This document shows, piece by piece, positions 1-64,000 of a stretch of DNA of 64,000 nt. The notes under the pieces were generated by a model that was not told the origin of the DNA, made no database searches, and saw nothing but the letters and a program-made list of their open reading frames with translations. Every line of letters begins with the position of its first letter. The first letter of the stretch is position 1. Source of the stretch: a virus; the IMG/VR virus record IMGVR_UViG_3300043427_003610, positions 1 to 64,000 of that record. One strand, given 5' to 3'. A program made the position numbers and the translations under genes.

Positions 1-14
1 GTGCGTACGCTCGG

Positions 15-932
15 TTGCTGGGCGCGTCGGCTCGGACGATCGCCTCGTACTTCGAGGCTTTGGAGCGTTGGGGGTTGGTGACCAGGGAAGGCAGCACCCG
101 GTCGCGGAAGTTCGTGTTGGGTCCGACGCCGAACGTGCTTTTCTGCGAGGACGTGGTGGTTGGGATGTACGGCGACCAGGTCCTCGAGTCGGTGAAGGCT
201 GGAACGATTACCGCCGGAATTTCGGTAATTGAGGGCCAAGGCAACCCTGTATCTGACTACGCAGTCCAGCAGCTGCTTGGGGTATACGGCGCTCAAACCT
301 TTGTCACGTATGCACTTCCGGAGCCGTCGACTCTCACGGGAACCGGATCGGTCGTTCTTCCGGATTACCGCAACTTCTCCTCTCTCGTAGTTAATCTCAG
401 TACGTATTCTAACTACGTACAGATTAAAGCACATGGAGAATTTGCAGAAATCGGGTTCCTGACGTACTCGGTCGATCTGCCCCCTGGCCTGGAAGTGGAT
501 AAGCGCATCACCTCCCCGAAGGAACGCGCGGCCCGCACGAAGACCTACACCCTGCCGCAGAAGTCCTGGGCGTTCACCAAGCCCGGCTGGACCCTGGAGC
601 GGATCAAGGAAGTGGACACCGAGCGGTACCCGCAGGTCATCGAGATCCTGGACTACTGGAACGAGCAGTTCCAGAACGAAGACCGGCTCAGCCCGTACAG
701 CTACGCGATCATCCGGACGCTGCTGTCTGAAGAGGCCATTCCGCTCGAGGGCGTGAAGCGCGGGATTCGCGCAGCCCGCCTGGACCCCTGGTGGGCCGAC
801 AAGGCCAACCTGGACAACTTTCTGAACAAGCCGTCGCGAGTCCGCCAGCTGTCCAAGAAGTCCACCCACGACCGGTACGGCCGCAACATGGACGTGCACC
901 CCAAGGGCGAAGTCATCGCCGTCGAGTTCTAG
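15..932 (+). CDS. Replication initiator/replisome-organiser-like protein (probably 5'-truncated by the window edge)
   Basis: N-terminal wHTH-like segment (ASARTIASYFEALERWGLVTR). C-terminal EILDYWNEQF...WWADKANLDNFL resembles phage initiator C-terminal domains. A DnaC-like loader lies downstream. Confidence 0.55.
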   Translation: MLGASARTIASYFEALERWGLVTREGSTRSRKFVLGPTPNVLFCEDVVVGMYGDQVLESVKAGTITAGISVIEGQGNPVSDYAVQQLLGVYGAQTFVTYALPEPSTLTGTGSVVLPDYRNFSSLVVNLSTYSNYVQIKAHGEFAEIGFLTYSVDLPPGLEVDKRITSPKERAARTKTYTLPQKSWAFTKPGWTLERIKEVDTERYPQVIEILDYWNEQFQNEDRLSPYSYAIIRTLLSEEAIPLEGVKRGIRAARLDPWWADKANLDNFLNKPSRVRQLSKKSTHDRYGRNMDVHPKGEVIAVEF

Positions 933-935
933 GCT

Positions 936-962
936 GTAAGGTTCTCCTACCTACCGTCAATT
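936..962 (+). promoter_or_regulatory. Class I bipartite promoter-like motif GTAAG-N15-GTCAATT
   Basis: Intergenic, 28 nt upstream of ATG 991; one of 7 copies with fixed spacing. Confidence 0.75.
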
Positions 963-990
963 CACATAGACACCTCTACCACGCGAAAAG

Positions 991-1350
991 ATGGCTGACG
1001 GAACTGATAAGGCACATGCGTTGCGCGCCGGGCGTTCGATGCTCCAGGAATGCCATGACTGTCATGGCAAGCCCTTGGGGCAGCATGTGTGTGCGTTCTT
1101 GACCGGCACGTTTGACCAGAACAACTGGAATTGCGGGACCTGGGCGCGGCTGGAGCGGACCGCGACCCGTTTTGAGGGCAGTGAGTTGGAAGTGCTGCTG
1201 CACGAGACCCCCAACGGGACCACGGTGGTCTGGTTCCGGCGGGTCGGGAACGCGCAGCGGGTCCGCAAGGCGCTGGCCTTCACCGCCAACTTCCAGCTCG
1301 TGCCCGTCACCCTGGAACTACTCGAGTCTATTCATGTCCGAACCGCTTAA
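991..1350 (+). CDS. Hypothetical protein (Cys/His-containing)
   Basis: ORF downstream of the promoter motif; overlaps the next gene. Confidence 0.6.
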   Translation: MADGTDKAHALRAGRSMLQECHDCHGKPLGQHVCAFLTGTFDQNNWNCGTWARLERTATRFEGSELEVLLHETPNGTTVVWFRRVGNAQRVRKALAFTANFQLVPVTLELLESIHVRTA

Positions 1351-1591
1351 GGCGGTAGTTGTGTTTTCGACCGCGTTCGTGTTGGACGTCTGCTGGGCGA
1401 TCTATATCCGGCGGACGGCGGCCGGGAAGGCGGCGGCGGCGGCGAGCTTCGCCACCGTGCTGTACCTCCTGGGCGCCTACAACACCATGTCGTTTGTGAA
1501 TCAGCCGTGGCTTTTGGCCCCGATCGCGGCGGGCGCCTGGCTCGGCACTTACACTGTGGTCCGGTGGGAGCACCGGGGAGGGGAGTCGTGA
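1334..1591 (+). CDS. Small membrane protein (about 3 TM helices)
   Basis: ATG 1334, MSEPLKAVVVFSTAFVLDVCWAIY...; hydrophobic segments. Confidence 0.65.
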   Translation: MSEPLKAVVVFSTAFVLDVCWAIYIRRTAAGKAAAAASFATVLYLLGAYNTMSFVNQPWLLAPIAAGAWLGTYTVVRWEHRGGES

Positions 1592-1815
1592 GCACTCGTC
1601 GTCGTCGTAGTCAGCGGGAAGAGATCTACTCGTTCATCAAGCGTCGGCCTGCGAACGGGGCCACCCGGAAGGAGCTGACCACCCGCCTGGGCATCCTGCA
1701 CCAGTCCGTGGGCCCGCGGGTGCTGGAGCTGATCTCTGCTGGCCTGGTCAAGCAGACCAAGGACACGCGGAACGGCTGCCACGTGCTGGTGCCGCGCGCG
1801 CGGAGGACCAAGTGA
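1588..1815 (+). CDS. Winged-helix DNA-binding protein
   Basis: GTGA overlap with the upstream stop; GATRKELTTRLGILHQSVGPRVLELISAGLV is a wHTH pattern. Confidence 0.7.
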   Translation: MSTRRRRSQREEIYSFIKRRPANGATRKELTTRLGILHQSVGPRVLELISAGLVKQTKDTRNGCHVLVPRARRTK

Positions 1816-1994
1816 TGGACGCCCAGCTTTCGGAAAATTTGCTGACGGCCAAGGAGGTCGCCAAGCGGCTCAAGGTGTCCCTGCGTCGGGTGCACCAGCT
1901 GGAAGTCCCCAAGATCCGGCTGGGCGCGCGCACCGTGCGGTTCCGGGAGCGCGACATCGTGTCCCTCATCGATTCGCGTGCTTCGCGCAGCTGA
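1812..1994 (+). CDS. Excisionase/AlpA-like HTH protein
   Basis: LLTAKEVAKRLKVSLRRVHQL...IRLGARTVRF is an HTH_17-type pattern. Confidence 0.75.
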   Translation: MMDAQLSENLLTAKEVAKRLKVSLRRVHQLEVPKIRLGARTVRFRERDIVSLIDSRASRS

Positions 1995-2568
1995 CCTGCT
2001 GCACCTCCAGCTCACCCCGACAGAACTCGAACGCTCCCGCTTTTTCGCCGGGAACGCCGAAGTCGGCGGCCGCAGCCAGGTTCGCCAGGCCCAGGACCGG
2101 AAGGATTCCTTGGCCACGGACCAGGCTGTCGGCCAGCTCGGGGAGATGGCCCTGAGCAAGTACCTGGGCGGCACCCCGCTGTTCTACGAGGTCACGCGCA
2201 GCATTCGGGACCTGGACCCCACGCGCGGGGACGACGGCGGCGACCTGCTGGCGTCGAACCTGGACGTCAAGTGCAGCCTGATGCGGGCAAGCACGGACCC
2301 GCTCAAGTACCGACTGCTTGTAAGACCGAGGGAGCGCCACGTCAATTCTGTATACCTGCTCGCGCTGGTGGAGCAGGACGTATGGCAGACCGGCAAGGTC
2401 TGTCTGGTCGGCTGGTGCCGGGATCGAGACCTGCCTGCCGAGTGTGCGCGAGACGGACCGTTCGCCGGTGCCTACGTCATCCCCGCCACCCAGCTGTACC
2501 CGTTGCCCCCGCTCGAATTCAACTGGCTCTGGAACTTCAACGAGATCACGTGTCGCACGACTGGCTGA
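1978..2568 (+). CDS. PD-(D/E)XK-like nuclease-fold phage protein
   Basis: GQLGEMALSKYLG...DDGGDL..NLDVKCS motif arrangement. Confidence 0.5.
   Translation: MLRAADLLHLQLTPTELERSRFFAGNAEVGGRSQVRQAQDRKDSLATDQAVGQLGEMALSKYLGGTPLFYEVTRSIRDLDPTRGDDGGDLLASNLDVKCSLMRASTDPLKYRLLVRPRERHVNSVYLLALVEQDVWQTGKVCLVGWCRDRDLPAECARDGPFAGAYVIPATQLYPLPPLEFNWLWNFNEITCRTTG
2320..2347 (+). promoter_or_regulatory. Class I motif GTAAG-N16-GTCAATT embedded in a CDS
   Basis: Exact match to both boxes; locally AT-rich codons. Confidence 0.55.
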
Positions 2569-3050
2569 CCCAAGACCACCTCGAGTTCCTCAAGGCACTC
2601 CTGCCGGAACTGGAAGACCGCACCGCCAAGCGCCGCGCGCGCGAAATGTTGTACGGGCTCACCGTGCAGCTCACCCAGCAGCTCACCGAAGACGCCGGTG
2701 AAGAGCTGATGTCCGAGCAGGAAGTCCCGCTCACCGAATCGGACCTGCAGGACGTGAACGCCCTGCTGGCCAAGGGGGTGCAGCACAACGGGGTGTTCCC
2801 GGAGCTGTCGGCCGTGCGGGTCGGCCGTGCGCTGCGGGTGGTGAGCGAACTGCTGGGCCGGGCCGCGGTCGGGGTCCTGGACCTGGAAGACCAGGAAGGC
2901 CTGGCGTGGATCTTCGACGTCGCGGCGGACGCCAATGAGGGCGTGAACCGCGGCAACGTGCGGCGGCTGGAGAACCTCGTCCGGGCGGGGCTCGGCCTGG
3001 ACGTTCGGCTCACCAACTACTCGCCGGTCAACAGCGAGTTCCCGGCCTGA
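2550..3050 (+). CDS. Hypothetical protein (start uncertain)
   Basis: Good codon usage from GTG 2550; stop overlaps the next ATG. Confidence 0.55.
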   Translation: MSHDWLTQDHLEFLKALLPELEDRTAKRRAREMLYGLTVQLTQQLTEDAGEELMSEQEVPLTESDLQDVNALLAKGVQHNGVFPELSAVRVGRALRVVSELLGRAAVGVLDLEDQEGLAWIFDVAADANEGVNRGNVRRLENLVRAGLGLDVRLTNYSPVNSEFPA

Positions 3051-3376
3051 TGCGGTTCCCGGGCGCGAAGTGCATGGAGTGCGGGCGTCCGCTCGGGGAA
3101 TCCGTCATGCCGGATCGTCCGATGTCCATGCTCGACGTGTTGTGCCCGCAGTGCATGCTCGACCTCGAATTCATCTCTCCACCACCACTCAATGACCCTG
3201 AAGACAGCGAAGACCGATTGGGACTGGCTCGAAGGCACGATCGAGTACCCGGAGTTTCGTCCATTTCTGATCGGCGTGCTCGAACGCTGTGGGATGCCCT
3301 TGGTGCTCTGCTACGACCGTTCCGCCGTATTGGACTACCTGACCGAGCAGCTTGGAAACGCGGACGACGCACTTGA
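3050..3376 (+). CDS. Small Zn-finger-like hypothetical protein (extent uncertain)
   Basis: CMEC...CPQC; TGATG coupling; 3' half overlaps the next gene. Confidence 0.35.
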   Translation: MRFPGAKCMECGRPLGESVMPDRPMSMLDVLCPQCMLDLEFISPPPLNDPEDSEDRLGLARRHDRVPGVSSISDRRARTLWDALGALLRPFRRIGLPDRAAWKRGRRT

Positions 3377-3503
3377 ACACTTTGAATTCAATGTCCTTGG
3401 CGGATATGTCGGACCCACAACACCCTTCTTCCTCGATCGCACCGTGGCTGCTGAACTCGGTGGAATGGCACCCGGCCCTGATGGGGAAGGCGCCGATCCC
3501 TGA
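3192..3503 (+). CDS. Conserved phage hypothetical protein
   Basis: CYDRSAVLDYL...DDALEHFEFNVLGGYVGPTTPFF resembles a widespread small phage protein pattern. Confidence 0.65.
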   Translation: MTLKTAKTDWDWLEGTIEYPEFRPFLIGVLERCGMPLVLCYDRSAVLDYLTEQLGNADDALEHFEFNVLGGYVGPTTPFFLDRTVAAELGGMAPGPDGEGADP

Positions 3504-4041
3504 GCAGTTCTCCGACGCCTCGATCGACATCGTGCCGCACCGCACCCTGAAGGAGTGCGTGCTGCGCTACGGCAAGGAGTTCTGGCAGGCGGCCAGCAAG
3601 GGCATGGCCCCGCTCTTCCTGGGCCCGCCCGCGCTGTACAAGTCGTACGCCGCCGCCGCCCTGGCCAAGGCGCTCCACGAGCGGGCGTGTATCCACGTGG
3701 CCTGGTGCGACGTGCCGATCACCCTGAACGGCCTGGAGCGGCGCCGGTTCGACCGGGCGACCGACGAGCAGATCGACCGCTGGAAGCAGGTCCCCTTCCT
3801 GGTCATGGACGACTTCGGCATGACCAAGCTCGACAGCTGGCAGTACGGGGTCATGGCCGAGATCGGCATGGCCCGGTTCGACACCGGCCGCCCGACCTGC
3901 TGGACCGGGAATATCGAGGTCGACAGCCCGCCCACGGTCGAGAAAGTGAACGAAGCCCTCCGGACCACTGCCGGGGTCCAGCTGGCCCGGCGGATCATGG
4001 AAAGGAGCGAAGGCTACCGAGTCTACGTCCGCGGCGTGTAA
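3460..4041 (+). CDS. DnaC/IstB-like AAA+ helicase loader
   Basis: IPEQFSDASID, degenerate Walker A GPPALYKS, Walker B FLVMDDFG, R....PTCWTGN, RIMER; start uncertain (3460 or 3481). Confidence 0.75.
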   Translation: MEWHPALMGKAPIPEQFSDASIDIVPHRTLKECVLRYGKEFWQAASKGMAPLFLGPPALYKSYAAAALAKALHERACIHVAWCDVPITLNGLERRRFDRATDEQIDRWKQVPFLVMDDFGMTKLDSWQYGVMAEIGMARFDTGRPTCWTGNIEVDSPPTVEKVNEALRTTAGVQLARRIMERSEGYRVYVRGV

Positions 4042-4065
4042 GAATCCCCACCCCTTCCGTCATTT
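4038..4065 (+). promoter_or_regulatory. Class I motif variant GTAAG-N16-GTCATTT
   Basis: 13 nt upstream of ATG 4079; one mismatch. Confidence 0.65.
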
Positions 4066-4078
4066 CTAATTGCCCACC

Positions 4079-4408
4079 ATGCAGATCACCTTCGAGCTGG
4101 CTGTCGTCGATTACGACATCATCGAACTCCGCTGGCCTGTGTCGTTCGGCCGGGTCACCGCCGAGCCGTACCATGCCATTGCAGAGGCCTTGGAGCCTGT
4201 TAAGGGCGTTGATCGCGTGGAGGTCCTCAGGTACACCGCCCACATCGAAATAGCGGAGCATGTGGAGAACCTGGGGACCGTGCTTGAGGACATCCGGGAC
4301 CACCTCCTGGATGACAAGAACTTGGCGCATGTCCTGGCCGAGGCTGGGGTGACGAACTACGGCGTCACCGTGTGTCCGGGTGTGGTGACTCGGCGTAACG
4401 AACCGTAG
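4079..4408 (+). CDS. Hypothetical protein
   Basis: ORF between a class I motif and a terminator. Confidence 0.65.
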   Translation: MQITFELAVVDYDIIELRWPVSFGRVTAEPYHAIAEALEPVKGVDRVEVLRYTAHIEIAEHVENLGTVLEDIRDHLLDDKNLAHVLAEAGVTNYGVTVCPGVVTRRNEP

Positions 4409-4425
4409 GGGCTGGACAAAGGGTT

Positions 4426-4475
4426 GGGGAGCGGCGCCATCCGGAGCTTCGGCTTCGGGTGGCGTCTGCTCTTTC
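4426..4475 (+). terminator. Intrinsic terminator-like hairpin with cUUCGg tetraloop
   Basis: GAGCGGCGCCATCCGGAGC-TTCG-GCTTCGGGTGGCGTCTGCTC then TTT. Confidence 0.7.
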
Positions 4476-4484
4476 CGACCTATT
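4456..4484 (+). promoter_or_regulatory. Class II promoter-like motif (CGACCTATT at 4476-4484)
   Basis: 7 nt upstream of ATG 4492 (leaderless geometry); overlaps the terminator right arm. Confidence 0.55.
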
Positions 4485-4491
4485 ACCGCCT

Positions 4492-5001
4492 ATGCACGCC
4501 TTTCTGCACTCCCAGCAACGCAATGCAACCTGTGCGGTGGCGGCCGTTCGAACGGTGCTCCACCGGCAGTTCGGCGCGCGTATCGCCGAGGCCGCCCTGG
4601 TGGCCCTCGGCACGGAGGCCCACGACCCGATCGTCAAGACCGGGAGCGACACCAGCGACATCCGCCGGATGGTCCGGCACGCCTCCCGGGCCTACAACCT
4701 GGGTCCGCCCTGGACGCTCCGGGCCCGGAAGCACGGCAGCTGGCGGCAGCTGCAGTACTGGACCAGGCAGGGCCGCTGGCCGATCTGCCAGGTGTTCGTG
4801 CCGGAAGCCCTGGAGCACCACGCCGTTGTGATCATCGCGGTCGAATCCGACCGGATCCAGTACTTCGATCCCGACCCTTCCGTAGGCAAGAAACCCCGGT
4901 GGATGTCCAAGGCGCGGTTTCTCGAGTGGTGGGCTTCGCCGCTCACCGGCGAGACGTGGTGGGCCGTGGTGAACGGCGGCGATTTGCTGCAGTACGAGTG
5001 A
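4492..5001 (+). CDS. Papain-fold C39-like cysteine peptidase
   Basis: QQRNATCAVAAV (Q..C), EHHAVVII (H), YFDPDP (D). Confidence 0.7.
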   Translation: MHAFLHSQQRNATCAVAAVRTVLHRQFGARIAEAALVALGTEAHDPIVKTGSDTSDIRRMVRHASRAYNLGPPWTLRARKHGSWRQLQYWTRQGRWPICQVFVPEALEHHAVVIIAVESDRIQYFDPDPSVGKKPRWMSKARFLEWWASPLTGETWWAVVNGGDLLQYE

Positions 5002-5030
5002 CGCTTAACCCCGTGTCGCTTCGACCTATT
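5002..5030 (+). promoter_or_regulatory. Class II motif CGCTT-N15-CGACCTATT
   Basis: Intergenic, upstream of GGAGG RBS and ATG 5053. Confidence 0.7.
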
Positions 5031-5052
5031 GGTAGCCCGCGCTGGAGGATCG

Positions 5053-5403
5053 ATGGCCGCTGGAACGTATGACATGGTGTGTGAGCAGGGAGCCACGTTC
5101 CAGCGCTCGCTGGTGTGGCAGGACGAGACGGAGTCGCCGATCAATCTGACCGGCTACTCGGCCCGTATGCAGGTGCGCCCGTCGATCAAGTCGACTGAGG
5201 TCGTCACCGAGCTGACCACGGCCAACGGCCGGATCGTGCTGTACCCGCTGCTCGGCAAGATCGAGCTGAACCTGACGGCCGTGCAGACCGCGGCGCTCGC
5301 CGCCAAGCAGTGCGTGTACGACCTCGAGCTGGTCTCCGGATCCGGATTCGTGACGCGGCTGCTGCAGGGCGCGTTCACGATCACGCCTGAGGTTACCCGG
5401 TGA
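5053..5403 (+). CDS. Virion accessory protein (BppU/LtfC-like beta-sandwich)
   Basis: EQGATF...PINLTGYSARMQVR...VYDLEL...RLLQGAFTITPEVT is a common phage structural pattern. Confidence 0.7.
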   Translation: MAAGTYDMVCEQGATFQRSLVWQDETESPINLTGYSARMQVRPSIKSTEVVTELTTANGRIVLYPLLGKIELNLTAVQTAALAAKQCVYDLELVSGSGFVTRLLQGAFTITPEVTR

Positions 5404-5855
5404 GCAACACCGTCCAGCTAGAGTCGACGCCGACCCAGGTCATCGTCGAGCAGGACGTGGTCCGGGTGGTCGCCGAGCAGACCTCGGTGCGCGTGGTCTC
5501 GGCTGGTGTGCAGGGACCCGCGGGTGGCTCTGGGCCGCTCCGCACGGCGAATCCGACCTGGGCGGCGACGATGGCGCTCGACTGGTCGAATGCCGATGTG
5601 GTACGGATCACTCTCGCAGGGAACACGACGTTCACGTTCACGGGGGCGCAGAACGACCAGCGCCTCATGCTCGAGTTGACGCAGGACGCTACCGGTGGCC
5701 GCTCGGTCACCTGGCCCGCGAATCTGCGCTATTCGGGAACCATCCCCGCAATTGCGCTCAGCACCGCGGGCGGCAGGCTCGACCGTATCGGCTTCATCTA
5801 CCGCGCAGGAACCAACACCTACGACGTGATCGCGATTGCGATCGGCTTCATCTGA
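5400..5855 (+). CDS. Fibre-associated structural protein
   Basis: ITLAGNTTFTFT...LELTQDATGGRSVTWP pattern seen in fibre tips. Confidence 0.6.
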   Translation: MSNTVQLESTPTQVIVEQDVVRVVAEQTSVRVVSAGVQGPAGGSGPLRTANPTWAATMALDWSNADVVRITLAGNTTFTFTGAQNDQRLMLELTQDATGGRSVTWPANLRYSGTIPAIALSTAGGRLDRIGFIYRAGTNTYDVIAIAIGFI

Positions 5856-5869
5856 GGAGGAGTACATAA

Positions 5870-6271
5870 ATGGCTAACGCGATCTATCCCAAGGCGAAGG
5901 AGCAGTTCCTTCAGGCTGGTATCAACATGTCGTCGGCGACCATCAAGGTGGCGCTCGTCGATACCGGCACCTACACCTACTCGGCTGCGCACGAGTTCCT
6001 GTCTTCGGTGAGCGGCATCGTCGGCACCGCGCAGACGCTCGGCAGCAAGGCGTTCACGAACGGCGTGTTCGATGCGGCCGACGTGACCTTCCCGGCGGTG
6101 ACGGGCAACACGGCCGAGGCGCTGCTGATCTACGTGGACACCGGTGTGGCTGGCACCAGCCGCTTGATCCTGTTCCAGGACACGGGCGTCACGGGCCTCC
6201 CGGTCACCCCGAACGGCGGTGACATCAACCTCGTGTTCGACAACGGCGCCAACAAGATCTTCGCTCTGTAA
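5870..6271 (+). CDS. Conserved phage virion protein
   Basis: Strong GAGGAGG RBS; MANAIYPKAKE...FDAADVTF...LPVTPNGGDI; highly biased codons. Confidence 0.7.
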   Translation: MANAIYPKAKEQFLQAGINMSSATIKVALVDTGTYTYSAAHEFLSSVSGIVGTAQTLGSKAFTNGVFDAADVTFPAVTGNTAEALLIYVDTGVAGTSRLILFQDTGVTGLPVTPNGGDINLVFDNGANKIFAL

Positions 6272-6289
6272 TCGACATCGAGTAGGCGG

Positions 6290-6336
6290 AGCACGGCGCC
6301 TTTCTGGACATTGCGGTTCAGGAAGGCGCCGTTGCT
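6290..6336 (+). terminator. Long RNA hairpin, possible terminator or processing site
   Basis: ACGGCGCCTTTCTGGAC-loop-GTTCAGGAAGGCGCCGT, 17 bp including G-U pairs. Confidence 0.55.
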
Positions 6337-6388
6337 GCTTTAAGCACCTAAGACTGAAAGGTAGGGATTACACACCGAGGGCCGACGT

Positions 6389-7633
6389 ATGGCAAGCAGC
6401 ACAGAGGGGGCAGCCGCGCTAAAGTTTCCGTGGATGACCGTCACTAGTCCGACGTTCACGAACTTTACGCTTGATGTCTCCGGGGAGCGGTTCGGGTTTG
6501 TGTTTCGTGTTCCGAAGACCGGAACCCTAAAGTACCTGCGATTCCGCATTGCAAGTATCGTGTCATCGGCGGCGATCCGCGCTGGTGTGTATGCGGTTGA
6601 CGTTGCCACGGGATTTCCGACCACGCAGATCCCGGGGTCGTCTAACGGTACGGTGACGCCTACGGCTCCGGGGCAATGGGATATCACGCTGAGCGCTGGA
6701 GCCTCAGTAACCGTTGGTGACGTCGTGGCGGTCGTTGTTGAGTTTGACAGCACGATTGGTAACCTTGGCGTCGGCCGCTACGCGACGAATCTGCCGTTCC
6801 CGTACGCGGTCTCGTTTAACGGCACATCGTGGAGCAAAGCCACCGGCCAGCCCGCCATGGTTATAGGCTACGACGACGACACGTATCCGATGTTTGATGG
6901 AGTCCAGAATCCGTCGTTTGCGTCCGTTACCTACAACCCAGCCAGCACGCCGTACGACGAGTACGGCCTCGCCTGGACTCCGGCTGCACCTGTGCGCCTC
7001 AAGGCAGTGATGGCGTACCTCGCGCTCGTAAGTGCGAACGGAAACTATGACGTGGTGCTCTATCAGGGCACGACCGCGTTGGCCACCAAATCCGTTGATG
7101 GGCATGTGTTGTCGCTGATTACAGGGACCCAGCACCTGGTATCGTTCGACAACCCGGTCAACCTGACGGCAGGTCAGCAGTATCGTCTGGTGATCAAGCC
7201 CACGGTATCAAGCCAAGGTGTGCAGCTGTGGTATAGCGGCATTGCAAGTGCCGCTGAACTGAATGCGTGGAATGGACCCGACTACTATTTGACGCGCCGA
7301 GTTGATGGTGGCGCGTGGAGTGATGATTCTGGAGCGGTACCGTGGATCACCCCGATCTTCGATCAGATTGACGACGGCACTGGTCCGGACATCACGGGCA
7401 CGTACACGATCAGCGGTGTGGTGACGCAAGCCGGGAACCCCGTGAGCGGGGCAACGGTGCGACTGATTCGTCAGAGCGACAACGGCATTGCTTCGACCAC
7501 CACGAACGCGCAGGGCCAGTATTCGTTCAGCGTGGCAAGCGGGCATTTGTACCATGCGATCGCGGAGTGGACCGACGGCGGGCAGAAGTACAATGCCAAG
7601 AGCCTGTGGGACCTCACGCCGGTCGCACCGTAA
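6389..7633 (+). CDS. Beta-rich virion/adhesin-like protein with C-terminal carboxypeptidase-regulatory-like domain
   Basis: TISGVVTQAGNPVSGATVRL...TTTNAQGQYSF. Confidence 0.6.
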   Translation: MASSTEGAAALKFPWMTVTSPTFTNFTLDVSGERFGFVFRVPKTGTLKYLRFRIASIVSSAAIRAGVYAVDVATGFPTTQIPGSSNGTVTPTAPGQWDITLSAGASVTVGDVVAVVVEFDSTIGNLGVGRYATNLPFPYAVSFNGTSWSKATGQPAMVIGYDDDTYPMFDGVQNPSFASVTYNPASTPYDEYGLAWTPAAPVRLKAVMAYLALVSANGNYDVVLYQGTTALATKSVDGHVLSLITGTQHLVSFDNPVNLTAGQQYRLVIKPTVSSQGVQLWYSGIASAAELNAWNGPDYYLTRRVDGGAWSDDSGAVPWITPIFDQIDDGTGPDITGTYTISGVVTQAGNPVSGATVRLIRQSDNGIASTTTNAQGQYSFSVASGHLYHAIAEWTDGGQKYNAKSLWDLTPVAP

Positions 7634-7645
7634 CGGAGACCAGGT

Positions 7646-7951
7646 ATGCCGACCAGGCAGATTGGAGCCGAGATGGTGGGGTGGGAAGGTCACGATAACA
7701 CGTGGTCGATTTGGTGCGACGACTTTGATTGGGACAACGTGGTAGCCGGGCGCGCGTACGGAAAGCCGCTTACGGATATGTTCGCCACAGAGTTGCCTTC
7801 GACATTGCAGCTCGGCCGAGACAAGCGCTTGGTGGTGGACATTTCGGGCATGCCGGTGGGCGAAGACTTCCGGCTCTGGCTTGAGTTCGACATGAATGAC
7901 AACACGATGGTACGCGTGCCGGACGCGTACGACCTGCTCACGATTCGATGA
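7646..7951 (+). CDS. Hypothetical protein
   Basis: GGAG RBS; ATGA overlap with the next gene. Confidence 0.6.
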   Translation: MPTRQIGAEMVGWEGHDNTWSIWCDDFDWDNVVAGRAYGKPLTDMFATELPSTLQLGRDKRLVVDISGMPVGEDFRLWLEFDMNDNTMVRVPDAYDLLTIR

Positions 7952-8166
7952 TCTCGGACATTGATCAGCTCAACGTGCGGATTAACGCCTTGCAGCAGCA
8001 GTTCCTGACGCTGCACGAGGAAGTCCGGCACATGCAGAAGCAACTGAGTACGCTCGGGTCGCCCTGGTGGCGGCGGGTCTTGTTTCGTCTCGACGGCTGG
8101 CCGCCGTGGTGGATTGTGGCCGAACGACCGAAGTGGCGTCCCTGGCGGCGCTGGTGGAGGAGTTAG
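7948..8166 (+). CDS. Small coiled-coil protein with Trp/Arg-rich C-terminus
   Basis: Translational coupling; PWWRRV...WPPWW...WRPWRRWW. Confidence 0.55.
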   Translation: MISDIDQLNVRINALQQQFLTLHEEVRHMQKQLSTLGSPWWRRVLFRLDGWPPWWIVAERPKWRPWRRWWRS

Positions 8167-8169
8167 GCA

Positions 8170-9744
8170 ATGAGCGCATTGTACTTACACGACGAATTGT
8201 CTGACATCAGCCTTGGGACGAACAACACCAACAAGGCTGGGGCGGCCGTTGCGTGGCGTGCGCGTGTGGCCAAGCCGACCCCGGAGACTACGGCGAATGT
8301 GACCGCTACGGTCGCGTCGGTAACAGGACCCACGAACGGTCTGGAGACGGGCAACCCGGTCAACGAGTGGATCAGTGCTCCGTTGGCGGCCGCGGTGACG
8401 ATCAGCGGTACGATCAGGTTCAATATGTGCGCGCGCGAATCAAACGCCATGGCTAACGCTGGCGTGGGTGTCGTGGTGCAGCGACTCAACAACGTAGGAA
8501 CCGTGGTCTCGACAATTGTCGACTCGGTTCAAGGAACGGAGCTAGGTACCACTAATGCCCGTCGCACCTGGACGGCGACGCCAACCAGCACCGCGATGGC
8601 GGTGGGCGATCGATTCCGTATTCGCGTGTATTTCGACGACGCTGGTGGTACCATGGTTACGGGGTACACCCTAACACTGACGTACGACGGGACCAACGCA
8701 GCAATCGGCGATTCCAACGTGGACTTTGCCGAAACGCTCTCGTTCATGTCGGGGTCATCAGGCGGCCTTGGGGCGTTTACACCGGTGACCACAGGCATTC
8801 CCACTGGGCGAATTATTAATACGGTCGCTTATGCCAATAATCTGTTTGTTGCAACGGCGACGAATTTTACTCAGCAGACTTCAGTATACACTGCGTCAGA
8901 CGTCGCTGGTCCGTGGTCTCTTGTTGGCACACTTCCAACAGTTAACTCGGTAGCACGCCTTAAGTATGTAAACAATATTTGGATCGCATTGGCTGGGGGG
9001 TTATATACCGCAACCAACCTAAGCGGCCCATGGACAGACAGAACTCCGGCAGACGCAAACAACAGTGAAGATTTTGTGTTCGAGAATAATCAGTATGTGC
9101 TGGTAGGAGCGAGTTCTGGTGTAGGAGCGGTATGGTTCACTTCAGACATACTGCAACCGTCCTGGACGCGGACCACGATTGCGGGTACGAGCATACTGGC
9201 GGGCATCGCCTATGGCGACGGACTATGGGCTACCTGCGATTCCTCAGGTGCTTCCGGCAAGGTGTACACCGCAGCGTCTCCGTCTGGCCCATGGACTCAA
9301 CGTACGAGCCCGACAGCCAACTACACGTCAATGTACTATAGCAACGGCTATTGGGCTGCCGGTACTGGATCGTTGGGTGTGGTATATACTACCAATCCTA
9401 CAGGTACATGGACTCTTACAGGCTCCACTGAATTTGACGGCCTTTCTACTGACGTGATTGTCTATAGTGCAAGTACCGGTTTTTGGTATACAACCGCTGG
9501 TTCACGCTTAGCTTGCACCAGCAATTTTACCAGTTGGACGTTAATTGACAATGTGCTTTCAGGGAGTAGCCTGGAAGGCATCGCCTTGTATGATACGGGC
9601 ATTTTTGTAGGCGGGCAAAGCGGAAAGTCTGCTTACGCTCCGCTGTCATCGCCGTTGTTTCTTACAGACGTGATCAGTTCAATTACTGACCAAGGCGCAA
9701 GTGTTACGGAACTGACTGCGTGGACTAGCCGAGGGAACGGTTAA
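8170..9744 (+). CDS. Virion accessory protein: N-terminal jelly-roll-like domain plus W-repeat beta-propeller
   Basis: Repeated VYTA..(G/S)PW(T/S) blades; lower GC in the propeller part. Confidence 0.65.
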   Translation: MSALYLHDELSDISLGTNNTNKAGAAVAWRARVAKPTPETTANVTATVASVTGPTNGLETGNPVNEWISAPLAAAVTISGTIRFNMCARESNAMANAGVGVVVQRLNNVGTVVSTIVDSVQGTELGTTNARRTWTATPTSTAMAVGDRFRIRVYFDDAGGTMVTGYTLTLTYDGTNAAIGDSNVDFAETLSFMSGSSGGLGAFTPVTTGIPTGRIINTVAYANNLFVATATNFTQQTSVYTASDVAGPWSLVGTLPTVNSVARLKYVNNIWIALAGGLYTATNLSGPWTDRTPADANNSEDFVFENNQYVLVGASSGVGAVWFTSDILQPSWTRTTIAGTSILAGIAYGDGLWATCDSSGASGKVYTAASPSGPWTQRTSPTANYTSMYYSNGYWAAGTGSLGVVYTTNPTGTWTLTGSTEFDGLSTDVIVYSASTGFWYTTAGSRLACTSNFTSWTLIDNVLSGSSLEGIALYDTGIFVGGQSGKSAYAPLSSPLFLTDVISSITDQGASVTELTAWTSRGNG

Positions 9745-12700
9745 TGGCAGCGTCAACCGCAGTACGTACTACCCTGGCGGGCTTTGTCACGCAACTGCAG
9801 TGGACTGCCACGGCGAACGGCAACGCTGTCGAGTGGTATACGCCGCGGCTGTCAGCCGCCACGCTCTCGGGCCTGGTGTCCGCAAATGTGCGGGTCTCGC
9901 TAAGCAATGCTCTGGCCAACGCGACCGTGCGGTTGCAGATCGCCGTAGTCGATAACGACGGTACCAATCAAGTTATCTATGGCGCAGGCAACGCTAATGT
10001 CGAGCCCGGTACAACGGAGACCGTGTGTACGGTCGTAGTCGCTGGCCCGGACACTGCTATTGCGGCGGGACAGCGCCTTCGCTTCAGGTTCTCCCTTGAT
10101 GACTTCGAAGCGGCGATGGGTGCCGGGTACACGGCGACGCTGTACTACAACAGCGCCACGGCTGATGTGTCTGGTGATACGTACATCACCCTGCCGGTGG
10201 TGCTGGCGGAGTACAATCAAACATTAACGCTTACTGGCGTCGAGTCCACAAATGCGTTTGGTGCGCCGACAGTGTCGGCGGCTGTCCAGTCACAGACGAT
10301 CGAAGCGACCGCCGTCGACGATTCGACCGACGCGTTTGGTGCGCACGCGCTTCAGCTCAATCTGACGGCCACTGCTGTCGACGACAGCACAGAAGCGTTC
10401 GGGACGCCGACGGTCGACGCTGGTGCGGTTTCGCTTACGGCCTCTGCGGTTGACGACAGCACGGACGCGTTTGGAACGGCTACCGTTGAGGTCGGTGCGG
10501 TTACGCTTACCGCGTCGGCCGTTGACGATAGCACTGACGCCTTCGGCACCCCGACGGTGGCCGCTGGTGCGGTTTCGCTTACGGCCTCTGCGGTTGACGA
10601 CAGCACGGACGCGTTTGGAACGGCTACCGTTGAGGTCGGTGCGGTTACGCTTACCGCGTCGGCCGTTGGCGATAGCACGGACGCGTTTGGAACGGCTACC
10701 GTTGAGACTGGTGCGGTTACGCTCACCGCGTCGGCGGTGGACGACAGCACGGACGAGTTCGGCGCGCCGACGATCGCAGCCGGTGCGGTTACGCTTACGG
10801 CCTCAGCATTTGACGATAGCACGGACGCTTTCGGATCTGCGGTAGTTACGCCGCAGGCAGTAACGCTGACCCAGGCCGGTGTTGACGACTCGACGGATTT
10901 GTTTGGTAGTCCGACGGCGAGTGCTGGTGCGGTTACGCTGCAAAGCGAAGGGTACGACGACTCCACCGACTTCTTCGGCCTTCCGACTGTAAGCGTTGGT
11001 GCGGTAACGCTGACGCAGACGTCAGTTGTCAATGTCACGCTGTTCGGGCACCCAGAGAGCGACGCGCCGTTCCAAGCGCACGACCTCACGGCTGAAGCGG
11101 TATTCAACACACAGCAGTTTGGTACGGCACAGGTAATTCCTGGGGCGGTGACGCTTACCGCGACCGGGGTTAGCGAGTTCACCTACACGGCACCGGTAGG
11201 CAACGACGGCAACCTGGCCCTCGAGCCGTACAACCCACCGTCCGGCAACTTTGCCAACTTCGACCTGGCCAGCCGGTTCGGGCTGCACACGGTCACGGCC
11301 GGGGCGGCTACCCTTACGGCGTCAGCGGTTGACGATGGCACGGACCTCTTCGGTTCAGCTTCGATCACCACGGGTGCGGTAACGCTAGTTGCTGCGGCGG
11401 TCGACGACAGCACGGGTGACTTTGGCTCGGCCACGGTTACCACTGGTGCGGTCCTGGTCCAGCAGTCGGCCTTTGACGACAGCACGGACGCCTTTGGCTC
11501 GCCCACCGTCGCACAGGGTGCTGTCACCCTTACGGCAAGTGGCTACGACGATAGCACGGACGCGTTCGGCACTCCAAGCCTCGGGCTGAGCCTCGCAGCG
11601 AGCGGCGTTGACGACTCGACGGATACGTTCGGGTCGGCGCAGCTCCGGCTGAATCTGTCGGCATCTGGAGTTGATGACGCGACCGACGCTTTTGGTGCGG
11701 CAACGGTTACGGTTGGTGCGACGACGCTTGCGGCCAGTGGTGTTGACGATAGCACCGACAACTTCGGGTTCCCGGTCATTGCGACGGGGCCGGTGCTGGT
11801 CCAGCAGTCAGCATTTGATGACAGCACGGACGCCTTTGGTGCGCCGACAGTAAACCGTGGGGCGGTCACTGTCACGGCGACCGGATATGACGATTCCACG
11901 GATGCTTTCGGCTCTCCGAACCTTGGGCTGAGGCTTACTGCGAGCAGTGTTGACGATTCGAGCGACGCTTTCGGGTCGGCGCAACTCCAGCTGAATCTGT
12001 CGGCTGCTGGAGTCGACGACTCCACGGACGCGTTCGGTACGGCTACGGTCACTGCTGGCGGTACAACCCTGGTGGCCAGTGCGGTCAATGATAGCACGGA
12101 CGGCTTCGGCACGCCGGTCATTGCCACGGGTCCAGTGCTTGTTCAACAGTCGGCCTTTGACGACAGCACGGACGTCTTCGGTGCTCCGACGGTCAACCGC
12201 GGCGCAGTTACGCTCACGGCGGCCGCGTACAACGATTCCACGGATTCGTTCGGTGCCCCTCAGCTCAATCTGCGTCTTACAGCTACGGCTGTCGATGACA
12301 GTACGGATTCCTTTGGCGCTGCCGCGCTGCGGCTCAACCTGGTCGTCAGCGGGGTTGACGACACTACCGATGCGTTTGGCGGCGCAAGCCTACGGCTGAA
12401 TCTTACGGCTGCCGGAGTCAATGACAGCACGGATTCGTTTGGCTCAGCCAGCATTACCACTGGCGCAGTGCTGGTCCAGCAGTCGGCTTTTGACGACAGC
12501 ACGGACGCGTTTGGTACGCCCACGGTCACGTTGGGCGGTGTCGCCCTGGTCGCGTCTGGTGTTGATGATAGCACCGACGGTTTCGGTTCTGCGGTTGTCA
12601 GCACAGGCGCGGTTACGCTATCGGCGTCTGGCGTTGACGATAGTACGGACCAGTTCGGTACCCCGGTGTTGTCCACCGGGGCGCTCACGATCGTTGCCAC

Positions 12701-13490
12701 CGGGGTGGCCAATGCGCAGGCCTTCGGGACGGCGGCGTTTACAGCGGGCTCCGTCACGATCACCAGTTCCGCGGTGGTCAGTGGGGGTCAGTTCGGTGCT
12801 CCGGTCGTTGCTCCGCAGGCGGTCACGCTGCAGGCGGCCGCGGTAGACGATTCGACCGACGCCTTCGGTACGCCGGTTGTCTCGACCGGGCAGATCGTTC
12901 TTGCGCAGAGCAGTGTCGACGATTCGACGGATGGGTTTGGTGCTCCGACGGTCACGTCTGGTGCGGCGTCGCTCCTGGCGACGGGTGTCAGCGACGGCGA
13001 TACCTTCGGCTCGCCGCTGGTCGTTGCCGCCACCGTCCTGAGTGCCCAGTCGGTCGACGATTCTGTCGATGTCTTTGGTGCGCCCACCGTAGCGCCCGGT
13101 GCGCGGACGCTCTCGGCCAGTGGTGTCGCCGAAGCTGACCAGTTTGGGTCACCTGTCGTGGCGCCGGGGGCCGTCACGGTCACGGCAGCCGGTGCGGTAA
13201 ATCCGAGTGCCTTCGGCCTGGCGACCGTCAACCGCGGCGCGTTCACGCTGTCGGCCACCGGCGTCGATGATCGGACGGATGGGTTTGGGGCACCGACAAC
13301 CGCGGTCGGGCCGGTAACGCTTTCTGGCAGCGGGTTCGCTGACCCTGACCAGTTTGGGGCCCTGGTTGTCTCTCCTGGGCCGGTGTCAGTCGCTCCGACC
13401 TCGGTCGACGACGCAACCGATCAGTTTGGGGCGCACAGGATTCTTGACTACGGTAACGGACAAGTCTCCGCCTTCTTCGCGTTCTTTTAG
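9744..13490 (+). CDS. 1248-aa acidic tandem-repeat protein (putative filament/fibre)
   Basis: About 40+ copies of a ~24-aa unit GAVTLTASAVDDSTDAFGTPTVxx. Confidence 0.75.
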   Translation: MAASTAVRTTLAGFVTQLQWTATANGNAVEWYTPRLSAATLSGLVSANVRVSLSNALANATVRLQIAVVDNDGTNQVIYGAGNANVEPGTTETVCTVVVAGPDTAIAAGQRLRFRFSLDDFEAAMGAGYTATLYYNSATADVSGDTYITLPVVLAEYNQTLTLTGVESTNAFGAPTVSAAVQSQTIEATAVDDSTDAFGAHALQLNLTATAVDDSTEAFGTPTVDAGAVSLTASAVDDSTDAFGTATVEVGAVTLTASAVDDSTDAFGTPTVAAGAVSLTASAVDDSTDAFGTATVEVGAVTLTASAVGDSTDAFGTATVETGAVTLTASAVDDSTDEFGAPTIAAGAVTLTASAFDDSTDAFGSAVVTPQAVTLTQAGVDDSTDLFGSPTASAGAVTLQSEGYDDSTDFFGLPTVSVGAVTLTQTSVVNVTLFGHPESDAPFQAHDLTAEAVFNTQQFGTAQVIPGAVTLTATGVSEFTYTAPVGNDGNLALEPYNPPSGNFANFDLASRFGLHTVTAGAATLTASAVDDGTDLFGSASITTGAVTLVAAAVDDSTGDFGSATVTTGAVLVQQSAFDDSTDAFGSPTVAQGAVTLTASGYDDSTDAFGTPSLGLSLAASGVDDSTDTFGSAQLRLNLSASGVDDATDAFGAATVTVGATTLAASGVDDSTDNFGFPVIATGPVLVQQSAFDDSTDAFGAPTVNRGAVTVTATGYDDSTDAFGSPNLGLRLTASSVDDSSDAFGSAQLQLNLSAAGVDDSTDAFGTATVTAGGTTLVASAVNDSTDGFGTPVIATGPVLVQQSAFDDSTDVFGAPTVNRGAVTLTAAAYNDSTDSFGAPQLNLRLTATAVDDSTDSFGAAALRLNLVVSGVDDTTDAFGGASLRLNLTAAGVNDSTDSFGSASITTGAVLVQQSAFDDSTDAFGTPTVTLGGVALVASGVDDSTDGFGSAVVSTGAVTLSASGVDDSTDQFGTPVLSTGALTIVATGVANAQAFGTAAFTAGSVTITSSAVVSGGQFGAPVVAPQAVTLQAAAVDDSTDAFGTPVVSTGQIVLAQSSVDDSTDGFGAPTVTSGAASLLATGVSDGDTFGSPLVVAATVLSAQSVDDSVDVFGAPTVAPGARTLSASGVAEADQFGSPVVAPGAVTVTAAGAVNPSAFGLATVNRGAFTLSATGVDDRTDGFGAPTTAVGPVTLSGSGFADPDQFGALVVSPGPVSVAPTSVDDATDQFGAHRILDYGNGQVSAFFAFF
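10210..13440 (+). repeat. Degenerate ~72-bp tandem coding repeat
   Basis: Near-exact copies offset by 144 bp (10421 vs 10565). Confidence 0.85.
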
Positions 13491-13502
13491 CGTTAACGTG
13501 TC

Positions 13503-13532
13503 CGCGGCCTGAGCTGCTTGACGCGACGTATT
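13503..13532 (+). promoter_or_regulatory. Class II motif variant (CGACGTATT at 13524-13532)
   Basis: Intergenic, about 110 nt upstream of ATG 13640. Confidence 0.45.
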
Positions 13533-13639
13533 GCTGAACTCTTCACCTCGCCATTATGCCACCCCGAACTAGCCGCCTTCTCCGCTGGGCGCTCGGCCTC
13601 GGTCGGTGGATATACACCTACCAAATAACGAGGACCATT

Positions 13640-13990
13640 ATGAACGCTATTGTGTCGCTTCTGCTTCGTGTTGCCCTGGCGGATATCGCCAAGGGTATTG
13701 TCGCTGGTCTCGCTCCGACGCTCCGCGCGGTGCAGGCGTACAACCTTCAGCCCGCCGACCTGGCCGCGTTGTTCGGACATGTCGCGATGCTGGCAAAGGG
13801 CGCAACGCCCCAGTACGCCCCGCTGGCCCACATGGCGGCCGAAGATGTCAAGGATATGGCCGAGGCGCTGTTCGGCCTGCTGAAGTCGCTGATGACGGAG
13901 TACGGGATTGCCCTGACGAATGAGCAGATCGGTACCTTGCTGGCGGCCGTCGTGGCGCGCGTCCAGGTCAAGTTCCCGGCAGCGGCCTAA
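13640..13990 (+). CDS. Hydrophobic helical hypothetical protein (possibly lysis-related)
   Basis: GAGG RBS; amphipathic helices; function not recognised. Confidence 0.55.
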   Translation: MNAIVSLLLRVALADIAKGIVAGLAPTLRAVQAYNLQPADLAALFGHVAMLAKGATPQYAPLAHMAAEDVKDMAEALFGLLKSLMTEYGIALTNEQIGTLLAAVVARVQVKFPAAA

Positions 13991-14145
13991 TGGAGTCCAT
14001 TTTTGACACGGAAACCGCCATCGTCCTCGGTCTGGCGATCGCCCTGGGCGTGTGGTGGTTGTGGAAAAACCCCAATCCGCCTCCCAAGCCACCGGAAGAG
14101 GTCGATCCTGACCAGCCGGTTAGCGACGAGCCCAAAGCGGAGTAA
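13990..14145 (+). CDS. 51-aa single-TM protein with Pro-rich tail (absent from the ORF track)
   Basis: TAATG coupling; MESIFDTETAIVLGLAIALGVWWLWKNPNPPPKPPEE... Confidence 0.6.
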   Translation: MESIFDTETAIVLGLAIALGVWWLWKNPNPPPKPPEEVDPDQPVSDEPKAE

Positions 14146-14169
14146 GTAGCACCCAATATCGGCGGTTCT

Positions 14170-14196
14170 GTAAGGAGTGGCACACCTTGGTCAATT
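14170..14196 (+). promoter_or_regulatory. Class I motif GTAAG-N15-GTCAATT
   Basis: Upstream of the primase-helicase; -10 box lies in a hairpin loop. Confidence 0.75.
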
Positions 14197-14217
14197 AGGT
14201 GTGCCACCCTTTGTTTT
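14177..14217 (+). terminator. Intrinsic terminator
   Basis: GTGGCACACCT-TGGTCAATT-AGGTGTGCCAC then CCTTTGTTTT. Confidence 0.7.
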
Positions 14218-14226
14218 GGATCCCTT

Positions 14227-16260
14227 GTGATTTCCCTTCTTGAAGCAACCACCCGCCTGTTCCGGGGCCGGGGCGACGTCTACGCCCGGGCCTTTGCCAA
14301 GGACGGGCAGCCTGGCAAGGTCGGCTACACCCTGGTCAAGGAGCCCCTGACCCAGGAGCTGCTCCAGGACCACCTGTCTGGCAAGACCCTGCTGGGTCAG
14401 TACCAGCTGCTGTCCGACTCCACGGTCTATTGGTTCGCCCTCGACTTTGACGACGACGGCGACGCTGGACAGGTCTATGACCAGGCTTCGCGTCAGCTCG
14501 AGGCGTTCCAGGAGGCGGGTCTCCAGACCTACCTCGAGCAGTCCCGTTCTGGTACCGGCTGCCACGTCTGGGGGTTCTTCGACAGCCCCGTCCCTGCCGT
14601 AGATGTCCGGAAGGCCCTGAAGCCGCTTCTGGTCGACGCTAGCAGCTTCGACCGTCTCTACCCTGTTCAGACGACCGTCAGCGAAGCCCGGCCGTACGGC
14701 AACCTGATCGCGCTCCCGTTCTTCGGCGCGGAGGCCCGGGCAGGCTGGTCGAGCCCCTTCGGCCCCGGCGTTCCTGGCGGCGCCAGCGTGTTCCTCAACA
14801 CCGAGACCCTCGAGCCCATCGGCCCGGCCGTGTTCGTGGAGACCGTCCGGTACAACAACCGATACGTGATCGAGGAGCTGGCGAGCAATGCGCCGTCCGA
14901 GCCCGCGCCGTCGACGTCTTCCCGGAGCGAGGACTATGAGCCGGTCGCGTACGGTGAGACGTACGCCGGAGGGCGGCCGGATAAGCCGCTCAACGGCGTG
15001 GTCAAGCTGGTGTCCGACTACGGCTGCCAGTTCATGTCGCACGCGTTCGTTAACCGCAAGAACCTGTCGGAGCCGATGTGGTATGCGGCCATCCAGCAGC
15101 TGACCTGTTTCCAGAACGGTCGGGACGCGGCGCACATGATCAGCCGCGACTATCCCACGTACTCCGAGTCCGAAACCGACGCCAAGTTCACCCAGGCCCT
15201 GCGGCATCCGCCGGTCGGGTGCCGGTACATCCAGGAGCACTTCCCGCAGCTCGCCTGTAAGGGATGCACCGCCAAGGCACCGTACCACCTCGCTGATCGT
15301 CCGCTCGCGGGGCTCGCGAAGGAAACCACCGAGCCGATGCTCCACTCGGACTACAAGGGCTCGTTGGACCGCATGCGCCGTCGCAACCGCGGCGAGATGC
15401 CGGTTGGGGCCTTGTGGGGCACGGCCGGACTGGACCAGTACACCCGCCTTCGTCCCAAGGAGCTGACGGTCGTTGGTGCGCTCCCGTCGATCGGTAAGAC
15501 CGCCCTCCTTGTGGATGCCGCGGTGTCGCTGGCTGAGCGCGGTGTCCCGGCGCTGGTGTTCAGCGCGGAGACCGGCCGTGAAGGCCTGGAGGAAAGGCTC
15601 CTGGCGCGCGTGTCGGGCGTCGACTCCCGTGCGATTCGTGGCGAGCGCATCTGGGCAGGCAACCCGATGCCGCTCACGGCCGACGAAGAGCGCGCCGTCG
15701 ACCAGGCGGCCGAGCGCCTGCACCGCCTGCCGCTGTACGCGCACTACTCCGCGAGTCAGCCGGACCTGATCATCAACCTGATTGAAGACACCGTGCTTCG
15801 CGAGCGCCTCAATCTCGGCGCGCCGATGGTGATCTTCATGGACTACCTGCAGTTCGGCTCGCTGGATGTGGACGGTGGGCTTACCGAGTACGAGAAGCTC
15901 AGTCGCCTCTCCATGGAGTTCAAGTATCTGGCAAAGGTTCTGCGCCAGCCGGTCGTGATCTTCTCGCAGCTGAAGCGCGAGAAGGAGTCGGACGACGAGC
16001 CGCAGATCAACTGGTTCAAGGGCACGGGCCGCATTGAGGCTGACGCGGACGTTGCCATGATCTTGACCGGTGAGCGCACCCCGGGCGCCATCGCCAAGCG
16101 CAAGCTCTCGATCGTCAAGCAGCGCGAAGGCGAAGCCGGAATCTCGATCGATCTCCTCCTGCATCAGACCATCGCCAAGTTCGAACCCGCCCCGACGGTG
16201 ACCGAGCAGACGGTTACCAAGGACATCTTCTCCATGTCTCCCAATGCTTTCGTTGACTGA
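14227..16260 (+). CDS. Primase-helicase fusion: AEP (TOTE-type) primase + Cys-rich PriL-CTD-like domain + DnaB-family helicase
   Basis: FALDFDDD, SRSGTGCHVW, GNLIALP; GCQF...GCRYIQ...CKGC; GALPSIGKT, FMDYLQ, SQLKR, IEADAD, KQREG. Confidence 0.85.
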   Translation: MISLLEATTRLFRGRGDVYARAFAKDGQPGKVGYTLVKEPLTQELLQDHLSGKTLLGQYQLLSDSTVYWFALDFDDDGDAGQVYDQASRQLEAFQEAGLQTYLEQSRSGTGCHVWGFFDSPVPAVDVRKALKPLLVDASSFDRLYPVQTTVSEARPYGNLIALPFFGAEARAGWSSPFGPGVPGGASVFLNTETLEPIGPAVFVETVRYNNRYVIEELASNAPSEPAPSTSSRSEDYEPVAYGETYAGGRPDKPLNGVVKLVSDYGCQFMSHAFVNRKNLSEPMWYAAIQQLTCFQNGRDAAHMISRDYPTYSESETDAKFTQALRHPPVGCRYIQEHFPQLACKGCTAKAPYHLADRPLAGLAKETTEPMLHSDYKGSLDRMRRRNRGEMPVGALWGTAGLDQYTRLRPKELTVVGALPSIGKTALLVDAAVSLAERGVPALVFSAETGREGLEERLLARVSGVDSRAIRGERIWAGNPMPLTADEERAVDQAAERLHRLPLYAHYSASQPDLIINLIEDTVLRERLNLGAPMVIFMDYLQFGSLDVDGGLTEYEKLSRLSMEFKYLAKVLRQPVVIFSQLKREKESDDEPQINWFKGTGRIEADADVAMILTGERTPGAIAKRKLSIVKQREGEAGISIDLLLHQTIAKFEPAPTVTEQTVTKDIFSMSPNAFVD

Positions 16261-18556
16261 TCCCCTTGCCGAACAGCGCGAGGACCTGGCCCGTTACGGG
16301 CAGAAGGTCCTCACCCTCGACGCTCCGACCGACACGCTGCCCCTCCGATTCACGATCGACCTCCAGCTGAGCAAGGACACGCGGCAGCCGGTCCGGTACT
16401 GGTACGTCACCAGGGCGTGCGAGCTTCCGGCGGTGCTGGCGTGGCTGGGGCCGCTCAAGATGATCGCCCTGGACCTCGAGACGTCCGGGCTGAACGCCTT
16501 CGACGCCAAGATTGCCACCCTGCAGCTGGGCACGCTCGAGACCACTAATCCCGACCAGCCGCATGCGGTTGTGCTGGACGTCCGGATGTTCAGCGACGCC
16601 GAGTTGCGCCCGATCTTCGACGTGCTGGAAAGCCGCGAGGTGACCAAGCTCGGCCAGAACGTCCGGTTCGAGTATCGGTTCCTCCGGGCCCAGTACGGTG
16701 TCATGTGCCGGAAGCTGGCGGACACCCAGGTCGCGGAGATGGTGATCCGCGCGGGTCTGCTGTCGCCGAAGGGACAGACGCGCGGCAAAGGCGAGGAGCG
16801 CAGCGCATACAAGCTCTGTTCGATGGCGGCCCTGATGGAGCGGTATGCGGGCGTCGAGATCGACAAGAGCGAAGACATCCGCACCGGGTTCTTCCGCACG
16901 GCGCCTGGACAGCACTCGCTGCGGCAGATCGTCTACGCCGCGAGCGACGTGATCTTCCCGTTCGTGATCGCTAAGGCCCAGCGCAAGCTGATCGAGGAGC
17001 GCGGCATCCGGGGGATCATCAAGGTCGAGATGGAGCTGATCCCTGTCCTGGGAGAATTGGAGCACCGCGGCATCCGGATTGAGAAGGTGCAGTGGCGCGC
17101 CCTGTGGCAGGAAGCACTCGCCAAGCGCGCGGAGGCGCAGGCCGAACTGGACGAGCTGATCCGCCAGTACACGATGCAGCCGGATCTGTTCGACACTGCG
17201 GAGCACAAGGAGCGGCCGATCTATCCGAAGGCGAATAGGCCGCTGAACTACTCGAGCGCAGAGCAGGTCAAGTGGGCGCTCAAGGAGCTGTGCCGTGGTC
17301 GCAACTGGCCGTTCGAGGTGGTGATTGACAAGGCCCGGCTGGCGCAACTGCGGGAGGAGTGGGGCGCGAGCTGGATGCGGCAGCAGGAGGAGAAGGGCCG
17401 CCTGATTACCGTGGACGACGTCCCCGACTGGCTCATCCCGGAGGACCGGTACTGCCTCCTGACTGAGGCTGACAAGAACACCCTGACGCTCCGCAAGTGC
17501 CGTGGCCAGCTTCCGACCGACGTGGTCGACCTGCTGATGACGTATTCCAAGTACGACATCCGGTGCGACACCTTCGGGAACGACTGGTTGCTCAAGAACG
17601 TCCGCACGGACACCGGTCGGGTGCACACGGAAGTCCACCAGGCTGTCACGAATACCGGGCGCCTCAGCACGACGCCGAATCTCCAGAACATCCCCGGGGA
17701 TGAGCGCTACCGCCACTGCTTCATCCCGGCAGACGGTTTCTCCTTTGTCATCGCCGACTACTCGCAGCAGGAGCCTCGGCTCCTGGCCCAGGTCTCCAGG
17801 GACCCGGTCTACCTGGGCACCTACGAGCGGAATGACGACCTCTACCTCTCGGTCGCCGAGGCGATGCTTGGGCACCGTCCGGACAAGCACACCCCGGAAG
17901 GCAAGCTCGAGAGAAAGATCTTCAAGGCCGTGGTGCTGGCGATGGCCTACCGGTCCGGTGCGCGGAAGCTGCGGGACCAGCTGACGCTCGGTCTTGCGGA
18001 CGCAATCGTCTCCGGACTGGTACCTGCCCCGTCGTTCGATTACGCCGCCGAGCTGCACAAGCGCTTCTTCGAGGTCCACGAAGCCGTCCTGGAGTTCCAG
18101 GACCGGTGCTCCAGCACCGCAGATCCCCGGAACAAGCAGGCGCCGAAGCTGTGGGACGACGTGGCGGGGGACATGGTCACCTACGTCCGCGGACCGTGCG
18201 GTCGGCTTCGGTTCTTCCCGTCGGACGCTATGAACACCTTCACGGAAGCGGCAAACGCTCCTATTCAGGGTAGTTCGGCGACTATGACCAAGGCGGCGGC
18301 AGGCATGATTCAGGAGATGATCGACAGCCGCGGATGGAAGGATAAGGCGTTTATCGTCAACCTGGTGCACGATGAGATCGTGTGTGAAGTGCACGACTCG
18401 ATCGCCGCGGAGTTCGCTCCGTTGATGCGCGACCTCATGGAACAGGCAGGAGCCTTCTACTGCCCCGACGTTCGTATCGTCGCGGAGTTCCCGGAGGGGT
18501 CGAATGGGGTCGTTCCGTACTGGACGAAGGAGATGGCGGCGAATGAGCCGGTTTGA
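16244..18556 (+). CDS. polA: Family A DNA polymerase with 3'-5' exonuclease domain
   Basis: ALDLETSGL, YAASDV, TGRLSTTPNLQNIP, ADYSQQEPR, NAPIQGSSA, VHDEIV. Confidence 0.95.
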   Translation: MLSLTDPLAEQREDLARYGQKVLTLDAPTDTLPLRFTIDLQLSKDTRQPVRYWYVTRACELPAVLAWLGPLKMIALDLETSGLNAFDAKIATLQLGTLETTNPDQPHAVVLDVRMFSDAELRPIFDVLESREVTKLGQNVRFEYRFLRAQYGVMCRKLADTQVAEMVIRAGLLSPKGQTRGKGEERSAYKLCSMAALMERYAGVEIDKSEDIRTGFFRTAPGQHSLRQIVYAASDVIFPFVIAKAQRKLIEERGIRGIIKVEMELIPVLGELEHRGIRIEKVQWRALWQEALAKRAEAQAELDELIRQYTMQPDLFDTAEHKERPIYPKANRPLNYSSAEQVKWALKELCRGRNWPFEVVIDKARLAQLREEWGASWMRQQEEKGRLITVDDVPDWLIPEDRYCLLTEADKNTLTLRKCRGQLPTDVVDLLMTYSKYDIRCDTFGNDWLLKNVRTDTGRVHTEVHQAVTNTGRLSTTPNLQNIPGDERYRHCFIPADGFSFVIADYSQQEPRLLAQVSRDPVYLGTYERNDDLYLSVAEAMLGHRPDKHTPEGKLERKIFKAVVLAMAYRSGARKLRDQLTLGLADAIVSGLVPAPSFDYAAELHKRFFEVHEAVLEFQDRCSSTADPRNKQAPKLWDDVAGDMVTYVRGPCGRLRFFPSDAMNTFTEAANAPIQGSSATMTKAAAGMIQEMIDSRGWKDKAFIVNLVHDEIVCEVHDSIAAEFAPLMRDLMEQAGAFYCPDVRIVAEFPEGSNGVVPYWTKEMAANEPV

Positions 18557-18806
18557 TCCTCGCCGAGCGGTGATTGCCGTTACGATGGTATGGCAGCGGC
18601 AGGAGGATGGGTGCTGGGATCGGTACCTGATTCGTGAGCAGCGTAACACCTCGCCCCATCTTGAGAAGCTGATTAGTGTAAAAACGCACGTCCCGGTGTG
18701 TATGGCGTGTCTCAGCAACGATGTCGTTGTAGTCGAATCGATTAAGTATCCGGACGGTGAGCTGATTTGTCACGAGTGTGGCGTCCGATACGGCTTTCTG
18801 CTGTAA
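18543..18806 (+). CDS. Zn-ribbon protein
   Basis: CMAC...CHEC. Confidence 0.55.
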   Translation: MSRFDPRRAVIAVTMVWQRQEDGCWDRYLIREQRNTSPHLEKLISVKTHVPVCMACLSNDVVVVESIKYPDGELICHECGVRYGFLL

Positions 18807-18829
18807 GAAATTCGCCCGTTTGGTCAATT
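18803..18829 (+). promoter_or_regulatory. Class I motif GTAAG-N15-GTCAATT
   Basis: 11 nt upstream of ATG 18841; no SD sequence. Confidence 0.75.
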
Positions 18830-18840
18830 AAAGTAGACAC

Positions 18841-19368
18841 ATGGCACAACACGCAAAGCGTCCTTTGGCAGATGAGCTGCGGATTCGGGTCAACCCGGAG
18901 TTCGACCACGAGGTCGAGCCGGACCAGAACGAGTTTGCCTACTGGAATCCGGTCAGCGCGACGAATGACCTGATCAAGCTGGCGAACGCCGCGCTCGAGA
19001 TTACCCAGGCAATCACCGACGCGATGCGGGACAGGACGCAGCTCAAGGTCGAGCTGCGGCAGGTCAACCGGGAGTTGGAGGAGCTGGACAACCTGGTCCT
19101 GGTCAATGACCCACTGACGCCGACCGAGGCCAAGACCCTGAAGACGGTATCGGCGGCCCTGGAGCGGCGCTTTCAGGTCCAGGGATACGAGGATGCGGCG
19201 AAGGCGCTTCGGGCTAAGCGGGACGCGCTGCTTGATCGGATTGAGAAGTTGGACGACCGCATCGACGCTGGGCATGCTTGGAACAAGACGAACGAGCGAG
19301 TCAGCGACAATCTGAAGACCGCGCTTTCGTTCTTCAAAGACGAGCGGAAACGTGCATATCAATATTGA
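18841..19368 (+). CDS. Coiled-coil hypothetical protein
   Basis: Heptad-rich ORF, good codon usage. Confidence 0.7.
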   Translation: MAQHAKRPLADELRIRVNPEFDHEVEPDQNEFAYWNPVSATNDLIKLANAALEITQAITDAMRDRTQLKVELRQVNRELEELDNLVLVNDPLTPTEAKTLKTVSAALERRFQVQGYEDAAKALRAKRDALLDRIEKLDDRIDAGHAWNKTNERVSDNLKTALSFFKDERKRAYQY

Positions 19369-19546
19369 CGACGTCGAGTGCCCGTACTGCGGCAGCACCG
19401 ATGTCGAAGGGTTGAATCAGAGCTTTGTGTTGTACCGGTGTGCTGAGTGTGCCGCCCACTTTGAAGAGCAGGACGAAGTCGATACGCCGCCACGGGCGCT
19501 CAAGCAGCGCAAGATGCGGCATCACAAATACAAGGAGGATGAATGA
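19352..19546 (+). CDS. Zn-ribbon protein
   Basis: CPYCGS...YRCAEC. Confidence 0.6.
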   Translation: MHINIDDVECPYCGSTDVEGLNQSFVLYRCAECAAHFEEQDEVDTPPRALKQRKMRHHKYKEDE

Positions 19547-19854
19547 CCGCCGTTGTCGTGCTTGTTGTGCTTCTCGCCTGCATTGGGTATGCGACGTACG
19601 CCAGCTATAGCAAGGCGCCAGAGCCTTTGTTCCCGCCGAAGATCCCGTCCGGCGGTGGCGGCGGCGGCGGAGAGCCGGACGATCGTCCTGAGGCTGTCGA
19701 GGCGTGGCAGCTCGCCGGGACGGTGCACCTGGTCGAGGAGCCGGTAACCGATCCGGTCCGGAAGCCGAAGGCCGTGAAGAAGGCAGCCAAGGCAACTACG
19801 GGGAAGGCCAAGAAGCGGAGCACGAAGAAGCCGCAGGCCCGCCGCAAGCGGTGA
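19543..19854 (+). CDS. Membrane-anchored protein with Lys-rich tail
   Basis: N-terminal TM segment; KKAAKATTGKAKKR. Confidence 0.6.
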   Translation: MTAVVVLVVLLACIGYATYASYSKAPEPLFPPKIPSGGGGGGGEPDDRPEAVEAWQLAGTVHLVEEPVTDPVRKPKAVKKAAKATTGKAKKRSTKKPQARRKR

Positions 19855-20168
19855 TCCGGGACCTGGCTGGGCACGTCGCCAGGGAAGATCCGCGACAAAT
19901 ACCCGCCCGTACGCGACAAATAGTACTCGATCGCGACAATAATCAGTGTCAGCTATGTGGTACTGGCGGTGAAAACCGCCTCCAGCTCCACCACATCGAG
20001 TACCGCTCACAGGGCGGCACTCATGCGCCAGAAAACCTTGTCACTCTCTGCTTCGAATGTCATCAAAAGGTCCACCTTGGACGGGCCGACATCGTCCTCC
20101 TACAAACTTCGCCCGGCGTATGGGCGGCGTTCCCAAATTCACCCCGCCTACCGAGAACTACTTCATGA
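19851..20168 (+). CDS. HNH endonuclease
   Basis: VLDRDNNQCQLCG...LHHI...GG...NLVTLCFECHQKVH. Confidence 0.9.
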   Translation: MIRDLAGHVAREDPRQIPARTRQIVLDRDNNQCQLCGTGGENRLQLHHIEYRSQGGTHAPENLVTLCFECHQKVHLGRADIVLLQTSPGVWAAFPNSPRLPRTTS

Positions 20169-20632
20169 AGCTGCAGCAGTTGATCTACAAGGTTGAGGAG
20201 CTGAGAGCCCTCACGGACACGTACGAGCAGACCCAGAAGGCACTGGCCCAGGGGACGGCCTTGCAGGCCACCATGGGCGACGAGAGCACCGAGGAGGACA
20301 AGGCTACCGTCAACGGCAAGATCGATCAGCTCCGGACCCGTATGGCGACGGTCACCAAGCTGCTCCTCGAGCGGGCGGGTGGCTCAACCGAGGATGAGGC
20401 GGTGGAGCGGGTCCAGCAGCACGTGGCGCGCCTTCAGCAGTACCAGCATATCCGCGGGGAGCAGCTCCAGCTCCGCACCCAGCTGGACCTCGAACTGGCC
20501 ATGGGCGACGTGCCGCTGGAGACACGTCAGCAGGCGGAGTCGACCCTGCAGAGCATGCAGGCCCGTCTGGAGACGCTGGTGCTGCAGAGCGAGGATGCCT
20601 TCCCTGGTCCGCGCCTGGTGACGCTCGGATGA
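20165..20632 (+). CDS. Coiled-coil hypothetical protein
   Basis: ATGA coupling on both sides. Confidence 0.65.
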   Translation: MKLQQLIYKVEELRALTDTYEQTQKALAQGTALQATMGDESTEEDKATVNGKIDQLRTRMATVTKLLLERAGGSTEDEAVERVQQHVARLQQYQHIRGEQLQLRTQLDLELAMGDVPLETRQQAESTLQSMQARLETLVLQSEDAFPGPRLVTLG

Positions 20633-21270
20633 GGGTAATCGGTCTGGCTGGTCGGTCGGGGGTGGGCAAGTCGACTCTGTCGACTACCTATCTCCGACCG
20701 CTTGGCTTTATGGAAGTGGCCCTGGCCGACGAGATCAAGATCCGAGCGATCGCAACCGGCGTTGCAACGTACGAGCAGGTCTTCGTTGGCAGTAAGCCGC
20801 CGCATGTGCGAACGTGGTTGCAGGAAGAGGGCACGGAGCGCGGCCGCGACGTGTTCGGTCAGGACGTCTGGGTGCGGGCGCTGCTTGCTCGGATGCGGAA
20901 GATCAGCGAGTCCTCGGACGTCAGGAACTTCGTTGTTACGGATGTTCGGTTCGTAAACGAGGTGCGCGGCATTCGGGCCGCTGGCGGCATTGTGCTGCGG
21001 GTCGATGCGCCGCGCCGAAATGCCAACAACGGCATGACGGCCGAGCAGCGACTCCACCCGTCCGAGACGGATCTGGATCAGCTCGCCGTGACTGATTACG
21101 ACGGCGTCATTCGGAATGACCCGGAGGACGCGGATACCGTTGGGTGGCAGATCCACGCCCACCTGTTCTACAACAATTTCGTTCGCGCGCCGTATGGTGG
21201 GAAGCAGCTGAGCACCGAGCAGCAGCAGGCGCTTATCAAGGACATGTTGCCGTATCTGCAACGTGCCTAA
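20629..21270 (+). CDS. Deoxynucleoside monophosphate kinase (T4 gp1-like)
   Basis: IGLAGRSGVGKST, LADEIK, LQEEGTERGR, VVTDVRFVNE, HPSE. Confidence 0.88.
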   Translation: MRVIGLAGRSGVGKSTLSTTYLRPLGFMEVALADEIKIRAIATGVATYEQVFVGSKPPHVRTWLQEEGTERGRDVFGQDVWVRALLARMRKISESSDVRNFVVTDVRFVNEVRGIRAAGGIVLRVDAPRRNANNGMTAEQRLHPSETDLDQLAVTDYDGVIRNDPEDADTVGWQIHAHLFYNNFVRAPYGGKQLSTEQQQALIKDMLPYLQRA

Positions 21271-21913
21271 GCGCAAGATTGGGAAGCGCCGAAAGCAGTG
21301 GGTGCCGAAGACTCCAAAGCGACGGGCCAAGGGTCCGCGTCGCCGCGAGCGGGCTCCGATCGCCCCGGTGGGGCAGGTCGAGCGGGTGCTCGCGCTGGAC
21401 TCCAGCTCTAGGGCGTGCGGCTGGTCGGTGATGGACGATGGGGTGCTGGTCGCCCACGGCTGCTACATACAGAAGGGCCCCGGCCACGGCGAGCGACTGA
21501 TGCGGTTCCGGTTGTGGCTGCTCGACATGCTCCGCGAGTGGCAGCCCCGCCTGCTGATCTACGAGGCACCCTACCAAGGCCGAATGAAGAACACCTTCGG
21601 CATCCTCTCGCGCTACGTCGGCGCGATTGAGTCCGCCCACTTTGAGCACTACGAGCGCGAAATCGAGAAGTCCGAGTCGGTTCCCGCGCACCTGGTCAAG
21701 AAGGCCATTGGGGCCCGGAAGGGCGAGAATCACGAGGCCAACAAGAAGATCGTCGTGCTGCTGGTCAACGAGACGTTCGGACTCGGCCTCAAGTTCAAGG
21801 CGAACGATACCACTAAGAAGGTCTCGCAGGATGACGAGGCGGACGCTATCGCGCTGAACTGGGCGTGGCATCGGCTCAACCGAGAGGCTGATGTGATCCC
21901 GGAGGCAGCGTAA
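21263..21913 (+). CDS. ruvC: RuvC-like Holliday junction resolvase
   Basis: VLALDSSSRACGWSV, IYEAPY, DDEADAIAL. Confidence 0.8.
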   Translation: MPKRKIGKRRKQWVPKTPKRRAKGPRRRERAPIAPVGQVERVLALDSSSRACGWSVMDDGVLVAHGCYIQKGPGHGERLMRFRLWLLDMLREWQPRLLIYEAPYQGRMKNTFGILSRYVGAIESAHFEHYEREIEKSESVPAHLVKKAIGARKGENHEANKKIVVLLVNETFGLGLKFKANDTTKKVSQDDEADAIALNWAWHRLNREADVIPEAA

Positions 21914-22174
21914 ATGGAAGAAGATCTTCTGAACCGGATTTCGGTCGAGCAGCTGCTGGTGACTTTGTCCGACGAGCACCGCCTGGTCCTGGAGCTGGTC
22001 TTCGGGCTTAGGTATCCGCCCGACTGGCCCTGGCCCTACGTGGTCTGGCCGCCCACCTACGCCGCCATTGGCTGGTACGTAGGCCACAAAATGCGCGGTA
22101 AGCCGCTGTCCGAGGCCGCGATCCGCTATATCCGCACCGCCGCCCTCAGAAAACTGGCAGAAAACCACAAGTAG
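21914..22174 (+). CDS. Stand-alone sigma70 region 4-like protein
   Basis: LLVTLSDEHRLVLELVFGL...PTYAAIG...LSEAAIRYIRTAALRKL matches the region 4 HTH consensus. Confidence 0.75.
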   Translation: MEEDLLNRISVEQLLVTLSDEHRLVLELVFGLRYPPDWPWPYVVWPPTYAAIGWYVGHKMRGKPLSEAAIRYIRTAALRKLAENHK

Positions 22175-22216
22175 TTCCCGCAAACCGACGAAAATCGCTC
22201 CCCAGCTCCTGTTTTT

Positions 22217-22245
22217 CGTCTGAAATCGGGTTCGAACGACCTAGT
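22217..22245 (+). promoter_or_regulatory. Class II motif variant CGTCT-N15-CGACCTAGT
   Basis: Between the sigma4 and sigma2 genes; one mismatch in the -10 box. Confidence 0.45.
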
Positions 22246-22276
22246 AACGGGCCGCAGTGCGGTTCACGGGAGCACC

Positions 22277-22669
22277 ATGACCAACGAAGAGTTCGAGAAC
22301 ATCTACCTACCGAAGTACGACCTGACCATTCGGGCGATCGCCAGGAAGCTGGCGCAGACCAATGACACCTTGGCCGAAGACCTCTATCAGGAGGGGCTGA
22401 TCGCGCTCTGGAACTGCACGCCGAACCGGGCCCGGGACAACCCCGACGCCTACATCCGGCAGTCCCTGAAGTTCCGAATGATCGATTACCTGCGGAAGGA
22501 GCGGATCTACAACACGGAGTCGCTTGAGGTCCGCCTGGAGCGCGGGGACCAGCTGGTGGTGGACGCCGCCGGTGGGTTCGACCTCGTCTCGTCGCCCGGA
22601 GCCTTGCATATGCGCCGCAACGATGCTGGCAAGGAGCCGCGGCGGTTCTACGAAGAGGAGGAGGAGTAA
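22277..22669 (+). CDS. Stand-alone sigma70 region 2-like protein
   Basis: YDLTIRAIARKL...AEDLYQEGLIALW...AYIRQSLKFRMIDYLRKE; ends without region 4. Confidence 0.85.
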   Translation: MTNEEFENIYLPKYDLTIRAIARKLAQTNDTLAEDLYQEGLIALWNCTPNRARDNPDAYIRQSLKFRMIDYLRKERIYNTESLEVRLERGDQLVVDAAGGFDLVSSPGALHMRRNDAGKEPRRFYEEEEE

Positions 22670-23754
22670 TGCCCCGCGGTGGGAAGGTGCTGCGCGAGCC
22701 GTTCGTATACGAGGTAGGGAAGGACATCTCACCTGAGCGCTACCAGGAGGCGATTGAGAAGATCGCGGACTGGTTTGCCCAGACCAGGAACACGAAGGAG
22801 CCGGTGGCAGCGGCAAAGTATTACCTCGACTGCTGCCTCAAGGGTGTGACGGCGTCCGATGGCAAGTCCAAGTGGTTTGCCATGGCCACGTCAACCCTGG
22901 CGTCCCGGGTGCGGTCGGCCTGCCGGTTCGACATCGAGACGATGCAGCCGCTGGTTACGGCAGACGAGAAGAAAAAGGCCAAGAAGGTTAGGGAGAAGGA
23001 GCGGGAGAAGGCCAAGAAGGAGGCTGAGAAGGTCGACGCAAACCTGCCCGATGAATACCGGAAGAAGGTGGCCGGAGAGGCGACCTATGGGGACGACCCG
23101 TTGGTCTTCTTCACGTCGGCGGAGCTGGAGCGCCGCGAGCGCCTCAAGGACGCCTACCTGAAGGACTTTCCTCAGCTGCGGTCGGTCGCTTCGGAATCGA
23201 AGCTGGACATGCTGCTCGACCTGACCCTGCTGCTGGACCGCATCCGGTTCCGCCAGGCGAAGGACACGAAGGGGAAGACCGAGGAGTTCCAGATTCAGCA
23301 GCTCACGAAGCAGATCGTGGAGCTGGAAAAGGCCCTCAACATCCACCCGGACCAGCTGGCCAAGCAGCAGAAAGAGAAGGAGGGCGGCACGATCGGCGAG
23401 GCCGTGCGCCGCTTGGAGGAGACCAACGCGATCGAGTTGCGGGAGCGGTGGCTGGCGGAGGAGCTGCTGGTCTTGTTCCAGATGTATCACACCCCGAGCC
23501 CCCGGTCGAACATGGGCGGCTATCAGCTGGACGAGGTCGGGCTGTTTGGGGCCACGCGGTGCCGCACCTGCAGCTGTGTCAAATGCGGGACGAAGAACTA
23601 CGCCGGGCTCGGCGTGGAAGAGATCGAAGAATGGCTCAAGACCAAGGGGTTCCTGAAGCCCGTGGTTGAGGAGCCCACTTGGGACGCGAATGCTGACGAT
23701 CAAGGACTGGACGAGACCACTCTCGGAGACGCTGAAGACCCCGCAGACGGCTGA
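22669..23754 (+). CDS. Hypothetical protein, terminase small subunit candidate
   Basis: Immediately upstream of TerL; helical, with a CRTCSCVKC motif. Confidence 0.5.
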   Translation: MPRGGKVLREPFVYEVGKDISPERYQEAIEKIADWFAQTRNTKEPVAAAKYYLDCCLKGVTASDGKSKWFAMATSTLASRVRSACRFDIETMQPLVTADEKKKAKKVREKEREKAKKEAEKVDANLPDEYRKKVAGEATYGDDPLVFFTSAELERRERLKDAYLKDFPQLRSVASESKLDMLLDLTLLLDRIRFRQAKDTKGKTEEFQIQQLTKQIVELEKALNIHPDQLAKQQKEKEGGTIGEAVRRLEETNAIELRERWLAEELLVLFQMYHTPSPRSNMGGYQLDEVGLFGATRCRTCSCVKCGTKNYAGLGVEEIEEWLKTKGFLKPVVEEPTWDANADDQGLDETTLGDAEDPADG

Positions 23755-25798
23755 ACAGGCGATCGAAGCAGAACGCCTGTACAAGCCGCTTCTGCGGTGG
23801 CGCCAGTGGCCTGACGTTGCACTCAGGTCACTGAGCGGCATCTTCATTCCCCCGCATCAGCGCATCATGCTGTATGCGGCCCACCTGGGTGCGCCGACCA
23901 CGGTCTATGTATGCAGCCGTGGAACGTCCAAGTCCGCCGTGGTGGACGTGCTGTACGCCTCCTATCGAGCGCTGTTCTTCCCCAAGCGTAAGGGCGTCAC
24001 TCTGTCCGCGGGCGGCTTCCGCGGCGGGCAGCTGCTGTACGACGACGCGGAGAAGTGGATCAACGGCGCCTGGTTCGATCAGGAGTCTGGTCTGGAGTTC
24101 ATTCGCAACTCCGTGGTCTACGACAAGGTCGTGCTTCGCCAGCAGAACTACTGGCGGATCGACTTTACGTCTGCGTCGCACCTGATGACGGTTCCGACTA
24201 ATGACCCGGAAAAGATCCGAGGCATCCGCGGCAACGACCTATACGTCGACGAGGCTAACTTCACCGACCTCGAGTTGATGAGCAAGGTCGCTGACTCGTT
24301 CTTGAACGTGCTCGGCGACTTCAAGACGGGCGGCGAAAACGCGGCCACGAACTCGGTGTTCTACACCACGACGATCGACTACGGCTGGCGCGATTTCCAA
24401 AAGACGGCCACCGCGGCGTACGAGGGCATGGCCCGCGACCACGCTGCGTTGCTGGCGGTGCGCAAGGGGGACGAGACGCTGTACGAGGAGTTCCGTCGGA
24501 AGGGCCTCCTCCAGAGCGTCTACGTGTCGTTCGACTATACCGACACCATCGTGCGGCGGCGCATCGAGACGCGGGACGGCCGGGCCTTGGAGATGGTGTG
24601 GCCGGACCAGACGCGCCGATTCAAGCGGGATATCCGCGGCCTGCCGTTCACCGTGCGTGGGGAGAACGGACGCTTTCAGATGCAGGGCGTCCCGATCGAA
24701 ATCATCACGACGTATCCGATCAACCGGAACGTCGAAGACAAGCTGCTGACTGGCGAGACGCCGGAGGCGATCTGGCTGGCCGAGCAGCGAAACGTGGTGG
24801 ACACCTCGACCGGTGACGTCTACCCGCACCACACCGTAGATGCGGCTTCGTGCAAAGGCGCCCGGTATGTGATTGCCCACGAAGACTGTGGCTCGGAGTG
24901 GAAGAAGAAGTTCCCCGACCCGGACACGCACTTCGTTCCGCCCGTGATGTGGAGCTGCTCTGATCCGTGCGTGCTTGGCGTCGACTACGCGCCTGGCAGC
25001 CGGGACTTCTCCGCGTTCGTGGTGATCCGCGTGGGCCAGCTCGCCGACGGCGAGTTCAACCCGGTGACCGGTCTGGGGCGCACGCCCTGGTCCAATGTGA
25101 TTTGGGCCGAGCAGCACCGGATGACCAGTCACGCCGATGTGGCGAACAAGATCCGGGAGTTCAAGGACCGGTACAACCTGGTCTTCTACCATGACCCGCA
25201 CGAGAACGACACCTGGAAGCTGTGCCGGGCGGTCGGCCTCGACATGCGCGGTGGTGGCTCCGGCGTCCGTGACGAGCTGGTGCACATCAATAAGCAGGAC
25301 CTGGGTCCGGAAGAGTACCGGATATACGATCCGCTTGACCCGGACGAGCGGGTGCAGGCGTTTGCGACCGCCTCGCGATCGCTGCCGATGCTGGACGCAA
25401 TCTACCCGTCGGACCAGCTGAACGACCGCCTGGTCGAGTTCACGCTCGGCCAGATGACCCAGAAGCTGCTCTACATCCCGAAGGATATCCCGGAATCCGA
25501 GCGGCCGTTCGACGTCAAGATCGACGTCGGCTATAACGGTGCGAAGATCCTGGCGCACCAGCTTCGGGCCCTGCAGCAGAAGCCCACCAAGAATTTTCGG
25601 CAGTTCTTCATGAAAGGCGACACCGAGCAGGCGTCGAACAAGAAGGACCTGTGGGCCGCGTTCATCTATGCGGCCAAGCAGATGCGCGCCCACGTGATTC
25701 GGCAGCGCATGATCGAAGACACTCCACCGCCGCTCGGGGCGGTGGTCACCCGTATCGGAGGAAGACCCAATGGAAGATCGCGATTCAGTCTCTACTAA
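23690..25798 (+). CDS. terL: Terminase large subunit
   Basis: CSRGTSKS (Walker A), IRGIRGNDLYVDEA (Walker B), VLGVDYA nuclease motif, KKDLWAA. Confidence 0.88.
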   Translation: MLTIKDWTRPLSETLKTPQTAEQAIEAERLYKPLLRWRQWPDVALRSLSGIFIPPHQRIMLYAAHLGAPTTVYVCSRGTSKSAVVDVLYASYRALFFPKRKGVTLSAGGFRGGQLLYDDAEKWINGAWFDQESGLEFIRNSVVYDKVVLRQQNYWRIDFTSASHLMTVPTNDPEKIRGIRGNDLYVDEANFTDLELMSKVADSFLNVLGDFKTGGENAATNSVFYTTTIDYGWRDFQKTATAAYEGMARDHAALLAVRKGDETLYEEFRRKGLLQSVYVSFDYTDTIVRRRIETRDGRALEMVWPDQTRRFKRDIRGLPFTVRGENGRFQMQGVPIEIITTYPINRNVEDKLLTGETPEAIWLAEQRNVVDTSTGDVYPHHTVDAASCKGARYVIAHEDCGSEWKKKFPDPDTHFVPPVMWSCSDPCVLGVDYAPGSRDFSAFVVIRVGQLADGEFNPVTGLGRTPWSNVIWAEQHRMTSHADVANKIREFKDRYNLVFYHDPHENDTWKLCRAVGLDMRGGGSGVRDELVHINKQDLGPEEYRIYDPLDPDERVQAFATASRSLPMLDAIYPSDQLNDRLVEFTLGQMTQKLLYIPKDIPESERPFDVKIDVGYNGAKILAHQLRALQQKPTKNFRQFFMKGDTEQASNKKDLWAAFIYAAKQMRAHVIRQRMIEDTPPPLGAVVTRIGGRPNGRSRFSLY

Positions 25799-26102
25799 CA
25801 AGTGTGCCCATTGCGGTCAGGAGCTTCCGACCGCGAGCTGCGACGTGGCGGACTGCCAGGCTGTGGAGTCGGCCATGACCGCCGAGCCAGGAGCCTGTCA
25901 GAAGTGTGGTGCTACGGAGATTCCGTGCGCCGAGCCGGAGTGCCCGGCCGTGCTTGCGCACGATGTCGTCACGTACGTCTGCCAGGTCTGCGAGCGGTCT
26001 GTCGCGGAAGGGGAGATGTGCGATCGTCCGGACTGTCCGCGGGTCGCCGCGGCCCAGATCCGCAAGGCCAGTATCGACACCCCCTTCAAGTTGGGGCTTT
26101 GA
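25770..26102 (+). CDS. Cys-rich triple-repeat Zn-binding protein
   Basis: 3x CxxC-x(6-9)-C-x4-C. Confidence 0.6.
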   Translation: MEDRDSVSTNKCAHCGQELPTASCDVADCQAVESAMTAEPGACQKCGATEIPCAEPECPAVLAHDVVTYVCQVCERSVAEGEMCDRPDCPRVAAAQIRKASIDTPFKLGL

Positions 26103-26112
26103 GGACTAGAAC

Positions 26113-27828
26113 ATGACGGACTTTACCACCCTGCCTGAAGTTGCGACCCAGACACTGTCCGGGCGCATGATGCTGGAAGACCTGTTTTCCGGCGATGACC
26201 ACAAGGACCTCCGCCAGGAGATCATCCAGACCGGTAAGTATGCTCCCCGCCACAGCACGAAGGAGCTGCGGATTCAGACCCGTGAGCTTGAGGACGGGCG
26301 GCATGAGATCATGGCGCTCGCGGCCCTGAGTCGCGACCCCGGGAAGACCTCTGACTACATCGGCACGATTGCCGATTTCGCCGACCTCGGCACGAAGGCC
26401 ACCACCAACCTCACGACCAAGGTCAAGCAGTACCGGGAGATCTACAAGAACGAAGGAATCATCAATAACGCTGTCAACAAGTCGGCGGCGTTGATCGGCG
26501 TGGGCGGGCGCTACAAGGTGCGTCACGCACGGCGCGGCAAGTCCCGCCGGGCGCTCGACGACCTGCAGATGCTCCTGGACTACTTCACCGTGAACGTGAA
26601 CAACTCGCCGCTGTCGGGCGTGGTGACCAGCGAGCGCGGCATGAAGTCGGTCATCCATAACGGCGTCCGGCATGCCTTGGTCGAGGGTGACTGGGTGGCC
26701 CGCCAGCAGTGGACGAAGGTGCAGCTGCCTACCTCGAGCGGGGGCACGGCCAGCCTGCCCATGACCCTCCAGACGATCTCGATGGTGAACCTGGAGCCGG
26801 TGAACGAGCTGGCAGGCCTGGGCGAGCTGTGGTACTGGAAGCCGGACAGCACGCTACTCAACCTGATCGTGAATGGAAGCAAGGTTAAGGAGATCAACGA
26901 CGTCATCAAGAAGCTCGTTGATACCAAGACTCGGGACGAGCTGAAGAAGAACCAGAAGGTCCTGCTCACCCCGGCGCTACTTCTGCACGTCAAGCACCGC
27001 GGATTCGCCACCGACCCGGTGGGTGAGTCGATGATCGAGCCCGCCAAGCTCGGTATCCGCTTTAGCCGGGCGCTGACGGCGATCGACCTGGTCAGCATGG
27101 AGAACGTCATCAACCGGCTCACCATCGTCCAGGTTGGGTCGGCCGACCCGAAGTCGCCGTACTCGAAGGCAGATGTGGCGGCGGCTCGCGCTGCCCTGAT
27201 GCAGTCCTTCTTTGAAGACGTCTCCCCCTCGATGGTGATCGTCTGGCAGGGCGACGACGTGAAGGTGACGGACGTCGGTAGCCAGCAGTCGGTCCTCGAC
27301 CTTAACAAGCGCTACGAGATCGCCGACGAGAAGATCAAGATGGCGCTCGGGCTTCCGGATGCCTTGCTGCTCGGCAACGTGGGCAACGGGGCCGGGGCCA
27401 GCTGGGCCTCGATGGTCGGGGCGGCTGCCCAGATGCAGGAGCTGGCGAACAGCTTCTCCGCGGTGCTGACCACCATCGGCGAGCGTATCGCGATCGAGAA
27501 CGGGTACGACGGCGTTGACCTGATCTGGGAGTTCGACCAGTCCCTCATGGCCGATTACAAGGAAACCCGTACTCAGAACCGGGCGGACTACCTGGCTGGC
27601 GCGACCTCGCTGCACTCGCTCATCTCGGGCTCCGGCCGCGACCCGAACGCGGAGTTCATGCTCAAGTGCCAGGAGCGCGGGTTGAACCCGGACACCACCA
27701 CCTGGGAGCAGGCGTTCGCTCCGCCGCAGGGCCTCCAGGGCCAGGCGACGGGTGGCATCCAGGGACAGGGGGAAGGGAAGGACCCTGGCGCTGGCCGGAC
27801 CCCGGACGACCAGATCACCACGCCGTAA
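26113..27828 (+). CDS. Portal protein
   Basis: Position after TerL, 571 aa, IINNAVNK / LLLHVKHR / KYE-like KRYEIADEKIKMALGLP features. Confidence 0.7.
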   Translation: MTDFTTLPEVATQTLSGRMMLEDLFSGDDHKDLRQEIIQTGKYAPRHSTKELRIQTRELEDGRHEIMALAALSRDPGKTSDYIGTIADFADLGTKATTNLTTKVKQYREIYKNEGIINNAVNKSAALIGVGGRYKVRHARRGKSRRALDDLQMLLDYFTVNVNNSPLSGVVTSERGMKSVIHNGVRHALVEGDWVARQQWTKVQLPTSSGGTASLPMTLQTISMVNLEPVNELAGLGELWYWKPDSTLLNLIVNGSKVKEINDVIKKLVDTKTRDELKKNQKVLLTPALLLHVKHRGFATDPVGESMIEPAKLGIRFSRALTAIDLVSMENVINRLTIVQVGSADPKSPYSKADVAAARAALMQSFFEDVSPSMVIVWQGDDVKVTDVGSQQSVLDLNKRYEIADEKIKMALGLPDALLLGNVGNGAGASWASMVGAAAQMQELANSFSAVLTTIGERIAIENGYDGVDLIWEFDQSLMADYKETRTQNRADYLAGATSLHSLISGSGRDPNAEFMLKCQERGLNPDTTTWEQAFAPPQGLQGQATGGIQGQGEGKDPGAGRTPDDQITTP

Positions 27829-27855
27829 GTAAGGAATCGGTGGGTTCCGTCAATT
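27829..27855 (+). promoter_or_regulatory. Class I motif GTAAG-N15-GTCAATT
   Basis: Directly after the portal stop; -10 box in a terminator loop. Confidence 0.75.
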
Positions 27856-27874
27856 AAAAGGAGCCCACCTTTTT
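27839..27874 (+). terminator. Intrinsic terminator
   Basis: GGTGGGTTCC-GTCAATTAAAA-GGAGCCCACC then TTTTT. Confidence 0.75.
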
Positions 27875-27884
27875 CCCCTTCCTC

Positions 27885-28277
27885 GTGGACGATTCACACA
27901 CGTTCTTCTGGTTGGTTGGCGTATTGGAGGGCGAGGCGTACTTCGGGTACGACAAGAGCAATCGCTCCCCTCGCCTGGAAGTGGAAATGAAGGACGAGCA
28001 TGTCATCGCGCGCATCGCTGCGCTCTTTGACAAGTCGTATTCGCGACGAGACCGTCGGGCCCAGAATCCGAAAACGTCAGTGACGTATCGGGTGAGGCTC
28101 GGCGGTCCTCGTGCTTTGCAGGTGATGAAGCGCGTCCAGCCATATATGAGTCCTCGCCGGGCCCGGGCAATCCAGCTGGTCGAAGACTCGTACTGCGCGG
28201 ACCACAAGGGCGCGCTGGACTATAACCGAATCCCTCTGCCGCCCCTGGTAGAGGTGCCTTACACGTTGGAGAAATAG
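27885..28277 (+). CDS. Free-standing single-motif LAGLIDADG endonuclease-like protein
   Basis: FWLVGVLEGEAYF...RLEVEMKDEHVIARIAALF...PYMSPRR. Confidence 0.75.
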   Translation: MDDSHTFFWLVGVLEGEAYFGYDKSNRSPRLEVEMKDEHVIARIAALFDKSYSRRDRRAQNPKTSVTYRVRLGGPRALQVMKRVQPYMSPRRARAIQLVEDSYCADHKGALDYNRIPLPPLVEVPYTLEK

Positions 28278-28278
28278 C

Positions 28279-29649
28279 ATGCGGCGTGTCGTGATGGTTG
28301 CTGATGGTGCATGGCCGACCGGGTTCGAGCGTGTGGCTCGGGCGGTCGGAACGCATTTGCAGGCCACCGGCCAGTACGAGGTGGTGCACCGTGCGCTTGG
28401 CTACGGCGGGCCGGAACAGGAGCTTCGCGTTCCGCCCTATCCGTACGAGCTGAAGTCGGCGGACCAGATGTCCTATGATCCGTTGGCGGTGACCAACATG
28501 CCGAAGTGGATCAAGGAGGACCGCCCGGACGTCGTCCTGTTCATTCAGGACCTCTGGAATATCACGAACTATATGGGGTACGTGCCGCGCGATCTTCCGA
28601 CGGTCGGCTACTACCCGGTAGATACTCCGAATATCAAGTGGAGCTACGCCATGGGCGCGGCGTCCCTGACCGAGGCGGTTACCTACACCGACTTCGGGGC
28701 CAAGGAGACCGCCCTGGGCATGCGCGACCTGGTCGACGTGGTCTTGAACTCCTACTCGAACCAGGGTGTGGACATGTCCCAGAAGGCGTCCTGGATGACG
28801 CTGCCTAAGGACAAGATGGAGCTGCACCTGCGGGTGGACAACATGGCCGCCCGGCAGAACCGGAATGGGTTCAGCGTCATCCCCCACGGGATCGACCACG
28901 AGATGTTCTATCCGATGGACAAGGCGGAATGCCGCCAGATGTGGAACTTCCCACAGGACGCCTTCATCGTCCTTAACGTCAATACCAACCAGTTCCGGAA
29001 GCGTCAGGACATCACCATCCGCGCGTTTGCGGAAATGGCCGCCAAGGTACCGAACGCGTTGCTGGTACTGCACTGCATGGGCGGTAAGGACCGGGAGGGC
29101 TGGGACTTGGCCCAGCTGGCCCGGCTGTACGGGGTGGAGGACAAGGTCATCTGCACCCACTGGGCCTATCCCGAGCTGACGGACGAGCAGCTCCTGATGC
29201 TGTATAACAGCGCCGACGTCCAGATTAACACGGGCGGCGGCGAGGGTTGGGGGCTGACGGCGGTGGAAGCTGCCCTGTGCGGCGTCCCCCAGTTCGTGCC
29301 GGACTGGTCGGCCACCCGGGAGATCTGGAGCGGGCACGGGGTTCTCTTGCCGGTCTCCGACTACCGGTTTGAGCCCAGGTACATCAACACGGCCCACGCC
29401 ATGGTCGATGTCCGCGGGACTGCGGCCCTCCTGGCGCAGTATGCGACCGACCGAGACTTGCTGCAGGCCACCGGGGAGGCGTGTCGCAACCGTGCCCTGC
29501 AGATGCCGACCTGGGATGAAGTCGGCGCTCAGTTTGCCAAGCGAATCGCCCGCGCGCTGTCCAGCGATCCGGCGGTGCCGATGCGACTTAATGAGATCAG
29601 GGATTCCCGCCGCGACGTTCTGCAGTCTGATCTGCTGATTCAAAGATAA
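28279..29649 (+). CDS. Glycosyltransferase, GT-B/GT4-like
   Basis: PTGFERV, VIPHGID, NTNQFRKRQD, LYNSADV, GEGWGLTAVEAALCGVP. Confidence 0.9.
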   Translation: MRRVVMVADGAWPTGFERVARAVGTHLQATGQYEVVHRALGYGGPEQELRVPPYPYELKSADQMSYDPLAVTNMPKWIKEDRPDVVLFIQDLWNITNYMGYVPRDLPTVGYYPVDTPNIKWSYAMGAASLTEAVTYTDFGAKETALGMRDLVDVVLNSYSNQGVDMSQKASWMTLPKDKMELHLRVDNMAARQNRNGFSVIPHGIDHEMFYPMDKAECRQMWNFPQDAFIVLNVNTNQFRKRQDITIRAFAEMAAKVPNALLVLHCMGGKDREGWDLAQLARLYGVEDKVICTHWAYPELTDEQLLMLYNSADVQINTGGGEGWGLTAVEAALCGVPQFVPDWSATREIWSGHGVLLPVSDYRFEPRYINTAHAMVDVRGTAALLAQYATDRDLLQATGEACRNRALQMPTWDEVGAQFAKRIARALSSDPAVPMRLNEIRDSRRDVLQSDLLIQR

Positions 29650-29687
29650 GCTGAAGATCCCGAAGGACTAAACCGCCCGATCCTCTG

Positions 29688-29716
29688 CGTTTTCGCGTCG
29701 TTTCGCACGACTCATT
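29688..29716 (+). promoter_or_regulatory. Class II motif variant CGTTT-N15-CGACTCATT
   Basis: Upstream of the head protease/capsid operon. Confidence 0.6.
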
Positions 29717-29755
29717 CGATGATGGGTAGTGCGTCGACTATTTCGGAGGGTCGGC

Positions 29756-31513
29756 ATGGCCGAAGACGACAACCGACAGGAAGGTCTGAACAGCCTGTCG
29801 GCTGCGTCGGACGACCGAATCCGCTTCATCACTGCGCGCGCCACGGTTACTGAAACGACCGGGGCTGCTGCGGACGACGCGGTCCTTCAGCAGGCGATGA
29901 GGTCTGCCGCCTTCATGCCGATGGTCACGGACGGCGAGCCGACGAAGCTGTTGGTTACTGCCTGGATGGTTCACGAGGGCAAGAATAACAACAACCTCGT
30001 GTTCCGCCCCGAGGACCTGGAACCGGCCGCGGCGAAGCTGGCCTCTCCGAATTTCCTTCCGATGGACTGGAACCACAGCGCCGTCATCCCAAAGGACGGC
30101 ATCCCGAAGGCGATCGGGGTGTGGTATTCGGCCGAAGCGCTGTACGACGAGGCCGCTTATGAGGGGCGCGGCGCGTTGGGGATTCAGGCGAAGGGCGTGG
30201 TCTGGGCCTGGGCGTTTCCGGAATATGCGACGGAAATGCTTTCCATTCAGCGGGAGCGTGGGTTCATCGAGTTCTCGATGGCGTGCATTCCCACCGATGT
30301 GGAGCGAGGTCGCGACCAGAACGGCGCCTACGAAATTGCCATCGATCCCGTGTTCTTCACGCTTTCTGCGCTGAACGTGCCGCCGGGTGATCCTGACGCG
30401 AAGGGTGTGGTCGAGAACATGGAAGAGGTTCCTCGGCCTGCGCCGTTGGAGTGGTGGGAGACGATGGCGGCGTCTGCCGAAGAGTTCACGGACGGAGACC
30501 TTGAGAGCGAGGCTGCTGTCGAGGTGCTGTCCGGAGCCAAGAAGTCCAAGACCGACTTCCCCACGCGTGGGGAGGACAAGGCGGTCAGCCTTCGGAACAG
30601 CCAGTGGAAGCTCTTTCCGCTGGACGAGGCGATGGATCTGAAGGAGAACTGGCCGGAAATCTGGTCTCGTGGCGGCAATATCCGCGGCAACGATCAGTTC
30701 CGCCGGTTGACCCCAGTAGCTCGTCGGGGCGGCAAGGTCACTACTGCCACCGAGGAGTATGCGGTCAGGCTCAGGGAAGCGTGGGTGGCCCGGCACTACG
30801 AGGACTTCCAGCTCCCGGGTGTGATCGCGCAGGTGAAGTGGCTTGCCATCGGCTCTCGTGGCCTCGACCACATGCGGTCAGTGATAAACGAAGCCAAGGA
30901 GCGCGTGAAGGCCCGTCGGGCATCGGCGCGCACGGAGGAGGAGACTATGGAGAATCAGAACGACATGGCTCAGGCGGCGCTCGAGGCCGCTCTTGAGGCG
31001 AATGCGGTGCTGAAGGCTGAGGTGGAAGCGGCGGGCGTGGCGGCCGATGAGGTGCTGAACAAGGCGGCCGAGATGGAGACCAAGCTCGCGGAGATGACTG
31101 TCCGTGCTGAGGAGGCCGAGCTGAAGCGGGATGCGCTCCAGGCGGAGTTGGCGGCGGCGGTCGAGCAGCTTTCGGCTGTGGTGGCCGAGTTCGAGACGGC
31201 CAAGGTGCAGCTCGCTGAGATCGCTGCGGAGCAGGAGAAGCTCGCGATTGAGCAGCGCTGGACTGCCCGCTTCGCGGAGCTGCCGGAGTCGTACCGTGCC
31301 GCGTTCGGCAAGCGGTCGGAGGATGAGCAGGACCGTTTTAAGACTCGCTGGTCGGTGGCTTCGGATGAGGCCTGGGGCGAGTTCAAGAGTGACCTGATTG
31401 TCGGGTTTGCTGATACGAAGATCAGCTACCTGAAGCTCTCCGAGGAGGAGGGCGCTCTGCCTGCTGGCAGTGTCACGGACCTGGGCGCCAAGGTTTCGGC
31501 GCTCATCAAGTAA
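29756..31513 (+). CDS. Prohead protease/scaffold fusion
   Basis: GGAGGG RBS; N-terminal GKNNNNLVF..MDWNH..FSMAC protease-like domain; acidic coiled-coil C-terminus; upstream of the capsid genes. Confidence 0.7.
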   Translation: MAEDDNRQEGLNSLSAASDDRIRFITARATVTETTGAAADDAVLQQAMRSAAFMPMVTDGEPTKLLVTAWMVHEGKNNNNLVFRPEDLEPAAAKLASPNFLPMDWNHSAVIPKDGIPKAIGVWYSAEALYDEAAYEGRGALGIQAKGVVWAWAFPEYATEMLSIQRERGFIEFSMACIPTDVERGRDQNGAYEIAIDPVFFTLSALNVPPGDPDAKGVVENMEEVPRPAPLEWWETMAASAEEFTDGDLESEAAVEVLSGAKKSKTDFPTRGEDKAVSLRNSQWKLFPLDEAMDLKENWPEIWSRGGNIRGNDQFRRLTPVARRGGKVTTATEEYAVRLREAWVARHYEDFQLPGVIAQVKWLAIGSRGLDHMRSVINEAKERVKARRASARTEEETMENQNDMAQAALEAALEANAVLKAEVEAAGVAADEVLNKAAEMETKLAEMTVRAEEAELKRDALQAELAAAVEQLSAVVAEFETAKVQLAEIAAEQEKLAIEQRWTARFAELPESYRAAFGKRSEDEQDRFKTRWSVASDEAWGEFKSDLIVGFADTKISYLKLSEEEGALPAGSVTDLGAKVSALIK

Positions 31514-31547
31514 CCCGCGATAGCGGCAACCCTGTAGGAGGAAAACT

Positions 31548-32045
31548 ATGAAGCTGCACATTGCGAATTTCTACGACGCGCCGCGTCACACCGCCTTCGC
31601 GGGCGAGGCCATCGCTCTCGGCGCGGTCATCAAGATCGACCAGGGCCCGGCCGGTGAGCGTCGCGCTCTCCAGGTGACGGACGCGGATTCCGCGCTCCTC
31701 GTCGCTGGCAAGTACGGCGTGGCCGTCAAGGTCTCGGCGGACCAGCTCCAGGTGTCGGAGACGCTCTACGGCGTCCCGGCTGATTGGGGCTCCCGCGTGG
31801 TCGCGATCGCCTCGGGCGACGCGATCGTCCAGGTCGGCAAGGGCGCGATCATCGAGTACGAGCCGTCCCTGCTCCACGCTTCGCTCGACCCGGCTAACGG
31901 CGGCGCGCTGCCGACGGTTGGCACGGCTCTCGGCCTCAAGGGCGGGAAGTTCTGCACCACTGCCACGGCCAGCGCGATCACCAACCCGGTGGTCGGCCGT
32001 GTGTTCGACGTGCTCGGCGGCAAGGTCCGCATCGAGCTGGTCTAA
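31548..32045 (+). CDS. Head decoration/cement-like protein
   Basis: AGGAGG RBS; small Gly/Ala/Val-rich beta protein between scaffold and MCP. Confidence 0.6.
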   Translation: MKLHIANFYDAPRHTAFAGEAIALGAVIKIDQGPAGERRALQVTDADSALLVAGKYGVAVKVSADQLQVSETLYGVPADWGSRVVAIASGDAIVQVGKGAIIEYEPSLLHASLDPANGGALPTVGTALGLKGGKFCTTATASAITNPVVGRVFDVLGGKVRIELV

Positions 32046-32086
32046 ATAAGACCTGGACCTTGATCACCGAATAGGAGGAATCACAC

Positions 32087-33055
32087 ATGCAGTTCAAGAC
32101 GGCGAATCGGACCGCGGCTGAGATCGCGGACCATAAGGCGGAGCTGGACCGGATCTTCAAGGCGGCTGTCGGCCACGACAAGAAGGGCCGCATCGATCCG
32201 AAGGGGCTCAAGGAGCTTGAGTCCAACAAGTTCGAGATCGCGCAGCTTGTCGTCCAGCTCGTGGAGGACACTGTGGCGGTCACCGACCCGACCCCGTTCA
32301 TGGTCGATCGGCGCACCTACAACCTTGGCGACCAGATCCTCTTCCAGGAGATGAAGGGCGACCTCAAGGTCACCAAGCGTGCCTATGGCACGAAGGCGCT
32401 CTCGCAGCGTCTTACGAAGGCTGAGTGGGGCATGACCACCTCGGCCAAGGAACTCGCCATGGAAATCCCGCTCGAGGAGATTGCCTCGGGTGCCATGTCG
32501 GCCTCTGATGCGGTGAACTCGATGGCCGAGGCCATCAACCGCTACAACGTCCAGTTCGTGCTCGACGGCATCGACGCCGGTGTTCCGGCGCTCACCGGCG
32601 ACCGGACCGGGCTGAACGGCTTCACGCTCCGCTACAGCGGGCTCACCAAGGACAACCTCGAGAAGGCCCTCGACGGCCTCAAGGACGACGGCGAGGCGCC
32701 GAGCATCTTCGGCCGCCACACGGCGCTCTATCCCGAGATCCGTAGCTTCCAGGGCTGGTCGGACGAGGGGCTCCGTGAGTTCGAGCTTCGCGGCGTGACC
32801 GGCGTCTTCCAGGGCTCCCCGGTGGTGACCCTGGTCGACAAGTTCTCGCGCAAGTTCGGGTCGCACGTGATCCGCAACGACCGCGTGTACATCGCTGGCG
32901 GCACGAAGGGCGCCGTCATGGCCGAGGTCGACCTCAGCTTCCTCAACTACGCTGAGACCGATCCCCGCGCTGGCGTCTTCACGACCGGCATGCGCATGGA
33001 GTCCGGCCTCCTGGTCTGGAACCCGTACGCCTACCGCATCATCGAGATCGCGTAA
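32087..33055 (+). CDS. Major capsid protein
   Basis: AGGAGG RBS, extreme codon bias, 322 aa, position, following terminator. Confidence 0.75.
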   Translation: MQFKTANRTAAEIADHKAELDRIFKAAVGHDKKGRIDPKGLKELESNKFEIAQLVVQLVEDTVAVTDPTPFMVDRRTYNLGDQILFQEMKGDLKVTKRAYGTKALSQRLTKAEWGMTTSAKELAMEIPLEEIASGAMSASDAVNSMAEAINRYNVQFVLDGIDAGVPALTGDRTGLNGFTLRYSGLTKDNLEKALDGLKDDGEAPSIFGRHTALYPEIRSFQGWSDEGLREFELRGVTGVFQGSPVVTLVDKFSRKFGSHVIRNDRVYIAGGTKGAVMAEVDLSFLNYAETDPRAGVFTTGMRMESGLLVWNPYAYRIIEIA

Positions 33056-33073
33056 GCATCTCGTGCAGGAATA

Positions 33074-33113
33074 ACGACCTGGGGACCGGCTTCGGCCGGT
33101 CCCCTTGTCGTTT
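33074..33113 (+). terminator. Intrinsic terminator with UUCG loop
   Basis: GGGGACCGGC-TTCG-GCCGGTCCCC-TTGTCGTTT. Confidence 0.85.
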
Positions 33114-33120
33114 CCTGGAG

Positions 33121-33147
33121 GTAAGGTTTTGGGAAGTTCCGTCAATT
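33121..33147 (+). promoter_or_regulatory. Class I motif GTAAG-N15-GTCAATT
   Basis: Just after the MCP terminator. Confidence 0.75.
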
Positions 33148-33175
33148 TATAGGCATGGGTGTGTCCCGAGCGCAC

Positions 33176-33203
33176 CGCTTTTGACGGCTGGTCACGACTT
33201 ATT
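33176..33203 (+). promoter_or_regulatory. Class II motif CGCTT-N14-CGACTTATT
   Basis: In tandem with the class I site, upstream of ATG 33267. Confidence 0.65.
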
Positions 33204-33266
33204 GTCGGGACCTCGAGTTTCGGGGACCTGGGCAGGACACTAGCGCTAGAGGCGCGGGAGAACACA

Positions 33267-33989
33267 ATGGCGAGAAAGTCTGAGCAGGATAAGCTGGCTG
33301 AGCTGGAGTCGCGGTACGCCAAGGCGCTGGAGACCATCGAGCGGATGGCCCAGCAGCAGGCGCAGATGGCGGCGCAGCTCGGGGCCAGCAGCAAGCAGTA
33401 CAGCGGCGGTCAGCTGGTCGTCGGGATTCGTAACGTCTCGAACTACAGCGTCGGGCTGATCGACAAGACGTCCGGGCAGGCGATCGAGTACAACCTCAAT
33501 CCCGAGATCGAGGGGTCGGCGGACCCGCGGACTTCCGCGGTCGTCAGCTACGCCTTCTGGCAGCAGCTCCGGACCGGTAACCAGGTCGGTCGTGGGCTCA
33601 TCGTTCGGGATGACTCGATCCTCGGCCCGGCCGAGAATGCGGCCCCGGAGGATCGCCCGCAGGACGTGCATCCGGATCACGCGAAGAACGTGATCATGAA
33701 CGTTCGGGAGTGGATCCTCAGCCGCACGGAAGACCAGCTGCGCGAGGACATCACGGCGATGACGTCCGAGCCCAGCCTGCGTCGCCTGCAGTACGCGGTG
33801 GACCAGGAGATCCTGCGGATCGGCGAGTCGAAGTACAACGGGGACCCCGAGCGGGCCCGTAAGGCCATCCGCGACCTTCCGGCGGTGTTCCGGGTCGTGG
33901 AGGAGTTGGCGGACGAGCGGCTCGACGAGCTGAACCCGGTGAGCAAGGTCCGCCACCTCGAGCTGGAAGGTAGCCTGAAGGCCCGATAA
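33267..33989 (+). CDS. Hypothetical protein (post-capsid position)
   Basis: GGGAG RBS; good codon usage. Confidence 0.7.
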   Translation: MARKSEQDKLAELESRYAKALETIERMAQQQAQMAAQLGASSKQYSGGQLVVGIRNVSNYSVGLIDKTSGQAIEYNLNPEIEGSADPRTSAVVSYAFWQQLRTGNQVGRGLIVRDDSILGPAENAAPEDRPQDVHPDHAKNVIMNVREWILSRTEDQLREDITAMTSEPSLRRLQYAVDQEILRIGESKYNGDPERARKAIRDLPAVFRVVEELADERLDELNPVSKVRHLELEGSLKAR

Positions 33990-34013
33990 GCATAACGCGC
34001 GGAGGAAGCGGCT

Positions 34014-34454
34014 GTGACGACTGACCAGTGGATGAAGATGCTTCGTAGGAAGCTCAATGACGTCGACACGGCCGCCCAGCGCCGTACGGACGCCCAGCTC
34101 TTGGCCACGGCGGAAGACGTGCGCTTTGAGCTGGCGGTCCGTGAGGTGAAGGATTTTGGTTCCGTGACGGTCGGGACCAACAAGCAGGACGTCGCGAATT
34201 ACGGCATCAAGAACGCCTCGGACGCGCAGATGGCCATCATGATCTACGGGGTGGCCTACGAGGTCCTGTCGTCCACCTACCGGGAGCGGGTCGACCGCGG
34301 CGAGCTGGGCATCAGCTGGCGCTCGGGGCTTGAGGAAGAGTCGACCATCTCGGCGGAGAAGGCCTACAAGGCCATGCTGGACGACGTCCGGTACAGCTAC
34401 GAGCAGCTCCTGATCACGTATCAGCGGACCACGGCTAACGCCAGGAAGCACTAA
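34014..34454 (+). CDS. Head-tail connector/adaptor candidate
   Basis: GGAGG RBS; helical; position. Confidence 0.5.
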   Translation: MTTDQWMKMLRRKLNDVDTAAQRRTDAQLLATAEDVRFELAVREVKDFGSVTVGTNKQDVANYGIKNASDAQMAIMIYGVAYEVLSSTYRERVDRGELGISWRSGLEEESTISAEKAYKAMLDDVRYSYEQLLITYQRTTANARKH

Positions 34455-34936
34455 TGCCGGTCAGCGGCAATCGCGTGACCGAGCGGGTCATCAAGCGGAT
34501 TCGTGAGAGCGAGTATCGCCTCACGGTCTACTATCCGATCGCGAAGACCAAGCCGACTGGCAACGTCCCGGTTTCCCTGCCCGTCTCTCCGCTCCTGGCT
34601 GCCCCAAACCCGCAGCCGGAGAGCGGGGAAGACCCCGAGCGCATCCTGCCCGAGGTCACCCTCCAGTGCTTGCTGACCGAGGTGTCGCTCATGGGCGAAT
34701 ACCGCCGGGATCGCATGGAGGTGGAGGTGGGCGGCTGGAGCCGTGAGACGACCGCCCTGGCCCGCGTGATCGCCTCGGAGGCCGCCCTGTCCACCGGCGG
34801 GACGGTGTTCGACGGGTGCGACTTCGTGGAGGTCAACGGGAGCAGGTACAAGGTCCTCAACGTCGTTCGCCAGACGGCGAGTACGACGAAACTGGGCACG
34901 TTTTACGTCTTGCTAACGGGGGCCGTCAAGTCGTGA
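34454..34936 (+). CDS. Head closure/stopper candidate
   Basis: Beta-rich, VEVNGSRYKV; position. Confidence 0.5.
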   Translation: MPVSGNRVTERVIKRIRESEYRLTVYYPIAKTKPTGNVPVSLPVSPLLAAPNPQPESGEDPERILPEVTLQCLLTEVSLMGEYRRDRMEVEVGGWSRETTALARVIASEAALSTGGTVFDGCDFVEVNGSRYKVLNVVRQTASTTKLGTFYVLLTGAVKS

Positions 34937-35154
34937 GCACGGTGAAAGGGGAGGAGCAGAGGCGGATTGAAGCCGAGGTAAACGCCACGATCAAGCTGCT
35001 GATGGGCACGATGGAGGAGCTGGCGGCGCTGGACCCCCTAGAGGCGGGACAGCCACTGGCCTTCAACGACCTGAGAAATCAGGTGATCCGCCGGGTGTGG
35101 AACCTGGCTAAGGAGTGTATCCGGTATGGCGCTAGCGGCGTTCACGACGTCTAA
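34933..35154 (+). CDS. Small hypothetical protein
   Basis: GTGA coupling; fills the gap. Confidence 0.5.
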   Translation: MSTVKGEEQRRIEAEVNATIKLLMGTMEELAALDPLEAGQPLAFNDLRNQVIRRVWNLAKECIRYGASGVHDV

Positions 35155-35755
35155 CCTCACCAACAGCATGGCGGACAAGCTGGCCACCGAGCTGTTGGCG
35201 GCTGGCTACCTGCTGTACTGGCTCTCCCTGGACGCCCTCCAGACCGCTGACGGGGTCTACCTGAACTATCAGGCCAACCAGGCCTCGATTCTACAGGACG
35301 TGGATGTGGCCGAGGAGCTGGCTAGCTCCAAGGGAATCCTCACGTTGCGGAATGACGACTTTTCGTTTCCGCAGTATCCGACTCGACCTACTAGCGATGG
35401 GGCTGTAGCTGCGCCGGAAGACATCCCGGTTCCGGCCATTGCCTTGCGCGTTCAGCATATGCCCAACGGGCGTCTGCTGGGCATCGGATCGAGAGAGCGG
35501 GCTCGCTTTGCGAGCCTTGAGCTATACGGTCTCGCGCGAGACAAGGGCGAACAGCTTTATCTGACGGACGTGCTTCGGGTGGCATTCGACGAGAGCCAGT
35601 TCCTTTCGGTCCTGGATCATGATGCAGGAACGCGAGCCTCCGTGGGAGCAGTAGAAGTGCAACGAACGGAAGTGGGCACGTTGATTTACCCGCTTGGCCC
35701 TGAGAGCAGGGCCTTTGAATTCACGTTGAACGCGCGCCTCCGTTACGAGGCGTAG
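35126..35755 (+). CDS. Tail terminator candidate
   Basis: Directly upstream of the tail tube gene; VPAIALRV...LELYGLA pattern. Confidence 0.5.
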   Translation: MALAAFTTSNLTNSMADKLATELLAAGYLLYWLSLDALQTADGVYLNYQANQASILQDVDVAEELASSKGILTLRNDDFSFPQYPTRPTSDGAVAAPEDIPVPAIALRVQHMPNGRLLGIGSRERARFASLELYGLARDKGEQLYLTDVLRVAFDESQFLSVLDHDAGTRASVGAVEVQRTEVGTLIYPLGPESRAFEFTLNARLRYEA

Positions 35756-35809
35756 GCAGAGTGATCGCCAGTCTCGTGACGCGATCGACAACCACAGGAG
35801 GATAGGGAA

Positions 35810-37300
35810 ATGGCAGTGACTCAGGTTCTCGGTACTGATAAGGCGCTGCGCCTTAACAACTACAACACGCTCGGACTCGTCCAGAACTTCAACTGGGCCC
35901 CGAACTTCAACGCGCAGGACGTGAACGAACTCGGTCGCACGACCCGCGTTGACACCCTGCTCGAGCTGGAGACCTCCGGCTCGTTCGAGCTGCAGTCGCC
36001 CGGCAACCTCGCCGGTGTGATTGCGCGCATGAAGTCGGAGTACTCCGCTGGCCAGTTCAACGGCTACAAGTACAACCCGGTTGCGTCCGGCGCTACGCTC
36101 GGTTCGAACGGCTACACCTTCACGCAGGACGACCTCGCGCAGCTCAAGTTCGACGCGATCATCCACGAGAAGACGGAGCAGTCGACCTTCAACCGCTCGG
36201 TCTACCTCGGGTGCTGCTACCCGACGACCATCTCCGGCCGCGTCGACGCGAACGGCATGGCGATGGACACCGTCAACTGGGCCGGTCAGTTCGTCGTTGG
36301 GTTCCCGACGCCGTACCATGACATCCGCTCGGTTGCGGCCAAGTACGCCACCAGCACGACGGCGACCCTGCTCGACGTCACCTACAGCACGGCCAGCAAC
36401 TGGAAGCTCGCCTACGTCTCGGTCGAGGGCATCCCCTTCACCGCGGTCGCCGCGGTTTCCACGGCGAACATCGCGAACCTCTCGGCCCCGGGCTCGACCT
36501 TCGCGGTCGGCACGCCGGTGGCTGGTGACCGCGTCCTCCTGACCGGTCAGACCACGACCTCGCAGAACGGCCTCTATCGCTACAACGGCGCGGCCTCGCC
36601 GCTCACGCTCCTCGCGGGCGCTGGCGCGTCGTACGCCGTCATGAACACCACGACCATCAGCCTCTACGGCGGTGCCTCGATCCCGTCCGGAGCCCACGTC
36701 CAGGCGGTGGTCTTCAAGGCGGTCTCGCCGACCACCAGCTGGGCCTCGGTCCACACCCCGGACACGATCGGCGCTGGCGCGACCCTCGTCAGCGGCATCC
36801 GCGGCTTCCAGGCGAACGTCTACATCGCCCCGGCCAACGCGGCGGCCCCGACCGGGACCGAGCAGTGGCTCAAGGTGCAGTCGCTCGACTACAACATCGA
36901 CTTCCGGGTTGAGGCGCTCCGCCAGATCGCGTTCAACACCCAGGGGTCCTCGATCTACAGCCGCGTCCCGACCTTCCCCTTCCAGACCTCGGTCAACGCC
37001 ACGGTCAACGAGGCGGATTGGGCCGACTGGAAGCAGCTCACGAACAGCACCAAGAAGGCCTTCAACTCGTCCAACGACTGGTACGACAACAGCTACGACT
37101 TCGCTCCGAACAACCTCGACTCGACCTTCGCGGTCGTGGTCGACTACCTGACGAAGGACGGCACCCTCATTCAGCGCCTGACCTTCGGCGACCTCCGGGT
37201 CGACGGGATGGGCAGCCGGGTCGCGGTGGGCGGCCGTGGCGAGATCACCTGGAGCTTCCGCGGGTCGCAGTTCACGATCGCGGGCACCAACATCGCGTAA
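35810..37300 (+). CDS. Major tail tube protein with inserted domain
   Basis: AGGAGG RBS, strong codon bias, LGLVQNFNW..QDVNELG tube-like N-terminus, following terminator. Confidence 0.7.
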   Translation: MAVTQVLGTDKALRLNNYNTLGLVQNFNWAPNFNAQDVNELGRTTRVDTLLELETSGSFELQSPGNLAGVIARMKSEYSAGQFNGYKYNPVASGATLGSNGYTFTQDDLAQLKFDAIIHEKTEQSTFNRSVYLGCCYPTTISGRVDANGMAMDTVNWAGQFVVGFPTPYHDIRSVAAKYATSTTATLLDVTYSTASNWKLAYVSVEGIPFTAVAAVSTANIANLSAPGSTFAVGTPVAGDRVLLTGQTTTSQNGLYRYNGAASPLTLLAGAGASYAVMNTTTISLYGGASIPSGAHVQAVVFKAVSPTTSWASVHTPDTIGAGATLVSGIRGFQANVYIAPANAAAPTGTEQWLKVQSLDYNIDFRVEALRQIAFNTQGSSIYSRVPTFPFQTSVNATVNEADWADWKQLTNSTKKAFNSSNDWYDNSYDFAPNNLDSTFAVVVDYLTKDGTLIQRLTFGDLRVDGMGSRVAVGGRGEITWSFRGSQFTIAGTNIA

Positions 37301-37320
37301 GTCACCACACGCGAGTAACG

Positions 37321-37354
37321 AGCCGCCGCCCCACAAGGGCGGCGGTTTCGTTTT
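37321..37354 (+). terminator. Intrinsic terminator
   Basis: AGCCGCCGCCC-CACAA-GGGCGGCGGTT then TCGTTTT. Confidence 0.85.
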
Positions 37355-37377
37355 AGGTCCGCCCGAAGCGACTTATT
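37349..37377 (+). promoter_or_regulatory. Class II motif CGTTT-N15-CGACTTATT
   Basis: Upstream box overlaps the terminator U-tract. Confidence 0.7.
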
Positions 37378-37439
37378 GACGACGGTATGGCGCACCCGTA
37401 GTGCGCAGGGAACACAACACGGCAGAGCCGGGGGAGACT

Positions 37440-38531
37440 ATGGACGAGCAGACGCGCAAGCGACTGGACAGCGTACTGGAAGACGAGCTGCAGCGGGGCT
37501 ATCGGATCAAGGAATTGCCGGAAGCGCTGCAGAAGCAGCTCGAGTTTGAATGCGGGGCCGCGGTATCGCGGGTCCGCTTTACGCGTTTGAACCCGGCCAA
37601 GCGCCGGAAGATCGCGCAGGTGGTTCAGCGCCAGTACCACAAGGACCTGCAGAACTCGGACATCCTGAGCCATGAGCAGATCCTGAAGCTCGTCCAGGAG
37701 CGCGGGGAGTGGAACTCCGGCATGGACGAGGAGATGAAAACCCTGCAGCAGTCCACGGCCCGGGACATGGGCGACCTGTTCGTGGACGGCGTCGCCCAGG
37801 ACAGCTGGACGATCGACCTGCTCGAGGCGGCCAGCGCTTTCCGGAAGAAGGTCGAGGACCTGGTGCCGAAGGCTGAGCAGGAGGCGGTCATTGACCGCTT
37901 CAACCGCTGGCTCGAGTACTCGCCGGACCGGAAGGGCTTCTACACCGAGCAGTATGCCGCCTCCCAGAGCAAGGAGGCCTACAGCCCCGATTACGACCTG
38001 CACAAGCTGATGCAGGAGGTTTCGGATATCGAGGCCGCGGAAAGCCTCAACACGATCGACGAGCTGCGGGACAAGCTGACCCGGTACGTGAAGCTCCAGA
38101 AGGACCGGCTCCGTCTGGCCGAGATGCAGCTCAAGCACGCCAAGATCTTCGCGGACTCGGTGGAGCAGCGCCGGGACAACGCGGAGGAGATGGCCCGCCT
38201 CTATTTCACCACCGAGGTGGTGGACGAGGCCGACAAGCCGGTGGCCCCGCTGGTCCCGGAGTTCGACCAGCTCTGGGACTTTCCGGAGCCGGTGATCCAG
38301 TGGTTCCTGGTCGAGGCGTACTTCTTCCTCAACGGCATTCCCGATGAGGCCAGGGAGTATCTGCAGACCTTCGGTTTTCTCGCGGCGGACGCGGGCAAGG
38401 AGACGATCTCAGCGAATGGGGAGTCCGAGCAATCCGCCGAATCGCCCGCTCCGCCGACTTCCAAGCTCGACTCAAGTCCTGTGGAGGAGACGCTCTCCGT
38501 CTCTACGGCGTCCGGAGTGGCTACGACCTAG
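37440..38531 (+). CDS. Tail assembly chaperone (G-like)
   Basis: Between tail tube and TMP; acidic and helical. Confidence 0.6.
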   Translation: MDEQTRKRLDSVLEDELQRGYRIKELPEALQKQLEFECGAAVSRVRFTRLNPAKRRKIAQVVQRQYHKDLQNSDILSHEQILKLVQERGEWNSGMDEEMKTLQQSTARDMGDLFVDGVAQDSWTIDLLEAASAFRKKVEDLVPKAEQEAVIDRFNRWLEYSPDRKGFYTEQYAASQSKEAYSPDYDLHKLMQEVSDIEAAESLNTIDELRDKLTRYVKLQKDRLRLAEMQLKHAKIFADSVEQRRDNAEEMARLYFTTEVVDEADKPVAPLVPEFDQLWDFPEPVIQWFLVEAYFFLNGIPDEAREYLQTFGFLAADAGKETISANGESEQSAESPAPPTSKLDSSPVEETLSVSTASGVATT

Positions 38532-38746
38532 ACGACGCGCAGATGACGGTGTTGGGGTACGCGAGGTTCTACGACTCCATCGCCTCCATGCTGCCTTCGG
38601 ACAAGCCGTCGGACGACGTAATTGAGAACGACGCCGAGCTGGACCGGTGGTACCAGAACTACGTCCGTGAGATGGCGATCAAGTCTGGAAAGAAGCAGAA
38701 GGTCGGGGGTGACTCGCAGGTTCCCATGTACGATCCATCCAAGTAA
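38348..38746 (+). CDS. -1 frame extension of the tail chaperone (GT-like); ATG-only annotation would be 38543..38746
   Basis: The -1 frame is open from 38348: ..AIRRIARSADFQARL..YDLDDAQMTVLGYARFYDSI..PSDDVIENDAELDRWY. Confidence 0.55.
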   Translation, partial: GQGVSADLRFSRGGRGQGDDLSEWGVRAIRRIARSADFQARLKSCGGDALRLYGVRSGYDLDDAQMTVLGYARFYDSIASMLPSDKPSDDVIENDAELDRWYQNYVREMAIKSGKKQKVGGDSQVPMYDPSK

Positions 38747-38748
38747 CC

Positions 38749-39756
38749 ATGGCACCTCGCAAACCAAATGAACCGGCACAGAGCGGAAAGCGACCGACGC
38801 GCGCGTCGGATATAGTGTCCGCGGTGGAGGTGCCGGTTGAATGGACGGTACAGTTTCGAGAGCGAGCACCTCTACCTCCGCCCGGGGACTTCACGATGAC
38901 CGTGAAGTTTCAGATGACCACGTCTGGATTTGATGAGGCGGCGGCAAGGTTGAAAAAGCTGATCGAGGCAAATGACGTGGTCGTGAAGTTGTTTGAGCGG
39001 GCCGTGTTGCAAAGCATCGTGGTCAATGTGCGTAAGCGCTTCCTCGCCAACGCGACCAAGGCGCTGGAAATGAAAGTGCTGGAGCAGAATGGTCTCAAGG
39101 TCCAGGTGTCGCCGCGGGAGCGCATGAATGACATCGACATGCAAAATCGCTTGTCGCAGGCTATGGCTGACCTCAACGAGGCGCAGTTTGAGGGAAAGGA
39201 TGAAGACACGATAGCTAGTTTGCGGGAACGCACGCTCAAGCTAGGCGAGCGGCTACGAAACCGCATGGGCCAAGATCCAAAAGGTCGCCCGATAGGTCAT
39301 CGATTGAGTCAGATCGCTGGAAACAATTTCCGGCGAATGATGCTGCGAATGCTGGCCCTGATTGTTGATGCGCAGTTCGTTCGCGGAGAGCGCAGCGGTG
39401 GCAGCATTACAGTGGGTGTTGGACCGACTTATTGGTTGGACCAGCTGGAAACCCCGTCGGCCACCATGGCGCTGACGGGGCTTCCGACCCGGTCCAAGTA
39501 CAAGTCGTTCTGGCGGCATTTGGAGTTCGGTACCGGTGCCAGGAGAAGTGCGGCGAAGGACAAGCTAAATCCAGGTGTACGGCCGCCCTCGACGTGGTGG
39601 TACGGCAAGCGGCAGAAGAACAGCTTGCTGCTGGAAGGAACTGCTCCGATGAACTTCCTGACTGACGCTGGTGGGCAGCTCTATCCGGAAGACATGACGG
39701 CGCTGGCGAAGGCACTCACGAAGGCGCTCGACGACCTCTTGTCGGTGAAGGCATAG
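38749..39756 (+). CDS. HK97 gp10-like neck/tail completion protein
   Basis: FWRHLEFGTG motif, GTAPMNFL. Confidence 0.5.
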   Translation: MAPRKPNEPAQSGKRPTRASDIVSAVEVPVEWTVQFRERAPLPPPGDFTMTVKFQMTTSGFDEAAARLKKLIEANDVVVKLFERAVLQSIVVNVRKRFLANATKALEMKVLEQNGLKVQVSPRERMNDIDMQNRLSQAMADLNEAQFEGKDEDTIASLRERTLKLGERLRNRMGQDPKGRPIGHRLSQIAGNNFRRMMLRMLALIVDAQFVRGERSGGSITVGVGPTYWLDQLETPSATMALTGLPTRSKYKSFWRHLEFGTGARRSAAKDKLNPGVRPPSTWWYGKRQKNSLLLEGTAPMNFLTDAGGQLYPEDMTALAKALTKALDDLLSVKA

Positions 39757-39765
39757 GAGAAGCGA

Positions 39766-42700
39766 ATGGCAACCTCTGGTTTGAATTATCTCATTTCGGT
39801 GCAGCTGGACCAGCTTCAGGGTCTCCAGAAGCTGCACGACACCATTGTTGGCATTCAGCAACTCTCCCAGAAGGGCGCAGACTTTAATGTCCGCGTCAAT
39901 GCGTCGTCGCTTAGCGCGCTCACGAGGGAAATCTCGGACTCTGTCAGCAAGGGCTTTGGCCGCGCGAGCGCCAACGTAGCCAGCGGCGGCACCAGCGGAC
40001 CCAGCGTCAGCGTCGACACGACGAAGCTCGAATCCTCGATCTCCCGCCTGGCCGAGGTGGTCGGCCGCATGGGCACTGGCGGCGGCGGTGGCGTCGCTGC
40101 TCCGCCGTCTGCGTCGCGGATGTCTACTGCGTCCCGCAACGTGCTGCGCGAGCTGGACGAAGTCATCAAGATGTACGACGACGTGTTGGCGCAGCGCGCA
40201 GAGATGACTAAGGAGATGGCTGCCAAGCTTCGCCGCTATGTCACGAAGATCAGCGATCCCGGGGCTGGCGAGGCGGGCATTCGCCAGGACCTCCTAGACT
40301 TCCGGGAGCGGGTGGCGAGCCGCGCTGGGCGCTATGGCGGCAGCGGAACGCCTGGGGTGGCCGTGGATGCGTCGGTGCTCAAGCAGGTCTTTGAGTCTGG
40401 GTCGCAGCAGCTTGCCGGTGCCATGCGCAAGGGTATTGAGGATGCCACCGCTGGTCTGTCCGCGGCGATCACCGATGCTGTGCTGAAGGGCTTTGCTGGT
40501 GGTGGCGGCGGAGGCGGCTCTCCTTATGCGAGCAGCCTTGGCGCACCGGAGGGGGCAGTAGCGCGTGTGGCCAACCGCTACCTGGGCGGTCTCAGCACGC
40601 GCGACCAAGGACTGTTTGTTGACGCGGCGGCTGGCGGCGTTATGGCGTTGCCCCAGCAGTACAAGGAGCTGCTCACGCTGCGTGTGCGCAGCACTGGGGA
40701 AGTGCTGCGGATCGAAGAACAGATCGGAGCGTTAATTAGGCGCCGCGGGAAGGGCCAGGATCTAGTGGCCTCCGCAACTGATGACCAGTCGCGTGAGCGC
40801 TATCAGCGGGGCGTTGACAAGCTTCAGGCCGAGATCGCGCAGGCATACCTCGATAAGGATAGGGCAATTACGGCCGCACTCAATCGTCAGATTGACTCGG
40901 CGGTAGTCCAGTACCGGGCGGTGCTCGCTGGACAGCGCGGATCAAATCAGATCACGCCAGACGAGTACAAGCGAAAGATTGGGGCGTTGTCGTACGCCGA
41001 CGAGCGTCGCCAGTCTCTTGAAAGCAACAATCCAAATATCAACCGGGAGATGCTGCTCCTTCCGGATGCTCTTGCGCAGTACATTCGCGAAACACTGACG
41101 AAGTACGTTGAGCAAGTAAAGCGCTTCAAGACCAGCGGCCAGGCTATCGACCCCACGCTGCTGAGTGAGCTGCAGTCGAACGACTTTTTGGCCAACATTG
41201 CTGGCAGAGCCCCGACAGACAACGCGCAAGCCGCGGCAATTCTGAAGCGCCTGGTCCCCGTTGCTGCCGAGTTCGGCCGCACGAAGACGACCTACGAGTT
41301 TCTCAAGCAGCGAGCGACGATTGGGCTACCGACGTTCAATCCAAATCTCAATGTGGACACTGCGCCGTATCTCCCTGGCGAGGACGACCCTGGTCGACTG
41401 CCGATGGAAGATCGCGAGCGGTATCTAAAGACGTTCCTCGCGCGTGGGGGCATGTTTGCGTCACAGACGGCGGAGCGCAAGGCGTACGCGGAAAAGCAGC
41501 TGGAGTTGATGTACCAGCAGCAGCGTGCGGGGACGTTGGGTGAGGTTGGCGAGCGTCGGTTGCTCGATTACCAGCGCGAGTTGGAGTTTGGCGGGCGGTA
41601 CTACTACCCGCAGTCTGGCATGGCCCGTGGCATTATGTCCAACGGGATTCTCATGGCACCGCAGGAAAGTGCCCGCGTTCGTGGCGGCGGCGCCCGGTCC
41701 GAAGTGATCGGCGGGTCGCTTGGAGCCGCGCAGGCTGCCCTGTCGAGCGAGACCAAGGCCGCCCAAGAGCTGTACCAGGCCATGGGCTATGTCGAGGGTG
41801 CGCTCGGCCGGGTGACTCGCGCTATTGGCGACCTGGGTAAGGTCAAGTTCGACCCCATCGTGGCGGAGTTCCAGAAGCTGTCGGCGGTCCTGCAGCCGTA
41901 CGCGGCGAGCCTGGAGCGCGTCTCGAAGGCGTTGGACATGCAGTACGCGGCCAAGAAGATCACGGACGCCAAGGCCAAGCAGGAAGCCGTCGAGCAGGCC
42001 AAGACGGCCGGGCTCGCCGACCGCCTCGCCCTGGCGCAGTCCCTGGGCATTTCGGTCGCAGGCCCGGCATTCGCGGCACCGCGCCCGGGCAGCCAGTCGG
42101 CCTCTGGAATCCCGCTCATCTCCCAGGACCCCGAGACGCTCCGCGCCATGGTGCTCCGCGGGGCCAAGCAGATCGCCGGGCTTCAGGCTAAGTCCCAGGA
42201 CCTCTTGTCCCTGGAGGCGGCTCAGCTCGCCGCCGGGCTGCCCTCCGCGGCTACGGCACGACGCCTCGGCCAGACTGGGGCACAATACAATGCCACCCTG
42301 GGCACCTTTGCGACGAACGCCTCTGCCCTGGCCGGAATGGACCCCAGGTTCTTCGGCCGCTCCTCCCAGGACGTTATTGCGGCGTCCAGTGGTCTGCTCG
42401 GGGCGCAGGGTCGGAGCGTCCAGCTTGGAGACGAGATCCGGGTCCTGAAGACGTCCTTGGAGCAGTTCAAGGAAATTCAGGGTGAACTCAAGCGCCTTGA
42501 GGGCAATAAGAGCGATTCGGCGAATCTCCGTCGGCAGAGCCTGACCGACCTTCGCAACAAGCTCGTGGAGACTCGGGACGCCTCGCTGGACCGGCTGCTC
42601 AAGGGCGGCGTGCTGCAGCCCGGCGAGGCCAGCTCCAACACCGCCAAGGTCCTGGACACGCTGAAGACCAAGCAGCGTGAGCTGAACGCCGAGGTGGCCA

Positions 42701-45700
42701 AGTACTCCGACCTGCTCCTTAAGACCACCGAAAATTCGGTCAAGGCGGAGATGGCCGGTGGCGGGTTCCTGGACCGGGTCATTAACAAGTTCCAGAATTT
42801 GTCGGCGTATCTGTTCGCTGGTGGTGCACTCTTCACCATTGCGAACCAGCTTCGTCAGGCCTCGGCTGCGGCGATCGGTCTTGAGGCGGACATCGCGCGC
42901 ATTCAGGGCGTGTTGTCCAGCAAGTCTGCCGGACAGGCCGGAATTATCGGCTCTGGAATCATGGGCGCTGCCTCGGATTACGGTGTTGACCTGCGACAGG
43001 CGGTGCAGTCGGGTAAGATCTTCGCGCAGACCGGTGCCACGCCGAGCCAGACCGTAGAGTTGACTCGGGCCGCCCTCGCCGCGCAGGTCGGCGCCGGGCT
43101 GGAAGCTGGGCAGGCCACCGAGCTGCTCATTGCGGTTGAGAACATTACGAACCGGCAGGTCAAGGCGTTCGACATTCTGGACCGCATTTCTAAGATCGAA
43201 TCACAGTACGCCGTGTCCGCGCAGGACCTGTCCAACGCGATCCAGCGGGCCGGGTCTCTTGCTACGCAGCTTCAGCCGCAGGCTCTTGGCGCTGTGGACG
43301 CGCTCGACCTGATTATCGGCAGCGCGACTACTATCATCGAGCGCACGCGAGTTACCGGCGAACAAGCCGCGACTTCGCTTCGCTTTATCATCTCCCGCTT
43401 GGCCGCTCCAGAAGTATCTCGTTCCCTGCAGGATCGTTTTGGTATCAAATTGGCGGGCGACGATCCGAATACCCTCCGGCCGCTACAGGACATCTTGAAG
43501 GACGTGGCGGACCGCTACCGTCAGCTCCGCGAGTCTGGCCAGACCGTGCAGGCGCAGCAGCTCCTGACGACATTCGCCGGTGCTCGCCAGTCCAACGTGG
43601 CGGCCGCGCTCCTTGAAGGCTTCAACGACGCGCTCCGTATCGCACAGGAAAGCTCGCTCGCGTACGGCGATACCCAGGAGCGTGTCAAAATCCAGCTTGA
43701 CACCCTGCAGTCGAAATTTGAGCAGTTCAACACGGCCTTTACTGGATTCGCGGCGTCGCTGTTCAATGACACCGGCCTGAGTGCTATCCTGAAGCGCCTG
43801 CTCGATGCTGGAACGGCGGGGCTTCAGGCTTCGTCAAGCGGCCTTGGAGCTATCGGTGTCGGCGCCGGTCTGGGCCTTACCAGCATGATCGCGCGCACAG
43901 GCTCAACCGCTCTTCTGACGGCGGCCACGAATCCGGGAGCCGCTAGGCTTACAACGACTGTCGCCGGTGGTGCCGCAACTTTGCTTGGTGGCGCGGGCTC
44001 CGTGGCCGCTACTGGCGGGACCATTCTTGCGATTGTGGGTGCCCTGGAGCTGGCGGCGCGGTCCCTCGAGCGCATTGCCAAGCGTGAGGATGTGCGCACG
44101 GCGGAACGGTTTGACCGCGATATGTTCCGCGAGTCGCCTTTCTTCCAGGCATACCAAGAGCGCGCGCTGCAGTTTGGCTTGTCTACTGACGACATGTCGG
44201 CGACGTTCCGTGCCGCGCTGACAAAAGCGGATACGCAGGTACAGAAGGAGCTGGCGGCGGGTACGCTGCGACAGGACCAGTCGTATAACAGAACGACGCT
44301 CCTGCTAGTGGAGGAGCTGGATAAGACCATTCCTGGATTTGCGACGCTGGGCGATCAGGCGCAGCGCACGGCTAAGGCGCTTGAGCTGCTGCGTGAATCG
44401 GCGCGGTATTCTGCGGCTATTCCGCAGACGTACACGAACGAGTTCATTAAGGACCTCGACAACCTAACGTCGGAATTCGACAAGAGCGCTCCCGACCTGG
44501 GCAGGGCACTTCGCAACTCGCTGACCGCGTACGCCGCACCTGGCGGAATCCGTAACTCGCTTGGTCTCCAGCAATACACGTATCGCTTCAATATCAACGA
44601 GTTCAGCAAGCAGTTTATGTACGCGGGTAGAAACTGGCTGAACGTCGGTGGTCTGACTGCGGCGGGCACTGGTAACACCTTCCAGAACCTAATTCGGCAG
44701 GGCGGCGTCGGCAATGAGATTGCCACGCTTGACAATTATGCGCGTCAGTTCCTGCTTGTCAGCGGTACGCAGCGCGCCCGGCTTGAAACGATTGAATCGC
44801 AGCTTCGTGCCCAGAACAAGCCGGTCAATGCGACGACCGTGCAGGGAGTCCTAAACGCAGACCGGAGCCTTACGGACGCGCAACGCCAGAACTTTGGGAC
44901 CGCGTACTACCGTCTTGGCAATCAGCGACAGTTGTCTGATCAGATCATTCAGTCAATGAACACGGCGCTCGGAAACGAGCGCGGCCAGCGCCTGGTTCAG
45001 ATGTATCGCGATAGCGGCGCGATTGGCACTGAGCCTGGTGAGGTGTTTGCCACAGCGTTCCGGTCAGCAATTGAAGACGCTCGTAAGAAGCTAATCGAGT
45101 TTGCGCGTTCCTCTAACTACTCCACCGCCGAGATTGCAGAGCTAAACGCTCAGCTGAATCGTATGGCGGACAGTTCGGGCCGTGCCGCCAAGATGGCGAA
45201 TCTGGCGATCACGAGCATCTCGGTTCGCGATCGTATGTTCGAACCGATTGTTGCGTACGGCAGCCAGATGGCGGAAATCGGGACGCGCGAGCGCATTTCC
45301 CGCCGGTTCGGAACATCATTTGACGGGGTTGGGGCTCGGTCGCAGGCGGCGCAGCAGTTGCTCGTGGGTCTTGATCAGGTGCCAATGCGGCTCTTGCAAG
45401 ACCGTATTCGTGAGGCGGCCCGCCTGGTCGCCGGTGGTACTGGGACGATGACGGCGGAGATCCCGCTGACGGAAGACGGCGGCGGGGCGCGTGGATCGCG
45501 GGTGCGTCTGACGGAATCGGCGATGGTTAATGGATTTCTGCTCGGCCGTTCGGATGACATCGCGAAGGTCAACGCGCTGAAGGATCAGTATATCAGCGCC
45601 ACGCAGCAGGGCCTGGGCGGATTCATTGAGCAAGGCATGAACTCCGACAACGCTCAGCTGGCGGCGGTCGCCATGAACTTGAAGGACGCCCTTGACGCAC

Positions 45701-47124
45701 TGGGAGCGTTTGGCGACGTCCGCACCAAGGATGACCTCCAGGAGCTTGCGCGTCTTGAAGGCGTACTGGAAGAACAGCGAAAGCAAGCCATTGAGGTCGT
45801 TGACGACTATATCGACACCGAGGTGAGGCGGACGACGCGTGGTCGCGAGATAGCCCGGGCTGGTCAGAGCACTAATCTAGACCTGCAACTTGCTGGCAAT
45901 CGTGAGCAGGCGTTGCTGCAGGCGCGGCTCGGTAGCCTGCAGTCAGATCCGCGCATGGCCAAGCAAGCGCTTGACACGCAGCTTGAGCTGTTGACGGTAC
46001 AGCGCAACGTTCGTGTGGCCGTAGCGACAAGCACTAGGGATAACGCGATTGAAACTGCGCGGAACAACCTGGCGGCAGGTAGTGTTGAGTTGGGGCAGGC
46101 AATCGCTGACGCCACGGCGACGTTTGATCGCGAGGTGCAATCGGCGAACTCTGAACGAGCCCTCGGAGCCTACGGGCAAGTGTCGCAAATCAACACGCAG
46201 CTTACCCGTCGTCGGCAGGAAGAGGCGAATCAGCTGGTGCAGGACCTGACCAGCCCGCTTGCGGAGTTGCTGAGCAGCTCGAAGAACTTCTCTCGGGCAG
46301 GTTACGAGCGGGCGTTCGAGGGCGTTGGGCAGGCGGCGCAGCGCCGCCTGGTCGACATGTTCATGAAGAACACCTTCAGCGAGACCGGGATGCTCGGGGC
46401 GACGCTTCGAGACGCGTTCAACACTGGTGCGCTGTCTACGCAGACGGCGATCGAGGCCGGGTTCACCGCAGGGGTGGCTCAGCTGCAGGCCGCGATGGCT
46501 GGCCAGCTGCCCGGACAACTGTACAATGGTGAGGGCGCGATTACGTTTGGTGGTACCGGGGGCGCTGATGGTGCGGCGGCGGCTGGGTCCCAGGTTGCTG
46601 GTAAGCTGACGATGAGGCAGCGCCTCGGGAACTTCGCCAACGCGGCGCTCCCGCTGGCCGGGTCGTTGCTTGGTGGTTCGATCAATACGGGCGTCGACAA
46701 CTCGTCGGCTGGAGAGGGTGCGGCGATCGGTGCCATGATCGGTAACATGATCGTGCCTGGCCTTGGCGGCCTGGCGGGCGGTCTGCTCGGCGGCCTCTTT
46801 GGAAGCCGGATCGGAAAGGGCGATGACGCCCAGGAACTGCAGGTTTCGGCCCTGGAGCGCATTGAGCGTAACACCAGGCAGCAGATCGAGGCGATTGAGA
46901 ACCAGACGAAGATGCTCACGCTGGACAGCCGGTTCATGAACGTGCCGACCGGCTTCACGGTCCCTGGGTTCCGCCCGTTCGGCGTTGGCGGTGGCGACGT
47001 GAATCTTACGGTGAACATCAGCGGAACGAAGGGTGATGCGCAGGAAACGGCTGATCTGGTGTCGTCGGCCATCCGGCGCGAGCTGCGCGGCCTCGGCACG
47101 AGCTACAACGTCCTGAATAACTAA
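39766..47124 (+). CDS. Tape measure protein (2452 aa)
   Basis: Very long Ala/Gly/Leu-rich helical ORF; TP901-like core (AVSAQDLSNAIQRAGS..RVTGEQAATSLRFIISRL); Gly-rich C-terminus. Confidence 0.9.
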   Translation: MATSGLNYLISVQLDQLQGLQKLHDTIVGIQQLSQKGADFNVRVNASSLSALTREISDSVSKGFGRASANVASGGTSGPSVSVDTTKLESSISRLAEVVGRMGTGGGGGVAAPPSASRMSTASRNVLRELDEVIKMYDDVLAQRAEMTKEMAAKLRRYVTKISDPGAGEAGIRQDLLDFRERVASRAGRYGGSGTPGVAVDASVLKQVFESGSQQLAGAMRKGIEDATAGLSAAITDAVLKGFAGGGGGGGSPYASSLGAPEGAVARVANRYLGGLSTRDQGLFVDAAAGGVMALPQQYKELLTLRVRSTGEVLRIEEQIGALIRRRGKGQDLVASATDDQSRERYQRGVDKLQAEIAQAYLDKDRAITAALNRQIDSAVVQYRAVLAGQRGSNQITPDEYKRKIGALSYADERRQSLESNNPNINREMLLLPDALAQYIRETLTKYVEQVKRFKTSGQAIDPTLLSELQSNDFLANIAGRAPTDNAQAAAILKRLVPVAAEFGRTKTTYEFLKQRATIGLPTFNPNLNVDTAPYLPGEDDPGRLPMEDRERYLKTFLARGGMFASQTAERKAYAEKQLELMYQQQRAGTLGEVGERRLLDYQRELEFGGRYYYPQSGMARGIMSNGILMAPQESARVRGGGARSEVIGGSLGAAQAALSSETKAAQELYQAMGYVEGALGRVTRAIGDLGKVKFDPIVAEFQKLSAVLQPYAASLERVSKALDMQYAAKKITDAKAKQEAVEQAKTAGLADRLALAQSLGISVAGPAFAAPRPGSQSASGIPLISQDPETLRAMVLRGAKQIAGLQAKSQDLLSLEAAQLAAGLPSAATARRLGQTGAQYNATLGTFATNASALAGMDPRFFGRSSQDVIAASSGLLGAQGRSVQLGDEIRVLKTSLEQFKEIQGELKRLEGNKSDSANLRRQSLTDLRNKLVETRDASLDRLLKGGVLQPGEASSNTAKVLDTLKTKQRELNAEVAKYSDLLLKTTENSVKAEMAGGGFLDRVINKFQNLSAYLFAGGALFTIANQLRQASAAAIGLEADIARIQGVLSSKSAGQAGIIGSGIMGAASDYGVDLRQAVQSGKIFAQTGATPSQTVELTRAALAAQVGAGLEAGQATELLIAVENITNRQVKAFDILDRISKIESQYAVSAQDLSNAIQRAGSLATQLQPQALGAVDALDLIIGSATTIIERTRVTGEQAATSLRFIISRLAAPEVSRSLQDRFGIKLAGDDPNTLRPLQDILKDVADRYRQLRESGQTVQAQQLLTTFAGARQSNVAAALLEGFNDALRIAQESSLAYGDTQERVKIQLDTLQSKFEQFNTAFTGFAASLFNDTGLSAILKRLLDAGTAGLQASSSGLGAIGVGAGLGLTSMIARTGSTALLTAATNPGAARLTTTVAGGAATLLGGAGSVAATGGTILAIVGALELAARSLERIAKREDVRTAERFDRDMFRESPFFQAYQERALQFGLSTDDMSATFRAALTKADTQVQKELAAGTLRQDQSYNRTTLLLVEELDKTIPGFATLGDQAQRTAKALELLRESARYSAAIPQTYTNEFIKDLDNLTSEFDKSAPDLGRALRNSLTAYAAPGGIRNSLGLQQYTYRFNINEFSKQFMYAGRNWLNVGGLTAAGTGNTFQNLIRQGGVGNEIATLDNYARQFLLVSGTQRARLETIESQLRAQNKPVNATTVQGVLNADRSLTDAQRQNFGTAYYRLGNQRQLSDQIIQSMNTALGNERGQRLVQMYRDSGAIGTEPGEVFATAFRSAIEDARKKLIEFARSSNYSTAEIAELNAQLNRMADSSGRAAKMANLAITSISVRDRMFEPIVAYGSQMAEIGTRERISRRFGTSFDGVGARSQAAQQLLVGLDQVPMRLLQDRIREAARLVAGGTGTMTAEIPLTEDGGGARGSRVRLTESAMVNGFLLGRSDDIAKVNALKDQYISATQQGLGGFIEQGMNSDNAQLAAVAMNLKDALDALGAFGDVRTKDDLQELARLEGVLEEQRKQAIEVVDDYIDTEVRRTTRGREIARAGQSTNLDLQLAGNREQALLQARLGSLQSDPRMAKQALDTQLELLTVQRNVRVAVATSTRDNAIETARNNLAAGSVELGQAIADATATFDREVQSANSERALGAYGQVSQINTQLTRRRQEEANQLVQDLTSPLAELLSSSKNFSRAGYERAFEGVGQAAQRRLVDMFMKNTFSETGMLGATLRDAFNTGALSTQTAIEAGFTAGVAQLQAAMAGQLPGQLYNGEGAITFGGTGGADGAAAAGSQVAGKLTMRQRLGNFANAALPLAGSLLGGSINTGVDNSSAGEGAAIGAMIGNMIVPGLGGLAGGLLGGLFGSRIGKGDDAQELQVSALERIERNTRQQIEAIENQTKMLTLDSRFMNVPTGFTVPGFRPFGVGGGDVNLTVNISGTKGDAQETADLVSSAIRRELRGLGTSYNVLNN

Positions 47125-47135
47125 GCTGCAACTTA

Positions 47136-47178
47136 CGAACAGCTCCCCGTGACTCGACTTATTAGAGTCACGGGGAGT
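47136..47178 (+). promoter_or_regulatory. 14-bp hairpin with class II box CGACTTATT (47155-47163) in its loop
   Basis: GCTCCCCGTGACTC-GACTTATTA-GAGTCACGGGGAGT. Confidence 0.65.
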
Positions 47179-47206
47179 GCCGCATAGGGGAGTTTTCTAG
47201 TGCAAC

Positions 47207-47243
47207 GGCGTCCCGTGTCTTTCAGGCCACGGAACGCCTTTTT
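47207..47243 (+). terminator. Imperfect terminator-like hairpin with U-tract
   Basis: GGCGTCCCGTG..CACGGAACGCC-TTTTT. Confidence 0.55.
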
Positions 47244-47260
47244 GCGTTAGGGGGATTGGG

Positions 47261-47989
47261 ATGCCGACGACGTTGACGACTGCCCCGCTGAACGGGTTCT
47301 ACATCGCGATGGCGGATGCCGCTGGCGCGAAGACGGCCCGGGAGACTCGGCTCAATCCAGCCCCGGTGCGCGTGGATTACCCGAACCGTACGCTCGGGGA
47401 GATGATCGAGACCGCGGACGGCCGGGTCGTGGTCCAGGTCTCGAACAAGGACCCCCGTCGGCGCTCCTGGATGTGGGCCAACATGGGCCCCGAAATGACC
47501 ATTGCGGAGCGCCAGCACCGGTGGCTCCAGCAGCTGGTCGCCCGCACCCGCCTCGCCCTCGGCCTCCCCCAGTACGTGTATGTCTACGACGGGGTGACTG
47601 GCCTCATGAACGTGAACCGGTCGCTGACGATTACGCCCTCTTCGCTGAGCGGCGACCGGCTGACCATCACGGTTCCGACCACCGTCTCCCAGGTCTATGC
47701 CCCGAACCTGGTCCACGGTGTCGTCGAAGTCCTCAACAACCCCAGCGGCGGCAGCAGCTTCCCGTACGAGCGCCGGTCCATCGTGTCGGCCACGAGCACG
47801 ACGCTGGTCCTGGATACCGCCTTGAGCGGCACTCTGGGCACCAGCCAGATCATCGTGACCTGGTCCGAGCCTGCCTGGTGGAAGGCCCGCATCCTGGACA
47901 CTACCCGCGAGCTGCGGACCGAAGGCGGCCCGCCGCGCTACACACAGAGCATGCTCACGTTCGTTCTTGAAGAGGAGATCCCGGCCTAA
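47261..47989 (+). CDS. Distal tail protein candidate
   Basis: First gene after the TMP; beta-rich. Confidence 0.55.
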   Translation: MPTTLTTAPLNGFYIAMADAAGAKTARETRLNPAPVRVDYPNRTLGEMIETADGRVVVQVSNKDPRRRSWMWANMGPEMTIAERQHRWLQQLVARTRLALGLPQYVYVYDGVTGLMNVNRSLTITPSSLSGDRLTITVPTTVSQVYAPNLVHGVVEVLNNPSGGSSFPYERRSIVSATSTTLVLDTALSGTLGTSQIIVTWSEPAWWKARILDTTRELRTEGGPPRYTQSMLTFVLEEEIPA

Positions 47990-50900
47990 TGCGCCCATCG
48001 CCTACGCCGTCGACCTTCTTTGCGGCGGACCAGGACTGGCTCTTTCGGGTTCGCACGTGGGATACGCCGCAGACAACGCTCGAGAATGACACCGCCTCCG
48101 CCGGGATGCGGCTGCGTGTCTACCAGCCGATCGCGGAGACGACGAACTGGACGACCTACGCGGACGCCCTGAAGGCCGTCGCGGACGGCAGCTCGCCCGA
48201 GACGGCTTTCACCAGCGCGACCTACGCGACCTCGGCGCTCAAGAACAGCTCCGGCACGCCCGTGGACGGTCGTTGGCCGCTGGTCCAGGCCTATTGGGGC
48301 AGTGGTGCCCCGAACTGGTGGGGCGGGGCCCGCTCTCGGCGGGTCGCACTCTGCTACCAGGGCACGATCGTCCCGGCCGCGCAGCGCGCGTGGCTCTCGG
48401 CCAGTAACGACTACACCTTCGCGCTCGCCGGGTCCGGCTGGGCGCGTATCGACGTGGTCGACGGTGTCACCCGGACCACGATCTTCCGCGGGGACTTGTC
48501 CGAGCCGGTCTTCCTGAGCGCCGGGTTTAGCTACTCCAAGACCCACACCTTCACGGCCACCAGCGAGCTGCACGTCTACTACGTTCAGACCACGAACGAG
48601 CCGTGGGGTGGCCTGGTGGTCAAGGCGATCGCCGGAAGCCGTCCTACGGGCCTTTCCGCCAACGGAACGGCCATGTCCTACACGGGCACGGCTGCGACGG
48701 AGGCGATTGCGGCTGCGGCCCCGGTGGCCAGCTGCGGCCTGTTCTCCTATGCGGCGGTCTCGCCGGTCATCCTGCCGTTCATCGAGTCGGTCAACGTCGT
48801 CCAGGAGCCTGGGGCGGCGACCCGGGCGGATATCGAGATCCCGCTCGTCAACCCGAACGTGAACGACGGGAACGGATGGACCTTCTATCAGTCCGATCCG
48901 GAGTTGGATCCGGGTTCCCTGCGGGTCTATGACGGCGGCACCCTGACCCACACGCTCAAGCGGAAGCGGCTCATCCAGCTCCAGGTGGCCCGCAACGCCA
49001 CCAGCCCGTCCTGGTCGACGATCTTCACCGGCGTGGTGGACGACTTTGACGGCGGCGGCGGTAAGGGTCGCATGACGATCCGCTGTGTCAGCTTCGAAGG
49101 ACGCATGGTCGAGCAGTTCGAGCAGGCCCCGGATCGCATCAGCTACATGGCTCGCGGCTTCCGGGTGCTGGACTACGAGCGCTCCGCCCCGGCCGACCGC
49201 AAGGAGCCGGTCTACAACGTCCCCGCCTTCGACAACTGGCCGCTGGAATGGGCTATCGAGGAGATGGGGAACCGGGCCGGAATCGATCCCAGTTGCTTCA
49301 GGAAGGCCTACCAGGCGGTCAAGAGTGACGGGACAGGGGCAAGCGTCACGCTGCCCTGGGGAACGGCCCAGCGCTTCGCCGCCCGGTCCCTGTCGGGCGA
49401 GCAGGTCCGCCTGCCCCGGCCCGTGCATTACGGGAATGTCGGGCTCTCCTTCACGGAGAAGCGGCCCTACGACGACGACTACGTCTTCAAGATCGAGCCG
49501 ACCAAGGACCTCTGGTCTCGTGTCCGGGAGCTGACCGACAAGCTCGGATACGTGTGCCGGTTCGACGTGGAAGGCGCGGCGATCCTGTACCCGGCGACCT
49601 CGCCGTCCTTTGTCCGTGAGTTGGTGGTGGCTGACGCGACCTCCGGCGGCGTCAACGTCACGGCGGTCACCAACCCCTCGGCGTACGGGGCCAAGTACCT
49701 CCAGGTCGCTACGAACACCGCCGCCACCCTGCAAGCCACGGTCTCGGCCTCCCGCATCGACGTGTCCTTCCCGCGCATCACCGGGGCCCGCAACTGGACG
49801 GCCACGGTCACGCGGGTGTCGGACTCGACGGTGGTCTTTACCGGGACGATCAGCCAGACCAGCTCCGCGGCCTCGCTCGAGCTGTTCTTCGACGCGACCG
49901 TGGCCCAGCCGGGCAGCAATAGCACGGTGGTCACGCTGTACTCCGGCGACTACACCAGCTACCAGGTCACCCTCACGGCTGCGTCGGCGGCGAGCCTGGC
50001 CTACGTGGACTGCCTGCTCTGCTACGCGCAGGACCCGGACACGGCCAAGCTCCCGACCCTGTCGACCTCGGACGCGGCCCTCTCGGTGGCGCTCAGGTCC
50101 CAGCAGGACGCGGTCCGGAATAAGGTCACGATCGTGGGCCGCCGGAAGGCCGCGGTGACCGACAGCGACAAGTTCGACGAAGCCCAGGGGCCGACCGAGC
50201 AGGAGTTCGTGGTCCAGAACGCGGTGGACATTAACTCGATCTCGAATCCGTCGGCCCTCAACTACATCGGCTACTTGAAGCAGGCCGTGATCTACGACGA
50301 GTCGATCGCGGACGACGGGCTCGCCCGCTACCTGGCCCAGGTCTTCATCTACCGCCAGTCCGTGCCCCGGGCAGGTACGAACGTGACGCACACGCTGCTC
50401 CCCATGCTCGAGCCTGGCGACCCGGTCGCCGTCAACGAGTCGATGTTCGACACGATGACCTCGAGCATGACGCAGTACGTGCGGAAGGTGAGCCACCAGA
50501 TCGCCGCTAACAAGTTCACGACGACGGTCGAGACCGAGGCCTGGCCGGACTACCCGGCCTACCAGCCCCGCACGGACATCAACCTGGCCGACTTTAACAA
50601 CAAGCCGGTCACGGGCATGACAATCAACTACGTGTCCATCAGCGGCCAGACCATTACGGACCCTGGTGCGGACGACGTCAAGCGGGTCGAGGGCAATCTG
50701 GTCGAGCAGTCCAACGTCACGTTCACGGGCAGCACGCTGAACGTGAACACGGGTCTGCAGTGGCCGCCGGTGCCGGGCACGTTCCAGATCAAGCCGAACT
50801 ACGTCGCAGGAACGACACGCACCGCGGTGCAGACAGATCGAGCAGACGTCACCGGCTCCTGGGCTACGGGCGCACGGCTGCACACGTTCACCATGAGCGA

Positions 50901-53900
50901 AGACTGGTTCTTTTCCGGTCTCCTGGTGAAGCTGTACAAGGCCGATGGTAGCCTGACGTTGTCGTCCTCTGCAACAGACGGAAATGTCAGCCGCACGGGG
51001 TACTTCTACTATCACGTGGCCGATCGCACGGTCACCGTGTTCCGCGGATCGAAGGCGTTCACCAGCACGGAAAGCCAGTACGTCCGGGGCGAGGCTGTTC
51101 TGCAGTACACCCGCTCGACCGGCGACGCGCGTAACGCCTGGCTGACCAACAATCCGTATCACCGCTTCCTCAACATCAACTACACGGACGCGGCGAGCCC
51201 GCGCGTGCAGCTTCCCTGGGAGCAGACCACCGGTGTCACGCGCGACGACGGCATCACGTCCTTCAACGTCCGCTACAGGAGTCTGTTCGAGGACGTGGGT
51301 CGTACCGATCCGAACGGTGCTGCTATCGGTGGCGTCGCGCAGAGCCCGTTCTACGACCCGTACACCAGCGAGCTGGGCTACCTGGTGTCCTTCCGGTGCT
51401 CGGTGCTGGCCGAAGGCCTCTACCGTGTGTCCATCCGCAACTGGGAAGACGACACGATCGTCGCCTGGCTGACCAACCCCGCGGGTGACGCGTCCGAGCC
51501 GGAAGAGCACTGGGAGTACCTCCCAGTCATGGCTAACCGCCAGTTCACATGGGATGGCGTCGACCAGCTCGGGATTTGGAATGCTACCCAGTCTGAGCTG
51601 TATTCCACGCTGGTGGAGGGCACCTTCGAGGACGGCGAGCGGCCGCGCGTCGGGAGGGGCTACTACTGCTGGAATCGGGAGATCAGTGGTGGTGACCTGG
51701 GCCCGCTGGCGTACATCTGGATGCAGCGTGACCCGAGCACCGGCCTGCCGTACATCGGGCAGGGTACGTATGGCCGCTGGTACGTCTTCGTCGAGGCGCA
51801 GACCACGACGGACGCCGAGAACGAGGTCAGCAGCCGCGACAGTGACCTGGCCATCCTGACGCACCTGCCGGAGCCGACCAAGGTCGAGCTGTCGGTCCAG
51901 GATTGGAGCGGCAGCGCCTGGGTCACCCCGACCACTGGCGTCTCGACCTCCACCATTGGCGCCTACATCAACAACACGAAGCCGGTTCGTATTCGCTTCC
52001 GGGTCGCGCAGCGCCCTGGTCAGCTCTGGACTGCGACCAATAAGGGCGAGGTGTCGGTCAAGCTCACGCGCGAGGCGCATCTGCGTGCGGTCCTGGCCGA
52101 CCAGACGGTGGTCTATCGCGGGAAGGAGTTTGCCGGGACCAGTGTCGAAGACCGGGCGATCTATAACCGCCGCTTGGTGAACGACGAGCACACCCGGCAG
52201 TACGTCGACACCGGCTACCGGAAGGCCAAGACCTTCAAGTGGAACGATGGTACCGATACCGGCGACGCCGTGACGGAGTGGGTGTTCCAGCCCTCGGATT
52301 TCAAGAAGGACTTCATGATCCAGGGCTACGAGGAGTCTCTCGAATTCGGCAATTACCTGCAGCTTGAGGAAGTGCCTGAGTGGAACGGCACTCGCGAGCT
52401 GACGGCAGCGCGTGCCCGGCTCCACTTCGCGCTGATGAGCTACCTGTTCTACCTGTCGGCCTATGTGACCGACCGGTCCGGGCGCTCGAGCTGGGGCATC
52501 AACCGGAGCTTCGTCGACAAGTCCAAGATCTACATCAACACGGCAACCCTCGATTGGCCGACGGACCCCATGTACGAGCATCGTCGAACGGTGGTCTGCC
52601 GTCAGTGGACGGAAGAGACTGCTTGGAAGACCGGCCAGCTGTCGACGTTCGGCTATGACGCCAACACGCTGTTCAACCAGCTGTTGCAGGCGTTCTGGTG
52701 GCAGCACGATGTCACTTCGATAACGATCGGCACCGGTATGGTGTTTTGGGGTGACTATGTGTTGCCTACTGATCCCTACTCCAACTTCCACGTGGTGTCT
52801 GGGAGCGGGTTGTCTGAGCCGTTTGTGTTGCCGAACACCTACACCATCTACAACCGGCAGCTCGGCAACGTGGTGTCTGGTGCCCCGACGTGCTTGCTGG
52901 GCAAGCGCACGACGGCGCAGGGCGGTGGGACGCTCACTGGCAGCTGGAACTGGGAGTCCAGCCCGATCTGGATTCCCAACATTACGCGAGACCTGCACCC
53001 GTTCTTCCTGCTGCCGCCGATGATCTCGCCTCCCAAGCCTGCGGGTACGACCCCGGCATGGGGTCTTGAGCGCGATTATCGTCCGATCAACTGCTACTGG
53101 ACGATCGGTGGGCCGGACGTATCGGTGAGGGGACGTGGTGGATACGACCAAAGCGGATCGGTAACGAACTCGTACTACGTCACGAGTGACGCCGCCGCGG
53201 CCGAGACGTGGACCAGCCCTGTGGGAGACTTCACGTACTCGACCTCCCGCTTCTGGCCTGGACAGTCGGTAGACGTGAAGGAGAAGCCGTTCAAGGACTT
53301 GAGTGCCTCCGACAAGGCGAAGTTCATGAACTATGTTCGCCAGGACGAGATGGTGCACTACGAGGACCTGCGCGGCGTCTACAGCCGCGGCCGCTATCCG
53401 ACGGCTCCGGCGGTTAAGGTCCCGGCGGGCTCGGCGTACTACCTCAATCCGTTCCGCTATTTGGGCATCGAAGTCAGCAACACCCTCAACGATTCCCCGT
53501 ATCCGCAGTATCACGTGATCGTGGATCGCCAGGCCTTGTCGACGGGAATTGAGTGGTTCCGTACGGCCTTCCGCAGCGAGTACGTCTGGGAGTCGGGGTC
53601 GATGTTCCCGAGCAGCCTGACCGGCCGCGAGCGGCTGGAAGGTGTGCTCTGGTGGCGGCACCGGTACTCGACGGTGGTGCCGAGCACGCTCTACTACGAC
53701 TTCGGCGCCTGGACGGGCTGGAAGGACGACCGCCTGGCCTCGCTGGGTGCCGCGGCCGTCGTGGGCGGCAAGCGGACGGGCGGTGACTACACCTCGACAA
53801 ATATCACAGTCGGCAACCCCTTCACCACGGGCTTCATGCCGGTCGGCGTCGGGCCGGTCCTGCCGGAGACGACAGAGCTGGTCTGTCACATGATTCTTCT

Positions 53901-53922
53901 CAACGAACGGCGTGGGAGCTAA
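47989..53922 (+). CDS. Large tail tip/baseplate hub protein (1977 aa), PA14-like segment near the N-terminus
   Basis: IFTGVVDDF..MTIRCVSFEG, VRNKVTIVG, PMLEPGDPVAV hub-like motifs. Confidence 0.7.
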   Translation: MRPSPTPSTFFAADQDWLFRVRTWDTPQTTLENDTASAGMRLRVYQPIAETTNWTTYADALKAVADGSSPETAFTSATYATSALKNSSGTPVDGRWPLVQAYWGSGAPNWWGGARSRRVALCYQGTIVPAAQRAWLSASNDYTFALAGSGWARIDVVDGVTRTTIFRGDLSEPVFLSAGFSYSKTHTFTATSELHVYYVQTTNEPWGGLVVKAIAGSRPTGLSANGTAMSYTGTAATEAIAAAAPVASCGLFSYAAVSPVILPFIESVNVVQEPGAATRADIEIPLVNPNVNDGNGWTFYQSDPELDPGSLRVYDGGTLTHTLKRKRLIQLQVARNATSPSWSTIFTGVVDDFDGGGGKGRMTIRCVSFEGRMVEQFEQAPDRISYMARGFRVLDYERSAPADRKEPVYNVPAFDNWPLEWAIEEMGNRAGIDPSCFRKAYQAVKSDGTGASVTLPWGTAQRFAARSLSGEQVRLPRPVHYGNVGLSFTEKRPYDDDYVFKIEPTKDLWSRVRELTDKLGYVCRFDVEGAAILYPATSPSFVRELVVADATSGGVNVTAVTNPSAYGAKYLQVATNTAATLQATVSASRIDVSFPRITGARNWTATVTRVSDSTVVFTGTISQTSSAASLELFFDATVAQPGSNSTVVTLYSGDYTSYQVTLTAASAASLAYVDCLLCYAQDPDTAKLPTLSTSDAALSVALRSQQDAVRNKVTIVGRRKAAVTDSDKFDEAQGPTEQEFVVQNAVDINSISNPSALNYIGYLKQAVIYDESIADDGLARYLAQVFIYRQSVPRAGTNVTHTLLPMLEPGDPVAVNESMFDTMTSSMTQYVRKVSHQIAANKFTTTVETEAWPDYPAYQPRTDINLADFNNKPVTGMTINYVSISGQTITDPGADDVKRVEGNLVEQSNVTFTGSTLNVNTGLQWPPVPGTFQIKPNYVAGTTRTAVQTDRADVTGSWATGARLHTFTMSEDWFFSGLLVKLYKADGSLTLSSSATDGNVSRTGYFYYHVADRTVTVFRGSKAFTSTESQYVRGEAVLQYTRSTGDARNAWLTNNPYHRFLNINYTDAASPRVQLPWEQTTGVTRDDGITSFNVRYRSLFEDVGRTDPNGAAIGGVAQSPFYDPYTSELGYLVSFRCSVLAEGLYRVSIRNWEDDTIVAWLTNPAGDASEPEEHWEYLPVMANRQFTWDGVDQLGIWNATQSELYSTLVEGTFEDGERPRVGRGYYCWNREISGGDLGPLAYIWMQRDPSTGLPYIGQGTYGRWYVFVEAQTTTDAENEVSSRDSDLAILTHLPEPTKVELSVQDWSGSAWVTPTTGVSTSTIGAYINNTKPVRIRFRVAQRPGQLWTATNKGEVSVKLTREAHLRAVLADQTVVYRGKEFAGTSVEDRAIYNRRLVNDEHTRQYVDTGYRKAKTFKWNDGTDTGDAVTEWVFQPSDFKKDFMIQGYEESLEFGNYLQLEEVPEWNGTRELTAARARLHFALMSYLFYLSAYVTDRSGRSSWGINRSFVDKSKIYINTATLDWPTDPMYEHRRTVVCRQWTEETAWKTGQLSTFGYDANTLFNQLLQAFWWQHDVTSITIGTGMVFWGDYVLPTDPYSNFHVVSGSGLSEPFVLPNTYTIYNRQLGNVVSGAPTCLLGKRTTAQGGGTLTGSWNWESSPIWIPNITRDLHPFFLLPPMISPPKPAGTTPAWGLERDYRPINCYWTIGGPDVSVRGRGGYDQSGSVTNSYYVTSDAAAAETWTSPVGDFTYSTSRFWPGQSVDVKEKPFKDLSASDKAKFMNYVRQDEMVHYEDLRGVYSRGRYPTAPAVKVPAGSAYYLNPFRYLGIEVSNTLNDSPYPQYHVIVDRQALSTGIEWFRTAFRSEYVWESGSMFPSSLTGRERLEGVLWWRHRYSTVVPSTLYYDFGAWTGWKDDRLASLGAAAVVGGKRTGGDYTSTNITVGNPFTTGFMPVGVGPVLPETTELVCHMILLNERRGS

Positions 53923-53924
53923 CG

Positions 53925-56900
53925 ATGGCACTCTCCCTTCTTGAATCTCTTCGCAAGCTGATCCGCCAGGACACCGTCAAGGTCGGCGGGTCCATCGGCA
54001 ACATGCACGGCGCAGTGCGTGTCGACCTGGCCAGCACGGCGGACTCGGCGACCCAGACCTGGCTCGGCATGACCATTCCGAGCCGGGACCTGCCTACGTT
54101 GCCGCAGTTCCTGGCGACCTTCGCCGAAGATCCGTCGGCCATGGAGCTGGAGGTAGCGTCGGAGGGTGTGCTCAGCCTCACGCTGACGCCCTACTCGGCG
54201 ACGTTGCTGCGCACCGTGGTCAACGCGGACCGCACGCTCAACTTCAACCTTGAGATCACTGTCCCGACCACCGGCGGGGTGGCGGCCGTGTACGTGGACG
54301 GCAACCTGGTCCGCACGATCCGTGGGACCGCGGCCGCGCCGGTCACCCTGTCCTCCGGGCAGCATACGCTCTATGTCCTGGTGGTGTCGCCGAGCATCAC
54401 GATTACGGCTCCCAAGCGCCTCAGCTTTGTCGGCGAGACGGACGTTCCCAGCGCGCCACAATGGGAGTCCTCGACGACGGGCTACCTGGACCAGATCTCC
54501 GGCACGTCGGCCAACATCCTGCGCTGGCTTGCTGATCCCGAGGTGGGCCACTACCGGGTGCTGCGCCGCGAGCCCAAGCTGATCGCCAACCTGGCGGTGC
54601 CTGGTGACGGCGAGGTGCTGGGCGTCAGTGCCCTCACGACCAACGACACATTCAGCATCACCATCGACGGAGACCATGCGGCGGAGATCCCGCTGCAGGC
54701 CGTGCTGCTCAACGGAGGCGAATCGATCGGCGTGGTCACCGGGGTCCAGGTGGATACCGGCGACACGATCATTACGTGTCGTCTTCCGCTTGGGGTCGCG
54801 GAGCCGCCCACGACCGGCCTCCTCAACCAGCTGCTCTACATCGGCACGTTCACCGAGCTGAGCCGGGTGACGCGAGTCGCCAACACGGCAATTCTGGAGT
54901 ACGTGGACGGTGCCGTGACCAAGGACGTCGCCTACGAGTACGCGCTGCAGGCGGCGGGGCTGGTGGACGAAACCATCCTGAGCCCGCTGAGCCAGATCCG
55001 CTACCTCGTGACCGGCGATTTCACTGCGCCCGGCCCGATCGTGTTCGAGAGCGGCTACCCGACGGTGCTGAATAAGAACGTCACGGTGCGCTTTACGACG
55101 CCTGCCGACCTCGACTACGCGGGCGTCAATGTCTACTTCCGCCAGCGCATCCTGAACGGGGCCAATCCGTACGACGCCACGAACGTGAGCGGTACGACCG
55201 TGACGGTGACGCCGACCACGCTGCCCACCGCGGCTGGCGGGCTGGCCGGGTACAAGCTGCGGTTCGTGAACGCCACTTACGGCGCCTACACCTTCGAGAT
55301 TGCAAGCAACACGGCCAGTGCCATTACGCTGACCGAGACGGTGCCGACGGAAATCCAGACGGTCATCAACGCCGCCCAGCCGGTGGACCTGACTATCTAC
55401 AAGGACACGGCGCTCCGGACGGACCGCGGGCTGCCGAACCGCCCGGACGAGCTGAACTTCGAGGCCCAGGACTACGGTCAGTACTACTTCGCCACGTTCG
55501 ACCGGTCCGGCAATGAGCAGGATTTCGCCACGGCCGTGACCTGGGACTACGACCCTACGGACGACAACTTCACCAGCCCGCCGGTGCTGGCACTCCGGCA
55601 GCTCGTGGCGTCAGAGCAGGCGTACTTCTTCCTCTCCGGGACCGGCACGGTCAGCATTACGACTGGCGGCGCGGCCACCTTCAGCACCAGCCAGACGTTC
55701 GGCGTGGGCTCGCAGATCCGGGTCAGCTCGACGAACTACACGATCACGGCGGGCAGCGGCACCAGCTATACCGTGACGCCCAACCCTGGCGCGACGATCA
55801 CCACGCAGCCCTTCAGCTACTGGGCGGACTCGGTGAACTACGCGGTGATCGAGGTGTGGGCCTATGACCCGTCCTTGCCGACCGCGAACCAGTACGACGG
55901 CGTGTCGGTCAAGTACCAGCGGGGGAACGGCACGATTGAGTCGCTTCCGATGGACGGGGCGACCGCTCTGGGCACGCCCGCCTATCCGAACCTCGTGACG
56001 AGCACGGCTGAAGCCATCCTGGACACTCCGCCGACAACCCGCTCGCGCTTCATCCTGGTCAATCGGAACGACGAGGGGATCAACGTGTGGGCCGAGAATG
56101 CCTCAGGCCTCACGACGGACAAGACCACGTTCATCGCGGACCTGGACACCACCCCGGAAGCCACCCTCGAGACCACCATCAGCACGCTGACCAATACGGT
56201 GCAGTTCGTGGTGGTCGTAGACGATGACACCAAGTCCTTCAAGTGGCAGGTAGACGAGGGGACGACGTACACGGTCGACACGACGACCCAGAAGCGGATC
56301 TCCATTGACGGGGCGACGAAGACCACCGGCGGTGCCCTGCTGTACCCTGAGCTGACCCTGGAGCTGGGGCAGCTCAAGCAGCTCAAGGTCCGGCCGTACG
56401 CGGACAACCCGCCGACGACCCCGTATGGTGGTGAGCTGATCGTGCGTGACTTGGTTCGTACGCCCCGGTCGTCCGTCACCTTCGACAACAAGGACGCAAA
56501 CGGCAACTACCTGGTCACGCAGACCAAGGCCATCTTCTCGATGGCTCCGGCGCAGACCAAGACGGTCACCGGTCGCACGGGCACCTTGGCCACGGTCGGC
56601 AATAACCAGGTGCTCACGGACTCCGGGTCCCCCGGCTGGACCGTGAACCAGTTCCAGACCGGCTCGACCAAGTTCTACTACCTGCTGCTCTTCCCGACCT
56701 CGGCCCAGGGGCGCGAGGCGATTTCAGTCCCGATCGTCAGCAACACGGCGAATACCGTCACGGTGACCGGGCTCAGCCAGTACGTGGGGCTCAGCCCCAG
56801 CTCGTTGAATTACGAGATCCATGATGGTGCGGTGCTTTTCCGGCAGGTGATCGGCGGTGTGGCGCAGGGCAACTTCCAGCCGTCGACCGGCACCAAGGTG

Positions 56901-58091
56901 TTCAGCAAGACGGCCGATTTCGACCTCGAGTTCTACGCGACCAAGACGGGCTGCTACCCGGAGAGCCCGCGCCGGGTTACGGTCGACGCGGACGACCTGC
57001 CCAGCCTGAGCGGCTTCCAGTACACCCCGCTGACGATCTCGACCGTGGACTACCTGCAGCTCGGGTTTGGTGGCTACGACGACGATGCGACGTTCTGGGA
57101 AGTCTACGAGAAGAAGGGCGGTTGGCCGACCACGGATGCCGCGCAGCCCTCGAGTACGGTCGTCATGGACATGTCCAAGATCGACCGGAACTTCCTGCGG
57201 TTCTCGGGCAGCGTGGACCAGTCCTACTACCGGCGGGCCCGGGCCAGCATGACGGCCGGGGACGTGTGGTACGCGGTTGCGGTGCCCAAGAACTCCTTCG
57301 GCCAGGTCGGCTATCCGTCGACCGCTCAGTTCACGGTGGGCGGTACCGTTAACGCCATCACGGACATCACCCTGACGCCTAGCGTCAACAACACGTACGT
57401 AAACGTCACGTTCAGCTACACCGGATCTGGCACCACCAACGTGTCGCTCAGCTCCGTCCGGAGCGACGATCCGAACACGACGGTCACCGGATCGGTGCAG
57501 GTCAGTTCGACTTATCAATTGCCGATCACTGAGAAGGTGGTGGCGAGCGGCGGGATCACCCGGACGTGGACGGTGACGGCCACGCTCACCGGCGGCAACA
57601 CGGTTACCAGGTCGGTGACCTTCCAGGTGGAAGAATCGACATCGACGGGCTCCACGCTGTCATTGACCGGCACGGCGAGCATCTACTCGATGGGTCTCTG
57701 CTCCAATGCGGACTGCACGAGTTTGTTCTCGGCCCCGCATCAGCGGTTGGTGACCTGGGCGTTGACGGTGACGGGAACCGGGGTGGTGAGCAACCCGGCT
57801 ACGCCGTACCGGATCAACATCGACGTGGCGAAAGAATTCACCGCCACGAACTGGTACCCGCTGGTGGTCGGCCTCAACGCGGCAGATCGGTCGTACATCG
57901 ACACGACCGGGTGCGCGTACAGCGATGGTACTGGTGGTCTGACGGAGTACTGGCACTATCGCCTGACGGTGACGGACCAGTACGGCGTGGATGTGAGCCC
58001 GGCGGTGACGTACACTATCGCGCGGGTTACAGAGAACAACATGCGGTCGTGTACGGGTGGCATCGGTGGTGGTGGCGGGAACGCGTTCTAA
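53925..58091 (+). CDS. Tail fibre/central spike-like protein with FN3/Ig-like domains
   Basis: EYVDGAVTKDVAYEYALQA, DFTAPGP, TPADLDYAGV, TFDRSGN. Confidence 0.65.
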   Translation: MALSLLESLRKLIRQDTVKVGGSIGNMHGAVRVDLASTADSATQTWLGMTIPSRDLPTLPQFLATFAEDPSAMELEVASEGVLSLTLTPYSATLLRTVVNADRTLNFNLEITVPTTGGVAAVYVDGNLVRTIRGTAAAPVTLSSGQHTLYVLVVSPSITITAPKRLSFVGETDVPSAPQWESSTTGYLDQISGTSANILRWLADPEVGHYRVLRREPKLIANLAVPGDGEVLGVSALTTNDTFSITIDGDHAAEIPLQAVLLNGGESIGVVTGVQVDTGDTIITCRLPLGVAEPPTTGLLNQLLYIGTFTELSRVTRVANTAILEYVDGAVTKDVAYEYALQAAGLVDETILSPLSQIRYLVTGDFTAPGPIVFESGYPTVLNKNVTVRFTTPADLDYAGVNVYFRQRILNGANPYDATNVSGTTVTVTPTTLPTAAGGLAGYKLRFVNATYGAYTFEIASNTASAITLTETVPTEIQTVINAAQPVDLTIYKDTALRTDRGLPNRPDELNFEAQDYGQYYFATFDRSGNEQDFATAVTWDYDPTDDNFTSPPVLALRQLVASEQAYFFLSGTGTVSITTGGAATFSTSQTFGVGSQIRVSSTNYTITAGSGTSYTVTPNPGATITTQPFSYWADSVNYAVIEVWAYDPSLPTANQYDGVSVKYQRGNGTIESLPMDGATALGTPAYPNLVTSTAEAILDTPPTTRSRFILVNRNDEGINVWAENASGLTTDKTTFIADLDTTPEATLETTISTLTNTVQFVVVVDDDTKSFKWQVDEGTTYTVDTTTQKRISIDGATKTTGGALLYPELTLELGQLKQLKVRPYADNPPTTPYGGELIVRDLVRTPRSSVTFDNKDANGNYLVTQTKAIFSMAPAQTKTVTGRTGTLATVGNNQVLTDSGSPGWTVNQFQTGSTKFYYLLLFPTSAQGREAISVPIVSNTANTVTVTGLSQYVGLSPSSLNYEIHDGAVLFRQVIGGVAQGNFQPSTGTKVFSKTADFDLEFYATKTGCYPESPRRVTVDADDLPSLSGFQYTPLTISTVDYLQLGFGGYDDDATFWEVYEKKGGWPTTDAAQPSSTVVMDMSKIDRNFLRFSGSVDQSYYRRARASMTAGDVWYAVAVPKNSFGQVGYPSTAQFTVGGTVNAITDITLTPSVNNTYVNVTFSYTGSGTTNVSLSSVRSDDPNTTVTGSVQVSSTYQLPITEKVVASGGITRTWTVTATLTGGNTVTRSVTFQVEESTSTGSTLSLTGTASIYSMGLCSNADCTSLFSAPHQRLVTWALTVTGTGVVSNPATPYRINIDVAKEFTATNWYPLVVGLNAADRSYIDTTGCAYSDGTGGLTEYWHYRLTVTDQYGVDVSPAVTYTIARVTENNMRSCTGGIGGGGGNAF

Positions 58092-58103
58092 CCGGGACAG
58101 CTA

Positions 58104-61100
58104 ATGGCCAAATACAGAGCATTTACGAACGACCTCAGCTCGGAAGCGGTTGGCGAGCTGGTCAGCCTGTCTGGCGCTCGCCTTGTCGAGCTGCCGGACG
58201 GGCTTCCGCACCTTCGGATCGAGCCGCGGGTCGGCAACGGCCTGCAGATCGAGAATGAGTCGATCAACGCCTTTGGCCATACGGGTATTCAGGCCAGCAA
58301 GGTCAGCATCAAGCTGGCGGCTGGTGGTGGGCTGTCGTTCAACGGCAGCGGCGAGCTGCAATCGAGCGCGTCTGGTGCCCCGTCGATTACGGATGACACG
58401 ACGACGAACGCCACGCGGTACATTCTGTTCGAGGACGCGACCAGCGGAAGCGCATCTACCGTGTTGGTGTCGTCGACAAAGCTCACGTACAACCCCTCTA
58501 CCGGTGTCCTGGCCGCTACGGGCGGGTTCTCCGGCAATGCTAGCACGGCGACAACTCTGCAGACGTCCCGGACTTTGTGGGGTCAATCGTTCAACGGGTC
58601 AGCAAATATCGGTGGTCGTCTCGAGATGCGGGCGAGCCAGGGTGAAATCCTGATGGGCTACGCGCAGGGCATCACCTGGAACGCGACCGTCGCCCTACTC
58701 AATAATCTGACATATGTCACCGGCAACGTGGCGCTGGCCTCAAGCTACACGTACATCGGTGACGCAAATTCGGCAGGCTCGACGACTCGTGCAGGATCCG
58801 CCCTGGTCACGTACGCAAACGGCAACACCCTAGCCTGGCTCGTGGCACCGACCAGCACGGGCGCTGGTGTGGCGCCAGCTAGCCTGACAAGTGTGTTCTC
58901 TGTCAACGGGTCAGGCAACGGTACGTTCGCAGGCACCTTGGCTGCTGGGTCGGTCACGGCCCGGGCCGCAGCAAGCCAGGACGGCGTCATCCTGGCGGGT
59001 CGAGCGGGTGGTACCGGGACGTACGCAGTCACGATCACCCCGACCACGCTGAGCGCGAACCGTACCCTGACTCTGGCAGACGGGAACACGACGCTGGTGG
59101 CCGGAACCATGCTTACGACCGCGCGTCAGCTGACGATCAACGGCACGGCTAACCAGGTGACGGTTTCGGGCGGTGCGCAGGACCTGAGCGCAGACCGCAC
59201 CTGGACGATCTCGCTACCGGCGGATGTCGATGTCACGACGACGCTGGACGTCGGCTCGGTTGGAGCGATTTCCGCGGCTACCATGCGGGTGGGCGGGGAT
59301 ATCCGGAGTAGCGGGATTATCTATGCATCTGACTTCGTACTCACCGGCGGCTCGGGGAGTGGCATCGGCCTGGAGCTTGACGATCTTTCGGATGTCGTCA
59401 TTACGTCGCCATCGACTAACCAGCTGCTGCAGTACAACGGCACGAACTGGGTCAACGCGACGGTGTCGACCGGCGGCGGGTCGGTTAGTATCGCCGACGA
59501 CACGACTACGAACGGCAATCGGTACCTGAGCTTTTTGGCGACCACGTCCGGTACGGCCTCAACGCTCAATGTAGCATCCACAAAGCTGACGTTTAATCCC
59601 TCGACGGGAACGCTTACTACTACGGCTTTCAGCGGGTCCGGCGCATCGCTGACCAGTCTGAACGCCAGCAATGTGTCGTCCGGCACGCTGGCGCTCGCGC
59701 GCGGCGGTACGGGCGCGACGACGCAGGCGGGAGCCGCAAATGCCATTCTGCCGTCTCAGACTTCTCAGAGCGGTAAATACCTCACGACGGACGGCACCAA
59801 CGTGTCGTGGGGAACGGTGTCCACTGGGACGTCGGTCACGGTGGCGGACGACACGACGACCAACGCTACGCGCTACGTGGTGTTTGAAGACGTCACCAGC
59901 GGCACCTCGTCGACCATCAATGTCTCTTCCACCAAGCTGACCTTTAACCCCTCGACCGGCACGCTCGCGGCGACGGTGTTCAGCGGATCTGGGGCGTCGG
60001 TGACGAGCTTGAATGCGAGTAACGTGTCCACCGGCACGCTGGCCGTGGCGCGAGGCGGGACCGGGATTAGCAGCTACACGACCGGCAATTACATCTACGC
60101 CAGCGGCACGACCACCCTGGCGCAGCGGACACCGACTCAGGTGCGGTCGGACATTAGCGCCGAGTTCCAGCAGACCCTGGGCGTACCGCGCATGAACCTG
60201 GGCGACCCAACGGTTCGTGAGATGGCCTTGTTCGACGGACAGTTCGACAACAAGGTGGAGCGCTTCCCGGTCGCAAACTTCTGGTGCGAGACTTCTGCGG
60301 ACGGCGTCACCTGGTCGAACGCCTCACCGACGCAGAACCAGATGGAGCGGCTCGTCGGTGGAGACGCGAACAACTCTTCGCTCTCGATCGCACACAGCAC
60401 GGCGTATTATCGTATTCGCTTCCGGGCGAACAGCTACGTCTACCTGAATGCCGTCTATGCGTACATGTCGACGCAGGGCAATTCCACGCAGGTGCAAGTC
60501 TTCCGCAAGCATGACAATGATGCAGGCTGGACGGCGGTAGCCAACTCGGCCACGACGGTCAATAGTTGGCCCGGACACATGTTCCTGCAGCACGCCACCA
60601 TTCCGTTCAACCCGTCTGCTACGCTGGGCACGCATTATCACGAGGTCGCGGTCGTCTTCATCCCGACCTGGAGCCACGTAAGTAACCCTATCCTGCTCTA
60701 CAAGCTGCAGTGGTGGGGTGGCTATCCGGCAGGGCGTCGCAATGTGTACTCGACAGACGAGTTCGGGGATGTGACCTTCCCGGCAGCCCTCACGGCAACG
60801 AAGGCGATGACCTCGACCGCCTCGCTGAATAGGTTCGGATCGGCAACTGGTACGAATGGGACCAAGGCTGACCAGAACATTCTGCTGTACGACAATTCGA
60901 CGAACAACTGGGCTGGTATCCAGGCGGGATCGTCCGGCGCCGTCACGATCAACGCGGGGACCGGTACGCGGTACTCGTACGTGTTCGGCCAGGACGGTAA
61001 CGCGGCATTCCCGGGCGCGACGACGGTTACCGGTGGCTCTGTTACAGTGCGGGCGGCGGCGACTCAGGACGCGGTGATCCTCGCCGGACGCGCCGGTGGG

Positions 61101-63776
61101 ACGGCGAGCTACGCGGTGACGATCACGCCCGCTACGCTCACGGCAAGCCGGACGGTCACCCTCGCTGACGGAAACACCACGCTGGTCGCTGGCACGATGG
61201 TGCCCACCGCGCGCACGCTGACCATTGCCAACGGGACCGGGATCACTGGTGGTGGGGCGGCGGTAGACCTGTCAGCCAATCGCTCCTGGACGATCGGCCT
61301 TACTGGCCAGGCGCTTGCGTTCCATAACCTGGCGTCCAACGGGATCGTGGCTCGCACGGGGGCTGGTACGGTCGCGGCGCGAACCATTACCGGCACCGCC
61401 AATCAGATCACCGTCACGAACGGCGACGGCGTCTCGGGCAACCCCACGCTCTCCCTGCCTGCCGATGTTGACGTGACCACGACGCTGGACGTCGGCACGG
61501 TCACCGGAATTTCCGCTGCCACGATGCGCGTAGGCGGGGACGTCCGTGCAAGTGGCATCGTGTACGCGTCAGACTTTGTTCTGACAGGTGGGTCTGGCAG
61601 CGGCACCGGCCTGGTGCTGGACAATCTGGCGGATGTCGTCATTACGTCGCCCGCGACCAACCAGTTGCTGCAGTACAACGGCACGAATTGGGTCAACGCG
61701 ACGGTGTCGACCGGCGGCGGGTCGGTTAGTATCGCCGACGACACGACTACGAACGGCAATCGGTACCTGAGCTTTTTGGCGACCACGTCCGGTACGGCCT
61801 CAACGCTCAATGTGGCATCCACAAAGCTGACGTTCAATCCGTCTACTGGTGCGCTGACGGCGACCTCGTTTAGTGGGTCTGGAGCGTCGCTGACCAGTCT
61901 GAACGTCAACAATGTGTCGTCCGGCACGCTGCCGCTCGCGCGTGGTGGCACGGGTGCCACGACGCAGGCGGGAGCCGCAAATACGATTCTGCCCTCGCAG
62001 ACGTCACAGAGTGGCAAGTTTCTTACGACTGACGGCGCCAACGTCTCGTGGGCCACGGTGTCTGGCGGCGGCGGTACCACCACAAACGCGCTGACGTTTA
62101 ACAATGCTGGCTCCGGCGCCGCGAGCGGATCGACATTCAATGGCTCCGCGGCCGTTTCGGTAAGCTTTAATACCATTGGCGCCCTGTCGTCGTCTACTAC
62201 GTCGACACAGTCGGGCTACTTTGGCAACATCTTCCTGTACGACGACTCCACGCCGTCGCACTACCTGGGCATCACGAACAGCGCCAACCTGACGGCTGCT
62301 CGTACTCTTAGCCTTAACGTTAACGACGCGGACCGAACGATCTCGCTTAGCGGCAATCTGACGGTCTCTGCTGCGGCCACGGTGTCTGGCACCAATACGG
62401 GCGACCAGACCATTACTCTGACAGGTGACGTCACTGGCACAGGCACCGGGTCGTTTGCCGCGACGCTGGCCAATACCGCAGTAACGGCAGGCTCGTATAC
62501 GAACGCCAACATCACCGTCGACGCAAAGGGACGCATCACGGCAGCCTCGAATGGCAGCGCTGGTGGCGGCGGCACAACTACAAACGCGCTGACGTTCAAC
62601 AACGCCGGGTCTGGTGCAGCCAGCGGCACGACATTCAACGGCAGTGCTGCGGTTACGATCAGTCACAACTCGATCGGAGCCTCGGCCCGGGCCAGCTTCG
62701 GCACCGGTGCCGACGCGTCGGTCAAGTCCGTAGACATCCGCAACATTACGAACCCGTCGACGGGCCTTGGGTATGCGGGTGGAATGCGCGTTCGGTTCTC
62801 CGCGCTGAACGACGATAGCTCCTCGCCATGGGCCGACGTGATTGACCTGTCGACGTACACGGATAGCAGCGGCGGCGGCTACAACGCGATGTATTTCGGC
62901 AAGAACTCGCAGGTCCTGCTGCACAAGTACGCTGCGGCTGCAGGAACCAGCTGGACGACCAAGACAATTGCGTATACCGATAGCAATATTACGGGTAGCG
63001 CCGCAACGCTGACGACAGCCCGTACGATTAACGGCACGTCCTTCAACGGCTCGGCCAACATTACAACGTCCAGCTGGGGTACGGCGAGGACACTGACCAT
63101 CGGCAGCACGGGAAAGTCTGTTGATGGGTCGGCAGCCGTATCATGGACGTTGGCGGAAATCGGCGCGGTGCCCACGACCCGCACCTTGACGATGACCGGC
63201 ACCACCAATCAGGTGACGGTGACGAACAGCGGTACCGCGCAGGACCTGTCGGCGAACAGAACATGGACGTTTTCGCTGCCGCAAAACATTCACACGGCAG
63301 CCACGCCGACGTTTGCCCAGTTGATCCTGGGCACCGATCCCAGCGGAACAAACCTGCTCCGGGTTGGCGGCTCCGCTAGAATTACGTCGCTCGGCGTGGG
63401 CATGAACGCCAGCGGAACAACGGGACGGATCTCGGCAAGCGACGACATTATTGCGTATGCGACGTCGGATGCGCGACTCAAAGATCGCATTGCGCCGATT
63501 ACGGGGGCGATGGCGATGGTCCAGCGAATCACTGGTGTGCGCTATCACTGGAAGCAGGACGAGGAGTCGAAGGCCATTCACCAGTACGGGGACGATGAGG
63601 AGATCGGCGTGCTGGCGCAGGAAGTCGAGGCCGTCCTTCCGCAACTGGTCCACACGCGCGAAAACGGTTACAAGGCCCTTCGCTACGAGCGTCTTGTGCC
63701 GGTGCTGATTGAAGCATTGAAGGAACAGGCACAGCAGATCGCTGAGTTGCAGGCGGCGATTCTCAGGAGGCCGTAA
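58104..63776 (+). CDS. Long tail fibre with C-terminal peptidase S74-type intramolecular chaperone
   Basis: Ser/Thr/Gly-rich repeats; YATSDARLKDRI..GVRYHW..IGVLAQEVEAVLPQLV..YERLVPVLIEALKE. Confidence 0.9.
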   Translation: MAKYRAFTNDLSSEAVGELVSLSGARLVELPDGLPHLRIEPRVGNGLQIENESINAFGHTGIQASKVSIKLAAGGGLSFNGSGELQSSASGAPSITDDTTTNATRYILFEDATSGSASTVLVSSTKLTYNPSTGVLAATGGFSGNASTATTLQTSRTLWGQSFNGSANIGGRLEMRASQGEILMGYAQGITWNATVALLNNLTYVTGNVALASSYTYIGDANSAGSTTRAGSALVTYANGNTLAWLVAPTSTGAGVAPASLTSVFSVNGSGNGTFAGTLAAGSVTARAAASQDGVILAGRAGGTGTYAVTITPTTLSANRTLTLADGNTTLVAGTMLTTARQLTINGTANQVTVSGGAQDLSADRTWTISLPADVDVTTTLDVGSVGAISAATMRVGGDIRSSGIIYASDFVLTGGSGSGIGLELDDLSDVVITSPSTNQLLQYNGTNWVNATVSTGGGSVSIADDTTTNGNRYLSFLATTSGTASTLNVASTKLTFNPSTGTLTTTAFSGSGASLTSLNASNVSSGTLALARGGTGATTQAGAANAILPSQTSQSGKYLTTDGTNVSWGTVSTGTSVTVADDTTTNATRYVVFEDVTSGTSSTINVSSTKLTFNPSTGTLAATVFSGSGASVTSLNASNVSTGTLAVARGGTGISSYTTGNYIYASGTTTLAQRTPTQVRSDISAEFQQTLGVPRMNLGDPTVREMALFDGQFDNKVERFPVANFWCETSADGVTWSNASPTQNQMERLVGGDANNSSLSIAHSTAYYRIRFRANSYVYLNAVYAYMSTQGNSTQVQVFRKHDNDAGWTAVANSATTVNSWPGHMFLQHATIPFNPSATLGTHYHEVAVVFIPTWSHVSNPILLYKLQWWGGYPAGRRNVYSTDEFGDVTFPAALTATKAMTSTASLNRFGSATGTNGTKADQNILLYDNSTNNWAGIQAGSSGAVTINAGTGTRYSYVFGQDGNAAFPGATTVTGGSVTVRAAATQDAVILAGRAGGTASYAVTITPATLTASRTVTLADGNTTLVAGTMVPTARTLTIANGTGITGGGAAVDLSANRSWTIGLTGQALAFHNLASNGIVARTGAGTVAARTITGTANQITVTNGDGVSGNPTLSLPADVDVTTTLDVGTVTGISAATMRVGGDVRASGIVYASDFVLTGGSGSGTGLVLDNLADVVITSPATNQLLQYNGTNWVNATVSTGGGSVSIADDTTTNGNRYLSFLATTSGTASTLNVASTKLTFNPSTGALTATSFSGSGASLTSLNVNNVSSGTLPLARGGTGATTQAGAANTILPSQTSQSGKFLTTDGANVSWATVSGGGGTTTNALTFNNAGSGAASGSTFNGSAAVSVSFNTIGALSSSTTSTQSGYFGNIFLYDDSTPSHYLGITNSANLTAARTLSLNVNDADRTISLSGNLTVSAAATVSGTNTGDQTITLTGDVTGTGTGSFAATLANTAVTAGSYTNANITVDAKGRITAASNGSAGGGGTTTNALTFNNAGSGAASGTTFNGSAAVTISHNSIGASARASFGTGADASVKSVDIRNITNPSTGLGYAGGMRVRFSALNDDSSSPWADVIDLSTYTDSSGGGYNAMYFGKNSQVLLHKYAAAAGTSWTTKTIAYTDSNITGSAATLTTARTINGTSFNGSANITTSSWGTARTLTIGSTGKSVDGSAAVSWTLAEIGAVPTTRTLTMTGTTNQVTVTNSGTAQDLSANRTWTFSLPQNIHTAATPTFAQLILGTDPSGTNLLRVGGSARITSLGVGMNASGTTGRISASDDIIAYATSDARLKDRIAPITGAMAMVQRITGVRYHWKQDEESKAIHQYGDDEEIGVLAQEVEAVLPQLVHTRENGYKALRYERLVPVLIEALKEQAQQIAELQAAILRRP
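59210..62063 (+). repeat. Internal ~600-bp direct repeat in the fibre gene (about 59210-59822 and 61451-62063)
   Basis: Offset 2241 bp; about 120 bp identical (59450.. vs 61691..). Confidence 0.85.
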
Positions 63777-64000
63777 TGGCACTACCGGCTTCAGGCAATT
63801 CCCTATCGATCAGCCAAATCAATACAGAGTTCGGGCGCGCGTCGAATACCGCTGACACCTCACTGGCCAATTTGAGCACGGGCTTCTACGCGACGATTAA
63901 CCTGAACTCGACATCGTATCCTGATGCAACGCCGCCCCACGCGATGTCGGAGTTCTACAGCTACAATCACAGCGCGTCATCTCCCCCGAGCCTTACGTCC
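63776..64000 (+). CDS. Fibre-tip adhesin-like protein, partial
   Basis: MALPASGNSLSISQINTEFG...MSEFYSY pattern typical of genes following S74 fibres. Confidence 0.6.
   Translation, partial: MALPASGNSLSISQINTEFGRASNTADTSLANLSTGFYATINLNSTSYPDATPPHAMSEFYSYNHSASSPPSLTS

Follow-up and report, generated by a model that had tools for sequence, protein, structure and literature searches.

The window analysed here covers the first 64 kb of a virus record of 84,553 bp in IMG/VR, which is estimated to be ~60% complete, so another sigma factor may be missing from it. As far as about 72.8 kb into the record, genes lie on the + strand. Between the replication/recombination genes (primase-helicase, DNA polymerase, dNMP kinase and a RuvC-like gene) and the packaging genes, we identified two small adjacent genes, ORF A and ORF B, which correspond to a sigma region-4 domain (sigma4) and a sigma region-2 domain (sigma2), respectively. 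An earlier note on this DNA had placed the two reading frames at the junction of the replication and packaging modules and had quoted peptides from them, including the Pro/Trp stretch of ORF A and the EEEEE tail of ORF B; location, coordinates and peptides all proved correct. The locus is composed of the following features:

18803–18829, + strand: class I promoter-like element, GTAAG-N15-GTCAATT; the nearest one upstream, leading the run of genes whose last member is ORF A
21263–21913, + strand: RuvC-like gene, whose stop directly abuts the ORF A start
21914–22174, + strand: ORF A, 86 aa, predicted stand-alone sigma region-4 domain
22010–22054, + strand: Pro/Trp-rich insertion of ORF A (residues 33–47, RYPPDWPWPYVVWPP), placed after helix 2 (region 4.1) and before the helix-turn-helix
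22172–22174, + strand: TAG stop of ORF A, the sole in-frame stop before ORF B
22175–22276, + strand: spacer between ORF A and ORF B, 102 nt or 34 codons, in frame
22214–22245, + strand: class II promoter-like element, TTTCGTCT-N15-CGACCTAGT, 40 nt before the ORF B start
22277–22669, + strand: ORF B, 130 aa, a region-2 domain with a short extension and an acidic tail ending in EEEEE
22669–23754, + strand: 361-aa ORF that starts on an ATG overlapping the stop of ORF B (TAATG); present at this position in 7/7 related loci
23666–25798, + strand: terminase-like gene, after the 361-aa ORF

The spacer showed no significant RNA structure (z −0.33). No tRNA was identified in the window by ARAGORN and no RNA sequencing runs containing the stretch were listed. 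For the 361-aa ORF, we obtained only an atlas lead to YonG-like clusters (score 0.89).

Comparison of ORF A, ORF B and the terminase-like protein with GenBank phages by tblastn returned no matches, and the DNA polymerase shared 27% identity or less with those phages. Based on this, the record represents a lineage with no isolated relative. A pattern scan of 185,579 species genomes identified neither the ORF A nor the ORF B family, and hence no prophage copy or host. Scans with the 361-aa protein and with a terminase alignment yielded nothing beyond the same three virus records.

Domain identity of the two products

ORF B was recognised by the Pfam Sigma70_r2 profile (PF04542) with an E-value of 4.7e-11 and a score of 42.8 bits (cut-off 24). 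The match spans positions 8–69 of the 71 in the profile, and Pfam gave no region-4 match for this ORF. The earlier description of this gene as encoding region 2 only is thus borne out. In NCBIfam, several ECF sigma models matched ORF B through their N-terminal halves, among them TIGR02937 (E 9.1e-8, positions 9–74 of 165), and ORF B represents the only region-2 match in the whole 84,553-bp record. The ORF B model (pLDDT 80.6) features three long helices within residues 3–79, followed by a short helix and a beta-hairpin (residues 83–104, with the hairpin at 92–104) and by a disordered tail spanning residues 110–130. The best Foldseek matches of this model were the region-2 domains of SigE (N-terminal domain, E 0.057, prob 1.00), SigH and sigma28, and the T4 gp55 open complex (7d7c_F) was found at rank 6 with prob 0.89; no match had a Foldseek E-value of 0.001 or lower.

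The search of 5.8 billion clusters identified 62 homologues of ORF B (118–152 aa). The PF04542 domain was present in 61 of these and a region-4 domain in none. A profile search of the PDB sequences with the ORF B family returned nothing relevant. In the alignment of 28 family members, motifs resembling conserved sigma segments, which we take to be regions 2.2 and 2.3–2.4, were invariant or nearly so.

The sequence of ORF A is less telling. Its match to Pfam Sigma70_r4 (E 0.0043; 17 bits, with the cut-off at 24.1) covers residues 14–31 only, and ORF A remained below the Pfam sequence cut-off for region 4 (PF04545 and PF08281). Similarly weak Sigma70_r4 matches were observed in 16 of 22 close family members (best E 0.0029) and in 5 of 66 wider relatives (best E 7.2e-6). 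We identified 30 clusters of ORF A homologues with lengths of 85–108 aa. The ORF A family profile matched 73 representative clusters among 1.84 billion, of which 68 were proteins of 66–168 aa, and at E ≤ 0.001 it matched no canonical full-length sigma factor among these representatives. Two giant proteins (3096 and 1593 aa) matched this profile at positions 30–62 only and were set aside as low-complexity. The corresponding profile search of the PDB sequences gave nothing relevant, its only row being a chance match to a beta-lactamase (E 0.54). Weak matches to AbrB in 8 of 22 family members (best E 0.036) were taken as chance matches to the Pro/Trp stretch. Elsewhere in the window, a weak Sigma70_r4 match at 1842–1904 was rejected as a second region-4 subunit, because the 60-aa ORF that contains it matches HTH_17 over the whole length of that model.

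In contrast, the predicted fold of ORF A is clear. The AlphaFold2 model (pLDDT 93.7) contains four helices (residues 2–15, 20–29, 49–60 and 67–85) in the arrangement of regions 4.1 and 4.2, including the helix-turn-helix. Using VIA-align, we compared this model with 48,161 solved chains one by one. Sigma-factor entries occupied the first 26 of the best 50 rows (Z 9.6 to 7.2), all aligned at their C-terminal domain, and region 4 of the solved sigma factors aligned across residues 1–86 of the model. The best match was to residues 359–428 of Thermus aquaticus sigma-A, with Z 9.6, an rmsd of 1.7 Å over 70 residues and 30% identity. Almost all rows of the Foldseek search were also region 4, with prob up to 1.00 and a weak best E-value of 0.13. 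The region-4 identity claimed for ORF A in the earlier note therefore stands at the level of the predicted fold, whereas its Pfam match is below the cut-off, and we assign ORF A as a stand-alone region-4 domain on the strength of the model.

The Pro/Trp-rich insertion lies within an ordered 19-residue loop (residues 30–48) of the ORF A model; the stretch itself carries no secondary structure and has a pLDDT of 89–96. In 22 aligned sequences, W38, W45, P46 and P47 are invariant and P39 and W40 nearly so. The recognition helix features the invariant residues S66, E67, A68, I70, R71 and Y72.

Other helix-turn-helix proteins also resemble ORF A. LuxR-type domains appeared from rank 27 of the fold search (Z up to 7.2), and the helix-turn-helix of a phage small terminase (4xvn_A) aligned with Z 6.9 over 52 residues. 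Such similarities, together with the location of the pair just before a terminase-like gene, would suit an alternative in which the two genes are independent: ORF A would be a small regulator or would bind the packaging site, and ORF B would be a lone minimal sigma factor or a decoy that blocks the host sigma. However, the sigma-factor rows outrank all other helix-turn-helix proteins and cover all four helices. The rows below them align only from residues 4–19 of ORF A onward, with one exception at rank 47, and the LuxR-type alignments mostly lack the first helix.

Conservation of the pair, the intervening stop and fused relatives

The gene order RuvC-like, sigma4-like, sigma2-like, ~360-aa gene and terminase-like was retained in 7/7 related loci (L002, L003, L005, L007, L008, L009 and L010, which represent five distinct sequences besides the window; L004 and L006 were left out), with identity in ORF B down to 56%. 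The conserved synteny supports the interpretation in the earlier note, which had proposed a synteny search as a check. As an indirect sign that the two genes share a contig more widely, the longest contig of 17 of the 30 sigma4-like clusters has the same size, to the base, as that of a sigma2-like cluster.

In the window, sigma4 is located upstream of sigma2 in the same reading frame, and a single TAG separates them. As argued in the earlier note, the pair is thus not one frameshifted canonical sigma gene. The TAG at 22172–22174 was unchanged, and no indels were observed, in Logan contigs from 4 runs belonging to 4 studies; the runs were labelled freshwater in three cases and marine in one. 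Related loci carry between one and four stops: one in the window, L003 and L009, two in L007, and four in L002/L005. Since independent contigs keep the stop and the related loci have stops of their own, the split is not an assembly error. Within both ORFs, 12 of 14 variants fell at third codon positions, and the other two were a synonymous first-position change of TTG to CTG and the substitution R33K. Both ORFs are under purifying selection.

The two genes share a frame in 5 of 6 distinct loci, with in-frame spacers of 102, 102, 84, 24 and 36 nt, and are out of frame in L008. By our own estimate, this pattern has a probability of ~1 in 20 of arising by chance, taking the in-frame loci as four distinct spacer lengths and setting them against the single locus that is out of frame; the loci are related to one another. 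It is consistent with the pair descending from a fused gene or exchanging with one, and taken alone it is no proof of read-through.

The shared frame and the single stop in 3 of 6 loci could also be expected if the pair were the non-functional remnant of a fused, permuted sigma gene recently broken by a nonsense mutation. We consider such decay highly improbable. For the split form, there are 62 and 30 clusters of homologues with constant lengths, both ORFs are intact in relatives that carry two or four stops or that use another frame, and ORF B keeps its own ATG with a purine-rich stretch upstream. The predominance of third-position variants also argues against this scenario.

Fused relatives of the pair were identified in two ways. 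The search for longer proteins with ORF B returned P0093 (250 aa), and the ORF A profile search returned P0111, P0117 and P0133 (235–254 aa), as well as P0147 (168 aa), which ends inside its sigma2 part. These correspond to three to four full-length chains (235–254 aa) and one that ends early, in the order sigma4-linker-sigma2. All start with a sigma4-like domain, and the full-length ones end in a sigma2-like domain and an acidic tail. The linker spans ~40 residues, is rich in P, S, T, K and R, and features an RGPLR motif common to these proteins. In P0133, residues 4–37 align to positions 96–129 of the SigE model and residues 123–193 to positions 2–72 of the ECF model in NCBIfam, which confirms the permuted domain order.

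No fused forms were found in IMG/VR. The fusions are known from protein sequences alone, so gene-calling artefacts are possible, though four clusters agree. As far as these chains are read correctly, they represent a circular permutation of sigma, which is new here.

The earlier note had named relatives with one intact sigma as evidence that would count against the split. Such single-chain relatives do exist, but in the permuted sigma4-sigma2 order rather than in the canonical one. Because the fusion has the same order as the separate genes, it links the two functionally and does not refute the split. Together with the adjacency in 7/7 loci, the fused clusters tie the genes to each other. Independent functions for ORF A and ORF B therefore appear distinctly unlikely to us, even with a conserved class II element between the genes that could mean different transcription units.

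Promoter-like motifs in the record

We identified two classes of promoter-like motif, both with a conserved upstream half and a fixed 15-nt spacing. Class I has the consensus GTAAG-N15-GTCAAT and is present in 10 copies in the record, nine with N15 and one with N16, all oriented like the neighbouring genes. Nine copies are located 38–64 nt before a called start; for the copy at 65859 the distance is at most ~50 nt when an uncalled ORF at 65910 is included. The remaining one, at 2320, falls inside ORF calls. In several copies the −10 half occupies the loop of a terminator-like hairpin. The GTAAG half is kept in three phages with the same ORF A recognition helix. In one of the related genomes (G002), the class I −35 half is retained (GTAAGGT, about 11 copies by eye), and the −10 half reads (C/G)GAA(T/C).

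Class II is also bipartite, with the consensus TTTCGT(T/C)T-N15-CGACyTAnT, where the upstream half-site was read by eye in a subset of the copies. Its −10 block occurs 10 times in forward and once in reverse orientation in the record, with corresponding counts of 8 and 4 in a second genome (G001) and 7 and 3 in G002. The CGACnTA core before the sigma2 gene is invariant in 5/5 aligned loci, even in those with spacers of 24–36 nt.

Housekeeping promoters have the layout TTGACA/TATAAT, and neither class appears to fit it. The class I −10 element sGTCAATT resembles that of Escherichia coli sigma-E, which is given as (T/C)GGTCAAAA in the accessible text of PMC1312014. With two promoter-like classes that differ in both −35 and −10 and one sigma pair, at least one class needs another reader. 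The PF00940 search matched in no control genome and is thus uninformative on a phage RNA polymerase. By the logic of ECF autoregulation, we propose class II as the first candidate for the promoter of the sigma pair.

The motifs also bear on an alternative modelled on T4, in which ORF B alone would provide promoter specificity through an extended −10 element, whereas ORF A would only occupy the beta-flap, displace region 4 of the host sigma and read no −35. The long conserved class II block CGACyTAnT does resemble an extended −10, gp55 is among the Foldseek matches of ORF B, and gp55 and gp33 are described as a split sigma whose gp33 does not read DNA (PMC2988020, in the text available). However, gp33 as described in the same source is no region-4 homologue, whereas the fold of ORF A is truly that of region 4, with the helix-turn-helix complete and the recognition helix invariant. 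The upstream half of both motif classes is conserved at the fixed distance, and the class I GTAAG half is retained where the recognition helix is shared. This alternative is, in our assessment, unlikely.

A candidate two-subunit sigma factor and its known counterparts

Based on domain identity, linkage and fusion, we consider it probable that ORF A and ORF B form a two-subunit phage sigma factor that redirects host RNA polymerase. The ECF-like region 2 of ORF B would dock on the host core enzyme at its beta-prime clamp helices and would recognise and open the −10 element. Region 4 of ORF A would dock on the beta-flap tip and read the −35 element through its invariant recognition helix, and both subunits would jointly redirect the core polymerase to phage promoters. 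Because sigma4 precedes sigma2, no sigma2-to-sigma4 linker would thread the RNA exit channel, unlike in canonical sigma factors; the conserved extension after sigma2 may partly replace the role of that linker. The family would then be a circularly permuted sigma, encoded by two genes or made as a single chain whose disordered linker spans ~40 residues. That it represents a natural circular permutation and switches between a single chain and two genes, sometimes one in-frame stop apart, is a proposal that we put forward more tentatively, as a real possibility.

Should the two forms both be active on RNA polymerase, a sigma factor could be functional with no linker through the active-site cleft and the RNA exit channel, and promoter escape would proceed with no need to displace a tethered linker. 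The split would also add an AND gate, as the sigma4 gene ends the replication run whereas the sigma2 gene is placed behind its own conserved class II element and may be autoregulated. The fused product could also arise when the single TAG is occasionally read through. The same two domains, permuted and either fused or split, thus offer a clean natural experiment in an uncultured freshwater phage lineage with no close isolated relative, and the same genome provides two sharply defined candidate promoter classes against which the pair can be tested. The questions that this touches include the need for a sigma2-sigma4 linker, the timing of late transcription in phages and the supply of natural orthogonal split sigma factors for genetic circuits.

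Few two-subunit sigma factors have been characterised: those of T4 and SPO1, SigO-RsoA and, recently, that of Tn916. Compared by their descriptions in the sources available, none of the known split sigma factors consists of a plain, recognisable sigma2 and sigma4 as its two halves. The statement in the earlier note that phage sigmas are typically single chains was too strong given the T4 gp55/gp33 and SPO1 gp33/gp34 pairs.

T4 gp55 is a small region-2-like protein that docks on the beta-prime coiled coil, and gp33 occupies the beta-flap at the site of region 4 (PMC2988020). According to the accessible part of that paper, gp33 is a mimic of sigma4 rather than a region-4 homologue, it reads no DNA, and T4 late promoters have no −35 element (PMC2988020). 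This late-gene split sigma works with the sliding clamp gp45, on which its activation depends. The pair described here is likewise phage-encoded and made of two small proteins, and the ORF B model resembles gp55 in the open complex. Unlike gp33, ORF A has what its model indicates to be a real region-4 fold with a helix-turn-helix. The Bacillus phage SPO1 also encodes a two-subunit late-gene factor, gp33-gp34 (bioRxiv 10.64898/2026.10.01.756105, in the text available); our pair resembles it in this respect, but neither ORF A nor ORF B had a tblastn match in the GenBank phage records.

The same two domains are found in canonical group 4 (ECF) sigma factors, of which E. coli sigma-E is an example, and ORF B matches ECF models. 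Unlike their single sigma2-linker-sigma4 chain, our family has sigma4 followed by sigma2, as two chains or fused, and because of this permuted order its linker topology cannot equal that of a canonical ECF sigma.

SigO-RsoA (YvrI-YvrHa) of Bacillus subtilis is a two-subunit sigma factor in which different polypeptides carry the sigma2 and sigma4 functions, and phage and split sigmas of this kind were not captured in the ECF reclassification, as far as its accessible text goes (PMC7826278). Judged by description, our pair differs from it in being phage-borne rather than cellular and in having its cut cleanly between the domains. SigO presumably retains a region-2-like N-terminal part, with RsoA supplying only a region-2.3-like segment. 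The system is reportedly the subject of papers by MacLellan (2009) and Xue (2016). No NCBIfam model of SigO or RsoA was matched by our sequences, in a library that may hold none.

In the Tn916 preprint, as far as its text was available, Sig7 (143 aa) and Sig8 form a split sigma factor that autoregulates from its own promoter, with sig7, which is region-4-like, located upstream of sig8, which is RsoA-like and unrecognisable as a sigma factor (bioRxiv 10.64898/2026.10.01.756105). The same preprint names SPO1 gp33/gp34, T4 gp55/gp33 and SigO-RsoA as split sigmas (bioRxiv 10.64898/2026.10.01.756105). By description, our pair shares its layout: a mobile element with adjacent genes, the region-4 gene upstream of the region-2-like gene. 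The reversed order to which the earlier note had drawn attention is therefore less unusual than it had suggested. The differences, again by description, are that ORF A consists of region 4 only (86 aa) and that ORF B is a full region 2 recognised by Pfam. A non-canonical split sigma pair has also been proposed in a Francisella paper, of which part was available.

In the literature searched, which included few subscription journals, we found no paper on a phage sigma4/sigma2 domain-gene pair or on a permuted sigma factor. Set against the available portions of these sources, the idea of a split sigma and the order with the region-4 gene first were already known, whereas the permuted fusions and the in-frame arrangement with a single stop were unexpected.

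Genes flanking the sigma pair

The ORF that directly follows the region-2 gene (ORF B, 22277-22669, plus strand) was found at the same position in all seven related loci examined.

Window 22669-23754: ORF of 361 aa, its ATG overlapping the ORF B stop codon

Because of this overlap, translation of the 361-aa ORF may be coupled to that of ORF B. Its product features a coiled-coil-like middle part and a C-terminal CxxC...CxxC motif. No match was identified in Pfam, PHROG or NCBIfam, and comparison with the Atlas pointed only weakly (0.89) to phage proteins of the YonG-like type. Judged by where it lies, the ORF may encode a small terminase subunit.

In the window, as in relatives, a small conserved ORF on the other side of the pair lies 5' of the dNMP kinase gene. 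By eye only, it carries an HNH-like motif (CxxC...HH...CxxCH).

Window 19704-20168: small ORF with the HNH-like motif
Locus L005, 70-387: its counterpart in a related locus with the sigma4-sigma2 gene pair
Locus L009, 232-486: its counterpart in a second such locus

Two further small ORFs, both of the HTH type, are located near the window start.

Window 1812-1994: HTH ORF, 60 aa
Window 1507-1815: HTH ORF, 102 aa

The match of the 60-aa ORF to HTH_17 spans the whole model with an E-value of 2.6e-5, which is below the cut-off, and the 102-aa ORF shows a weak MarR_2 match. A role as early regulators is possible for both.

Lineage and occurrence of the phage

The terminase-like protein of the record (the whole 84,553-bp entry) has no relative among 50,697 GenBank phage records, and the DNA polymerase of the record shows at most 27% identity to any of them. 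Metagenome runs belonging to 12 studies contain DNA near-identical to the record; their label is freshwater, except in a single marine study and in a single wastewater run with a small share.

Two classes of promoter-like motif

The class II -10 block, CGACyTAnT, occurs ten times in forward and once in reverse orientation. Several copies carry TTTCGT(T/C)T 15 nt 5' of this block (read by eye). Two related phage records contain the motif as well, and at 47142-47178 it is situated within a hairpin loop that is kept in both relatives.

Class II motif copies in the window: 4476, 5022, 22237, 29584, 33195, 35384, 37369, 39425, 47155
Class II motif copy outside it: record 66400

Class I follows the consensus GTAAG-N15-GTCAAT(T), with 10 copies in the record. 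All 10 are oriented as their adjacent genes and nine are intergenic, the exception being that at 2320, which falls within ORF calls.

Class I motif copies in the window: 936, 2320, 14170, 18803, 27829, 33121
Class I motif copies outside it: record 65859, 67723, 76616 (minus), 80895 (minus)

The related phage G002, the record to which locus L003 belongs, retains the -35 half as GTAAGGT at approximately 11 sites, with a -10 half of (C/G)GAA(T/C), not GTCAAT, at unchanged spacing.

Variant class I sites, examples: 8450, 20325, 48395, 50023 of the G002 reverse complement

The loop joining helices 2 and 3 of sigma2, the region-2 domain, differs in G002 as well (TPNRA versus QPRLA), and the two changes may represent co-variation. 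In several class I copies of the record, GTCAATT lies in the loop of a hairpin followed by a T-run, an arrangement that looks like a combined terminator/promoter cassette.
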